Source: a virus
Strand: one strand, 5' to 3'
DNA: 10,452 nt
Virus genome (UHGV): UHGV-0316020
Positions 1 to 10,452 of the stretch are shown here, piece by piece. The notes under the pieces are model-generated. The model worked only from the letters and a program-made list of their open reading frames with translations. It ran no database searches and had not been told where the DNA came from. The translations under genes were made by a program, and so were the position numbers. How positions within the stretch are numbered: position 1 is the stretch's first letter; every line of letters begins with the position of its first letter.

Positions 1-220
1 CCTGTACATAGATTTGTGTAATTGCCTGATTTTGATATGTTCAATCCAGCATCAAATGAAGGTTAATTTATGGACGAAAAACAGTTACAGACTCTGGCTA
101 ACGAACTGGCCAAAAACCTCAAAACCCCTGAAGACCTCAGTCAGTTTGATCGAATTAACCTTCATTTGATGCTGGATTGAACATATCAAAATCAGGCAAT
201 TACACAAATCTATGTACAGG
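1..220. mobile_element. MITE-like element: 68-bp perfect terminal inverted repeats (1-68 and 153-220) around an 84-bp core carrying the start of an IS256-family-like transposase gene
   Basis: Reverse complement of 153-220 equals 1-68 exactly; first mismatch at positions 69/152. The core has an ATG at 70 encoding MDEKQLQTLANELAKNLKTPEDLSQFD, which I recognise as an IS256/Mutator-type transposase N-terminus. The left arm starts at window position 1, so the repeat may extend beyond the window. Confidence 0.5.
70..180 (+). pseudogene. truncated transposase N-terminal fragment (36 codons) that reads into the right inverted repeat
   Basis: ORF MDEKQLQTLANELAKNLKTPEDLSQFDRINLHLMLD; only the first ~28 residues look transposase-like, the rest is encoded by the repeat arm. 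Too short to be a functional transposase. Confidence 0.4.
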
Positions 221-287
221 CTCAGCTACTGGATATTGACGCTTATCAACTGTAATTTTCAGGGGCTATGAAGCCCCTTTTTATGTC

Positions 288-1058
288 TCAATAAGTGCCC
301 TTCTTATTCGGATTCACAGAGTACTTTCGTAAAGCATTACCCGACTTAAGCACTTTTGAAGCCTGCTCATTAGCTGAGGCTGTGAAGGTGCTCTCACCAT
401 TTTTAACGCTAACGCTCTTAGAGCACGTTACACGGGCTTTTAATGCTTCATCTGATAACTCACTTGCCGAATAGCTAAAAAGCTCTTTACAGGTCAGCAT
501 AGGTCTTCCAAGACTCGTTGTAGTGTTGCCAGTGTTCTTTTTACTGGTAGCACCACCGTCATTCGTGGTAGCAGTTTTGCCAGTAGCTGCTGAAACATCA
601 GTTTGCCCTACGATTGAACGAAATTCTACACCTTGGAAGGTCATCTGAATACGAAGACCATTAGCAATGGTATGCTCTTTACTCGCTTTAAACTGAGTAA
701 TGATACTATCAGTGATAGATATTCCATCTTTACAAACAATAGTGATGATTTGCTTCTGGTCTCGCCATTGTTCAACCGTAGAAATAAAGGTTTCTACAAG
801 TTGCCCCTGTCTGGTTAATAGAACTGAACCCGTCGAATCAACCACTACAACACCGCTGATAGAGATGGTCTTAGGTGCTCTCTGAACATTATCAGTTATA
901 GTTTGCCCCGATTGCATAGCCTGAGTTGTCACCATCATCGGTGAGTCATAGTCCATCTGTTCAGTAGCTGTTAAGGCAAGAAAAGATTCTACATTATCTC
1001 TAAGGTGAAAATAGATACCATCTTTACCTGAGTATCTAATTTGCTTTGTGTCAAACAT
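288..1058 (-). CDS. phage tail protein encoded immediately downstream of the tape measure gene (possibly distal-tail/Dit-like); function not recognised from sequence
   Basis: 256-aa ORF; RBS AGGA 9 nt upstream of the ATG; same strand and directly downstream of the tape measure gene; beta-rich N-terminal half, Thr/Ser/Gly-rich linker, small C-terminal domain. Product assignment is by synteny only. Confidence 0.4.
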
Positions 1059-1189
1059 TGTTGTTATTCCTATTCTGTTAAGCGTGAGCTACGTGAAATC
1101 TAATTTTTGATGTTGGTATCTGTTCAGAAGAAATCACGTAGCATTCGACTATTCATAGTTGAATCGTCATACTAGATAAAGATTAATAG

Positions 1190-1207
1190 ATTGCCATGTG
1201 TGGCAAT
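1190..1207 (-). terminator. weak hairpin (ATTGCCA-tgtg-TGGCAAT) 25 nt downstream of the tape measure stop; possible partial terminator or RNA processing site
   Basis: 7-bp perfect inverted repeat with 4-nt loop; on the minus strand it is followed by a moderately U-rich stretch, not a clean U-tract. Confidence 0.25.
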
Positions 1208-1231
1208 AAATATTAGTAGTTCTAACATTGT

Positions 1232-3298
1232 TTATTCCTCTGGGTAAGCTGAGCTAATCAAGGTATCTTCCTGCATACGATTAATATGAGATGTGGTTCT
1301 TTCATCAATAACCTTTCCATCAAGTACCGTCTGAGTTGTGATATTGATTGTCTGAGGCTGAATGTTTACTGACGGCTTGATAACCTTTAAATCTTGTGTG
1401 AATGTTTCCACTCGACCTTTCAGATTATTTAATGCTTCAGGTGAAAACTGTGGAACATCCTTTGATTTGCCCTGAACCATAGCCCATAAAACAGCAGCTA
1501 AAGAGTTCATGTCACCAGTCAATGCTTGGTCTGTGGGTTCCACCTTTGACCTTACAACTTTGTCAATTGGATTATCTGACTTACTCATCTGACGTTCATA
1601 GAACGGTTTAACAATGGAGTTAATCACATCAGTTGCCATACCGACAATCATTACTTTGGTAATTGCATCAGCTACAGATAATTTTCCTTTACCACCTTCA
1701 ACACTACCGGAACGTGAATTAATTCTTCCTGCTGCTGTATTTGCTACATTTCCAAGCGTGGAAATAGCCCTAATTAAGCTCCAGATGCCACCTACAGCAC
1801 CAATACCAGACCTTACAGCAACAATACCAGCAAGTCCCTTTAATGCACTTAACAGGCCATTTGCGATACCATCAGCTACAGCTTTTTGAGTGTCATTTAA
1901 TTCTCTGTAAGCAAGGGTCACTCTGTCAAAGAATCCCTGCACTCGGTAGCTAATCGTGGTTAAATCATCAATACCGTTTGACATACTTTTCATCAAGTTG
2001 CCAAAATGTTCACCAAGATTTTTAGATTGCCCACCTAGCGAATTAAGTAAATTAGTCAGTGACCTTGTAAAGTCTGTTAACCCTTCCTGTGAACCATCGA
2101 ACATTAAGGCCAGATTATTATTCCATGAATTACTTAAGCGGCCTAACTGCGTCTGAGTAGAGTTAATAATCTTTTCCCATCCACCCGCTTTATCAATCAT
2201 CAAGCCCATCTGTTTAGCGACTTTAGGGAGAACATCTTTAGAAAGAACCTTACCGTCTTTCATGGCCTTGTCTAATTCTTCCGTAGTCATCCCAAGGCTT
2301 CTGGCAAATAACTGGAAAGCACCTGCCATTCTGTCACCTAGCTGACCGCGTAACTCTTCAGCTTGAATCTTTCCTTTAGAAGCCATCTGCTCGAAAGCTT
2401 TTAGAATCCCGTTAATCTCATCAGTGCTTAAACCCATTAGTCGGGATGTACCAATCACATTAGAAAATAAGGATTCTTTCTGGTCTGCATTCATATCACC
2501 AGCACCAGCGGAAAACTTAGCAAAGCTGCTTAATGTCTCAATCTGGTCTACACCAGTATTATTAGCAAGATTCTTAACAAATTCTGTAGCTCGTTTAGCA
2601 CCTTCATCACCTAAAACGAATTGTGCCGCTCGTTGTGATGCTTCTTTTTTCAGACCAACCTCCATAATCCGCCTGTAAGCTTCTAAGGCTGTCTGAAAAC
2701 TATAAATGGCTGTACCTGCTTTGATTGCACTTGTAGCTAATACATCCAGACCATTCGAAGCATTTTCACTGTGATTATTTTTGCTGGTGGTCTTGTTAAA
2801 CTTAGAAAGTGTTTCACGTAGATTTTGATTTAACTTTGCTAACTCACGATTAAAAGCTTCGTTCCCAAGTGTCTTGGATTTACTGCTTAAGCTGTAATAC
2901 TGGCTTCTAAAATACTTCTCAAGCAGAGGATTAAAGTCACGAAGTTTGCTCATATTCACGCTATGCGCTGCTGTGATTGCTCTGTTGCCGCTAATTCGTG
3001 GTTGCCTTGCTGCTTTAACAGTTTCTTCAACCTGAGTTTTGAACTTAAAGACCTTCGTAGATTTGGCTCTTTCCTCCAGCTTATTAAAAGTCTGGTTAAT
3101 CTTCTTTTCCATATTCCCCAAAGAGGCTGTTAAATCCTTATCCATGCTCTTTGGGTTAACTTTAAATGCTTTATTTAAATTACGCTCAATCTTTGTAGCT
3201 GACTGCAAAGCTGCCTTTTCAACTCTTTGCAGTCCCTTAATAACGTTCTCATTGAAGCCTAGCTCAACGATAAAACTATCAACTGTGAATTTGCTCAT
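1232..3298 (-). CDS. phage tail tape measure protein (TP901-family-type core)
   Basis: 688-aa ORF with helical repeat-rich N-terminus, a conserved tape-measure core (..EELRGQLGDRMAGAFQLFARSLGMTTEELDKAMKDGKVLSKDVLPKVAKQMG..) and a Gly-rich hydrophobic segment (GIANGLLSALKGLAGIVAVRSGIGAVGGIW); RBS GAGGTGA upstream of the ATG. Confidence 0.85.
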   Translation of the reverse strand: MSKFTVDSFIVELGFNENVIKGLQRVEKAALQSATKIERNLNKAFKVNPKSMDKDLTASLGNMEKKINQTFNKLEERAKSTKVFKFKTQVEETVKAARQPRISGNRAITAAHSVNMSKLRDFNPLLEKYFRSQYYSLSSKSKTLGNEAFNRELAKLNQNLRETLSKFNKTTSKNNHSENASNGLDVLATSAIKAGTAIYSFQTALEAYRRIMEVGLKKEASQRAAQFVLGDEGAKRATEFVKNLANNTGVDQIETLSSFAKFSAGAGDMNADQKESLFSNVIGTSRLMGLSTDEINGILKAFEQMASKGKIQAEELRGQLGDRMAGAFQLFARSLGMTTEELDKAMKDGKVLSKDVLPKVAKQMGLMIDKAGGWEKIINSTQTQLGRLSNSWNNNLALMFDGSQEGLTDFTRSLTNLLNSLGGQSKNLGEHFGNLMKSMSNGIDDLTTISYRVQGFFDRVTLAYRELNDTQKAVADGIANGLLSALKGLAGIVAVRSGIGAVGGIWSLIRAISTLGNVANTAAGRINSRSGSVEGGKGKLSVADAITKVMIVGMATDVINSIVKPFYERQMSKSDNPIDKVVRSKVEPTDQALTGDMNSLAAVLWAMVQGKSKDVPQFSPEALNNLKGRVETFTQDLKVIKPSVNIQPQTINITTQTVLDGKVIDERTTSHINRMQEDTLISSAYPEE

Positions 3299-3347
3299 TC
3301 ATGTTTTTCACCTCATAGACTTCGGATAGAAGACTATCCTCATATAC

Positions 3348-3388
3348 AAAAAAGGGAGAGCTACCGATGTCACTCGATAATCTCTCCC
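3348..3388 (-). terminator. intrinsic terminator-like hairpin between the 70-aa ORF and the tape measure gene
   Basis: GGGAGAG (3354-3360) pairs with CTCTCCC (3382-3388), 21-nt loop with an internal CGA/TCG pairing; on the minus strand the stem is followed directly by UUUUUUGU (complement of 3346-3353). Confidence 0.45.
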
Positions 3389-3414
3389 GTTGATTTTTAC
3401 CCAACCAATTCTTT

Positions 3415-3627
3415 TTAATGTCTGACAAGATAATGTAATTCCGTTTCACCTATGATTTGGGCATCAGAAGGGATACGGTCGATACACCACTTTGGAATCT
3501 TGCGTGTTTTTGGTTTGTGTGAGGTGATGTAATGACGGTTATTCTTAATTCGTAGCTTTTGTCTATTTGGTTGTAGCTGGAGTCTTTCGCAAACAGACCG
3601 AATAGTCTCTAAACGTTCTTCAAACAT
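3415..3627 (-). CDS. hypothetical small basic protein (70 aa)
   Basis: ORF with RBS GAGGTGA 6 nt upstream of the ATG; starts 23 bp after the stop of the 234-aa ORF; Lys/Arg-rich; no motif recognised. Confidence 0.6.
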   Translation of the reverse strand: MFEERLETIRSVCERLQLQPNRQKLRIKNNRHYITSHKPKTRKIPKWCIDRIPSDAQIIGETELHYLVRH

Positions 3628-3650
3628 TAATCACCTCACATATTGCATAA

Positions 3651-4355
3651 TCAAACAGCCTTGCTAAATTCTCGTGGAACACTCAGAAAATCATTGAAGC
3701 TGATAATCTGTGCCAACTCTTGACGGTACTCCTTAGCCAGCGCTTGATGGTCACTAATCAGCTTAGCCAGTCTTGATTTCAGCAAATTAATCTCATTTTC
3801 TCTTGCTTTCATCAGTTTCTCTTTGGCAATTTCTTCAAGCTCAGCTTGTGATTTATCAGCAACAATTAGAGACAATCGATGTGGTGCTCTGACAGCTCTT
3901 TCTGTACGAATAACTCTTTGACCTTCTGGTAAATCTGCAATCACTTTACCAATCTCTACAGGGTCATACCCCCAACCGTCACGGTCTAGTCGAGAGAAAT
4001 AAGCATAAGAATTGGTTTGAAGCTCCATTAAAATAGCCATTTCGTCAATTTCGTCTTCAAGCTTGGACTGAATTTTCTCGTAAACACTTCTCATTGCTTC
4101 TTGAGAGTCTTTAATAGCTTGGAAATATCGGCGTTGTAGCTTCAACTTCAAATCAAGTTCACACCGTTCGTTCATAGAAAAATCAATTTCAACTCTTGGA
4201 ATCTCTAGTGGTTCTGGTGGAATATATGGACCTTTATTTACTTCGTGTGATTCCCGCCAAGCTCTATCAAAAGATTCACGCAAACTTAATTCGTGAATAT
4301 CAAGTGCACTTGGTCTGTTCTCAACAATCATTTCGTGTTCATTACGAATAGACAT
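3651..4355 (-). CDS. hypothetical protein (234 aa) with coiled-coil-like C-terminal half
   Basis: ORF with strong RBS AAGAGGTGA 7 nt upstream of the ATG; charged heptad-like C-terminus (..EINLLKSRLAKLISDHQALAKEYRQELAQI..); no family recognised. Confidence 0.7.
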   Translation of the reverse strand: MSIRNEHEMIVENRPSALDIHELSLRESFDRAWRESHEVNKGPYIPPEPLEIPRVEIDFSMNERCELDLKLKLQRRYFQAIKDSQEAMRSVYEKIQSKLEDEIDEMAILMELQTNSYAYFSRLDRDGWGYDPVEIGKVIADLPEGQRVIRTERAVRAPHRLSLIVADKSQAELEEIAKEKLMKARENEINLLKSRLAKLISDHQALAKEYRQELAQIISFNDFLSVPREFSKAV

Positions 4356-4463
4356 TATTTTTTCACCTCTTGGTTTTTGTTTGTTTGTTTTTCAATTTAT
4401 AGAAGCACACTCAGCAATCAGAGGTGAAGAGTCTGACTGAACAAGAACCTGCCAAGTGTGCCT

Positions 4464-4536
4464 TTAAAAACTGAAAAAGCCCTAAACATAGGTGATTCGG
4501 ATATTCATGGAATCATCCTTATCTGTGAAGGGCTTT
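4464..4536 (-). terminator. compound stem-loop with trailing U-tract in the 3' region of the small-protein operon (non-canonical terminator candidate)
   Basis: Outer stem AAAGCCCT (4476-4483) / AGGGCTTT (4529-4536) with inner stem TGATTC/GAATCA; on the minus strand followed by UUCAGUUUUUAAAGG. The loop is long, so the terminator call is tentative. Confidence 0.3.
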
Positions 4537-4596
4537 GGAGGTTTGCTTTATAACGTTAACGAAGTTTCAGGAAAAACTTTCTTTAAAAGCTCTGTT

Positions 4597-4635
4597 TAAA
4601 AACTCTTAAAGAAAGCCCTAACTCATGATTAGGGC
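4597..4635 (-). terminator. intrinsic terminator-like hairpin for the minus-strand small-protein operon
   Basis: Stem GCCCTAA (4615-4621) / TTAGGGC (4629-4635), 7-nt loop; on the minus strand followed by UUUCUUUAAGAGUUUUU. Confidence 0.45.
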
Positions 4636-4864
4636 AAAGCTGTAAAGGATTCAATAACGAATGAACAAAGACTTTTTGAGATGACCTCTCAAGTTATATA
4701 AGAGGTCATGTAGCGAAAAGCATTGCACCTTTCCAACTCAGAATATAGTTATCATCGATGTAGAATGATTAATATTTTAATTCAAGGAGAATTGCTCTCC
4801 CTATATATAAAATTATGTCATGCTCAAGGTTATTTGTCAACAGCTTTTAACAGATTGGTAACAT

Positions 4865-4930
4865 TTATACTTTAATAGATGCACCTGCAATCATACCAAT
4901 CAATACAAAACAGATAATCACCAATTCCAT
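4865..4930 (-). CDS. candidate 21-aa hydrophobic peptide (MELVIICFVLIGMIAGASIKV), translationally coupled to the 107-aa ORF
   Basis: Its ATG overlaps the TAA stop of the upstream ORF (TAATG at 4928-4932); GAGG lies about 10 nt upstream; the peptide is essentially a single transmembrane-like helix. Not in the supplied ORF track because it is too short. Confidence 0.35.
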   Translation of the reverse strand: MELVIICFVLIGMIAGASIKV

Positions 4931-5253
4931 TAATGCACCACCCTCGAATCCGTCACCAAAATATTGTCAGCGTACAAAATTGCTATAGCCGCCTTGAGAT
5001 ATTTTTCAGGGCTAACGCTGTATCGGTTAGTTTCCTCAATAATAAGGCGCTTCATGTTTGAGTCGGTAACGGGAAACATAAAACGTGGGTCACCAGTTTC
5101 AATTTCCTGAATAAAATCTTCAATTGTTTCTGAGTTATCAGCCATTAGCTTTAGTAATTTATCAAAGTCAATTGATACACCGGAATCACTGAAAGCCTGA
5201 ATCATCAGAGCGGTGTCGCTATCAACGAAAATCTGTAGCGGGAAATTATTCAT
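4930..5253 (-). CDS. hypothetical acidic protein (107 aa)
   Basis: ORF with RBS AGAGGA 7 nt upstream of the ATG; acidic composition; no motif recognised. Confidence 0.65.
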   Translation of the reverse strand: MNNFPLQIFVDSDTALMIQAFSDSGVSIDFDKLLKLMADNSETIEDFIQEIETGDPRFMFPVTDSNMKRLIIEETNRYSVSPEKYLKAAIAILYADNILVTDSRVVH

Positions 5254-5391
5254 TTTTAAAATCCTCTAAAAACACATCTTAAATCTGCCAAAATAGCCAT
5301 TCTGAGGCCAGTAACCATGCGGGTTACAGAGGGAGTGAGACACCTTAGTAATAGGGTAGCTCATCTTTGAGTCTCACTCATTCTCACAGAC

Positions 5392-5778
5392 TTACACAGA
5401 CGCTTTAATCTTGTAGTATTGACTACGTGATAAACCGTATTTCTCAGAAATATAACTTTGTGATTGTCCTTTGGTGATTGCATCAATGATTAAATCTTTA
5501 TCGTATCTGTTGCCATTGGCTTTGTGCTTGTCACCATTTTTAATAGAGTTGAAACTCTCAATTAATTTAATGGCGTCTTTAAGGTCGTCTTCGTAAGCAT
5601 AATCAAAACCCCTGATAAACTCGAAATCACCATTATCTTTTTGTGCTTCAGTCCAGATATCAAATCTTGAGGCTAATTGCTGGTGGGTAAACTTGGGTTT
5701 ATTGGTTTGTGTTACGTCTTTCCAGACTTTACCGTCAAATCTTACCAAATGGTCACGATGTTTATAAAAGTCATACAT
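5392..5778 (-). CDS. hypothetical protein with C-terminal helix-turn-helix (possible transcriptional regulator)
   Basis: 128-aa ORF; its ATG overlaps the stop of the upstream 93-aa ORF (TAATG at 5776-5780); C-terminus SQSYISEKYGLSRSQYYKIK has the helix-turn-recognition-helix pattern. Confidence 0.65.
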   Translation of the reverse strand: MYDFYKHRDHLVRFDGKVWKDVTQTNKPKFTHQQLASRFDIWTEAQKDNGDFEFIRGFDYAYEDDLKDAIKLIESFNSIKNGDKHKANGNRYDKDLIIDAITKGQSQSYISEKYGLSRSQYYKIKASV

Positions 5779-6059
5779 TAAACCTCCATCGCTAATTTGT
5801 GAATTTTGATGCTTAGCAACCTTGCTAAATCCAGTCCAAAAGCATTTAAAGATTTCAGACTATCAAGGTCATCTTGCTTAATCCTGATATGGTGTCTTGC
5901 AGCCTCTAAGCGACTATTAAGCAAATCTTGTTCGTTAATATCACGGTTAATTGCAAGCTTCATCACTGCTGAGTGTGGCAGACCTGTAATGTTTTTGATT
6001 CGGTTAAGTTCTTCAAAGGCTGTCTTTGTAACTCTGGTTAGCGTGTGTTTATTTCCCAT
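5778..6059 (-). CDS. hypothetical protein (93 aa; start revised to the internal ATG)
   Basis: The track ORF 5778..6161 overlaps the upstream gene by 100 nt and has no RBS; the ATG at 6057-6059 (MGNKHTLTRV..) is preceded by AGAGGAA and sits 2 nt after the stop of the 184-aa ORF. Confidence 0.6.
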   Translation of the reverse strand: MGNKHTLTRVTKTAFEELNRIKNITGLPHSAVMKLAINRDINEQDLLNSRLEAARHHIRIKQDDLDSLKSLNAFGLDLARLLSIKIHKLAMEV

Positions 6060-6060
6060 T

Positions 6061-6615
6061 TTAAAATTCCTCTGCTTGTGCGTATACGTCAAATTCAAAG
6101 TCTGGTTCACTGGTTGTAAGGCTGATATTTCCAACTTCCGCATGATGATTAATTGTCTCAATAACTTTCATACAAATAGTGGCTAAGTTAGCGCAATATT
6201 TATCACTTGGTAATTCGTAGCTAAGTCTGGTTGCTTGTCTTTGAAGATGGCTCGTCACTGTGCTTGAACTAATCTCATCAAGACTTCGCAGTAAATAAAA
6301 AACCTTCCGGTGATAATTATCTCTTCCAAGACTGCGACAAGTACCGATAATTACATCTTCAATTTTTGATGGTAGTTGCTCGTAAGAATCAAAGCTCATC
6401 AAGAAAGTTTTTAAAGTATTCTCTTTTTCTTTGCGTACTGGCATAAATCTGTCTCGTGGCGTAATGCTACGAATGACCGCTTCAATGTTTTTACGTTCGG
6501 TTTTGGAAAAGGCTGGTACTTCGTAGCTGGTGGGGGTGTCTGTGTAAGCGTAGGAGTTGTGCTTGTTGCGTTCTCTTGATGCCTGAAGCATCGCTCTAAA
6601 TTCTGAATCCTGCAT
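6061..6615 (-). CDS. hypothetical protein (184 aa), first gene of the minus-strand small-protein operon
   Basis: ORF directly downstream of a TTGACA-17-TAGTAT promoter; GAGGG upstream of the ATG; no motif recognised. Confidence 0.7.
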   Translation of the reverse strand: MQDSEFRAMLQASRERNKHNSYAYTDTPTSYEVPAFSKTERKNIEAVIRSITPRDRFMPVRKEKENTLKTFLMSFDSYEQLPSKIEDVIIGTCRSLGRDNYHRKVFYLLRSLDEISSSTVTSHLQRQATRLSYELPSDKYCANLATICMKVIETINHHAEVGNISLTTSEPDFEFDVYAQAEEF

Positions 6616-6666
6616 TCATATTCTGACCCTCATGAGATGTTATTATTCTGTTAACTTATATATACA

Positions 6667-6695
6667 ATACTAGCATTTTCAAAGACTAATGTCAA
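6667..6695 (-). promoter_or_regulatory. sigma70-like promoter for the 184/93/128/107-aa operon
   Basis: On the minus strand: TTGACA (complement of 6690-6695), 17-nt spacer, TAGTAT (complement of 6667-6672), about 50 nt upstream of the ATG at 6615. Confidence 0.5.
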
Positions 6696-6702
6696 GCATT
6701 TT

Positions 6703-6732
6703 TTAACATTTCATTAACATCTGTGGTATAAT
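6703..6732 (+). promoter_or_regulatory. divergent sigma70-like promoter with extended -10
   Basis: TTAACA (6703-6708), 18-nt spacer, TGgTATAAT (6724-6732); its -35 lies 8 bp from the -35 of the minus-strand promoter, giving a back-to-back arrangement. Confidence 0.45.
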
Positions 6733-6912
6733 GGTTCTATGAGAGAGGGAAAAATAGAAAAGGCGTGGCTATGTATTTGGTCGCATGTTTTGCATTGCAC
6801 ACAGACCTCTTCAATCGCTCTGTAACGAGTTAAATGGCCTCTTCAGGTCAACTATAAGGTCAGGTACTTTTTGTATCAGAATGCGATTGAGAGCGTCTTA
6901 CAAGGAAAACTA

Positions 6913-7089
6913 ATGGTAAATCTCCCTCCTGAGCTGGGGTCACCTGATGTATGGGCTGGTGGAGGCGTTGGGCTGATTGCAGGTCTGCTACTCCGCTACG
7001 TCCTCGTCAGAGTGCTTGTTGTCTTTAAACTGTTCGGTCGTACATGGACGCTTGACCTTAAGGATAATGACCACACAGAACCCCGTTAA
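6913..7089 (+). CDS. small single-pass membrane protein (58 aa)
   Basis: ATG at 6913 preceded by AAGGAAAA at about 6-nt spacing; the track ORF starts further upstream at a TTG with no RBS. Hydrophobic segment WAGGGVGLIAGLLLRYVLVRVLVVF. Looks more GC-rich than its neighbours. Confidence 0.5.
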   Translation: MVNLPPELGSPDVWAGGGVGLIAGLLLRYVLVRVLVVFKLFGRTWTLDLKDNDHTEPR

Positions 7090-7147
7090 CCCCCCTTCAA
7101 AACCCCCTGTACGAGATGACAGATAGAAGTCTATGGTATAGGGGTGC

Positions 7148-7190
7148 CTTTAGCATTTTGTGCTATCTATTAAAAAATAGCTTGACAGAA
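7148..7190. repeat. copy 1 of an imperfect direct repeat (CTTTAGCATTTnGTGCT..TTATTAA..CTTGACA) that flanks the methyltransferase cassette
   Basis: Aligns with 8272-8340 (about 22 of 26 matches in the first block plus a shared CTTGACA block); copy 2 carries an internal ~22-bp duplication. Confidence 0.5.
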
Positions 7191-7211
7191 CCGGAAAGCT
7201 GTACCTATCAA
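7182..7211 (+). promoter_or_regulatory. possible plus-strand promoter that would read antisense into the methyltransferase 3' region
   Basis: TTGACA (7182-7187), 18-nt spacer, TATCAA (7206-7211); no plus-strand ORF downstream. Confidence 0.25.
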
Positions 7212-7495
7212 GTATTCACCTCTCTGACAGTAACTTCTAAAAGTTCTTATTTTTCAATGAGTTGTAATCACCCAATATAAAGGACTGACAAGACTCTTCA
7301 CAGAGAACTTCCTGGACTCACTAAGATACAAGGCGATAACCCCAAAAAGGGAGAGCCACCTTCTTAACTGCCCCCTTAAACAATCTTTACAGACCCCGTT
7401 CACCAGTCTCAATATTTTATTTCTCGCTCTTCGTTTGTTGCTCGTTTCTATTATTGAGGGGGTTTGAAAAACCTCTGTAAAATAACCCTTCCAGT

Positions 7496-7528
7496 AAAAA
7501 GCGAATAACCCCAGAAAGGGGAAATCGC
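7496..7528 (-). terminator. intrinsic terminator of the methyltransferase gene
   Basis: On the minus strand: GCGA-UUU-CCCC-UUUCU-GGGG-UUAU-UCGC followed by UUUUU, about 40 nt after the stop at 7569. Confidence 0.55.
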
Positions 7529-7568
7529 CTCTTTAACATTCTCGTAATCAGTGCTCTATATGAGAATT

Positions 7569-8237
7569 TCAGCCCAACCTTTGAACAATCCTGTAAGTGG
7601 TGCTTAGAGGCATTCTTAGCGATTCTGCGATGCTCTTGATGGATTGCCCTTGGTCATGCATTTTAATCAACCTGTCAAGCGTCTGTGCATCGTGTATATG
7701 AGGTCTTCCACGTAAACCACCCCTGTTAACCACGGCAAGTAAAAGCATTGTGTCGCCACAATAAATTGTCTGGGTAACTTCAACTTTCGGTTTGCGGGGT
7801 GTGTTCCTGTATATCAAAACGCAACTTGGAAACGGTGAACGCGCTGCAACACCTTTCTTCCCTGCTGGTGGAAGGTATTTGACTGCTCGGTGTAACGTTC
7901 GAATCTCATGCAGGAAGGGGTTTGTATATACACACCGAAGCCAGTAAGTTGTCTTTGACCTGTGCGGAACCAGACATACACACACATCAGCTTCAGGGGC
8001 TTTTGAGAGGAACTGTTCAGCCATGCTAAACGGCGGGTTAACGAAGACCCGTTCACCAACCCACGATTGACGGCTTATATCATCGGTGAACCGTGGCAAC
8101 AATGCGTCATGCTCAGTTGCAGCACCATCTAAAGTGAAGTTAAACTCACGATGCAGGTTATGAAATAAACGATACGGTGTACGCCAGTCATCAGAACCAC
8201 CATGATAACGACCGACATTGATTATTGGATGTGACAC
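7569..8237 (-). CDS. Dam-family (phage-type, PF05869-like) DNA N6-adenine methyltransferase with a C-terminal serine-recombinase-like GRP+HTH extension
   Basis: GTG start with RBS AAGAGGGG upstream. N-terminal ~150 aa carry DWRTP, FTLDGAA, VFVNPPFS (NPPF catalytic motif), CLVPHRSKTTYW and FPSCVLIY. The final ~55 aa (..NRGGLRGRPHIHDAQTLDRLIKMHDQGQSIKSIAESLRMPLSTTYRIVQRLG) resemble a resolvase/invertase C-terminal DNA-binding domain. Confidence 0.8.
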   Translation of the reverse strand: MSHPIINVGRYHGGSDDWRTPYRLFHNLHREFNFTLDGAATEHDALLPRFTDDISRQSWVGERVFVNPPFSMAEQFLSKAPEADVCVCLVPHRSKTTYWLRCVYTNPFLHEIRTLHRAVKYLPPAGKKGVAARSPFPSCVLIYRNTPRKPKVEVTQTIYCGDTMLLLAVVNRGGLRGRPHIHDAQTLDRLIKMHDQGQSIKSIAESLRMPLSTTYRIVQRLG

Positions 8238-8271
8238 AAGCGAAGCGCCCCTCTTAGTATATTTCTTAATC

Positions 8272-8340
8272 GTCTCTTTAGCATTTAGTGCTTTTTATTA
8301 AGTTTAGCACTTTTTGCTAAAGACAAAACACTTGACAAAA
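8272..8340. repeat. copy 2 of the imperfect direct repeat flanking the methyltransferase cassette (with an internal duplication TTTAGTGCTTTTT / TTTAGCACTTTTT)
   Basis: See copy 1 at 7148-7190; lies directly upstream of the methyltransferase start codon. Confidence 0.5.
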
Positions 8341-8745
8341 TGGTAAGATTGTTCACATGACCTTACTTAACAGATTCTTAAGAGCTTTGAAACGAACTGT
8401 TTAACAGGTCACTACATCTGGTCTTATCGTTCCCTGTCTTCTTGGTAGTTCTGTTAAGTATCTTTTCAGGTATCTCTTACAGTCACTGTTAAGATGATAC
8501 TCTCCCTTCGGGTTATATCGTATCTCTCCTCCCGTTAAATACCCCTTCACAGTCAGACTAAATAACACCTGTGTAGTTTCTTGGTAGAATCTTTCAAGGT
8601 AACTTAACTCTGAGTTTATGAAGTTGACCTATGAGATAGATTCTACCGAATCTGTTAGTCAATTGTTGCTTAGGTGCTGCTAAGGCTTACTTAGTGGGAA
8701 GAGAGGGAATATGTGACCATAGGAACCCCTCCTGTTAAAAGTTTC

Positions 8746-8773
8746 TTGACGTTACTATCTCGATATGTATAAT
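8746..8773 (+). promoter_or_regulatory. strong sigma70-like promoter (TTGACG, 16 nt, TATAAT)
   Basis: TTGACG at 8746-8751; TATAAT at 8768-8773 preceded by TG; a CCTGTTAAAA motif (8731-8740) abuts the -35. Confidence 0.6.
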
Positions 8774-8779
8774 GGCTTA

Positions 8780-8950
8780 CTGTACTAGGTTTACTTCCAA
8801 AGCAACCAAGCACACTCTCTATGGCAGTGTCCGGCGAGGTAAGGTCGTGTAGGGTGCGGTTCGGTGGGGTAAGGTTTGGTGCGGTATGGGTGGATTGTCG
8901 TAGCCACGTTAAAAATCGACTTATAGGGACTCTTTCGGGAGTCCTTTTTA
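8780..8950 (+). ncRNA. candidate ~170-nt G-rich small RNA delimited by promoter and intrinsic terminator; class unknown
   Basis: Predicted start about 7 nt after the -10 and end at the terminator U-tract; body contains tandem GGTAAGGT / GGTGCGGT units (8838-8895); no RBS-equipped ORF inside. Confidence 0.4.
8927..8950 (+). terminator. intrinsic terminator: GGACUC(U)-UUCG-(G)GAGUCC hairpin followed by UUUUU
   Basis: 7-bp stem including one G-U pair (8927-8933 / 8938-8944), UUCG tetraloop (8934-8937), T-run at 8945-8949. Confidence 0.6.
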
Positions 8951-9126
8951 GTTTGTATAAAATCTGTACAGTAACTTTTCAGAGTCTGAAAATTTTTATA
9001 AATATCGTAGTAACCCCTCTACATTCCCCTTCACCGATAATCTTAAAAATATCTGACAGATGTCTGTAGCTGCTAAGTACCCGTCACACCAGCTATGTGA
9101 CCCCCTTGGCAAAAAAGCCAAATATC

Positions 9127-9144
9127 AGCTACATCCATGTAGCT
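9127..9144. other. palindrome AGCTACAT-CC-ATGTAGCT, 11 bp downstream of the recombinase stop: recombinase terminator hairpin and/or crossover-site-like sequence
   Basis: Two perfect 8-bp inverted half-sites around a 2-bp spacer; on the minus strand followed by GAUAUUUGGCUUUUUU. Confidence 0.35.
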
Positions 9145-9154
9145 ATTCAGTAAC

Positions 9155-9703
9155 TTATTTAGCAAGTCTGTAATAAGTTGCTCTAGAGATTCCTAACTCT
9201 TCCTGAATCTGCAACCTCGTCTTACCTTGTGAAATAAGCGCCTGTACAGCCTCTGAAGAAGCTTTTACAGGCCTCCCCATATGTACCCCTTCAGCTTTAG
9301 CACGTTCAATACCAGCCTTTCTACGTTCACTGATAAGGTCTTTTTCAAGGTCAGCTAAACCAGCCATCATAGTAAGCATTGCTTTACCGATTGGTGTAGA
9401 CAGGTCAAAACCTTCACGTAAAGAAACAACCCTCACACCTTTAGTCTGTAGTGCCTCCACGTTAGAGAGCACATCAACGGTATTACGCCCTAAACGGTCA
9501 ATAGCTACCACAACTAACGTATCGTCACACCTTACATAGTTCATCATGTCTCTAAAACCATCTCTGCTGGTGGCCTTTGTAGCTCCTGAGACAGCCTCAT
9601 CAATAAACCATTTATCGACCTTGTGAACCTTCTCTATCTGTAGTTTCTGGTTGTCTACAGTCTGGTCTTGTGTTGATACCCTGCAATAACCAATCACCGC
9701 CAT
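9155..9703 (-). CDS. small serine recombinase (resolvase / Hin-Gin-type invertase family)
   Basis: 182-aa ORF; N-terminal IGYCRVSTQDQ with the catalytic Ser at position 10; VVAIDRLGRNT; E-helix ..ERRKAGIERAKAEGVHMGRP; C-terminal HTH LQIQEELGISRATYYRL; RBS AGGGG upstream of the ATG. Confidence 0.9.
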   Translation of the reverse strand: MAVIGYCRVSTQDQTVDNQKLQIEKVHKVDKWFIDEAVSGATKATSRDGFRDMMNYVRCDDTLVVVAIDRLGRNTVDVLSNVEALQTKGVRVVSLREGFDLSTPIGKAMLTMMAGLADLEKDLISERRKAGIERAKAEGVHMGRPVKASSEAVQALISQGKTRLQIQEELGISRATYYRLAK

Positions 9704-9719
9704 AATGTTCCCCTAAGAA

Positions 9720-9825
9720 GTCTCAAAAGTTGGTCTCATAAGTTTAGCTGTCTCATAATTCAAAAACAAGCTTATGAGACACTTGGAAGGTGCATTCTAC
9801 CGTTACGTTGAAAGTGTCTCAAAAG
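9720..9825. promoter_or_regulatory. array of five GTCTCA(A/T)AA(G/T) repeats (four direct, one inverted) directly upstream of the recombinase start: operator- or iteron-like
   Basis: Copies at 9720-9729, 9733-9742, 9750-9759, 9771-9780 (inverted) and 9816-9825; 9733-9742 and 9771-9780 form a perfect 10-bp inverted repeat. Confidence 0.45.
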
Positions 9826-9962
9826 GACTTCCTTTTAAGACTGGTTATGAAGGAGCTATGAAGATTTTAGGAAGGTAACTATAACCATCACTTTCTAACT
9901 TTCACGTAGGAAATCGTTAAGTTTCTTGATAGTTACACCACGTAACCAAACATCTATACATC

Positions 9963-9984
9963 GCTATATAGCCCTGTATATAGC
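9963..9984. repeat. palindrome GCTATATA-gccctg-TATATAGC (operator-like)
   Basis: Perfect 8-bp inverted arms with a 6-bp spacer. Confidence 0.4.
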
Positions 9985-10126
9985 ACTTTTCTAGGAGTCG
10001 AGAGAGGGACGACTAACACCCTGCATAGTTCCCTGAAAAGGGACTTCACAGATTCTTTATATATTTCAATAAGTTATGCTAAAAAGAGACTATACCGATA
10101 CTGCATAGAATCTGTGTAAAACTGCT

Positions 10127-10371
10127 TAGATACTTGGAAATCTACTATTAAATTGCATAGTCATTCACCTGATATTGTCAAATGATTATGACTTCAATGA
10201 CCCTTGAATGAAGTCTATTCGGTTTTCTAAGAGACCTGTTAAAAACAGGACAATATCAGGTGAATGACTATGCAATTTAATAGTAGATTTCCAAGTATCT
10301 ACCTGTTTTTAACAGGTCTCTTAGAAAACCGAATAGACTTCATTCAAGGGTCATTGAAGTCATAATCATTT
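10127..10371. repeat. interleaved inverted repeat A-B-A'-B': A 10127-10179, B 10180-10249, A' 10249-10301 (reverse complement of A), B' 10302-10371 (reverse complement of B)
   Basis: Verified base by base: 10249-10301 is the exact reverse complement of 10127-10179, and 10302-10371 is the exact reverse complement of 10180-10249. B ends in the near-palindrome CCTGTTAAAAACAGG. Confidence 0.8.
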
Positions 10372-10452
10372 CAGTAGAAAAACCAGGTCTCGATTTTAAA
10401 TGCAAATAGCAATCATATTCAATAAGGCAAGACGATCAGGATCAGTGAAAAT

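Follow-up and report, generated by a model that had tools for sequence, protein, structure and literature searches.

A five-gene operon with repeat-flanked promoters as a possible control region of a Felix O1-linked, satellite-like island

Genes of the operon and their products

Five small genes, all on the minus strand, follow one another in the window (the whole analysed stretch of 10,452 nucleotides, UHGV virus genome UHGV-0316020). They encode products of 184, 93, 128, 107 and 21 aa, here called p184, p93, p128, p107 and pep21 (Table 1). The first-pass annotation had described them as co-oriented, coupled and uncharacterised, and the genes are indeed real: the ORFs are intact at the coordinates given, substitution patterns are of the coding type in all of them, and an excess of third-position changes in p184, p93, p128 and p107 supports coding. 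The TAATG overlaps at 5776-5780 and 4928-4932 were read directly in the sequence. The gap between p184 and p93, previously given as 2 nt, is 1 nt (TAA at 6061-6063, position 6060, ATG at 6057-6059). The tight packing claimed for the genes holds at these junctions, whereas a 138-nt spacer parts p128 from p107. Scans found no promoter or terminator in this spacer, and its fold is not significant (z = -1.7). It occurs as two sequence types, each tracking the type of the p128 cassette.

Table 1. Features of the locus and of the adjoining tail-gene module
Feature	Position	Strand	Description
p184	6061-6615	-	orphan all-helical protein; first-gene cassette
p93	5778-6059	-	ATG start agrees with PGAP annotation in an identical island
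p128	5392-5778	-	orphan with possible C-terminal HTH (sub-threshold Pfam); exchangeable cassette
Spacer p128/p107	5254-5391	-	138 nt, intergenic; linked to p128 cassette type
p107	4930-5253	-	acidic; predicted single-chain double ribbon-helix-helix fold
pep21	4865-4930	-	single-helix hydrophobic peptide, 21 aa, MELVIICFVLIGMIAGASIKV; TAATG coupling to p107
Early (leftward) operon promoter	6667-6695	-	TTGACA-17-TAGTAT; 10/12 matches; near-invariant in 11 loci
Second ('late') promoter	4812-4840	-	TTGACA-17-(TG)CATAAT; 11/12 matches plus TG
Divergent promoter	6703-6732	+	TTAACA-18-(TG)TATAAT; 11/12 matches plus TG; conserved
58-aa ORF	6913-7089	+	single-pass membrane protein, divergently transcribed; 5' UTR about 170 nt
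O1, putative operator/iteron	6638-6654	+	TGTTATTATTCTGTTAA; about +7 to +23 of the operon transcript
O2, putative operator/iteron	6703-6719	-	TGTTAATGAAATGTTAA; 7 nt upstream of the operon promoter's -35
O3, putative operator/iteron	4847-4863	-	TGTTACCAATCTGTTAA; immediately follows the pep21 stop codon
Tail-module leader	4356-4806	-	structured; 451-nt fold z = -7.8; terminator scan
Invariant hairpin of leader	4715-4733	-	by folding
Covarying hairpin of leader	4681-4709	-	kept in 12 variants; 3/10 pairs compensatory
Terminator-like hairpins of leader	4608-4635, 4572-4615, 4474-4536	-	by terminator scan
Long hairpin of leader	4388-4478	-	by folding
Downstream module	288-4355	-	p234, p70, tape measure protein and post-TMP tail protein, behind the leader
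p234	3651-4355	-	downstream module
p70	3415-3627	-	downstream module
Tape measure protein (TMP)	1232-3298	-	about 29-30% identity, full length, to Felixounavirus TMPs
Post-TMP Dit-like tail protein	288-1058	-	65% identity with the phage LMP33 gene that follows the TMP gene directly

As noted earlier, the products carry no readily recognised motif apart from the HTH; searches of the four proteins against Pfam, PHROGs, NCBIfam and PADLOC yielded nothing significant. Nor are they ordinary phage replication or packaging proteins, as there were no family hits and one weak match in 50,697 phage genomes. This lone match, to the p184 core, lies in Aeromonas phage 85AhydR10PP, where its context is uninformative. 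The same search, a concatenated six-protein tblastn, gave no match to the operon proteins in 72,556 plasmids, and the DNA of the locus found nothing among phages and plasmids. PDB sequence searches (p184, p93 and p128, and profiles of p93 and p107) returned nothing meaningful, the p93 search yielding one coiled-coil artefact. The PADLOC-DB defence models assigned p184, p93, p128 and p107 to 0 families. Full-text searches of the literature turned up no account of the island or its proteins.

p93 is basic (pI 9.8), and its strands HTLTR and IRIK are basic/polar by sequence. Across its alleles (30-97% identity), H5, T6, T8 and R9 as well as I58, R59 and I60 are invariant. Weak, sub-threshold Pfam hits to DndE, a ribbon-helix-helix (RHH)-type family, were obtained for 5 of 8 alleles, and its N-terminal half aligns in register with the C-terminal one (hhalign E = 0.0018, weak). 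Together, the sequence pattern, the DndE hits and the weak internal repeat suggest that p93 may consist of two RHH-like repeats, and we consider it a candidate operator/iteron-binding autoregulator. A p93-like gene is universal among the related islands.

p107 is the most conserved member of the operon (69-100% identity, present in all loci). Its model, of moderate confidence (pLDDT 73) and with TraY as the best fold match, predicts a single-chain double RHH fold in which two beta-alpha-alpha units would form a pseudo-dimer. The protein is acidic (pI 4.3), and its strands LQIFV and RFMFPV offer no basic DNA-binding face; this acidity argues against DNA binding. p107 also has no disordered toxin-binding tail of the kind typical of RHH antitoxins. 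A homologue search listed only near-identical E. coli proteins, and paralogy of p93 and p107 was tested and rejected.

The gene of this protein of RHH-type predicted fold overlaps that of pep21, yet p107 is acidic and a double RHH in a single chain. pep21 has no leader of its own and is translationally coupled to p107. The peptide ORF with its TAATG overlap was found in 19 of 19 loci, in two allele families of 21 and 25 aa, and in the 25-aa family 7 of the 16 variable codons vary purely synonymously. Being conserved and hydrophobic, the 21- and 25-aa peptides resemble the small toxin peptides of type I toxin-antitoxin systems. A promoter scan of 4300-5000 found no plus-strand promoter facing the peptide gene.

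p184 combines a basic N-terminus (pI 9.3), a confidently modelled helical core (residues 61-165) and an acidic DFEFD...EEF tail. Its fold has no match in the PDB, and a viral structure library gave only uncharacterised phage proteins; neither Pfam nor the PDB fold search revealed similarity to any replication protein. By exhaustive search p184 belongs to a tiny family, an ordinary homologue search having listed only near-identical E. coli proteins. Distant relatives from Pantoea sit in a two-gene islet with no relation to the island. In sister islands the p184 slot is held by a Rep-like HTH_36 protein and a 96-aa protein; kinship of p184 with this Rep-like protein was rejected, as the two show no similarity.

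The HTH that had been assigned to the C-terminus of p128 corresponds to sub-threshold Pfam hits (HTH_28, E = 0.003; HTH_7, E = 0.03). Among 5.8 billion proteins p128 occurs in only 18 clusters, all from Escherichia, and in about half of the islands its slot contains a 71-aa protein with an HNH_3 endonuclease, or other genes. p184 and p128 are swappable cassettes, perhaps with specificity or accessory functions. Hence, the five genes, which the first-pass annotation had treated as one set, are not co-conserved as a whole, which goes halfway towards refuting that annotation: every locus has p107, the peptide and a p93-like gene, whereas p128 and p184 are replaced in sister islands.

Promoters, repeats and the structured leader

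The operon promoter proposed earlier is borne out by its conservation; it is nearly invariant even where the identity of p184 is only 57-65%. Similarly, the second promoter is almost invariant in 16 loci while both of its flanks diverge. The promoters and the leader are far better conserved than the adjoining coding sequence. The strong divergent promoter would drive the 58-aa membrane ORF, a counterpart of which is annotated in a sister island (WP_000247749.1). No LexA box is present at the promoters; one at 7107-7122 is within chance expectation.

The motif TGTTA-N6-TGTTAA, a 17-bp candidate operator, is present in three exact copies against 0.01 expected. Two inverted copies (O1 and O2) bracket the back-to-back early promoters, O2 overlapping the divergent promoter at its -35 and spacer, and the third copy (O3) lies 6 nt upstream of the second promoter's -35. 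Sister islands carry such sites at the same positions. In one island variant (L005) a copy overlaps an internal promoter ahead of the p93-like gene, at its spacer and -10. Operator variants showed no co-variation with the alleles of p93 or p184.

The region behind pep21 had been regarded as a long structured 3' region of the operon with two terminator-like hairpins. It is strongly structured and holds at least three such hairpins, but it starts with its own promoter. Given this near-consensus promoter, the region is more than a 3' UTR: promoter and leader form a unit of their own. In 16 of 16 loci the leader includes a GCCCTT...AGGGC-TTTTT terminator. The covarying hairpin was missed by RNAalifold on a MAFFT alignment and was recovered by single-sequence folds. 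Rfam gave only miRNA-type noise on palindromes at the locus, and no tRNA was found. Consensus scans and folding suggest that the leader of the second promoter may gate the tail genes by a late-promoter/terminator logic. Within the tail module, p70 was compared with the Felixounavirus tape-measure chaperone, and homology was rejected.

The island and its link to Felix O1-like phages

The operon belongs to a compact island of about 11.7 kb (copies of 11.3-11.8 kb, bounded by its large serine recombinase, LSR) that carries the recombinase gene, two tail genes, the operon and variable cargo. The island is found at no fewer than three chromosomal sites (tonB/yciI, wrbA/ymdF and inside yecE), always with the same gene order, and it either splits yecE or stands between intact host genes. 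Of 5,426 complete E. coli genomes, 508 (about 9%) contain matching DNA, many of these genomes with fragments only; none of it lies on plasmids. The islands display mosaic allelic diversity without decay. IS insertions are frequent in them. In the genome from which the window comes, IS1414 disrupts the recombinase gene, so this copy may be immobile; strain CUPS04 carries an intact island.

The window contains neither capsid, portal, terminase, primase and lysis genes nor any gene recognisable as one for replication or packaging, and the TMP and post-TMP tail genes are the only two virion genes of the island. As a small LSR-bearing element without most virion, replication and lysis genes, the island resembles a phage satellite in these respects. 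The operon had been thought to be a phage accessory (moron) locus. However, the island, without capsid, portal, terminase or lysis genes, is not a prophage, and all related islands share the operon core, which contains the regulatory centre. The moron reading finds no support: the operon is no insertion in a prophage, and as the island's conserved core it also contains the operator-flanked divergent promoters.

The TMP and post-TMP genes are syntenic with the Felixounavirus TMP gene and the gene that follows it. The motif found at the island promoters is also present in these phages, with 10 exact copies each in LMP33 and fjerdesal (expected <=0.01). In Felixounaviruses, 9-10 of the copies cluster in some 550 bp of a gene-free region (62.9-63.5 kb in LMP33), which is conserved in 256 Ounavirinae records, is without strong sigma-70 promoters and lies between convergent gene blocks. 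In the literature searched, the function of this repeat array is undescribed. The shared 11-bp-phased repeat suggests that one DNA-binding specificity connects the island switch to the phage. Since its promoters carry the repeat of the phage's dense array, the island is probably wired to Felix O1-like phages and is not a stray set of prophage accessory genes. Apart from the two tail proteins, the Felixounavirus genome encodes no homologue of any island protein, and a common binder is therefore hypothetical.

Possible role of the operon

Several known systems resemble the island in part. Like PLEs, it is a chromosomal element of 10-20 kb that a large serine recombinase integrates; most of its genes lie on one strand, many of its proteins are orphans, and it is linked to one virulent myovirus family and occurs in mosaic variants. 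In contrast to PLEs, it has no PLE protein family detected by the family libraries used, carries homologues of a phage TMP and post-TMP protein, and shares a DNA repeat with the phage. Furthermore, a RepA-type gene is absent from the window variant, and helper-dependent induction, replication and transduction are putative, tail-gene synteny and the shared repeat being indirect links to Felixounavirus. In size the island matches PICI, cfPICI and P4-like elements of Enterobacteria, and like them it has its integrase at one end, divergent regulatory sequences, an early operon and a hotspot of variable cargo. Its integrase, however, is a serine and not a tyrosine recombinase, its presumed partner is a virulent phage, and Pfam, PHROG and NCBIfam revealed none of their hallmarks in the window (AlpA, primase-replicase, Ppi/Rpp, TerS, the capsid genes of cfPICI, or Psu, Delta and Sid of P4).

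The regulatory layout recalls the lambdoid switch, with back-to-back promoters flanked by repeated operators, and PR'-tR', with a constitutive-looking second promoter, a short structured leader and terminators before structural genes. Yet there are no proteins of the CI, Cro or Q families, antitermination is conjectural here, and the operators, direct repeats with 11-bp phasing, are of a kind typical for RHH/iteron binders. The short phased repeat common to the element and its presumed helper is reminiscent of iteron-based control and of site mimicry by satellites (P4 cos, PICI pac/cos), but the island repeats number only three and lie at promoters. Among single-chain double-RHH proteins, TraY, DndE, AvtR and VirC2 have no sequence similarity to p107. 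Unlike double-RHH DNA binders, p107 is strongly acidic with hydrophobic strands, and neither a relaxase nor Dnd partner genes accompany it.

From the observed genes, architecture, motif statistics, synteny and conservation we arrive at a tentative preference, one that falls a little short of probable: the five genes would be the iteron-regulated early/control operon of a satellite-like, Felix O1-linked island that seems not to have been described before. The island would integrate by its large serine recombinase, and the operon transcript would start at one of the two back-to-back promoters bracketed by inverted repeats. Transcripts from the second promoter would have to cross the 450-nt leader, with its hairpins and intrinsic terminators, to reach the tail genes. 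p93 may bind the repeat, autoregulate the operon, shut off the divergent promoter and act at the second promoter, and it could also bind the phage repeat array. Alternatively, a repeat-binding protein of the phage would act on the island sites. The identity of the binder, the positive or negative sense of regulation, the dependence on phage and the individual protein functions are inferred. p128 (HTH) and p184 (novel helical fold) could serve as exchangeable specificity or accessory cassettes, and p107 with its coupled 21-/25-aa membrane peptide as invariant effectors. A more specific and clearly more doubtful version is that the islands of E. coli, Shigella and Salmonella constitute an undescribed PLE-like satellite family of virulent Felix O1-like phages, with the operon as a helper-responsive master switch. 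The iteron binder, p93 or a phage protein, would read the repeat on both partners and turn on the operon and, via the leader, a replacement TMP/baseplate-hub pair that remodels or sabotages the phage tail, while p107 and the peptide would act on the phage or cell envelope.

Two other functional readings appear unlikely to a similar degree. The first-pass annotation had considered toxin-antitoxin, abortive-infection or anti-defence modules, and the operon, or the p107-peptide pair, could be a defence/abortive-infection or toxin-antitoxin-like module in which the membrane peptide is the effector, the RHH protein neutralises or regulates it and the other products are sensors and regulators. As in type I/II toxin-antitoxin systems, a small hydrophobic peptide follows a protein of predicted RHH fold with overlapping stop and start. 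However, positive evidence is wanting: Pfam, NCBIfam and PADLOC gave no defence or toxin domain and no type II toxin or antitoxin hit for any product, the products look DNA-binding or RHH-fold, and the pair, without a known toxin fold, sits inside a longer operon. A type I system would need the antisense promoter that the scan did not find, and the leaderless peptide and the acidic, tail-less p107 also speak against such a module. Moreover, the conserved operators and promoters fit a control region better than cargo.

Improbable too, in our estimate, is a replication, excision or packaging module in which the TGTTA repeats mimic the phage iteron array as an origin (or a pac-like site) to capture helper machinery, p184 is an initiator or adaptor, the p128/HNH slot serves packaging, and the RHH proteins are recombination-directionality or accessory factors. 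The gene-free phage array, with its lack of strong sigma-70 promoters and its place between convergent blocks, resembles an origin; the Rep-type winged-helix HTH_36 protein in the p184 slot and the HNH endonuclease alternating with p128 point the same way, as does TraY, the best fold match of p107 and a DNA-processing accessory protein. HNH endonucleases are a class known as phage packaging accessories. On the other hand, the HNH protein of the islands is of the HNH_3 family, co-occurs with AP2-type cargo and looks like a homing endonuclease. p184 resembles neither the Rep-like nor any other replication protein, terminase, portal and primase are missing, and the island repeats, only three, are all placed precisely relative to promoter hexamers. 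Least credible of all is that the operon is an inert remnant of a decayed prophage, its motif likeness to Felix O1-like phages reflecting ancestry shared with the tail genes. Loss of the window copy's recombinase gene to IS1414, the many genomes with fragments only and the frequent IS insertions would fit such decay. Against it, one and the same layout of 11-12 kb is seen at three integration sites, all ORFs are intact with codon-position bias, allelic mosaicism comes without decay, promoters and operators are more conserved than genes, and Felixounaviruses have no homologues of the operon genes as possible ancestors.

The preferred reading, an iteron-regulated control operon, offers testable handles in the 17-bp operator, its candidate binder p93 and the possibly terminator-gated tail module. 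The pair formed by an acidic protein of predicted RHH fold and a 21-/25-aa membrane peptide has no known counterpart. Our analysis also points to the conserved gene-free repeat array, about 550 bp long and shared by more than 250 Ounavirinae genomes, for which no function seems to have been described. Typing, biocontrol and therapy directed at Salmonella and E. coli make wide use of Felix O1-like phages (Felixounavirus and relatives). With copies of two Felix O1-type tail genes and the phage repeat at its promoters, the island is a candidate satellite of, or defence element against, these phages.

Operon genes and their products

The minus strand carries all five ORFs where the first-pass annotation had placed them: p184, p93, p128 and p107, named by length in residues, and a 21-aa membrane peptide. 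The TAATG overlaps reported at 5776-5780 and 4928-4932 can both be read in the sequence, and the claimed promoter TTGACA-17-TAGTAT was located; the p184/p93 gap, described as 2 nt, is 1 nt (TAA-N-ATG). Every gene is preceded by a Shine-Dalgarno sequence of its own. Between the p128 and p107 genes lies a spacer of 138 nt that had been overlooked; a promoter/terminator scan of this spacer gave no match, and its fold was not significant. Across related loci, third codon positions are the commonest substitution sites in all four proteins. At 19 of 19 loci, a peptide ORF keeps the TAATG overlap. Its alleles form two families of 21 and 25 aa, the latter with many purely synonymous codon changes. Judged by this codon-position bias and by the conservation of the peptide ORF, the operon genes are genuine.

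None of p184, p93, p128 and p107 has a significant match in Pfam, PHROGs, NCBIfam or PADLOC. The helix-turn-helix (HTH) matches of p128 are below threshold, and the protein is found in only 18 clusters among 5.8 billion proteins, all of them from Escherichia. In the basic p93 (pI 9.8), the residues that never vary among alleles 30-97% identical fall in a pair of short motifs resembling strands, H-T-x-T-R and I-R-I; five of eight alleles match DndE weakly, and the two halves align in register, again weakly. We infer from these features that p93 may be a second double ribbon-helix-helix protein, suited to DNA binding. Kinship between p93 and p107 was considered, and no relation was detectable. 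Outside the island, p184 has distant relatives in Pantoea, where proteins of ~275-290 aa belong to an islet of two genes (L022/L023 ~9809-10690), and in Aeromonas phage 85AhydR10PP, as a protein of 171 aa (L020 5926-6441); p184 also has structural matches among uncharacterised proteins of lytic phages of Pseudomonas and Klebsiella.

Promoters, operator-like motif and leader

The region upstream of p184 is much better conserved than p184 itself. Here a divergent promoter stands back-to-back with the operon promoter and leads, through a 5' UTR of ~170 nt, to a 58-aa single-pass membrane ORF. In O111 strains (L025) this ORF and the invertase persist as an island remnant beside yciI. The operator-like inverted repeat resolves into the motif TGTTA-N6-TGTTAA, of which the window holds exactly three perfect copies vs 0.01 expected. 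The motif recurs at the same three positions in almost all sister islands, and flanking host DNA has almost none. In one variant island (L005), the p93-like gene has an internal promoter immediately before it, and a motif copy overlaps this promoter's spacer and -10, the classic layout for autorepression. A LexA-box-like site lies just past the 58-aa ORF; its count is within chance expectation, and it is not at a promoter.

Features of the window and of the phage repeat region (window positions unless a locus is named)
Feature	Position	Strand	Remark
IS1414 (IS256-like) end	1-223		where the recombinase gene 3' end would be
Tape measure and tail gene pair	288-3298	minus	also L024 2778-5812
p234 gene	3651-4355	minus	234-aa coiled coil, TMP-upstream; L002 8085-8795
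Leader hairpin	4681-4709		
Leader hairpin	4715-4733		invariant
Second promoter, TTGACA-17-CATAAT	4840-4812	minus	near-consensus, extended -10; right after peptide stop codon
Motif copy	4847-4863		6 nt upstream of second promoter's -35
21-aa peptide ORF	4865-4930	minus	
p107 ORF	4930-5253	minus	
p128 ORF	5392-5778	minus	
p93 ORF	5778-6059	minus	
p184 ORF	6061-6615	minus	
Motif copy	6638-6654		+7 to +23 of operon transcript
Operon promoter	6695-6667	minus	
Motif copy	6703-6719		7 nt upstream of operon -35; overlaps divergent promoter's -35 and spacer
Divergent promoter	6703-6732	plus	11/12 matches + TG; near-consensus, extended -10
58-aa membrane ORF (MVNLPPELGSPDVWAGGG...)	6913-7089	plus	conserved; PGAP-annotated in sister island
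LexA-box-like site	7107-7122	plus	exact CTGT-N8-ACAG
Dam-HTH gene	7569-8237	minus	orphan, phage-type; C-terminal resolvase-type HTH
Imperfect inverted repeats	8401-8420/9057-9076; 8475-8498/9037-9060		between Dam-HTH and invertase genes
Small serine invertase gene	9155-9703	minus	Hin/Gin-like; near Dam-HTH gene
Nested palindrome	10127-10371		perfect; arms 70 and 53 nt, 100% complementary
Inverted duplication, 122 nt	10180-10301		
LMP33 repeat region	L027 13044-13800		phage record ~62.9-63.7 kb

A second promoter, missed in the first-pass annotation, is nearly invariant in 16 loci, with both flanks divergent. Its 451-nt leader is highly structured (fold z = -7.8) and carries a number of hairpins resembling terminators, one or more of them shared by all loci. 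Twelve sequence variants preserve the hairpin at 4681-4709, and 3 of its 10 pairs show compensatory changes; its pairing percentage is biased upwards by the use of stem arms from each sequence's own fold. Downstream follow p234, p70 (a 70-aa protein), TMP (the tape measure protein) and the tail protein; the second promoter and its leader stand ahead of these genes and therefore read as a promoter-plus-attenuator unit gating the tail module. Thus, the "structured 3' region" originally assigned to the operon is indeed structured, but is a separate unit with its own near-consensus promoter.

A mosaic chromosomal island

DNA matching the locus was found in 508 of 5,426 complete E. coli genomes, chromosomal in every case; searches of 50,697 phage records and of 72,556 plasmids gave no match. 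Strain CUPS04 carries, between tonB and yciI, an island of ~11.7 kb to which the window is 99.9% identical. There the order is a large serine recombinase (506 aa; Resolvase, Recombinase and Zn-ribbon domains), the Dit-like tail protein, TMP, the 70-aa and 234-aa proteins, the five operon genes, the divergent 58-aa membrane ORF, Dam fused to HTH, and a small serine invertase. Islands built in this way also lie between wrbA and ymdF and, splitting the gene, within yecE. This recurrence marks the element as a discrete integrative island. Because it is without capsid, portal, terminase and lysis genes, it is not a prophage, and the proposal of a phage accessory (moron) locus was rejected. The integrase has probably been lost from the window's own copy, where an IS1414 end takes the place of the recombinase gene 3' end.

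The right-hand cargo region is variable (Dam-HTH, AP2-domain protein, 221- and 277-aa unknown proteins, invertases), and in two sister islands (L017 11015-13543, L018 11018-13584) the ~2.5 kb separating p184 from the cargo gene has no gene annotation. The nested palindrome arises from the 122-nt inverted duplication and accounts for miRNA-like Rfam noise matches; the CUPS04 island, identical in other respects, lacks this duplication, which may reflect either a true rearrangement or an error of assembly.

Every backbone gene has several mosaic alleles (identity for TMP 40-97%, p234 25-98%, p184 57-88%, p93 30-100%). Two p234 alleles are only ~25% identical; one is labelled "transposase" by PGAP without Pfam support, and some islands have an extra 102-aa gene adjoining. 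The co-conservation expected of the five genes holds for p107 (69-100% identity), its peptide and a p93-like gene, which are universal across loci, but not for p128 and p184, which are replaced in other islands and behave like exchangeable cassettes. The p128 slot holds a 71-aa protein and an HNH_3 endonuclease in about half of island-bearing genomes, and other small genes in a few loci; in the L005/L013 variant, a 311-aa HTH_36 (Rep-type) protein and a 96-aa protein stand instead of p184. The full window-type set reaches at least 80% query coverage in 85 of the 508 genomes.

Felix O1-like phages and proposed control of the operon

The island's only virion genes are TMP and the Dit-like tail gene. 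Full-length phage matches of TMP are confined to Ounavirinae (~29-30% identity), and the tail protein, of 256 aa, shares 65% identity with the product of the gene directly after TMP in LMP33, a Felixounavirus (virulent myovirus). The pair has the same order in both and is therefore syntenic with the phage. Homologues of the operon proteins were not found in LMP33. When the island-derived motif was searched in the complete LMP33 genome, the 38.5-kb half holding the array (L027) gave 10 exact copies vs 0.01 expected. Nine of these occupy ~520 bp of a stretch of ~1 kb that has no genes, is flanked by convergent gene blocks and is packed with 11-nt-phased (C/T)TTGTTA(A/G) repeats. In fjerdesal, another Felixounavirus, this region (L028 1594-2170) has 10 exact copies, and conservation of the region extends to 256 Ounavirinae records; no strong sigma-70 promoter was found in it. 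A description of this region is missing from the Felix O1 genome paper (PMC3185647), according to which temporal regulation in this phage is unknown. The region may serve as an origin, a pac site or a regulator array, a role that seems undescribed. No description of the island, its proteins or the array was found in the literature searched, with subscription papers outside its coverage, and novelty is thus unproven.

Three other explanations may be considered. The operon might be inert prophage debris. An effector module built around p107 and the peptide, serving defence or resembling a toxin-antitoxin system, is another possibility; PADLOC recognised none of the four larger proteins. As a third possibility, the operon would serve replication or packaging, its motif copies mimicking an origin.

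The best-supported reading, built on sequence anatomy, conservation, motif statistics and predicted folds, with all beyond these being inference, is that the five genes serve as the early/control operon in a satellite-like island linked to Felix O1. This operon would be controlled through iteron-type operators common to island and phage, and stands upstream of a tail module that terminators would gate. The motif would most likely be bound by p93 or, alternatively, by a phage iteron-binding protein acting on the island, and p107 and the membrane peptide would be the operon's putative invariant effectors.

What the first reader, a model, noticed from the sequence alone, without database searches (positions are those of the whole stretch)
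4865..4930. Unannotated 21-codon hydrophobic peptide overlapping the stop of the 107-aa ORF
MELVIICFVLIGMIAGASIKV is a single transmembrane-like helix whose ATG shares a nucleotide with the upstream TAA. Small membrane peptides at operon ends are often toxins, regulators of membrane proteins or lysis modulators, and are routinely missed by annotation.
Basis: seen in the sequence. Interest (0 to 1): 0.4.

Follow-up and report, generated by a model that had tools for sequence, protein, structure and literature searches.

The report
Conserved unannotated tiny membrane-peptide gene
A 21-codon reading frame that no annotation lists is a real, conserved gene for a tiny membrane-spanning peptide, made together with a DNA-binding regulator inside a small mobile element carried by about 9% of complete E. 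coli genomes; what it does is still unknown.

Summary
On the minus strand, 4930..4865 encodes MELVIICFVLIGMIAGASIKV, and its ATG shares one A with the TAA of the 107-aa ORF (TAATG).

It is not a chance ORF. All 42 related loci examined (E. coli, E. albertii, Citrobacter, viral and metagenome contigs) keep an intact small ORF at this spot. Each has the same TAATG overlap and a Shine-Dalgarno-like GAGG/AAGGTGG 7-10 nt upstream.

Two allelic types exist, 21 aa and 25 aa (e.g. MGLIIAWTALGLFVGCWVGNTVNKN). They show no nucleotide similarity above shuffles, yet share:
- a hydrophobic helix;
- an invariant GxxxG;
- a single Lys/Arg two residues from the C-terminus.

In the 25-aa type, third codon positions vary most (13/8/19). 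pN/pS is about 0.3 in frame and about 1 in the other frames, which all contain stops.

RefSeq annotation omits the ORF in all six genomes inspected. It matches no Pfam or NCBIfam family and is absent from a 15-billion-protein collection.

The upstream 107-aa protein models as a single-chain tandem ribbon-helix-helix DNA binder. The peptide is the last cistron before a strong conserved promoter that drives tail genes.

The host element is an ~11-kb serine-recombinase island carrying Felix O1-like tail genes. Function is untested; I infer membrane action through helix packing.

The parts
4865..4930 (-). Small ORF, 21 codons plus TAA (stop 4867..4865): MELVIICFVLIGMIAGASIKV. The hydrophobic stretch is L3-I19, with GxxxG at G12-G16, E2 near the N-terminus and K20 near the C-terminus.
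   Evidence: conservation; motif check.
4928..4932 (-). TAATG stop/start overlap (TAA of the 107-aa ORF, ATG of the peptide ORF, one A shared).
   Evidence: Present in all 43 loci, including those with three different C-termini of the upstream gene.
4938..4945 (-). Shine-Dalgarno-like GAGGGTGG inside the end of the 107-aa ORF, 7 nt before the ATG.
   Evidence: Equivalent elements (AAGGTGG, GAGGG, GAGGT, GGGG) sit at 7-10 nt in every relative.
4930..5253 (-). Upstream 107-aa ORF. The family is annotated only as 'hypothetical' and has no Pfam domain. It is modelled as a single-chain tandem ribbon-helix-helix protein with a low-confidence C-terminal tail (residues 99-107).
4812..4840 (-). Strong sigma-70-type promoter: TTGACA, 17 nt, CATAAT, with TG before the -10 (11 of 12 matches). 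It begins 24 nt after the peptide stop codon and marks the end of the upstream transcription unit.
   Evidence: conserved in all related loci.
4838..4863 (-). Three direct TGTT(A/G) repeats at 10-11 nt spacing (4863..4859, 4852..4848, 4842..4838), between the peptide stop and the -35. The last repeat overlaps the -35. This is a possible regulator binding site (inference).
   Evidence: Read from the sequence; the block TGTTACCAATCTGTTAAAA(A)GCTGTTGACAAA is nearly invariant across loci.
4607..4805 (-). Conserved structured leader or small RNA after the promoter: a 5' hairpin, the invariant hairpin GAAAGGU-GCAAU-GCUUUUC, a second hairpin with variable stems, and an intrinsic terminator (4635..4615 plus a T-run). 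This is context for the small ORF, not part of it.
   Evidence: no Rfam family.

Best explanation
The small ORF is a genuine protein-coding gene. It is translated by termination-reinitiation coupling from the upstream 107-aa gene (TAATG overlap plus an internal Shine-Dalgarno element). It yields a 21-25-residue peptide that forms one hydrophobic helix in the inner membrane.

The single Lys/Arg two residues from the C-terminus, with no positive charge at the N-terminus, predicts an N-out/C-in orientation. The invariant GxxxG (GxxxGxxxG in most 25-aa alleles) predicts that it works by helix-helix packing. That packing could be with itself, as a small oligomer that perturbs the membrane, or with a host or phage membrane protein.

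The peptide is the last cistron of a regulatory gene cluster: an RHH-like 93-aa protein, a 128-aa protein with a weak helix-turn-helix match, and the 107-aa tandem RHH protein. This cluster belongs to an ~11-kb serine-recombinase integrative element. The peptide would therefore be made whenever that cluster is expressed, in an amount tied to the upstream regulator.

Shown: the ORF, its conservation, its coding-type variation, the coupling signals and the shared physico-chemical pattern. Inferred: translation, membrane insertion, orientation and helix packing. Unknown: the target and the phenotype.
For: - Intact ORF with TAATG overlap in the window and all 42 relatives; 22 distinct peptides.
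- 25-aa allele, 20-21 unique DNA sequences: variable sites by codon position 13/8/19. pN/pS is 0.29-0.32 in frame, against 0.96 and 1.27 in the other frames, which carry stops in all sequences.
- Amino-acid changes are conservative (I/V/L/A/M).
- The Shine-Dalgarno-like element is kept at 7-10 nt upstream even where the upstream gene ends differently (...SRVVH...SVRVH...NPYSEVM).
- The 21-aa and 25-aa alleles have no nucleotide similarity above shuffles (105 of 500 shuffles score as high). All 22 peptides nevertheless share GxxxG at residues 11/12-15/16, one K/R at position -2 and no other basic residue.
- Hydropathy: best 17-residue window is 2.8 for the 21-aa type and 2.0-2.7 for the 25-aa type.
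- The ORF is intact even in decayed copies with IS insertions and frameshifted neighbours (L154).
- Synonymous divergence inside the ORF (pS about 0.5) contrasts with the almost invariant promoter block just downstream. The constraint is therefore on the peptide, not on a DNA or RNA element.
Against: - There is no expression data of any kind: no ribosome profiling, proteomics or reporter.
- The window's own 21-aa allele has too little variation for a selection test (5 variable sites, pN/pS 0.68). The coding signature therefore rests on the 25-aa allele and on shared properties.
- All relatives belong to one element family in Enterobacteriaceae, so the evolutionary depth is modest.
- A 17-18-residue hydrophobic stretch is at the short end for spanning a bilayer.
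- No partner or phenotype can be named.
Confidence: 0.7

Rival explanations
1. Toxin of a toxin-antitoxin-like pair. The peptide is a membrane-damaging toxin, and the upstream ribbon-helix-helix protein is its antidote and/or transcriptional governor, as in type II modules (antitoxin first, toxin second, overlapping stop/start). It would serve to stabilise the element or to abort phage infection.
For: - The upstream protein has an RHH fold with a low-confidence C-terminal tail, as many type II antitoxins do.
- The gene order and 1-nt overlap fit.
- The peptide has the size and hydrophobicity of known membrane toxins such as Ibs and ShoB (own knowledge).
- The glycine-zipper pattern in most 25-aa alleles is compatible with pore-forming oligomers.
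Against: - No type II toxin I know of is a 21-25-aa membrane peptide, and a soluble RHH protein binding a membrane helix is unprecedented as far as I know.
- Peptide alleles are shuffled relative to upstream-protein subfamilies. The same MTLIVLW... allele follows both the 107-aa and the 101-aa subfamily, and the ...DSKVVH C-terminus precedes both allele types. This is not the co-variation expected of binding partners.
- No sigma-70 promoter was found in front of the 107-aa gene by the consensus scan.
- No PADLOC hit.
Confidence: 0.15
2. Type I toxin: a small hydrophobic toxin whose translation is held down by an antisense or trans-acting small RNA. The obvious candidate is the conserved ~190-nt RNA made from the promoter just downstream.
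For: Size and composition resemble the Ibs, ShoB and TisB class (own knowledge). A conserved structured RNA with its own strong promoter and terminator lies immediately downstream.
Against: - No promoter-like site on the opposite strand reads into the ORF.
- Predicted duplexes between the peptide's initiation region and the downstream RNA are no better than with shuffled sequence in 15 loci of both allele types (z from -2.1 to +2.3).
- The ORF has no promoter of its own and is coupled to an upstream protein gene, unlike the type I loci I know.
Confidence: 0.05
3. Only the act of translation matters. Ribosomes reading through these codons might protect the 3' end of the early transcript from Rho or RNases, or influence RNA structure next to the downstream promoter, and the peptide itself would be irrelevant.
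For: The ORF ends 24 nt from a promoter. Part of the ORF can pair with the conserved block after the stop codon (inverted repeat 4853-4865 / 4889-4901).
Against: Such a role would constrain neither amino-acid composition nor specific motifs. Yet two alleles unrelated at the DNA level both encode a hydrophobic helix with GxxxG and a penultimate Lys/Arg. Substitutions within the 25-aa allele are also biased to synonymous and conservative changes.
Confidence: 0.05
4. C-terminal membrane anchor added by -1 frameshifting. Some ribosomes would slip at ...CAT TAA and read TTA ATG GAA..., producing a 129-aa tail-anchored form of the 107-aa protein instead of a free peptide.
For: The small ORF is in the -1 frame relative to the 107-aa ORF, and the frame is open across the junction.
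Against: There is no slippery heptamer at the junction in any allele (GTG CAT TAA, GTT CAC TAA, GTT ATG TAA). An ATG and a well-spaced Shine-Dalgarno element are conserved, which a frameshift would not need. No fused form was seen among the longer family members retrieved (the 128- and 144-aa proteins fetched, of the 144-aa class two more were not fetched); those fetched are N-terminal extensions.
Confidence: 0.03
5. Chance ORF carried along by linkage with no function.
For: It is very short; the window allele varies little; there is no expression evidence.
Against: 42 of 42 relatives are intact despite about 50% synonymous-site divergence in the 25-aa allele. The other two frames are closed in all sequences. 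The start, the Shine-Dalgarno element and the overlap are conserved in three upstream contexts.
Confidence: 0.02

Closest known systems
Ibs / ShoB class of type I toxins of E. coli (18-26-aa hydrophobic peptides; own knowledge)
   Same: Length, a single very hydrophobic helix, routinely missed by annotation, chromosomal or mobile-element location in Enterobacteriaceae.
   Different: Those have their own promoter and an antisense or divergent RNA antitoxin (Sib, OhsC). Here no antisense promoter or complementary RNA was found, and the ORF is coupled to an upstream protein gene. No sequence similarity: no NCBIfam or Pfam match.
LidI of Vibrio cholerae PLE satellites (PMC7182436)
   Same: A transmembrane ORF that was missing from the annotation of PLEs 1-3, in a small element that parasitises a virulent phage. 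PLE integrates with a large serine recombinase (own knowledge). The present element also has a large serine recombinase and carries genes related to a virulent phage group.
   Different: LidI is 66 or 121 aa. There is no sequence relation. Its role (collapsing lysis inhibition) is shown experimentally, whereas nothing is known here. Whether the present element is a satellite at all is unproven.
Small inner-membrane proteins encoded in operons with their partners (CydX, KdpF; also AcrZ, MgrB, MgtS, SgrT; own knowledge)
   Same: One transmembrane helix of a few tens of residues that acts by packing against another membrane protein. Some are last or first cistrons of operons.
   Different: Those sit beside, or are co-regulated with, the membrane complex they serve. 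Here the co-transcribed neighbours are predicted DNA-binding proteins, and no membrane protein is encoded in the element.
Type II toxin-antitoxin modules with ribbon-helix-helix antitoxins (ParD, RelB, CcdA type; own knowledge)
   Same: An RHH protein first, a second gene overlapping its stop codon, and a flexible C-terminal tail on the RHH protein.
   Different: The second gene is a 21-25-aa membrane peptide, not a folded cytosolic toxin. The RHH protein is a single-chain tandem, of the TraY/AvtR kind. There is no allele co-variation between the two genes.
Pinholins and holins with glycine-zipper helices (e.g. phage 21 S68; own knowledge)
   Same: A GxxxG / GxxxGxxxG pattern in a membrane helix; mobile-element origin.
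   Different: The holins I know are about 60 aa or more, usually with two or more helices, and lie next to endolysin and spanin genes. None of these is present in the window.

Membership tests
Type I toxin (Ibs/ShoB/TisB/Hok-like) | Small hydrophobic membrane peptide | tested here: met
   21-25 aa; best 17-residue hydropathy window 2.0-2.8.
Type I toxin (Ibs/ShoB/TisB/Hok-like) | RNA antitoxin: an antisense transcript overlapping the toxin mRNA, or a nearby small RNA complementary to its initiation region | tested here: not met
   No promoter-like site on the opposite strand. Duplexes with the adjacent conserved RNA are not better than shuffles in 15 loci. These are consensus-based tests only; no transcript data.
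Type I toxin (Ibs/ShoB/TisB/Hok-like) | Sequence membership of a described toxin family | tested here: not met
   No hit in NCBIfam or Pfam at E up to 10, apart from a sub-threshold Inovirus G7P match (E 0.053, 14 bits against a cut-off of 27).
Type I toxin (Ibs/ShoB/TisB/Hok-like) | Toxicity on overexpression | not testable with these tools
   Needs an induction experiment.
Type II toxin-antitoxin module | Upstream DNA-binding antitoxin (here RHH) with an overlapping downstream gene | tested here: met
   Tandem RHH fold; TAATG overlap.
Type II toxin-antitoxin module | Toxin belongs to a known folded toxin superfamily | tested here: not met
   A 21-25-aa hydrophobic peptide with no family match.
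Type II toxin-antitoxin module | Cognate pairs co-vary, indicating a specific protein-protein interface | tested here: not met
   Peptide alleles and upstream-protein subfamilies occur in mixed combinations.
Holin / pinholin | Encoded in a lysis cassette with endolysin and/or spanin | tested here: not met
   No protein of the window has a lysis-category PHROG as its best hit, and Pfam finds no lysis domain. The one weaker 'endolysin' PHROG match (phrog_1517, E 2.3e-18) is on the tube-initiator-like protein, which is better explained as Dit-like (PF21821).
Holin / pinholin | At least one transmembrane helix plus a charged C-terminal domain, typically 60 aa or more | tested here: not met
   One helix, and only 2-6 residues after it.
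LidI-like satellite lysis modulators | Homology to LidI | not tested
LidI is 66 or 121 aa, so the resemblance is by analogy only.
Small membrane-protein regulators (CydX, KdpF, AcrZ type) | A partner membrane complex encoded or co-regulated nearby | tested here: not met
   No predicted membrane protein among the window's ORFs of 100 aa or more; the neighbours are DNA-binding or tail proteins.
Tandem ribbon-helix-helix DNA-binding proteins (for the upstream 107-aa partner) | Two beta-alpha-alpha units in one chain | tested here: met

The most novel reading that the evidence does not exclude
The ~11-kb element would be a PLE-like parasite of, or defence island against, virulent Felix O1-like (Ounavirinae) phages. 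It carries its own tape measure and tube-initiator genes behind a terminator-gated promoter. The peptide would be its membrane effector, made with the early regulators on phage infection, to change lysis timing or depolarise the cell. That would make it a 21-25-aa counterpart of PLE's LidI or of an abortive-infection toxin.
Probability: 0.12. Interest if true: 0.8.

Novelty: new member of a known kind. Interest (0 to 1): 0.5.

Why it matters
Very small membrane proteins are systematically absent from genome annotation, yet several are potent toxins or regulators. This one is present in roughly 475 of 5,426 complete E. coli genomes and is annotated in none of those inspected. It has no family in Pfam or NCBIfam.

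It gives a clean test case with two naturally occurring alleles that are unrelated at the DNA level and share a motif (GxxxG, penultimate Lys). It is also a strictly conserved example of stop/start-coupled expression with a DNA-binding regulator.

The peptide also marks the boundary between the regulatory genes and the terminator-gated tail genes of a compact element. The relation of that element to Felix O1-like virulent phages has not, as far as I could find, been described. If the element proves to be a satellite or a defence island, the peptide is a prime candidate effector.

Tried and rejected
- Megablast of the locus against GenBank phages and PLSDB plasmids found nothing. The element is chromosomal only.
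- tblastn of the 25-aa peptide and of the 107-aa, 234-aa and 70-aa proteins against 50,697 phage records found nothing.
- Exact look-up of four peptide variants among 15 billion proteins: absent.
- Full-text search of papers for the peptide sequences: none. Searches for a described satellite with these features found nothing relevant.
- Pfam, NCBIfam and PADLOC scans of the peptides or neighbours were not informative for the peptide.
- Rfam search of the window gave only sub-threshold microRNA-like hits on hairpins.
About 25 of the 120 loci returned were real after a blastn filter.
- The first AlphaFold run of the 107-aa protein, with a shallow alignment, was unusable (pLDDT 51.6). Adding the 101-aa subfamily fixed it.
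- The afdb50 fold library was not available.
- A profile search of the 107-aa family against PDB sequences gave nothing significant.
- The idea that the downstream RNA pairs with the peptide's start region came from two short inverted repeats (I8, I10). I rejected it: the two arms are in the wrong order for one duplex, and there is no excess complementarity across loci.
- A lipoprotein reading of the 25-aa allele (..FVGC..) was rejected: there is no positively charged N-region, and the 21-aa allele has no equivalent Cys.
- The longer family members fetched (128 and 144 aa) are N-terminal extensions, not 107-aa-plus-peptide fusions.

Full report
**1. The observation**

The window's genes in this region lie on the minus strand. 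Reading that strand, the 107-aa ORF (5253..4930) ends ...GTG CAT TAA. The A at 4930 is both the last base of that TAA and the first base of an ATG. That ATG opens a 21-codon ORF, MELVIICFVLIGMIAGASIKV, ending with TAA at 4867..4865.

Among the 41 ATG-initiated ORFs of 18-30 aa in the six frames of the window, this one is the most hydrophobic (GRAVY 2.21; population mean 0.45, sd 0.76).

**2. Where the window comes from**

The locus is 99.8% identical to a stretch of several E. coli chromosomes. In NZ_CP059283 it is an ~11.7-kb insertion between tonB and yciI. On the minus strand its order is:
- a small serine recombinase;
- a Dam-type methylase with a C-terminal HTH;
- proteins of 184 aa and 93 aa (the 93-aa one looks RHH-like from its sequence);
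- a 128-aa protein with a weak, below-cut-off C-terminal HTH match (Pfam HTH_28, E 0.0032, 18 bits against a cut-off of 25);
- the 107-aa protein and the small ORF;
- a promoter and a ~460-nt untranslated stretch;
- proteins of 234 aa and 70 aa;
- a tape measure protein and a 256-aa 'baseplate' protein;
- convergently, a large serine recombinase.

The same architecture sits between wrbA and ymdF in an O121 strain. It also lies next to a lambdoid prophage in an IMG/VR contig. It is therefore a discrete element rather than a random prophage stump. About 475 of 5,426 complete E. coli genomes have a copy, always chromosomal. PGAP annotates the 107-aa gene but never the small ORF.

**3. Conservation**

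I collected relatives in several ways:
- through the 107-aa protein;
- through the conserved promoter block (the metagenome hits were filtered by blastn);
- through the 234-aa protein;
- from RefSeq E. coli genomes.

In the window and all 42 other loci there is an intact small ORF ending 22-24 nt before the -35 hexamer. Each starts in a TAATG overlap with the upstream gene.

There are 22 distinct peptides in two classes:
- Type A: 21 aa, the window's type, with 5 variants that differ by E2V, I11V, I19V and V21A.
- Type B: 25 aa, with the pattern M-[GTSM]-L-[IV]-[IV]-[AL]-W-T-[ALV]-L-G-[LVI]-[FL]-[VC]-G-C-[WILC]-[VIM]-[GNA]-N-[AT]-[VA]-N-[KR]-N.

The stop codon varies (TGA, TAA, TAG). There is no length variation within a class.

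**4. Coding signature**

For type B (20-21 unique DNA sequences), variable sites fall 13/8/19 on codon positions 1/2/3. Pooled pairwise pN/pS is 0.29-0.32 in the ORF frame. The two other frames give 0.96 and 1.27, and every sequence has stops in them.

Synonymous divergence inside the ORF is high (pS about 0.5), while the promoter block a few bases downstream is almost invariant. Conservation of the frame is therefore not a by-product of a conserved DNA element.

Type A has only five variable sites (pN/pS 0.68), too few to test. Its four amino-acid changes are conservative apart from E2V.

**5. Translation signals**

Every locus has a purine-rich Shine-Dalgarno-like element 7-10 nt before the ATG: GAGGGTGG in the window (4945..4938), and AAGGTGG, GAGGG, GAGGT or GGGG elsewhere. 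This holds although the upstream gene ends in three different ways (...DS[RK]VVH...DSVR[VIA]H...NPY[SG]EV[MV]).

The third ending belongs to a 101-aa subfamily only about 31% identical to the window protein. The pairing 'this protein family followed by a coupled small hydrophobic ORF' is therefore older than the close relatives.

No slippery sequence exists at the junction. The longer family members I fetched (128 and 144 aa) are N-terminal extensions rather than fusions. I therefore read the overlap as termination-reinitiation coupling, not frameshifting.

**6. What the two alleles share**

Aligned as DNA, types A and B are no more similar than shuffled sequence (105 of 500 shuffles score at least as high). 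The flanks on both sides are nearly identical, so the ORF behaves like an exchangeable cassette. Yet all 22 peptides share:
- a 17-18-residue apolar stretch starting at residue 2-3;
- GxxxG at residues 11/12-15/16, extended to GxxxGxxxG in most type B variants;
- exactly one basic residue, placed two residues before the C-terminus;
- no other basic residue.

This pattern argues that the peptide itself is under selection. It should insert as a single helix with the C-terminus in the cytoplasm (positive-inside rule, established knowledge) and use a small-residue face for helix-helix packing.

**7. The partner and the surroundings**

The 107-aa family has about 3,400 members at 90% clustering, all 'hypothetical' and none with a Pfam domain. 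They come from E. coli, Shigella, Salmonella, E. albertii and Citrobacter.

Directly after the small ORF lies a near-consensus promoter with an extended -10 (4840..4812). It is preceded by three TGTT(A/G) repeats at helical spacing, the last of which overlaps the -35. It is followed by a conserved structured RNA of ~190 nt that ends in an intrinsic terminator, and by a second terminator-like hairpin before the 234-aa gene.

That layout (a strong promoter, then terminators, then structural genes) resembles a late operon gated by antitermination or repression. This is an inference; it is not tested.

**8. Rivals**

- Type I toxin reading: not supported. There is no opposite-strand promoter, and the adjacent RNA shows no excess complementarity in 15 loci of both allele types.
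- Type II-like reading (RHH antidote plus peptide toxin): fits the gene order and the fold. However, the 'toxin' is unlike any type II toxin I know, and the two genes do not co-vary. The same peptide alleles follow different upstream subfamilies, and one C-terminus precedes both peptide types.
- Translation-only role: does not explain the shared peptide motifs.
- Holin role: unlikely, because the peptide is too short and no lysis genes are present.

I therefore commit to 'small inner-membrane peptide acting through helix packing, made in step with the regulator'. Whether it perturbs the membrane by itself or targets another membrane protein is left open. I rate these as roughly equally likely.

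**9. Comparison with known systems and novelty**

By kind this is a familiar object: a short hydrophobic peptide missed by annotation, like Ibs and ShoB, like CydX and KdpF, or like LidI of the Vibrio PLE satellite. LidI was likewise missing from the annotation of PLEs 1-3 (PMC7182436).

By sequence it belongs to no described family. Its fixed pairing with a tandem RHH protein is not something I can match to a described system. I rate it a new member of a known kind, of moderate interest. That rating would rise if the element turns out to interact with virulent phages.

**10. Side finding that bears on function**

The 256-aa protein after the tape measure gene is ~70% identical to the protein encoded right after the tape measure gene of Ounavirinae (Felix O1-like virulent myoviruses). 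It is found in 299 phage records. In the Felixounavirus Bas63 the tape measure protein is gp17 and the tube initiator is gp18 (PMC12609058), so I infer that the gene after the tape measure gene there is the tail tube initiator.

The element's tape measure protein aligns end to end with the Ounavirinae one at ~30% identity. None of the other element proteins tested (107, 234 and 70 aa) has any phage homologue.

A small island with a large serine recombinase that carries copies of two tail-initiation genes of a virulent phage recalls PLE and ICP1. It could be a satellite or a tail-assembly decoy. I found no paper on it. This is a lead, not a result.

Noticed in passing
window 1-10452 (whole element); tail genes 288..1058 and 1232..3298, minus strand: The window is almost a complete ~11.7-kb integrative element bounded by a large and a small serine recombinase, with the same architecture at three different chromosomal sites. 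Its 256-aa protein is ~70% identical to the protein encoded right after the tape measure gene in virulent Felix O1-like phages (inferred tube initiator), and its tape measure protein is ~30% identical end to end. The 107-, 234- and 70-aa proteins have no phage homologue. It may be a PLE-like satellite or a tail-assembly decoy aimed at Ounavirinae; no publication was found.
   Followed up: partly
window 4607..4840, minus strand: A near-consensus promoter is followed by a conserved ~190-nt structured RNA: a 5' hairpin whose stem varies with pairing kept, the invariant hairpin GAAAGGU-GCAAU-GCUUUUC, a second hairpin with three alternative stems that all pair, and an intrinsic terminator. A second terminator-like hairpin (4476-4536) lies before the 234-aa gene. 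There is no Rfam family. It could be a small RNA or an antitermination-type leader for the tail genes.
   Followed up: partly
window 10191..10360: A perfect ~59-bp inverted repeat around a ~50-nt spacer (DNA fold -70.9 kcal/mol, z -19.6). It lies between the small serine recombinase gene and the yciI end of the element, and Rfam picked it up as sub-threshold microRNA-like hits. It could be a recombinase site, an element end or a MITE-like insertion.
   Followed up: partly
window 5254..5391, minus strand: The 139-nt spacer before the 107-aa gene holds two inverted repeats (GAGTGAGAC...GTCTCACTC and GTAACC-N5-GGTTAC). These are conserved even in the distant 101-aa subfamily loci, where some gene callers fuse the spacer in frame to the protein (the 128-144-aa 'extended' forms). 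It looks like a conserved operator or RNA element rather than coding sequence.
   Followed up: no
window 6616..7568 and 8238..9154: Two stretches of about 0.9 kb have no ORF above about 80 aa, on either side of the Dam-HTH gene. In some relatives the first is occupied by a 313-aa HTH protein that may be replication-related, plus a 96-aa gene. In the window they could be decayed genes or an origin.
   Followed up: no
window 4853..4901, minus strand: The conserved block after the stop codon (AATGTTACCAATC) can pair with codons 10-14 of the 21-aa ORF (GATTGGTATGATT). The 25-aa allele has a different complementary segment (GGTAACA) to the same block. This may be a 3' stem-loop of the early transcript; its covariation was not tested.
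   Followed up: no

Follow-up and report, generated by a model that had tools for sequence, protein, structure and literature searches.

Palindromic operator-like sites repeated on either side of a methyltransferase gene in an Escherichia coli chromosomal island

The repressor operators of lambdoid phages (lambda OR and OL) are 17-bp dyads that stand in adjacent pairs, in several copies per element, each at a promoter or upstream of one, between divergent genes. Serine recombinases work at crossover sites of ~25–34 bp, longer than the 17-bp palindrome described below. The locus studied here recalls more than one known system. With Tn3/gamma-delta res and the hix/gix invertase sites it shares a nearby small serine recombinase with a resolvase-type helix-turn-helix (HTH), and direct repeats. 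With the autoregulating HTH methyltransferases of the M.SsoII and M.EcoRII type, and with the C-boxes of C proteins, it shares palindromes upstream of an HTH-methyltransferase gene, and with the attC/attI cassettes of integrons a cargo gene whose variable slot has repeated sequence on either side. We argue that the repeats are probably operators for a dimeric DNA-binding protein that would control rightward promoters of the accessory arm. They are regulatory DNA of an ordinary kind, not sites that cut the methyltransferase gene in or out.

The window (the whole stretch of DNA that was analysed, 10,452 nt, from virus genome UHGV-0316020) represents an E. coli chromosomal island of ~11.7 kb, one boundary gene of which encodes a large serine recombinase. 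Relatives of its 6600–8900 region were found in 483 of 5426 complete E. coli genomes (~9%), every one chromosomal. The identical methyltransferase protein occurs on contigs in 284 blocks of a public-assembly index, and its placement in the ~11.7-kb island rests on those contigs that were read. The island lies between tonB and yciI in strain CUPS04, and related islands occupy other sites, including DUF72/yecN, ymdF-rutG and mdtG. Two minus-strand genes in the window encode a tape measure protein (1232–3298) and a Dit-like baseplate protein (288–1058), the latter having ~70% identity with an Ounavirinae phage protein whose gene follows the tape measure gene; both genes have ~74–76% DNA identity with Suspvirus mistaenkt, and overall the pair is ~70–75% identical to its Ounavirinae counterparts. 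A literature search found no paper on this island.

The preliminary description drew attention to two related blocks, at 7148–7190 and 8272–8340, on either side of the methyltransferase gene, and these are borne out. The segments 7148–7173 (CTTTAGCATTTTGTGCTATCTATTAA) and 8276–8301 (CTTTAGCATTTAGTGCTTTTTATTAA) agree, ungapped, at 23 of 26 positions, which is the top-scoring direct 26-mer pair anywhere in the 10.4-kb window. The similarity is above chance once scored, since the maxima in 30 dinucleotide-preserving shuffles were 19–22. A third copy (69% match) is found at 8302–8327. When gaps are allowed, the second block is the first plus a 23-nt insertion, inside which the third copy lies, and both blocks end in CTTGACA; the TTGACA hexamer that had been pointed out in each is at 7182–7187 and 8332–8337.

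At the heart of every repeat copy is a 17-bp palindrome, TTAGCA-N5-TGCTAA. The window has three matches to this core with two mismatches or fewer, where 0.69 are expected by chance. O1 (7150–7166, TTAGCATTTTGTGCTAT) has one mismatch and lies inside the 26-nt copy at 7148–7173; O2 (8278–8294, TTAGCATTTAGTGCTTT) has two, and O3 (8304–8320, TTAGCACTTTTTGCTAA) is a perfect palindrome with none. The cores had been overlooked before. Since they are palindromic, the earlier statement that the blocks have the same orientation is true of their flanks and is defined by the flanks only. The centres of O2 and O3 are separated by 26 bp, and the pair makes up a compound palindrome of 47–49 nt at 8275–8323. 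No further O site was found elsewhere in the whole island or in the ~9 kb of host flank examined in locus L011.

Each O module lies a short way upstream of a promoter-like sequence that points rightward, in the island's accessory arm. On the left, a 58-aa membrane ORF (6913–7089, plus strand), which varies at third codon positions across 14 islands, is followed by a terminator-like hairpin (7104–7144, plus; RNA fold −23.7 kcal/mol, z = −2.8) whose U-rich tail extends into O1. The TTGACA of the promoter-like sequence P_A begins 16 bp downstream of O1. As read from the sequence, P_A (7182–7211, plus) consists of TTGACA (7182–7187), an 18-nt spacer and TATCAA (7206–7211), with an A-tract in front, and the centre of O1 is ~61 bp upstream of the inferred start. 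A simple promoter scan missed P_A because the final base of its −10 element is A, in place of the conserved last T; P_A is nevertheless invariant or almost so in an alignment of the 14 islands.

On the right, the O2–O3 pair abuts the second promoter-like sequence, P_B (8332–8349, plus), in the gap between it and the divergent methyltransferase gene. P_B combines a conserved TTGACA (8332–8337) with a conserved extended −10-like element, TGGTAAGAT (8341–8349). The two are only 5–6 nt apart, so they cannot make a single −35/−10 pair; AAGACA (8320–8325), which abuts O3, may instead be the −35 for the extended −10, with the spacing AAGACA-18-TGGTAAGAT. The pattern TGnTAnnnT is retained across seven sequence variants, and P_B is present in 21 of 21 islands whose sequence covers its position. 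P_A and P_B are predicted promoters, and neither matches sigma-70 strongly. The island's main divergent promoter is at 6667–6732, away from the O sites.

The ~390 nt 3′ of P_B are common to all islands and contain no conserved ORF. RNAalifold gave the P_B transcript a weak consensus (−11.6 kcal/mol), with covariation confined to one UUCG-loop hairpin. Further along are a predicted strong promoter (8746–8773), a predicted terminator (8925–8946) and long non-coding stretches with other repeated motifs. Rfam returned sub-threshold microRNA-family matches only, on perfect inverted repeats at 10211–10340.

The positions of O1, O2 and O3 were scored in each of 22 related loci (given L numbers here), drawn from IMG/VR and from E. 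coli, E. albertii and Citrobacter, with O1 counted as intact at two mismatches or fewer. All 22 have O1 intact, or O2 and O3 intact, or both; none has neither, and a position that is not retained has 6–12 mismatches. O1 and O2–O3 are both intact in the window, L002, L036 and L037, which carry the methyltransferase gene, and in L014, which does not. O1 only is found with the methyltransferase in L030, L031, L032 and L161 and without it in L012, L013, L017, L019, L020, L023, L033 and L160, as well as in L024, whose sequence stops short of the O2–O3 position. The four loci with O2–O3 only (L034, L035, L158 and L159) all lack the methyltransferase. The O states are thus spread over loci with and without this gene, and the repeats are independent of it.

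Among the complete E. coli genomes, 403 of 5426 have the O1 module and 70 of 5426 have O2–O3, all of them chromosomal. Citrobacter islands and some E. coli islands keep O2–O3 with O1 decayed, and most E. coli islands show the reverse. Retention of this either-or kind suggests a requirement for one functional site, with partial redundancy between the two positions; in the window's lineage both modules are retained, and this is what produced the direct repeat that was first noticed. O1 and P_A decay jointly in L034, L158 and L159, that is, in Citrobacter and L034, where their remains are still recognisable, and in the majority E. coli type an apparent decayed O2–O3 occupies the same 64-bp slot. 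Both module positions are, to judge from these remnants, old.

Conservation of the sites is high. In a 740-bp alignment of 14 islands, 7148–7167 (O1) is the best-conserved 20-nt stretch, with 99.6% mean column identity, above that of the adjoining 58-aa ORF. O3 is identical in nine loci, including the Citrobacter loci L158 and L159, despite differing flanks. The half-sites are preserved around a central 5 nt that differs among islands (TTTTG, TTTAG, CTTTT and, in one reading, ATTCG). The O sites are the best-conserved non-coding feature of the island. A half-site change from TGCTAT to TGCCAT is found in L034, L158 and L036 with no compensating change, and variation overall is too small for covariation to separate protein binding from a DNA or RNA hairpin.

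Four other explanations were weighed against the operator reading. The one that survives best, though we consider it unlikely, is that the palindromes work as DNA or RNA structure, whether as part of a terminator, a replication-origin cruciform or a packaging signal. The O2–O3 pair can indeed fold as a 47-nt hairpin whichever strand is taken (z about −4), a small hairpin formed by O1 comes immediately 3′ of the terminator that ends the 58-aa ORF, and beyond P_B the island contains other repeated motifs in long non-coding stretches. However, each 17-bp unit is itself palindromic, and O1 stands alone without a long hairpin; no U-run follows O2–O3 on either strand, the change to TGCCAT in the three loci just named is tolerated without compensation, and neither a replication initiator nor a terminase was recognised in the island.

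Less probable still is that the blocks resemble one another simply as two related promoters in a shared upstream context, with no dedicated regulator. It would account for the A-rich sequence followed by CTTGACA in both blocks, and a third predicted promoter (6690–6704, minus) also has AAAAAATGCTTGACA, the sequence that it shares with the blocks. It leaves unexplained the dyad symmetry, the kept half-sites around a variable centre and the reciprocal retention, and P_B occurs in most of the islands that lack O2–O3. The alternative given in the preliminary description, that the blocks are duplicated promoter/operator modules, is supported: they are palindromic, adjoin promoter-like sequences and are conserved in two genera.

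The methyltransferase gene (7569–8237, minus), which the blocks flank as first described, encodes a 222-aa N6-adenine methyltransferase of the Dam family (Pfam Dam, E = 6.5e-14; annotated by PGAP as DNA N-6-adenine-methyltransferase) with a C-terminal resolvase-type HTH (HTH_7, E = 1.5e-5). Since it has this domain, and since O2–O3 occupies the expected place of its promoter, 40–85 bp ahead of the start codon, O2–O3 and O1 might be autoregulatory operators for the enzyme's own HTH, comparable to those of methyltransferases that act as repressors of their own promoters. We think this very unlikely. The L030 homologue is 93% identical and has nearly the same recognition helix, but its O2–O3 position has 6–7 mismatches, and homologues of this kind without O2–O3 make the HTH an unlikely binder. 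Moreover, O2–O3 is intact without the methyltransferase in L014, L034, L035, L158 and L159, and L012 encodes no resolvase-type HTH in any protein and still has O1 intact. No restriction enzyme or C-protein gene is present.

The boundaries of the methyltransferase gene were compared among the islands. An intrinsic terminator of its own (7499–7540, minus; a hairpin followed by UUUUU on the minus strand) travels with it, and a weaker, paralogous hairpin is seen at 7330–7370. The indel block, 7481–8230 (minus), comprises this terminator and the ORF minus its first two codons; it is missing from L014, L033 and L019, which have a 31-bp hairpin instead, with breakpoints at 7480/8231. For L012, L013, L020, L023 and L017, BLAST homology ends near 7310 and restarts at 8319, although 8238–8255 is nevertheless kept. 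No methyltransferase breakpoint coincides with 7190/8272. Relatives lacking exactly the segment between the repeats were therefore not seen, their breakpoints being at 7480/8231 or near 7310/8238–8255. Searches with a synthetic junction that joins the two 26-mers, as a repeat-to-repeat deletion would, agree: in the 25 best-ranked of 440 matching E. coli genomes it was never one contiguous piece, but always two pieces spanning ~700–820 bp, with halves ~400–530 bp apart. The methyltransferase gene is independent cargo that lies between the two O modules by chance.

The small serine recombinase that had been noted nearby is indeed there, ~0.9 kb away. It is a 182-aa protein (9155–9703, minus) with a resolvase N-terminal domain and HTH_7 (Pfam Resolvase, E = 9.8e-42; PHROG 'DNA invertase', E = 2e-58). 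It has a distinct motif of its own. The sequence TGTCTCAWAA has nine matches in the window against 2.9 expected, and five of the nine are clustered at 9719–9824, just ahead of the recombinase gene; two of these make a perfect 10-bp inverted pair, 33 bp overall, at 9749–9781. This cluster is likely to be a res-like or autoregulatory site of the 182-aa recombinase. Islands with other recombinase types have other upstream motifs, like GTCTATAG in L031 and L035 and like TACCGAT in L034. The motifs thus change with recombinase type, and the O sites stay constant: they are unchanged in L012, L013, L036 and L037, which have no small recombinase, and persist in L031, L034, L035, L158 and L159, where the recombinases are unrelated.

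That the repeats are res-like or cassette attachment sites, at which the small serine recombinase deletes or acquires the methyltransferase segment between 7190 and 8272, is hence the weakest of the four explanations and highly improbable: it has for it that the repeats are direct by their flanks, lie on either side of a cargo gene ~0.9 kb from the recombinase gene and enclose a region that varies among islands, but L014 has both blocks without the methyltransferase, L036 and L037 have the methyltransferase without a small recombinase, O1 is intact in L012 and L013, which have neither, the indel breakpoints lie elsewhere than the repeats, and the recombinase's own motif cluster is what switches with its type. 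The proposal of res-site deletion or cassette acquisition in the preliminary description is not supported, with relatives showing the repeats without a cassette boundary between them.

The operator reading would work as follows. A dimeric, sequence-specific protein would bind the TTAGCA-N5-TGCTAA cores, from which it could influence P_A and P_B, should these fire as predicted; its effect might be repression or activation. The binder is expected to be either encoded in every island or supplied by the host. One weak candidate is a 93-aa protein (5778–6059, minus) that is universal in the islands and has an N-terminus that looks, by eye, like ribbon-helix-helix. No match above threshold came from searching Pfam, PHROG, NCBIfam and PDB sequences with the 93-, 184-, 128-, 107-, 70- and 234-aa proteins. 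For the 93-aa protein, AlphaFold gave a model (pLDDT 47) whose helices are compatible with ribbon-helix-helix but which is not usable, and its model of the 184-aa protein (pLDDT 56) had no match in a Foldseek comparison with the PDB at E ≤ 0.001. A profile of the 93-aa family, run against 1.84 billion proteins, gave ~200 weak matches, all of them artefacts of one alignment row (P0027), a truncated homologue reading into the end of an insertion sequence; the matches are unrelated genes disrupted by the same insertion sequence. A scan of a genome collection with the 184-aa protein returned a single locus, in E. albertii.

Other island proteins were considered as binders. The 182-aa recombinase is unlikely, since it is absent or different in many islands. 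A 128-aa protein with a resolvase-like HTH was rejected: many islands with O1 have an unrelated small protein and an HNH endonuclease in its stead. As for host regulators, no convincing match to the O sites is known among E. coli binding sites (CRP, FNR, LexA, NtrC, sigma-54, the GAD box and others).

What the switch might be for can be put forward only tentatively. It is possible, if rather doubtful, that the O sites are the regulatory switch of undescribed phage satellites of E. coli and Citrobacter that parasitise virulent FelixO1-like (Ounavirinae) phages. A conserved factor, encoded by the island or induced by infection, would then bind O1 and/or O2–O3 upon helper infection and activate the rightward transcripts, both non-coding and cargo, among them a conserved RNA 3′ of P_B, and selection would preserve at least one intact operator module per island. 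The 86.7-kb genome of the candidate helper Suspvirus mistaenkt contains no O site at one mismatch or fewer, only scattered matches with two, so the O motif is not a helper motif there. The region's DNA had no match among 50,697 phage records by megablast or blastn, and a 76-nt O1 query gave only chance-level matches to them (E = 8). An IMG/VR scan with TTTAGCA-N5-TGCTAAA was uninformative, returning more than 120 unrelated single matches.

In itself the result is modest. It removes the tempting notion of a recombinase that moves a methyltransferase and puts an operator/promoter architecture in its place. Repeated operators at a pair of promoters in a mobile element belong to a known kind, and what is new is this instance of them, in an apparently undescribed island. 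That island, possibly a satellite of FelixO1-like phages, is a more interesting lead than the repeats; if it is a satellite, the O sites are the obvious starting point for asking how the helper is sensed.

Returning to the described systems, integrons differ from this locus, which has no IntI tyrosine recombinase and whose repeats lie off the cassette boundaries and bear no resemblance to attC hairpins. From the M.SsoII and M.EcoRII methyltransferases and the C-boxes the O sites differ in being independent of methyltransferase and HTH across relatives. Compared with Tn3/gamma-delta res and hix/gix they are too short, neither co-occur nor co-vary with the recombinase and are not at indel edges; a recombinase motif, co-variation with recombinase and, in the 25 best-ranked genomes, natural deletion products, the marks of a res or crossover site, are all wanting. 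With lambdoid operators, three differences are to be noted: no repressor gene was identified adjoining the O sites; the main divergent promoter of the island (6667–6732) lies elsewhere; and the O sites lie at about −44, −61 and −70 from the inferred starts, which would suit an activator or a repressor. Like lambda OR and OL, the O sites have conserved 6-bp half-sites around a variable centre and come in several copies per element, with a 26-bp tandem pair, at predicted promoters or upstream of them, between divergent genes. They have several marks of lambdoid operators, namely a dyad of 14–18 bp, multiple copies near predicted promoters and stronger conservation than the non-coding DNA beside them.

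The DNA belongs to a chromosomal island of ~11.7 kb in Escherichia coli, most of which is covered by the window (1-10452). A large serine recombinase forms one island end, replaced in the Citrobacter island L158 by a tyrosine integrase. Comparison with strain CUPS04, which carries the same island between tonB and yciI, shows that a MITE-like, self-complementary element at 1-220 (inverted identity, 76% over 220 nt) occupies the position of the 3′ portion of the large serine recombinase gene, so that the source strain probably has a disrupted integrase. We take MDEKQLQTLANELAKNLKTPEDL, inside this element, to be the start of an IS256-like transposase.

The right boundary is also altered. Two interleaved inverted repeats, both 100% perfect, occupy 10127-10371: X (10127-10179) pairs with X′ (10249-10301), and Y (10180-10249) with Y′ (10302-10371). 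CUPS04 and other genomes carrying this island at yciI have only X followed by Y′, so that 10180-10301 represents 122 nt extra in the window. Inserted exactly at the right island boundary, this extra segment has the sequence of the natural junction in reverse complement; it could have arisen by a natural fold-back at the att site or be an artefact of assembly. Rfam matches, all sub-threshold and to microRNA families, were confined to 10127-10371, with none elsewhere.

Between these ends, the main divergent promoter region is predicted at 6635-6725, with a leftward TTGACA-17-TAGTAT and a rightward TTAACA-18-TATAAT, both TG-extended. Flanking these promoters, TGTTAA/TGTTAT direct repeats with 11-bp spacing form two inverted pairs, which in our view resemble ArcA boxes; TGTTAA-like motifs are frequent in the rest of the non-coding DNA too. 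An ORF of 58 aa follows on the plus strand (6913-7089), unannotated or variably annotated; it has a good ribosome-binding site and codes for a hydrophobic core. Since its variation among 14 islands has a third-codon-position pattern, it is, judged from sequence, a real and conserved gene, for a predicted small membrane protein. Downstream of P_A, a predicted rightward promoter (7182-7211), lies a unit of ~85 nt (TTCTAAAAGTT...CAATATAA...CTTCACAGA; 7227-7309) that includes a promoter-like TTCAAT-17-TATAAA. The unit is single-copy in the window, whereas most related islands have it tandemly duplicated (e.g. L012, 4654-4802, and L014, 4673-4940).

The ~390 nt downstream of a second predicted rightward promoter, P_B (8332-8349), are common to all islands and contain no conserved ORF. 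They hold repeated CTGTTAAG/CTTAACAG motifs, for which the most diverged island has CTATTAAG, and a UUCG-loop hairpin with compensatory changes. After this shared stretch come a predicted strong promoter (TTGACG-16-TATAAT, 8746-8773) and a predicted intrinsic terminator (8925-8946), bracketing ~170 nt. The region 8356-8950 is a candidate for non-coding RNAs, or for an origin or packaging region. Separately, 25 nt at 8628-8652 match 85422-85446 of the Ounavirinae phage Suspvirus mistaenkt (23/25), a stretch within the loop of a terminator-like hairpin, in non-coding DNA at the right end of the phage genome; a 24-nt match to the same segment occurs at a different place in L158.

Upstream of the small (182-aa) serine recombinase gene, TGTCTCAWAA occurs five times at 9719-9824, including a perfect inverted pair (10 bp, 13-bp spacer). 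Related islands with other recombinase types have different repeated motifs at the same position. This is likely a res-like or autoregulatory site, possibly serving to resolve multimers of the excised island.

Island relatives were found in 483 of 5426 E. coli genomes, at several integration sites; our literature search found no paper on the island. Capsid and terminase genes are absent from it, as are recognisable replication genes. Its tape-measure gene (1232-3298) and Dit-like baseplate gene (288-1058) share ~70-75% identity with those of virulent Ounavirinae phages (Suspvirus/Felixounavirus), and the island as a whole appears to be a hitherto undescribed phage satellite or hitcher.

Follow-up and report, generated by a model that had tools for sequence, protein, structure and literature searches.

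The island and its G-rich transcription unit

The window, by which is meant the whole stretch of DNA analysed (10,452 nucleotides of the virus genome UHGV-0316020), was found to be 99.9% identical to an island of approximately 11.6 kb located between tonB and yciI in E. coli CUPS04. The genes of the island encode a large serine recombinase, baseplate and tape-measure proteins, six hypothetical proteins, a Dam methylase and a small serine recombinase; the baseplate and tape-measure genes are related to those of felixounaviruses (approximately 74% nucleotide identity for the baseplate gene). At the right end of the island (10127-10371) two perfect inverted repeats, both 100% complementary, are interleaved as A B A' B' and adjoin the invertase-like recombinase gene (9155-9703); these may be recombination sites or an invertible switch. 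The features of the window are listed in Table 1.

Table 1. Positions of the features discussed in the text (numbering of the window).
Feature	Position	Strand	Remarks
Predicted helper-vrRNA site	1668-1696	-	80-95% NN match
Predicted helper-vrRNA site	2646-2698	-	80-95% NN match
Predicted helper-vrRNA site	3275-3309	-	80-95% NN match
Predicted helper-vrRNA site	5699-5730	-	80-95% NN match
Predicted helper-vrRNA site	6167-6204	+	80-95% NN match
Predicted helper-vrRNA site	6645-6676	-	80-95% NN match
CCTGTTAAAA motif	8731-8740	+	just upstream of the -35 hexamer; block cctcctgtt..aaaag upstream of -35 conserved in 15 islands
Sigma-70-type promoter of the vrRNA	8746-8773	+	11/12 consensus matches, among the three best of the window; predicted start near 8780
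5' leader (approximately 43 nt)	8780-8822	+	partly conserved among islands (aACTGTAC..CAC..CTATGGC)
Guide region, 13 pentamers	8823-8887	+	period-5 array; 11 units GGY, 2 units TGT
Constant 3' tail GGGTGGATTGTCGTAGCCACGTTAAAAATCGAC (33 nt), H-type pseudoknot	8888-8920	+	gap-free alignment to helper tails, covariation
Intrinsic terminator	8925-8950	+	9-pair hairpin with UUCG loop, U run; in MFE and centroid folds
Predicted helper-vrRNA site	9885-9922	+	80-95% NN match
Inverted repeat A (53 nt)	10127-10179		
Inverted repeat B (70 nt)	10180-10249		
Inverted repeat A' (53 nt)	10249-10301		
Inverted repeat B' (70 nt)	10302-10371		

A preliminary description of the locus had proposed a small RNA delimited by a promoter and a terminator. 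The near-consensus promoter (TTGACG-16-TATAAT) was borne out, but its TG abuts TATAAT directly and does not form the canonical TGnTATAAT of an extended -10 element. The terminator was found as described, with a 9-bp stem and UUCG loop at 8925-8946 followed by a T run, and the G-richness of the body was confirmed (GC skew of +0.40 to +0.44 at 8800-8950, with negative values on either side). Matches to consensus alone prove little, because the counts for the whole window do not exceed those in shuffled sequences (20 promoter-like sites versus 25.4, and 7 terminator-like sites versus 6.6). The positions of this promoter and terminator are conserved in 13-15 related islands: in an alignment of such islands the -35 hexamer (TTGAC/TTGAT), the -10 hexamer (TATAAT, TATAAG or TTTAAG) and their spacing were kept across all 15, and the terminator was kept in 13, being absent from L197 and L198. 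A compensatory variant of the terminator, GAGGACTCCTTCACCGGAGTCC, was identified in L127, L190 and L191. The minimum free energy (MFE) of the whole transcript was only weakly better than that of shuffled sequences (z = -1.96), and an MFE fold cannot display a pseudoknot, which was assessed by covariation.

An exact copy of the motif CCTGTTAAAA abuts the promoter, as had been noted earlier. With up to one mismatch the motif was found five times in the window versus 1.3 expected, the other copies being exact at 10235-10244(+) and 10307-10316(-) and carrying one mismatch at 4845-4854(-) and 8399-8408(-). It stands 5-6 nt upstream of the -35 hexamer in the two strongest promoters, at 8746 on the plus strand and at 4840 on the minus strand, the copy at 4845(-) occupying the equivalent position relative to the strong minus-strand promoter 4840-4812; copies of the motif also make an inverted pair within the terminal repeats. 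The motif may be a regulator site or UP-like element, possibly the operator of a satellite regulator, and its membership in the transcription unit is uncertain.

The body of the unit had been read as tandem 8-nt units, GGTAAGGT and GGTGCGGT; this was a misreading, the true register being 5 nt with 13 GGYNN pentamers, GGCAG TGTCC GGCGA GGTAA GGTCG TGTAG GGTGC GGTTC GGTGG GGTAA GGTTT GGTGC GGTAT. The dinucleotides in the NN positions are accordingly AG CC GA AA CG AG GC TC GG AA TT GC (AT). With one mismatch or none allowed, (GGTNN)x5 was found seven times in the array compared to an expectation of 0.00 in 200 shuffles, and Tandem Repeats Finder (TRF) reported a weak period-15 array only.

The statement that no credible open reading frame lies between promoter and terminator was upheld. 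An open reading frame of 82 amino acids (8821-9069) does exist and begins with ATG, but it reads through the terminator and is judged non-coding because insertions and deletions of 5-nt units among relatives, which carry 10, 11, 12 or 13 units, break any frame; with the wholesale changes of the NN dinucleotides, no frame or peptide is conserved there. That it represents a small protein gene can for practical purposes be discounted. The anatomy of the unit, together with its homology to experimentally detected RNAs, supports its reading as a putative non-coding small RNA of the plus strand which runs from promoter to terminator and works with a protein.

Kinship with the vrRNAs of VIPR systems

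VIPR, described in 2026, is a PAM-free RNA-guided DNA-binding system which has been proposed to be older than CRISPR. Its vrRNAs consist of 9-16 YNNGG repeats, in which GGY is conserved and NN hypervariable, and of an invariant 3' tail, which in the SUSP1 clade folds as a pseudoknot; the guide pairs with double-stranded DNA through its NN dinucleotides, with one target base skipped per unit, and transcription is repressed from either strand without need of a PAM (bioRxiv 10.64898/2026.04.26.720920). In the same work the vrRNAs of phage SUSP1 were seen as transcripts of approximately 100 nt which co-purify with the protein Vipr. By cryo-EM, one Vipr protomer was found per repeat, the GGY triplets being read on the RNA by the protomers, with the pseudoknot capping the 3' end and the R-loop growing 3' to 5' (10.64898/2026.04.26.720927).

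Related phages had been suggested as the place to look for the repeat unit, and GGYNN modules were indeed found in felixounaviruses. When phage genomes were searched using BLASTN, only 8820-8920 was matched (75-81% identity), in unannotated intergenic DNA of approximately 92 felixounavirus records. These phages have a promoter and, behind it, tandem modules built in the same way (approximately 9-16 GGYNN units plus tail) which flank a gene of 195 codons; its product matches PDB 36pp, 'SUSP1 Vipr protein' (E = 6e-128), and retains H17, K33, R39, K82, R138, D177, W178 and R179, which are residues tested in 10.64898/2026.04.26.720927.

Among 61 unique guides collected from satellites and helpers, position 2 of the unit was G in 98% and position 3 a pyrimidine in 100%, while entropy reached 1.96 bits at position 4 and 1.90 bits at position 5. 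The GGY triplets would on this comparison be the protein-bound scaffold and the NN dinucleotides the code. The NN of the last unit was AT in 51 of the 61 guides, so that this unit is effectively constant and probably belongs to the scaffold.

Twenty-four distinct 3' tails were aligned without gaps, in which P1 is formed by tail positions 3-6 with 17-20 and P2 by positions 8-15 with 28-35. In the window P1 joins 8890-8893 (GTGG) to 8904-8907 (CCAC) and P2 joins 8897-8900 (GTCG) to 8917-8920 (CGAC). Over the 24 tails, 86% of the cells were paired and changes on both sides were seen in 9 of 12 pairs; this level of pairing was reached by 0 of 500 shuffles, and registers slid out of place gave 25-45%. 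The tail of the window differs from that of SUSP1 vrRNA1 at 4 of 34 positions (30/34 identical), and two of these differences together make an A-T to C-G compensatory pair. P2 is 4 bp long in the window versus 6-7 bp in helper tails, the G-C pair of helper tails at positions 9/34 being absent; loading onto helper Vipr in spite of the short P2 is plausible from the sequence.

With 13 tandem GGYNN pentamers, within the published range of 9-16, and with the invariant pseudoknot-forming tail, albeit with a P2 of reduced length, the feature is almost certainly a VIPR vrRNA. It belongs to a kind of element published in 2026 and is not a new kind; its REP-directed guide, described below, is the unexplained part. 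The predicted primary transcript is 170 nt and mature helper vrRNAs, at approximately 100 nt, are shorter, from which it appears that the leader is probably trimmed off the mature RNA.

There remains a very small chance that the locus is unrelated to VIPR and represents either a small RNA acting alone (regulatory or G-quadruplex) or a DNA site (pac, cos or recombinase). The G2N3 spacing could in principle give two-tier quadruplexes, the locus adjoins a serine recombinase gene, and a search of Rfam 15 returned no matches at gathering thresholds in the whole window and none at E <= 1 over 8650-9050. Rfam 15 would, however, not yet include a family first described in 2026, and the same modules and tail flank vipr in the felixounavirus records; the compensatory changes support an RNA pseudoknot, and hypervariable NN within fixed GGY fits neither a base-pairing small RNA nor a fixed DNA site. 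The preliminary description was right in calling the locus a candidate small RNA, and the options which it offered (a regulatory RNA, a protein-titrating RNA, a packaging or cohesive-end DNA site) were generic. A protein-titrating RNA may have been partly right; a DNA site is unsupported, since what is conserved is a pseudoknot of the RNA, with its compensatory changes, and GGY triplets which are read on RNA. As to titration, the RNA carries the predicted binding scaffold for helper Vipr in an island without vipr, and approximately 13 protomers may be taken up per copy.

Several other candidates were considered. A G-quadruplex or an SD-like sponge was considered from the sequence and nothing was found in support, and a Rho rut site on the minus strand was likewise unsupported, the flanking promoters of helper and satellite both driving the G-rich strand. 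A TRAP-like site for a ring protein had been suggested by the 5-nt period and was dropped, the period being explained by the VIPR papers and the Vipr homology. TRAP sites in the Bacillus trp leader comprise 11 (G/U)AG triplets with spacers of 2-3 nt. The array of the window resembles them in its conserved triplets separated by 2-nt variable spacers, repeated approximately 11-13 times with one oligomer subunit per triplet, but has GGY in place of (G/U)AG and would carry a helical RAMP filament in place of an 11-mer ring, and its spacers carry information where those of TRAP sites are irrelevant. Neither TRAP (G/U)AG triplets nor CsrB-type GGA loop motifs were found, the triplets being GGY and the fold having no GGA-loop hairpins.

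Compared to Class 1 CRISPR crRNAs on their Cas7-type RAMP backbone, the vrRNA is alike in having a variable part and a constant handle with RAMP protomers at a fixed period; it differs in lacking repeat-spacer units and a contiguous spacer, in its period of 5 nt on RNA and 3 nt on DNA, and in having neither a nuclease nor adaptation genes, and in the SUSP1 system the result is repression. Orphan or 'mini' CRISPR arrays of phages and satellites offer a further likeness, the guide alone being carried and the effector borrowed from another genome.

A probable orphan vrRNA in a satellite with predicted helper target sites

The SUSP1 satellite has been reported to share tail genes with felixounaviruses, and some satellites to encode vrRNAs of their own (10.64898/2026.04.26.720920). 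Judged by its sequence, the island of the window is such a 'SUSP1 satellite': it is chromosomal in E. coli, carries SUSP1-related tape-measure and baseplate genes and is targeted by helper vrRNAs. Of 5426 complete E. coli genomes, 153 had homologues of the vrRNA locus, which were never annotated.

No vipr and vap genes were found flanking the vrRNA, which makes it an orphan member and does not by itself exclude membership. Using TBLASTN with Vipr and Vap1, no matches were obtained in the window or in seven islands. A hidden Markov model built from 118 Vipr homologues recovered its positive control at 1e-84, and the best other hit in the window, its full island and six other islands had E = 8. 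It is possible that a very divergent RAMP is present among the hypothetical proteins of the island, as RAMPs escape sequence searches (10.64898/2026.04.26.720920). Given an orphan vrRNA, the simplest reading is that the Vipr of the helper is used, and reliance on helper-encoded Vipr is considered likely.

Against the SUSP1-clade type II vrRNAs, the vrRNA of the window is therefore alike in the number of its GGYNN units, in its pseudoknot tail and hypervariable NN, in giving a near-perfect natural match when decoded with a 1-nt skip, and in residing in a satellite of the type reported to carry vrRNAs. It differs in having no vipr or vap in cis, in its own sigma-70 promoter and intrinsic terminator outside a VIPR operon, in being a single module and not an array, in its shorter P2, and in a predicted target which is a multicopy host repeat and not a rival element.

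When 51 helper guides were compared with the window at a threshold of at least 80% NN match, eight sites were found under a 1-nt skip, compared to 1, 0 and 0 for skips of 0, 2 and 3. Seven of these are listed in Table 1; the eighth, a borderline case at 8879, falls within the G-rich vrRNA. One helper guide of 11 units matched 21 of 22 positions at 9891-9922, and with two more 5' units 23 of 26 at 9885-9922. The predicted sites fall in the tape-measure gene, two hypothetical genes, the divergent promoter region at approximately 6650-6730 and the region upstream of the small recombinase gene.

Satellite vrRNAs have been described as targeting other satellites (10.64898/2026.04.26.720920). In 15 islands, guide types A to E sit at one fixed locus between the same promoter and tail, A being that of the window, and guides B to E gave 17/20 to 21/24 matches in other satellites, in agreement with that report. 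Guide E (E. coli VL7S7, L196) matched 17 of 20 positions at 6889-6917(+) of the window and the same site in four other islands, and in the window a strong plus-strand promoter (6703-6732) lies approximately 150 nt upstream of it; from the sequence this looks like targeting of the window by another satellite. Two near-consensus promoters stand back to back in this region (minus strand, TTGACA-17-TAGTAT, 6695-6667; plus strand, TTAACA-18-TATAAT, 6703-6732). Helper and rival guides cluster around them, and these divergent promoters may be the regulatory switch of the satellite.

The guide A array was present in 53 of the 5426 E. coli genomes. In L127, L190 and L191 guide A is followed by another tail (P2 TGGTAG/CTACC, resembling helper tail T2) and another terminator, with promoter, leader and guide nearly identical to those of the window, which suggests that guide and tail are exchanged by modular recombination. 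A variant, A', was identified in L191 (E. coli 90-3040) at 2087-2139, in which units 7-8 are missing and one scaffold change has occurred; the island is disrupted by an IS3-family element. A' would no longer match REP and looks like decay following loss of function.

The REP/BIME match of the guide and its possible purpose

Decoded with a 1-nt skip, guide A reads AGnCCnGAnAAnCGnAGnGCnTCnGGnAAnTTnGC, the consensus of the Escherichia Y-type REP (BIME) together with its outer flank. The match comprises 25 of 26 positions, or 24 of 24 when the constant last unit is excluded; the single mismatch falls in that last unit and so probably does not count. A known REP sequence, GCCTGATGCGCTACGCTTATCAGGCCTACG (PMC11208160), is the reverse complement of guide A units 1-9. 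Under the 1-nt skip, and under no other, the vrRNA has a predicted natural DNA target which reaches the threshold of 80% NN match: among the islands and phage loci sampled, matches did not exceed 19/26 for skips of 0 and 2 or 17/26 for a skip of 3, the last value setting aside the 26/26 match of the RNA to its own gene.

When units 3-12 were searched against species-representative genomes, the matches listed were from Escherichia, Shigella, Pseudocitrobacter and Enterobacter, and among them were at least 149 sites at 25/26 (consensus AGGCCTGATAAGCGTAGCGCATCAGGCAATTTTGCGTT) and at least two at 26/26, one of which was in Escherichia whittamii. No perfect 26/26 site was found in E. coli with the skip bases tried. 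Megablast placed the consensus 38-mer in every one of the 5426 E. coli genomes, with a median of 19 places per genome (range 6-46); 127,488 places were chromosomal and 83 on plasmids. An example is the BIME between trpS and yhfZ of K-12, where the trpS stop codon and a terminator-like hairpin enclose the site. Effective sites would be fewer than the total REP count, because R-loops grow from the 3' end and the 3' units match only those copies which have the AATTTTGC flank. In Escherichia sp. MOD1-EC7003 (L208, L216, L222, L260, L261 and L262), tandem arrays of 5-9 guide-A-matching REP/BIME units with periods of approximately 115 or 160-170 nt were observed, which would be dense clusters of predicted binding sites.

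A search for the target of guide A in 17 satellite loci, in 16 felixounavirus loci and across the complete SUSP1 genome gave nothing above background, the sole exception being a host REP beside one island. A BLAST search of phages with the REP-filled 38-mer gave only host-DNA contaminants or transduced DNA. Scans of IMG/VR with half-guides returned AGGCCTGATAAGCGTAGCGCATCAGGCA, the reverse complement of the REP GCCTGATGCGCTACGCTTATCAGGCCTACG; these matches were considered as viral targets and rejected, being only REPs at provirus edges or chance. The main text of 10.64898/2026.04.26.720920 does not mention REP targeting by a guide. A likeness limited to the choice of target exists with the IS621/IS110 bridge RNAs (PMC11208160), which are also guides of a mobile element with the E. 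coli REP GCCTGATGCGCTACGCTTATCAGGCCTACG as natural target; the protein, the RNA fold and the outcome (recombination) are unrelated.

The reading preferred here, with a probability of about 0.6, is that of an orphan type II (SUSP1-clade) vrRNA in a satellite without vipr, by which the Vipr of the helper would be hijacked and diverted to REP. We infer that a sigma-70 promoter and a terminator of its own would delimit a primary vrRNA transcript of approximately 170 nt, trimmed to approximately 100 nt; that, upon infection by a felixounavirus helper, the vrRNA would be loaded with helper Vipr (approximately 20 kDa, an ancestral RAMP), which would polymerise on the RNA with one protomer per GGY; and that the filament, capped by the 3' pseudoknot, would bind BIMEs, the exposed NN pairing with double-stranded DNA and every third target base being skipped. 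Filament assembly on GGY, the pseudoknot cap, gapped pairing and repression were shown for SUSP1 in the two 2026 preprints and are extended to the present RNA by homology; the RNA anatomy, the island without vipr, the helper guides targeting the island and the identity of the code with the REP/BIME consensus can be read from the window and its relatives.

By occupying abundant and harmless host sites, the satellite would divert helper Vipr away from the helper guides which target the satellite itself. Such a harmless multicopy sink is put forward as the purpose only tentatively. It is similarly conjectural whether the guide-only module, in turning captured helper Vipr onto REP/BIME (approximately 20 sites per chromosome), would act as an anti-VIPR sink or as RNA-guided manipulation of the host at a repeat family. 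Guide A is an exception to the targeting of satellites by satellites, which counts against the idea of a sink, and the short P2 and the degenerate A' variant are reasons for caution.

It may alternatively be supposed that the RNA is purely a protein sponge, taking up approximately 13 Vipr protomers, in which only the GGY scaffold and the tail matter and the NN match to REP has no function, for example as a relic of the origin of the guide. Such a sponge would suit an island without a vipr gene and the near-consensus stand-alone promoter, whereas helper vrRNAs lie within an operon, and the persistence of degenerate A' in one genome also speaks for it. The 24/24 match to a host repeat consensus, however, cannot be chance, its probability for a single given sequence being on the order of 4^-24; at least 45 genomes share the identical array, which is combined with two tail/terminator versions and found at several integration sites, suggesting that the guide is maintained; and the guides of other satellites have plausible DNA targets. 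A pure sponge is therefore regarded as unlikely.

Equally unlikely is a weapon against the host or another element, in which filaments formed on BIMEs would stop transcription across operon-internal REPs, or would obstruct gyrase, IHF or replication, or in which an unsampled rival bearing REP would be the real target. VIPR represses from either strand and needs no PAM, REP/BIME sites occur in transcribed intergenic regions such as trpS-yhfZ, and some 20 matching sites are available per genome; but no individual gene emerged as affected, nearly all the sites lie on the chromosome and are conserved throughout the E. coli genomes, and no rival among the sampled satellites and phages, or SUSP1, carries the site.

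If the guide-only module does turn captured helper Vipr onto REP/BIME, the vrRNA would be an RNA 'anti-VIPR' sink; alternatively, it would be the first instance in which RNA-guided DNA binding to a family of bacterial repeats serves a mobile element in manipulating its host. The REP/BIME-aimed guide is common and, if functional, would amount to counter-defence by diversion or to a new use of REP, the roles of which are still debated. Guides can be separate from the effector gene, under a promoter and terminator of their own, within the very element which the effector attacks, and the three-way conflict of helper, satellite and rival satellite becomes directly testable; the natural 24/24 match offers a ready-made multicopy chromosomal target for tests of VIPR binding in vivo. 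Such vrRNAs are invisible to genome annotation and to Rfam models.

A search of IMG/VR for (GGTNN)x5 gave, among the matches listed, both vrRNA-like arrays and plain microsatellites, and the class is widespread; these matches were kept out of the statistics. Long tandem degenerate GGYNN arrays with contig-specific spacers were observed in many unrelated viral contigs, namely in L090 (2200-3410), L059 (3320-5330) and L062 (minus strand, 3376-3860) and in L082, L103, L122, L105, L097, L088 and L040. The last array in these contigs often stops just before a ribosome-binding site and ATG, and the arrays presumably represent vrRNAs belonging to other types of VIPR. Simple microsatellites such as (GGTCT)n and (GGTTA)n likewise fit the GGTNN pattern and are of a different nature.

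Follow-up and report, generated by a model that had tools for sequence, protein, structure and literature searches.

A probable three-subsite res site upstream of a small serine recombinase gene in a phage-like island of Escherichia coli

Res and crossover sites of described serine recombinases

The res site of Tn3/gamma-delta (114 bp; sites I, II and III; recombinase TnpR) is located directly upstream of the gene of a ~180-aa serine recombinase. Read from the tnpR start it consists of site III (25 bp), a gap of 5 bp, site II (34 bp with an A-tract spacer), a gap of 22 bp and site I (28 bp). The Tn3 consensus is TGTCYNNTA. In general, a three-subsite res of the Tn3 type holds six 12-bp half-sites in three dimer-binding pairs, each of them a dyad, within ~110-120 bp. 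The hix and gix sites of the invertases Hin and Gin are subdivided as 12+2+12 with an asymmetric 2-bp core and an A-rich inner half-site (TTATCAAAAACC), and invertases rely on a remote Fis-bound enhancer, mostly located within the gene of the invertase, not on adjoining accessory recombinase sites.

In Tn3-family res, site III is proximal to the gene, the crossover takes place in site I and the promoter overlaps res (PMC7157771). The central dinucleotide of Tn3 site I is given as TA (PMC7157771) or written AT (PMC12217951). The centres of sites I and II are separated by whole helical turns, 4-7 in number (PMC12217951), and Tn3-like res sites keep an A-tract in the spacer of site II (PMC9943657). 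Sin resH and beta six of Gram-positive plasmids carry a direct head-to-tail accessory site beside the recombinase gene (PMC2428073; PMC9943657). A serine resolvase together with its res removes tandem multimers of the integrated island SGI1 (PMC12217951). Finally, the crossover site of Hin/Gin measures 26 bp, and a core mismatch blocks ligation in serine recombinases (both PMC4513852).

We analysed a stretch of 10,452 nt, referred to as the window, in which a repeat array precedes a small serine recombinase gene. Probably, positions 9720-9841 represent the res site of this adjacent recombinase and may double as an autoregulatory operator of its promoter. The res site is of a well-known kind, and its layout mixes features of Tn3, Sin and the invertases.

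Half-sites, promoter and comparison with known layouts

The motif GTCTCAWAA has five exact matches in the window, at 9720 (+), 9733 (+), 9750 (+), 9772-9780 (-) and 9816 (+), compared to a mean of 0.33 in shuffled sequence; none of 200 shuffles reaches five. Hence the repeat array described in the initial annotation is real. All matches are confined to 9720-9824, with none elsewhere in the 10.4 kb of the window. The count of five holds for exact copies but overlooked a sixth, degenerate half-site (GTCTTAAAAGGA, minus strand, 9830-9841), which together with 9816-9827 builds the 26-bp palindrome GTCTCAAAAGGA-CT-TCCTTTTAAGAC. The feature therefore extends over 9720-9841. It comprises six half-sites of 12 bp with the consensus (T)GTCTCAAAAGG, arranged in three pairs over 122 bp in total. 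The features of the locus are:

9155-9703, minus strand: small serine recombinase gene, 182 aa (Pfam Resolvase 9.8e-42, HTH_7 8.9e-6)
9709-9716, minus strand: ribosome-binding site AGGGGA, read from the sequence, 3 nt from the first half-site
9720-9744, plus strand: proposed site III (gene-proximal accessory site), direct repeat GTCTCAAAAGTT-G-GTCTCATAAGTT, 12+1+12
9750-9780, no strand assigned: proposed site II (accessory site), inverted GTCTCATAATTC / GTCTCATAAGCT (minus), 12+7+12
9794-9822, minus strand: predicted sigma-70 promoter of the recombinase gene, TTGAGA-17-TAGAAT, 10 of 12 matches
9816-9841, no strand assigned: proposed site I (crossover site), palindrome of two 12-bp half-sites around CT, 12+2+12, 26 bp

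As the gene is encoded on the minus strand, the array is located directly upstream of it, in agreement with the initial annotation; the first copy lies 17 nt from the start codon and, as also stated there, near the ribosome-binding site, adjoining AGGGGA. The perfect 10-bp inverted repeat with 28 bp between its arms is likewise present (GTCTCATAAG at 9733-9742, CTTATGAGAC at 9771-9780). A more meaningful pairing than this one is that of TGTCTCATAA (9749-9758) with TTATGAGACA (9772-9781), 13 bp apart. Inverted half-sites are restricted to sites I and II; those of site III run in the same direction, both here and in every relative. Start-to-start spacing of the half-sites is irregular (13, 17, 22, 44 and 17 bp). 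The centres of sites II and III are 33 bp apart and those of sites I and II 63.5 bp (62.5 bp in some relatives), corresponding to ~6 helical turns, with a linker of 35 bp between sites I and II. The 7-bp spacer of site II is part of an A-rich stretch (TTCAAAAACAAGC). Cleavage is predicted at the central CT of site I (9828-9829). Rfam and tRNA scans of the window gave no matches.

The predicted promoter is the top sigma-70 match within 9500-10452. Its -35 element (TTGAGA) is located inside the left half of site I and its -10 element (TAGAAT) in the linker between sites I and II, so that sites II and III come after the predicted transcription start but before the ribosome-binding site. The -10 element (GCATTCT on the plus strand) is kept in many relatives but not in all of them. 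In L003, L006, L007 and L009 an additional half-site-like sequence, TTTCGAGAC (minus strand), is found in the I-II linker ~97 upstream of the start and occupies the place of the -10 element of the window. The overlap of the sites with the predicted promoter and leader makes autoregulation of the recombinase, as in Tn3/gamma-delta (PMC7157771), plausible, seemingly secondary to a role as res. The initial annotation had interpreted the array as an operator for repression or autoregulation. The overlap with promoter and leader agrees with that part of its reading, whereas the features of the array mark a res site and not a plain operator.

The recombinase consists of a catalytic domain with Ser10 and a C-terminal HTH_7 domain. 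In PDB it is about equally close to the Gin invertase (1e-22) and gamma-delta/Tn3 resolvase (4e-21), Gin being marginally the closest, and both PDB and PHROG give DNA invertases as best matches. Sin is distant (E 8e-15). The R-interface residues R2/R32/K54/E56 of gamma-delta align with A2/K31/Y56/R58 and are thus not conserved.

Compared to Tn3, the order of sites is the same when read from a Tn3 copy, with site III nearest to the gene and site I farthest. Both arrangements have three dimer sites built of 12-bp half-sites starting with TGTCT, an A-tract spacer in site II and an embedded promoter, which in the window is a predicted one. Tn3 site I-left (TGTCTGATAATT) equals the window sequence TGTCTCATAATT (9749-9760) in 11 of 12 bases. 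The distance between the centres of sites II and III is similar (33 bp compared to ~34.5 bp in Tn3), and the I-II distance of ~6 turns falls within the described range of 4-7 (PMC12217951). There are clear differences as well. The half-sites of site III are direct repeats here but inverted ones in Tn3; site I has 26 bp and an asymmetric core, in contrast to 28 bp and a palindromic central dinucleotide; site II is 31 bp long instead of 34 bp, and the I-II linker of 35 bp is one helical turn longer than the 22 bp of Tn3. Moreover, the gamma-delta/Tn3 R-interface residues are absent from the window recombinase, and the present system comes without a transposase and is hosted by an integrative phage-like island. 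Because of the direct repeat in site III and the changed R-interface residues, a synaptic complex of the Tn3 type cannot be assumed in detail.

Site III resembles the direct accessory site of Sin resH and beta six. Res of Sin, however, has two recombinase sites and an HU/IHF-bent spacer within 86 bp, while in the window a third, inverted site II lies in between. SGI1 shares with the window a three-subsite res upstream of a serine resolvase gene in a chromosomal island (PMC12217951). Its res is different in having 107 bp, a 28-bp boxI with the core AC and Tn3-type subsites, and SGI1 is a plasmid-mobilised island whereas the element in the window is phage-like and integrated by a large serine recombinase.

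With its 12+2+12 form, its asymmetric core, its A-rich inner half-site and its length of 26 bp, site I matches a crossover site of the hix type (26 bp; PMC4513852). One might therefore regard 9816-9841 as one of two inverted crossover sites of a Hin/Gin-type DNA invertase and the other repeats as regulatory, a reading in line with the top PDB and PHROG matches and with a phage-like setting that includes tail genes. The hix/gix systems have an inverted partner site, though, and no second site-I-like inverted pair was found in the window or in the 34 kb of the complete chromosomal locus L023, which argues against an inversion switch. In addition, sites II and III adjoin site I in the order III-II-I, the arrangement of resolvases, in place of the remote Fis enhancer used by Hin and Gin. 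We thus regard an invertase as very improbable.

Conservation, covariation and recombination joints

Relatives of the recombinase were collected from IMG/VR (L001-L003) and from GTDB species genomes (L005-L020). The conservation scan covered 19 relatives with recombinases of 65-99% identity from at least 15 Enterobacterales genera; they include Escherichia albertii, Rahnella, Mixta, Klebsiella, Leclercia, Erwinia, Mangrovibacter, Buttiauxella, Enterobacter, Serratia, Kosakonia, Pantoea and Biostraticola. Here the half-sites start at x, x+13, x+30, x+52 (-), x+95/96 and x+112/113 (-), a layout fixed to within 1 bp in nearly all of the ~20 relatives, the exceptions being L017 and L014. The 13-bp start-to-start spacing of site III is found in all 19 scanned relatives and in L026. 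The 26-bp site I is recognisable in 17 of the 19 as well as in L026; in L017 it has been lost to an IS, and in L014 one half of it is replaced. An alignment of ten sequences (A1) shows little or no variation in the half-sites and in the site II A-tract/CAAYC beside the right arm, whereas linkers and flanks diverge. Such a rigid geometry over 122 bp is a requirement of a structured multi-dimer complex, and a simple operator would not need it. A search of IMG/VR for the exact 26-bp site I gave no match, and the site III/II pattern was found there in three contigs only, all already known.

Plasmid relatives were found as well. pIGAnt1, a 3.6-kb plasmid of Halomonas with four genes, encodes a recombinase 61% identical over 141 aa, and that of the E. 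coli plasmid pEC224_4 is 53% identical. Both plasmids keep the layout of sites III and II, while site I is kept in pIGAnt1 only. Their half-site reads RGCTCAWAA and the recognition helix GIS(P/T)ASVKRACR instead of ISKATFYRL; the half-site therefore covaries with the recombinase helix. As pIGAnt1 carries only four genes, the role of the resolvase there is plausibly multimer resolution alone. The more distant plasmid homologues of Neisseria (L029) and Oceanisphaera (L028), 48-52% identical, have no clear upstream array.

The initial annotation had also considered iterons of a replication origin. In origins of this type, repeats of one orientation stand at regular intervals beside a rep gene and an AT-rich unwinding region. 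Several short repeats in an intergenic region, situated in pIGAnt1 between a rep-like gene and the recombinase gene, would suit such an origin. But the repeats are of mixed orientation with two inverted pairs and irregular spacing, the island has no adjacent rep gene, and the array always accompanies the recombinase gene rather than rep, its sequence tracking the recognition helix. The iteron proposal is thus unsupported and has next to no chance of being correct.

Mobile elements have entered two of the arrays. In pEC224_4 (L027, ~2865-2900) the end of a TnAs1-family (Tn3-like) transposon follows site II and replaces the linker and site I. In Pantoea dispersa (L017, ~2940-2960) an IS with the start of an IS3-like transposase lies within site II. 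These interruptions are reminiscent of res-targeting transposons, and res sites of the SGI1 type also suffer transposon insertion.

Besides the recombinase the window encodes a Dam-like N6-adenine methyltransferase with a C-terminal resolvase-type HTH_7 domain (7569-8237, minus strand), classified by PADLOC as an orphan methyltransferase. It was rejected as binder of the array: its HTH and that of the recombinase share only 30% identity, and its gene is missing near most relatives that retain the array.

Comparison of related loci revealed natural joints at site I. Over 3.7 kb, L003 and L008 share 96% identity, but this homology stops precisely where site I has its outer edge. Homology ends there too between L003 and L007 and between L012/L013 and L018. 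Such breakpoints could alternatively mark the end of a conserved module. The homology of L014 to L012 and L016, in turn, stops at the central dinucleotide of site I, the pattern expected from a crossover at the centre of the site. Beyond this joint L014 matches L016 ~870 bp farther out, where the half-site-like sequence GTGTCGAAAGTC abuts the joint, consistent with a putative ~870-bp deletion to a half-site-like sequence.

The core dinucleotide itself varies. It is CT in the window, in strain CUPS04 and in the L003 group, AG in E24377A, MRE162, E. albertii and others including most E. coli tonB islands, and GA in the L012 group. As mismatched cores block ligation, the CT, AG and GA variants should not recombine with each other.

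These data bear on a purely transcriptional reading, in which the recombinase or another HTH protein of the island represses the promoter and no recombination takes place. Promoter and leader do overlap the sites, each locus has a single copy of the array, and the window encodes other HTH proteins including the methyltransferase described above. However, repression would require neither six half-sites fixed within 1 bp over 122 bp nor a 12+2+12 palindrome with the form of a crossover site. Neither does it account for homology joints at the centre or edge of site I or for the identical layout on a four-gene plasmid, and the methyltransferase is a poor candidate given its divergent HTH and patchy occurrence. 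An operator without recombination is thus quite improbable. Taken together, the six half-sites, their fixed spacing, the 26-bp palindrome, the order III-II-I and the breakpoints at site I point to a res site and not to a plain operator.

Host island, proposed reaction and implications

The host is a ~11.7-kb phage-like island of E. coli inserted at the 5’ end of tonB beside yciI (window 224-10356; L023 10411-21998; also in L025 and L033). It comprises, in this order, a large serine recombinase (Resolvase, Recombinase and Zn_ribbon domains), a Dit-like baseplate protein, a tape measure protein, several unknowns, the Dam/HTH_7 gene, the small recombinase, the res site and ~500 bp up to the junction; chromosomal sequence resumes at ~10344 of the window. 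Of 5,426 complete E. coli genomes, 191 carry recombinase and array, in each case chromosomally, and the layout is also the same in island alleles that share only ~81% DNA identity. Tape measure and Dit-like baseplate protein are the only recognisable virion genes. Comparison of the other island genes with PHROGs, PADLOC and NCBIfam yielded the DNA methyltransferase only, most genes having no family match. Near-identical phage records were not found. In appearance the island is a small but stable phage-like element, perhaps a satellite, and not a prophage decaying at random.

Both ends of the window show peculiarities. Positions 1-223 are the end of the IS256-like IS1414, 99.6-100% identical to many plasmid and chromosomal copies, and stand where other strains carry the large serine recombinase gene (the integrase side). 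At the other end the 13-bp sequence TCAATGACCCTTG spans the tonB start codon (window 10344-10356; L023 10411-23). In L023 it is found at the tonB start by the integrase side; in the window, each of the two inverted copies of the yciI-side junction contains it. TCAATGACCCTTG is likely the attachment core of the large serine integrase, with the island rebuilding the first tonB codons. Positions 10127-10371 form an interleaved perfect inverted structure A-B-A’-B’ with arms of 53 and 70 nt, in which 10180-10301 is the exact reverse complement of the flanking A.B’ including the island/tonB junction. Related genomes have A.B’ only, and the duplication occurs in none of the 5,426 complete E. coli genomes. 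Either this is an artefact of assembly, or the junction has undergone a rare inverted duplication. Just past the chromosomal junction, L001 (1239-1787) and L002 (~1259-1786) carry the gene of another small serine recombinase, unrelated to the first (~31% identical).

The present analysis establishes the sites, their conserved geometry, the covariation with the recognition helix, the promoter match and the natural joints at site I; from these we infer that the recombinase binds the array, catalyses recombination with topological selectivity and represses its promoter, and also what its biological substrate is. Three recombinase dimers would bind the six 12-bp half-sites in sites III, II and I. 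The substrate would be two directly repeated res copies on one supercoiled molecule, whose accessory sites II and III would interwrap and thereby activate the dimers at site I. These would cut both strands at the central CT, rotate by 180 degrees and religate, which would delete the DNA between the two res copies and so resolve a multimer. Occupancy by the recombinase would also shut its promoter, since site I covers the -35 element and sites II and III occupy the leader up to the ribosome-binding site, and the enzyme would thus limit its own synthesis.

The window and the 34-kb chromosomal locus contain a single res copy each, so that the natural substrate is inferred: the excised circle in dimeric form, or islands integrated in tandem, are the likely candidates. 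SGI1 is a direct precedent for res-mediated removal of multimers in an integrated island.

A further suggestion is more tentative and has a minor chance of being right as a whole. Enterobacterial prophage-like islands and plasmids may share a distinct res architecture in which site II is Tn3-like, site III a direct repeat as in Sin and the 26-bp crossover site of the invertase type, with the lineage-specific cores representing incompatible res types and site I serving as the joint for cargo exchange. Beyond site I, L006 carries two tandem AbiTii genes (758-2597). Defence-like cargo beside the res/recombinase module of relatives is observed at this position as well as in L007 (315-2201) and L012 (4149-6502). 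Downstream of the recombinase, relatives encode an IrrE-like peptidase/HTH gene and a Beta_protein gene.

No new type of mechanism is revealed by these data. They annotate a so far unlabelled 122-bp regulatory and recombination element in ~190 of 5,426 complete E. coli genomes, with exact coordinates for the predicted crossover point, and indicate that a three-subsite res can combine features thought typical of separate systems (Tn3, Sin and invertases). This may be of use for comparing the accessory-site control of serine recombinases and for mining orthogonal pairs of recombinase and site. For the elements themselves, a joint at site I explains the abrupt change of sequence at one spot beside them. 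If the more tentative suggestion holds true, site I would be the joint at which variable cargo beside the end of the element is swapped between elements.

Follow-up and report, generated by a model that had tools for sequence, protein, structure and literature searches.

Interleaved inverted repeat at the tonB end of a phage-derived Escherichia coli island is most likely not a real feature

Close to one end of the virus genome UHGV-0316020, two adjacent DNA segments are each repeated, in the same order, as their own reverse complements. Is this A-B-A'-B' pattern a recombination element, the trace of a replication error, or a product of the way in which the record was made? We analysed the whole stretch of 10,452 nucleotides, hereafter the window, and compared it with related loci. 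A repeat search of the window placed A and A' at 10127-10179 and 10249-10301 (53 nt, 100% complementary) and B and B' at 10180-10249 and 10302-10371 (70 nt, 100% complementary), with base 10249 common to B and A'. A script check showed that the reverse-complement identity across the 245 bp from 10127 to 10371 is exact. The chance expectation of such perfect inverted repeats in 10 kb is <1e-24 (~5e7 position pairs × 4^-53). These results confirm the first-pass annotation of this DNA, which had described an interleaved structure with exact 53- and 70-bp arms; the order of the arms also agrees with its statement that this is not a simple palindrome. It had proposed a fold prediction and a comparison with related genomes as checks, and both were carried out. 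The single-stranded fold of the repeat region is -85.9 kcal/mol (z = -16), and the comparison identified A-B' as ancestral and the reversed copy as derived.

As the ancestral sequence we used X, the 122-bp A-B' sequence of CUPS04 (locus L001), in which A is joined straight to B'. Letter for letter, window 10127-10371 equals X[1..53], followed by the reverse complement of X[1..122], followed by X[53..122]. The sole novelty relative to relatives is a single copy of the local 122 bp in reverse complement, located at the start of a CCTGTT...AACAGG palindrome. Base X[53] appears twice, which brings the net gain to 123 bp, and two pairs of inverted repeats are seen because the flipped copy overlaps its own source on both sides. 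The features of the repeat are as follows (a slash marks a joint):

10127-10179, plus strand: A, ancestral X[1..53], island sequence identical to L001 12428-12480
10180-10301, minus strand: reversed block made up of B and A', an exact reverse complement of ancestral X by string match
10302-10371, plus strand: B', ancestral X[53..122] by alignment to relatives and string match
10302-10316, plus strand: conserved palindrome CCTGTTTTTAACAGG, from the alignment of relatives
Derived joint, A to reversed block: CACCTGATATTGTC/AAATGATTATGAC
Derived joint, reversed block to B': CCAAGTATCTA/CCTGTTTTTAACAGG
Derived joints, alternative form: ...GATATTGTC/AAATGATTATG... and ...AAGTATCTA/CCTGTTTTTAAC...
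Ancestral junction at the repeat site: ...GATATTGTCCTGTTTTT...

A ends on the first C of the conserved palindrome, and the break, or insertion point, is the 5' base of CCTGTTTTTAACAGG. The hairpin motif CCTGTTAAAAACAGG at 10236-10250 is the reverse complement of CCTGTTTTTAACAGG and belongs to the reversed block. B' contains the palindrome, the island arm of attR, a 13-bp core and 15 nt of the chromosomal tonB 5' region. Neither A nor B' is self-complementary. The ancestral 122-bp version folds ordinarily (z = 0.21), with two small stems only. We also considered whether a cruciform or hairpin in ancestral X could have brought the three breakpoints together, and discarded the idea on account of this ordinary fold.

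The repeat sits at the right end of a phage-derived island of ~11.7 kb that lies between tonB and yciI in CUPS04. Window 224-10126 is 99.9% identical to the CUPS04 island, with 9 differences across 224-10179. The last 109 nt of the window (10344-10452) are identical to E. coli DNA just upstream of tonB, which is the only annotated feature there, and the match to the island-free tonB region begins at 10344. When complete E. coli genomes were compared with window 9700-10452, 5,423 of the 5,426 matched some part of it. Most matched 10344-10452 only, which is the empty site in other strains, and 89 matched most of the query. Genomes matching at least 80% of this query (89 of 5,426) are referred to as island-bearing. 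The following features were found at the junction:

10333-10358, plus strand: inverted half-sites GACTTCA-N12-TGAAGTC around the core (putative attR, read from the sequence), which form a stem in the ancestral fold
10344-10356, plus strand: candidate att core TCAAGGGTCATTG, 13 bp, which holds the reverse complement of the tonB ATG
10393-10422, minus strand: predicted promoter TTGAAT-18-TAAAAT, from a promoter scan

The core TCAAGGGTCATTG is found again, in direct orientation, at the opposite end of the island (L001 ~927-939), and an inverted copy of the half-site pair lies inside B at ~10193-10218. An attP rebuilt by joining both island ends by hand has outer inverted CCGAATA/TATTCGG. A 506-aa gene with Resolvase, Recombinase and Zn_ribbon_recom domains adjoins tonB in both L001 and L007. 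We infer that GACTTCA-N12-TGAAGTC represents the half-sites of a large serine recombinase. A shared core, inverted half-sites, empty sites and a neighbouring recombinase gene, as expected of an att site of this class of enzyme, are all found at B'. Because the core is present at both ends, the half-sites surround it and the adjoining DNA matches the region upstream of tonB, B' appears to hold attR, the island/chromosome junction, and the tonB promoter appears displaced. Judged from these sequence features, a large serine recombinase put the island into the tonB start codon of E. coli. The promoter at 10393-10422, which we take from the K-12 sequence to be the tonB promoter/Fur-box region, is cut off from tonB by the island and aims into it through B', the reversed block and A.

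The consequence for tonB is that its coding sequence is kept, while its own promoter and Fur-regulated region are lost to it and now aim toward a small recombinase gene of the island. The new DNA upstream of tonB comes from the left end of the island and contains a Fur-box-like sequence, AATTGATTATCATTT, found by eye (L001 ~1000-1015, minus strand).

The comparison with relatives gave a uniform picture at the repeat. A is joined directly to B' in all six aligned genomes, which vary in divergence, and the reversed block 10180-10301, the only DNA at the repeat site without a counterpart in relatives, is a gap in each of the six. Among the matches listed, the 9700-10452 query spans 620-692 bp in 40 island-bearing genomes, versus 753 in the window. 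The reversed copy is absent from the 5,426 complete E. coli genomes, including the 89 that bear the island. Using the invariant 29-mer CTAGGAGTCGAGAGAGGGACGACTAACAC, we gathered 37 related loci, drawn from contigs of viruses, metagenomes and genomes; none of the 37 has an exact inverted repeat of at least 16 nt in the 520 nt after the 29-mer. A 24-mer across the A/B junction had 0 matches in one-genome-per-species contigs, JGI metagenome contigs and IMG/VR, and the junction-spanning ORFs (33, 36 and 51 aa) are absent from an index of 153 billion genes. The most informative relative was found through the exact baseplate protein of the window. This 48.6-kb metagenome contig, ENA ERZ27269955 k141_176866 (L008), matches window 153-10179 and 10303-10452 without a single mismatch and carries plain A-B'. 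Isomers in which A or B alone is inverted were found neither in the E. coli genomes nor in the aligned relatives, L008 or the 37 loci. The origin is very recent, one of the two possibilities given in the first-pass annotation: the arms are 100% identical and the structure is absent from an otherwise identical relative. A search of the repeat region against Rfam gave nothing at gathering score; at E <= 5 only sub-threshold models of plant and animal miRNA precursors appeared, and these were dismissed as generic hairpin matches.

The same relatives gave information on the sequence around the repeat. One has a perfect 15-bp palindrome, CCTGTTATTAACAGG, in place of CCTGTTTTTAACAGG, and others have CCTGTAATTAACAGG; in most related loci the palindrome lies ~188-210 nt past the invariant motif. 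Conserved ~46-32 nt from the att centre, CCTGTTTTTAACAGG lies outside the minimal att and is a candidate binding site for a dimeric protein. Three direct copies of TGCATAG lie within 140 nt beside attR (10022-10028, 10102-10108 and 10154-10160), and a flipped copy is at 10268-10274. The whole window has 5 matches to TGCATAG versus 1.35 expected, and 5 were reached in 2 of 200 shuffles. The copies are largely kept in relatives, and an accessory or regulatory protein may bind to them. Islands that are elsewhere only 88-94% identical share the block 9985-10022, which includes CTAGGAGTCGAGAGAGGGACGACTAACAC, without change. This block is also present in E. albertii and in many metagenome loci without the tonB core, which presumably integrate elsewhere. 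It had no Rfam match and may serve as a regulatory site or encode a small RNA.

The other end of the window was found to contain a second reversed block, in DNA derived from an insertion sequence. Window 1-68 is the exact reverse complement of 153-220, a perfect inverted repeat of 68 nt, and the features at this end are:

1-152, minus strand: reversed block, IS1414 bases 4-155 in the wrong orientation, 100% identical to IS1414 copies
153-223, minus strand: genuine left end of an IS1414 copy, bases 1-71, from mapping of the IS terminus and from L008
Derived left-end joint: CAGTTTGATCG/AATTAACCTTC
Ancestral joints that are the counterparts of the derived ones: CACCTGATATTGTCCTGTTTTTAACAGG and CGTCCATAAATTAACCTTC

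IS1414 belongs to the IS256 family. Three copies with 8-bp target duplications show that its terminus starts GAGCCTGTAC... (GAGCCTG...); therefore, the genuine IS end is window 153-223 and window base 1 is IS base 4, which is no biological boundary. The element lies in the large serine recombinase gene of the island, 31 bp short of its stop codon. The insertion itself is real, because L008 has it too; the foldback is not shared. L008 shares this insertion, yet it has the normal IS orientation, and it ends 140 nt into IS1414, as expected of a k = 141 graph contig. No genome has the IS1414 arrangement of window 1-220 (best coverage, 51%). A natural IS1414-derived MITE was considered for 1-220 and rejected, since the arrangement occurs in no genome and its inverted copy begins at IS base 4 and not at the terminus. 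Terminal foldbacks like those of the window are absent from the ~50 other loci compared, many of which are complete contigs.

Using IS1414 and L008 as the ancestral reference, the whole window decomposes exactly into four blocks: 1-152 reversed (152 nt), 153-10179 forward (10,027 nt), 10180-10301 reversed (122 nt) and 10302-10452 forward (151 nt). In ancestral coordinates the reversed blocks overlap their forward neighbours by 68 nt at the left end and by 53 and 70 nt at the right end. Microhomology, forward and backward, is 0 nt at all three strand-switch joints, and both reversed blocks lie within 325 nt of the ends of the window.

We believe that the pattern is probably a technical artefact, in which mis-oriented or chimeric pieces stand at both ends of a contig, and that it is not a heritable or functional element. 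Our inference is that the window represents one entire contig, parts of which were flipped in silico through an error of layout or extension. The true local sequence would then be the 122-bp A-B' at the right end (attR) of the tonB-integrated island, as in all relatives. A read-sized 122-nt piece spanning A-B' would have entered in reverse-complement orientation and been placed between the contig body, which runs to X[53], and the final 151-nt piece, which starts from X[53]. Since the flipped piece no longer overlapped its neighbours, the 53-nt and 70-nt overlaps would have been kept twice and would show up as two interleaved perfect inverted repeats. Likewise, at the other end a flipped 152-nt IS1414 piece would give the 68-nt inverted repeat. 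The exact decomposition into ancestral blocks supports this explanation, as does the lack of microhomology at the three joints, since polymerase-driven switches usually have some. The defects are near the ends of the record, and the terminal blocks of 152 and 151 nt and the flipped block of 122 nt have the sizes of short reads. The repeat is unique, its junction 24-mer and ORFs being absent from the collections searched. L008, otherwise identical, has neither reversed block; thus the defect is missing from an independent assembly and recurs in unrelated sequence near the ends of one record, as expected of an assembly or library chimera. The first-pass annotation had allowed that an assembly artefact could account for the structure, and the absence from L008 together with the second reversed block largely bears this out.

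Some observations fit an artefact less well. The 152-nt block is one base over a standard 151-nt read, and the end defect, seen in none of ~50 other public contigs, is not common there. A polymerase stalling in vivo would be expected to do so at the foot of a hairpin-forming palindrome, which is precisely where the break lies, and a real mutation of very recent date would likewise leave a contig of identical lineage that lacks the structure. A literature search found nothing specific on the tonB island or on inverted-repeat artefacts at contig ends. Two particular technical routes were examined and rejected. For joints made by proximity ligation or at restriction sites, GATC/AATT abuts the left joint only and is out of register, and the other two joints have no sites. 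A turnaround in a De Bruijn graph at a palindromic k-1-mer would yield a simple palindrome and no novel joints.

Of the alternatives, a real and very recent template switch in vivo survives best, although we consider it unlikely. It would be a neutral mutation, private to one clone, of type 3-1-4-2 in the four-point template-switch model, in which one event gives two inverted repeats (Loytynoja & Goldman 2017, PMC5453318). Replication would have stalled after X[53] at the foot of the CCTGTTTTTAACAGG hairpin and jumped 69 nt ahead onto the opposite strand; 122 nt would then have been copied back to X[1], before a return to X[53]. The geometry fits perfectly: the window reads as F1, then a local fragment, reverse-complemented and overlapping both switch points, then F3, and, as in such switches, the ancestral state can be recovered from relatives. 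The switch point abuts a conserved hairpin or palindrome, and the 100% identity of the arms, together with the absence from near-identical relatives, would suit a private and recent mutation. The fit is poorer in other respects. Short complementarity at switch points, which is usual but not obligatory, is absent here (0 nt at each joint), and points 1 and 4 have no spacer between them but a 1-nt overlap. The copied fragment of 122 nt is far above the typical tens of base pairs, the block sizes are like those of reads, and the defects lie near the ends of the record. The existence of another strand-switch block makes an event in the cell doubtful. It lies in unrelated IS1414 DNA in the same 10-kb record, and because the two would be private switches in unrelated DNA at the ends of one 10.4-kb record, two independent events in vivo are very unlikely. 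Template switching, one of the origins suggested in the first-pass annotation, is the only one of them with a fitting geometry, a single switch and return, but an artefact is preferred.

Two other rearrangement models were worked through by hand and dropped. Duplication followed by inversion, or a hairpin-opening of the P-nucleotide type, yields A-A'-B-B' or needs a prior inverted piece.

It is very improbable that the joints were made in vitro, by strand-displacement amplification, PCR or end-repair snap-back, in a chimeric molecule that was then taken into low-coverage contig ends. In multiple displacement amplification (MDA), >85% of rearrangements are inverted and most are intramolecular and nearby, and >70% of the junctions have 2-21 nt of complementarity (Lasken & Stockwell 2007, PMC1855051). 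The window, with three inverted joints inside one 10-kb record, resembles such chimeras: its joints are local and inverted, occur near the ends of one record only, recur, and are absent from an independent identical assembly. However, MDA chimeras usually have 2-21 nt of complementarity and an intervening deletion, whereas the three joints of the window are blunt (0 nt) and the path returns precisely to X[53], which is unexpected of random chimeras. Blunt joints and a precise return are more readily explained by a read flipped during layout than by a chimeric molecule.

We next consider the proposal that the repeat is a recombination hotspot formed by nested site-specific inversions. The enzyme would be the small serine recombinase of the island, or the large one acting on attR, and A and B could be flipped. 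The small enzyme is encoded nearby:

9155-9703, minus strand: small serine recombinase, 182 aa, Resolvase and HTH_7 domains, phrog_125 'DNA invertase'

Its start codon (9703) is 424 bp from A, which refines the ~430 bp of the first-pass annotation. A 'DNA invertase'-type recombinase at this distance and an attR inside B' are what speaks for the proposal, and the interleaved pairs near an invertase-like enzyme recall the Hin/Gin/Pin switches and engineered FLEx constructs. If real, the layout would be formally like a FLEx-type interleaved switch. However, natural invertase switches have short, conserved and imperfect sites in all carriers, with both orientations observed, whereas the repeats of the window are long, exact, private to one record and without cargo. 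Conserved inverted sites were not found in relatives with the same recombinase, nor were both orientations of a segment among genomes or assemblies. The adjacent small serine recombinase is present equally where the repeat is absent, and is unchanged there. The repeats occur in none of the 89 island-bearing genomes and none of the 37 loci, despite the same recombinase genes and flanks, and no alternative isomer was seen. Relative to the att centre, the joints lie 46 nt to the left, 22 nt to the right and, at X[1], 99 nt to the left; none is at the att crossover, or at the att core or any dyad site. B' genuinely appears to contain a large serine recombinase att site, but the att explains the surroundings and not the repeat. 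Finally, inversion is incapable of a net gain of 123 bp, and no simple combination of duplication and inversion, worked by hand, turns A-B' into A-B-A'-B'. Nested inversion and a hotspot at this place are thus highly improbable. The near-palindrome that had been taken as a sign of a hotspot is indeed present at the B/A' and A'/B' junctions, but only because the insertion point abuts the pre-existing conserved palindrome.

The least credible proposals are a tandem inversion duplication, although X-rc(X)-X minus B' from copy 1 and minus A from copy 3 does give A-B-A'-B' (by hand), since its two independent deletions must stop at the same base, X[53], and no intermediate forms occur in the E. coli genomes, the aligned relatives or the 37 loci, and a small mobile element with inverted ends, since X spans the island/chromosome junction and hence is no pre-existing element, and the insert lacks terminal inverted repeats of its own and is without further copies in the contig collections searched. 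The paired mobile-element ends of the first-pass annotation fail likewise, as the inserted DNA is a local copy, the reverse complement of its own flanks, and is not accompanied by the target duplication of an IS or MITE beyond 1 nt.

The pattern A-B-A'-B' is therefore most likely not a real feature, judging from the sequence comparisons above. If it is an artefact, its value is mainly for quality control: perfect interleaved inverted repeats near the ends of records should be decomposed against relatives before anyone interprets them as recombination switches. The opposite claim, that a single 3-1-4-2 switch in vivo made a second, inverted attR and an inverted copy of the tonB 5' leader, seems to us decidedly unlikely. 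Were it true, the locus would hold a natural FLEx-like interleaved pair that may flip or delete by homologous recombination and may misdirect excision of the island into inversion. It would also be an unusually long and clean bacterial two-repeat template switch on a recombinase att site, but even so a neutral mutation and a private one. Biologically the surroundings are more interesting, as they comprise a phage-derived island at the tonB start codon that has parted tonB from its own promoter.

Some other properties of the island were noted. Just upstream of the small serine recombinase gene, at 9733-9825, GTCTCATAAG / CTTATGAGAC and related GAGACA motifs make up several short inverted repeats. 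They overlap a promoter-like site at 9822-9794 (minus strand, 10/12 match), and the region is likely an operator or a recombinase-binding region. The CUPS04 island also encodes a Dit-like baseplate protein, a tape measure protein, several unknown proteins and a Dam-type methyltransferase. Across 288-8237 of the window the tape measure and the Dit-like baseplate protein were recognised; capsid, terminase and tail-tube genes were not recognised by Pfam or PHROGs in the ten ORFs tested there, and six intervening ORFs had no PHROG match and at most sub-cutoff Pfam matches. The island may be a prophage in decay or a satellite-like element. The Dam-type N6-adenine methyltransferase (7569-8237, minus strand) has a C-terminal HTH_7 domain of the resolvase type at residues 177-217 (E = 1.5e-5, 25.5 bits versus a cutoff of 23.8), a fusion that is unusual for a methyltransferase.
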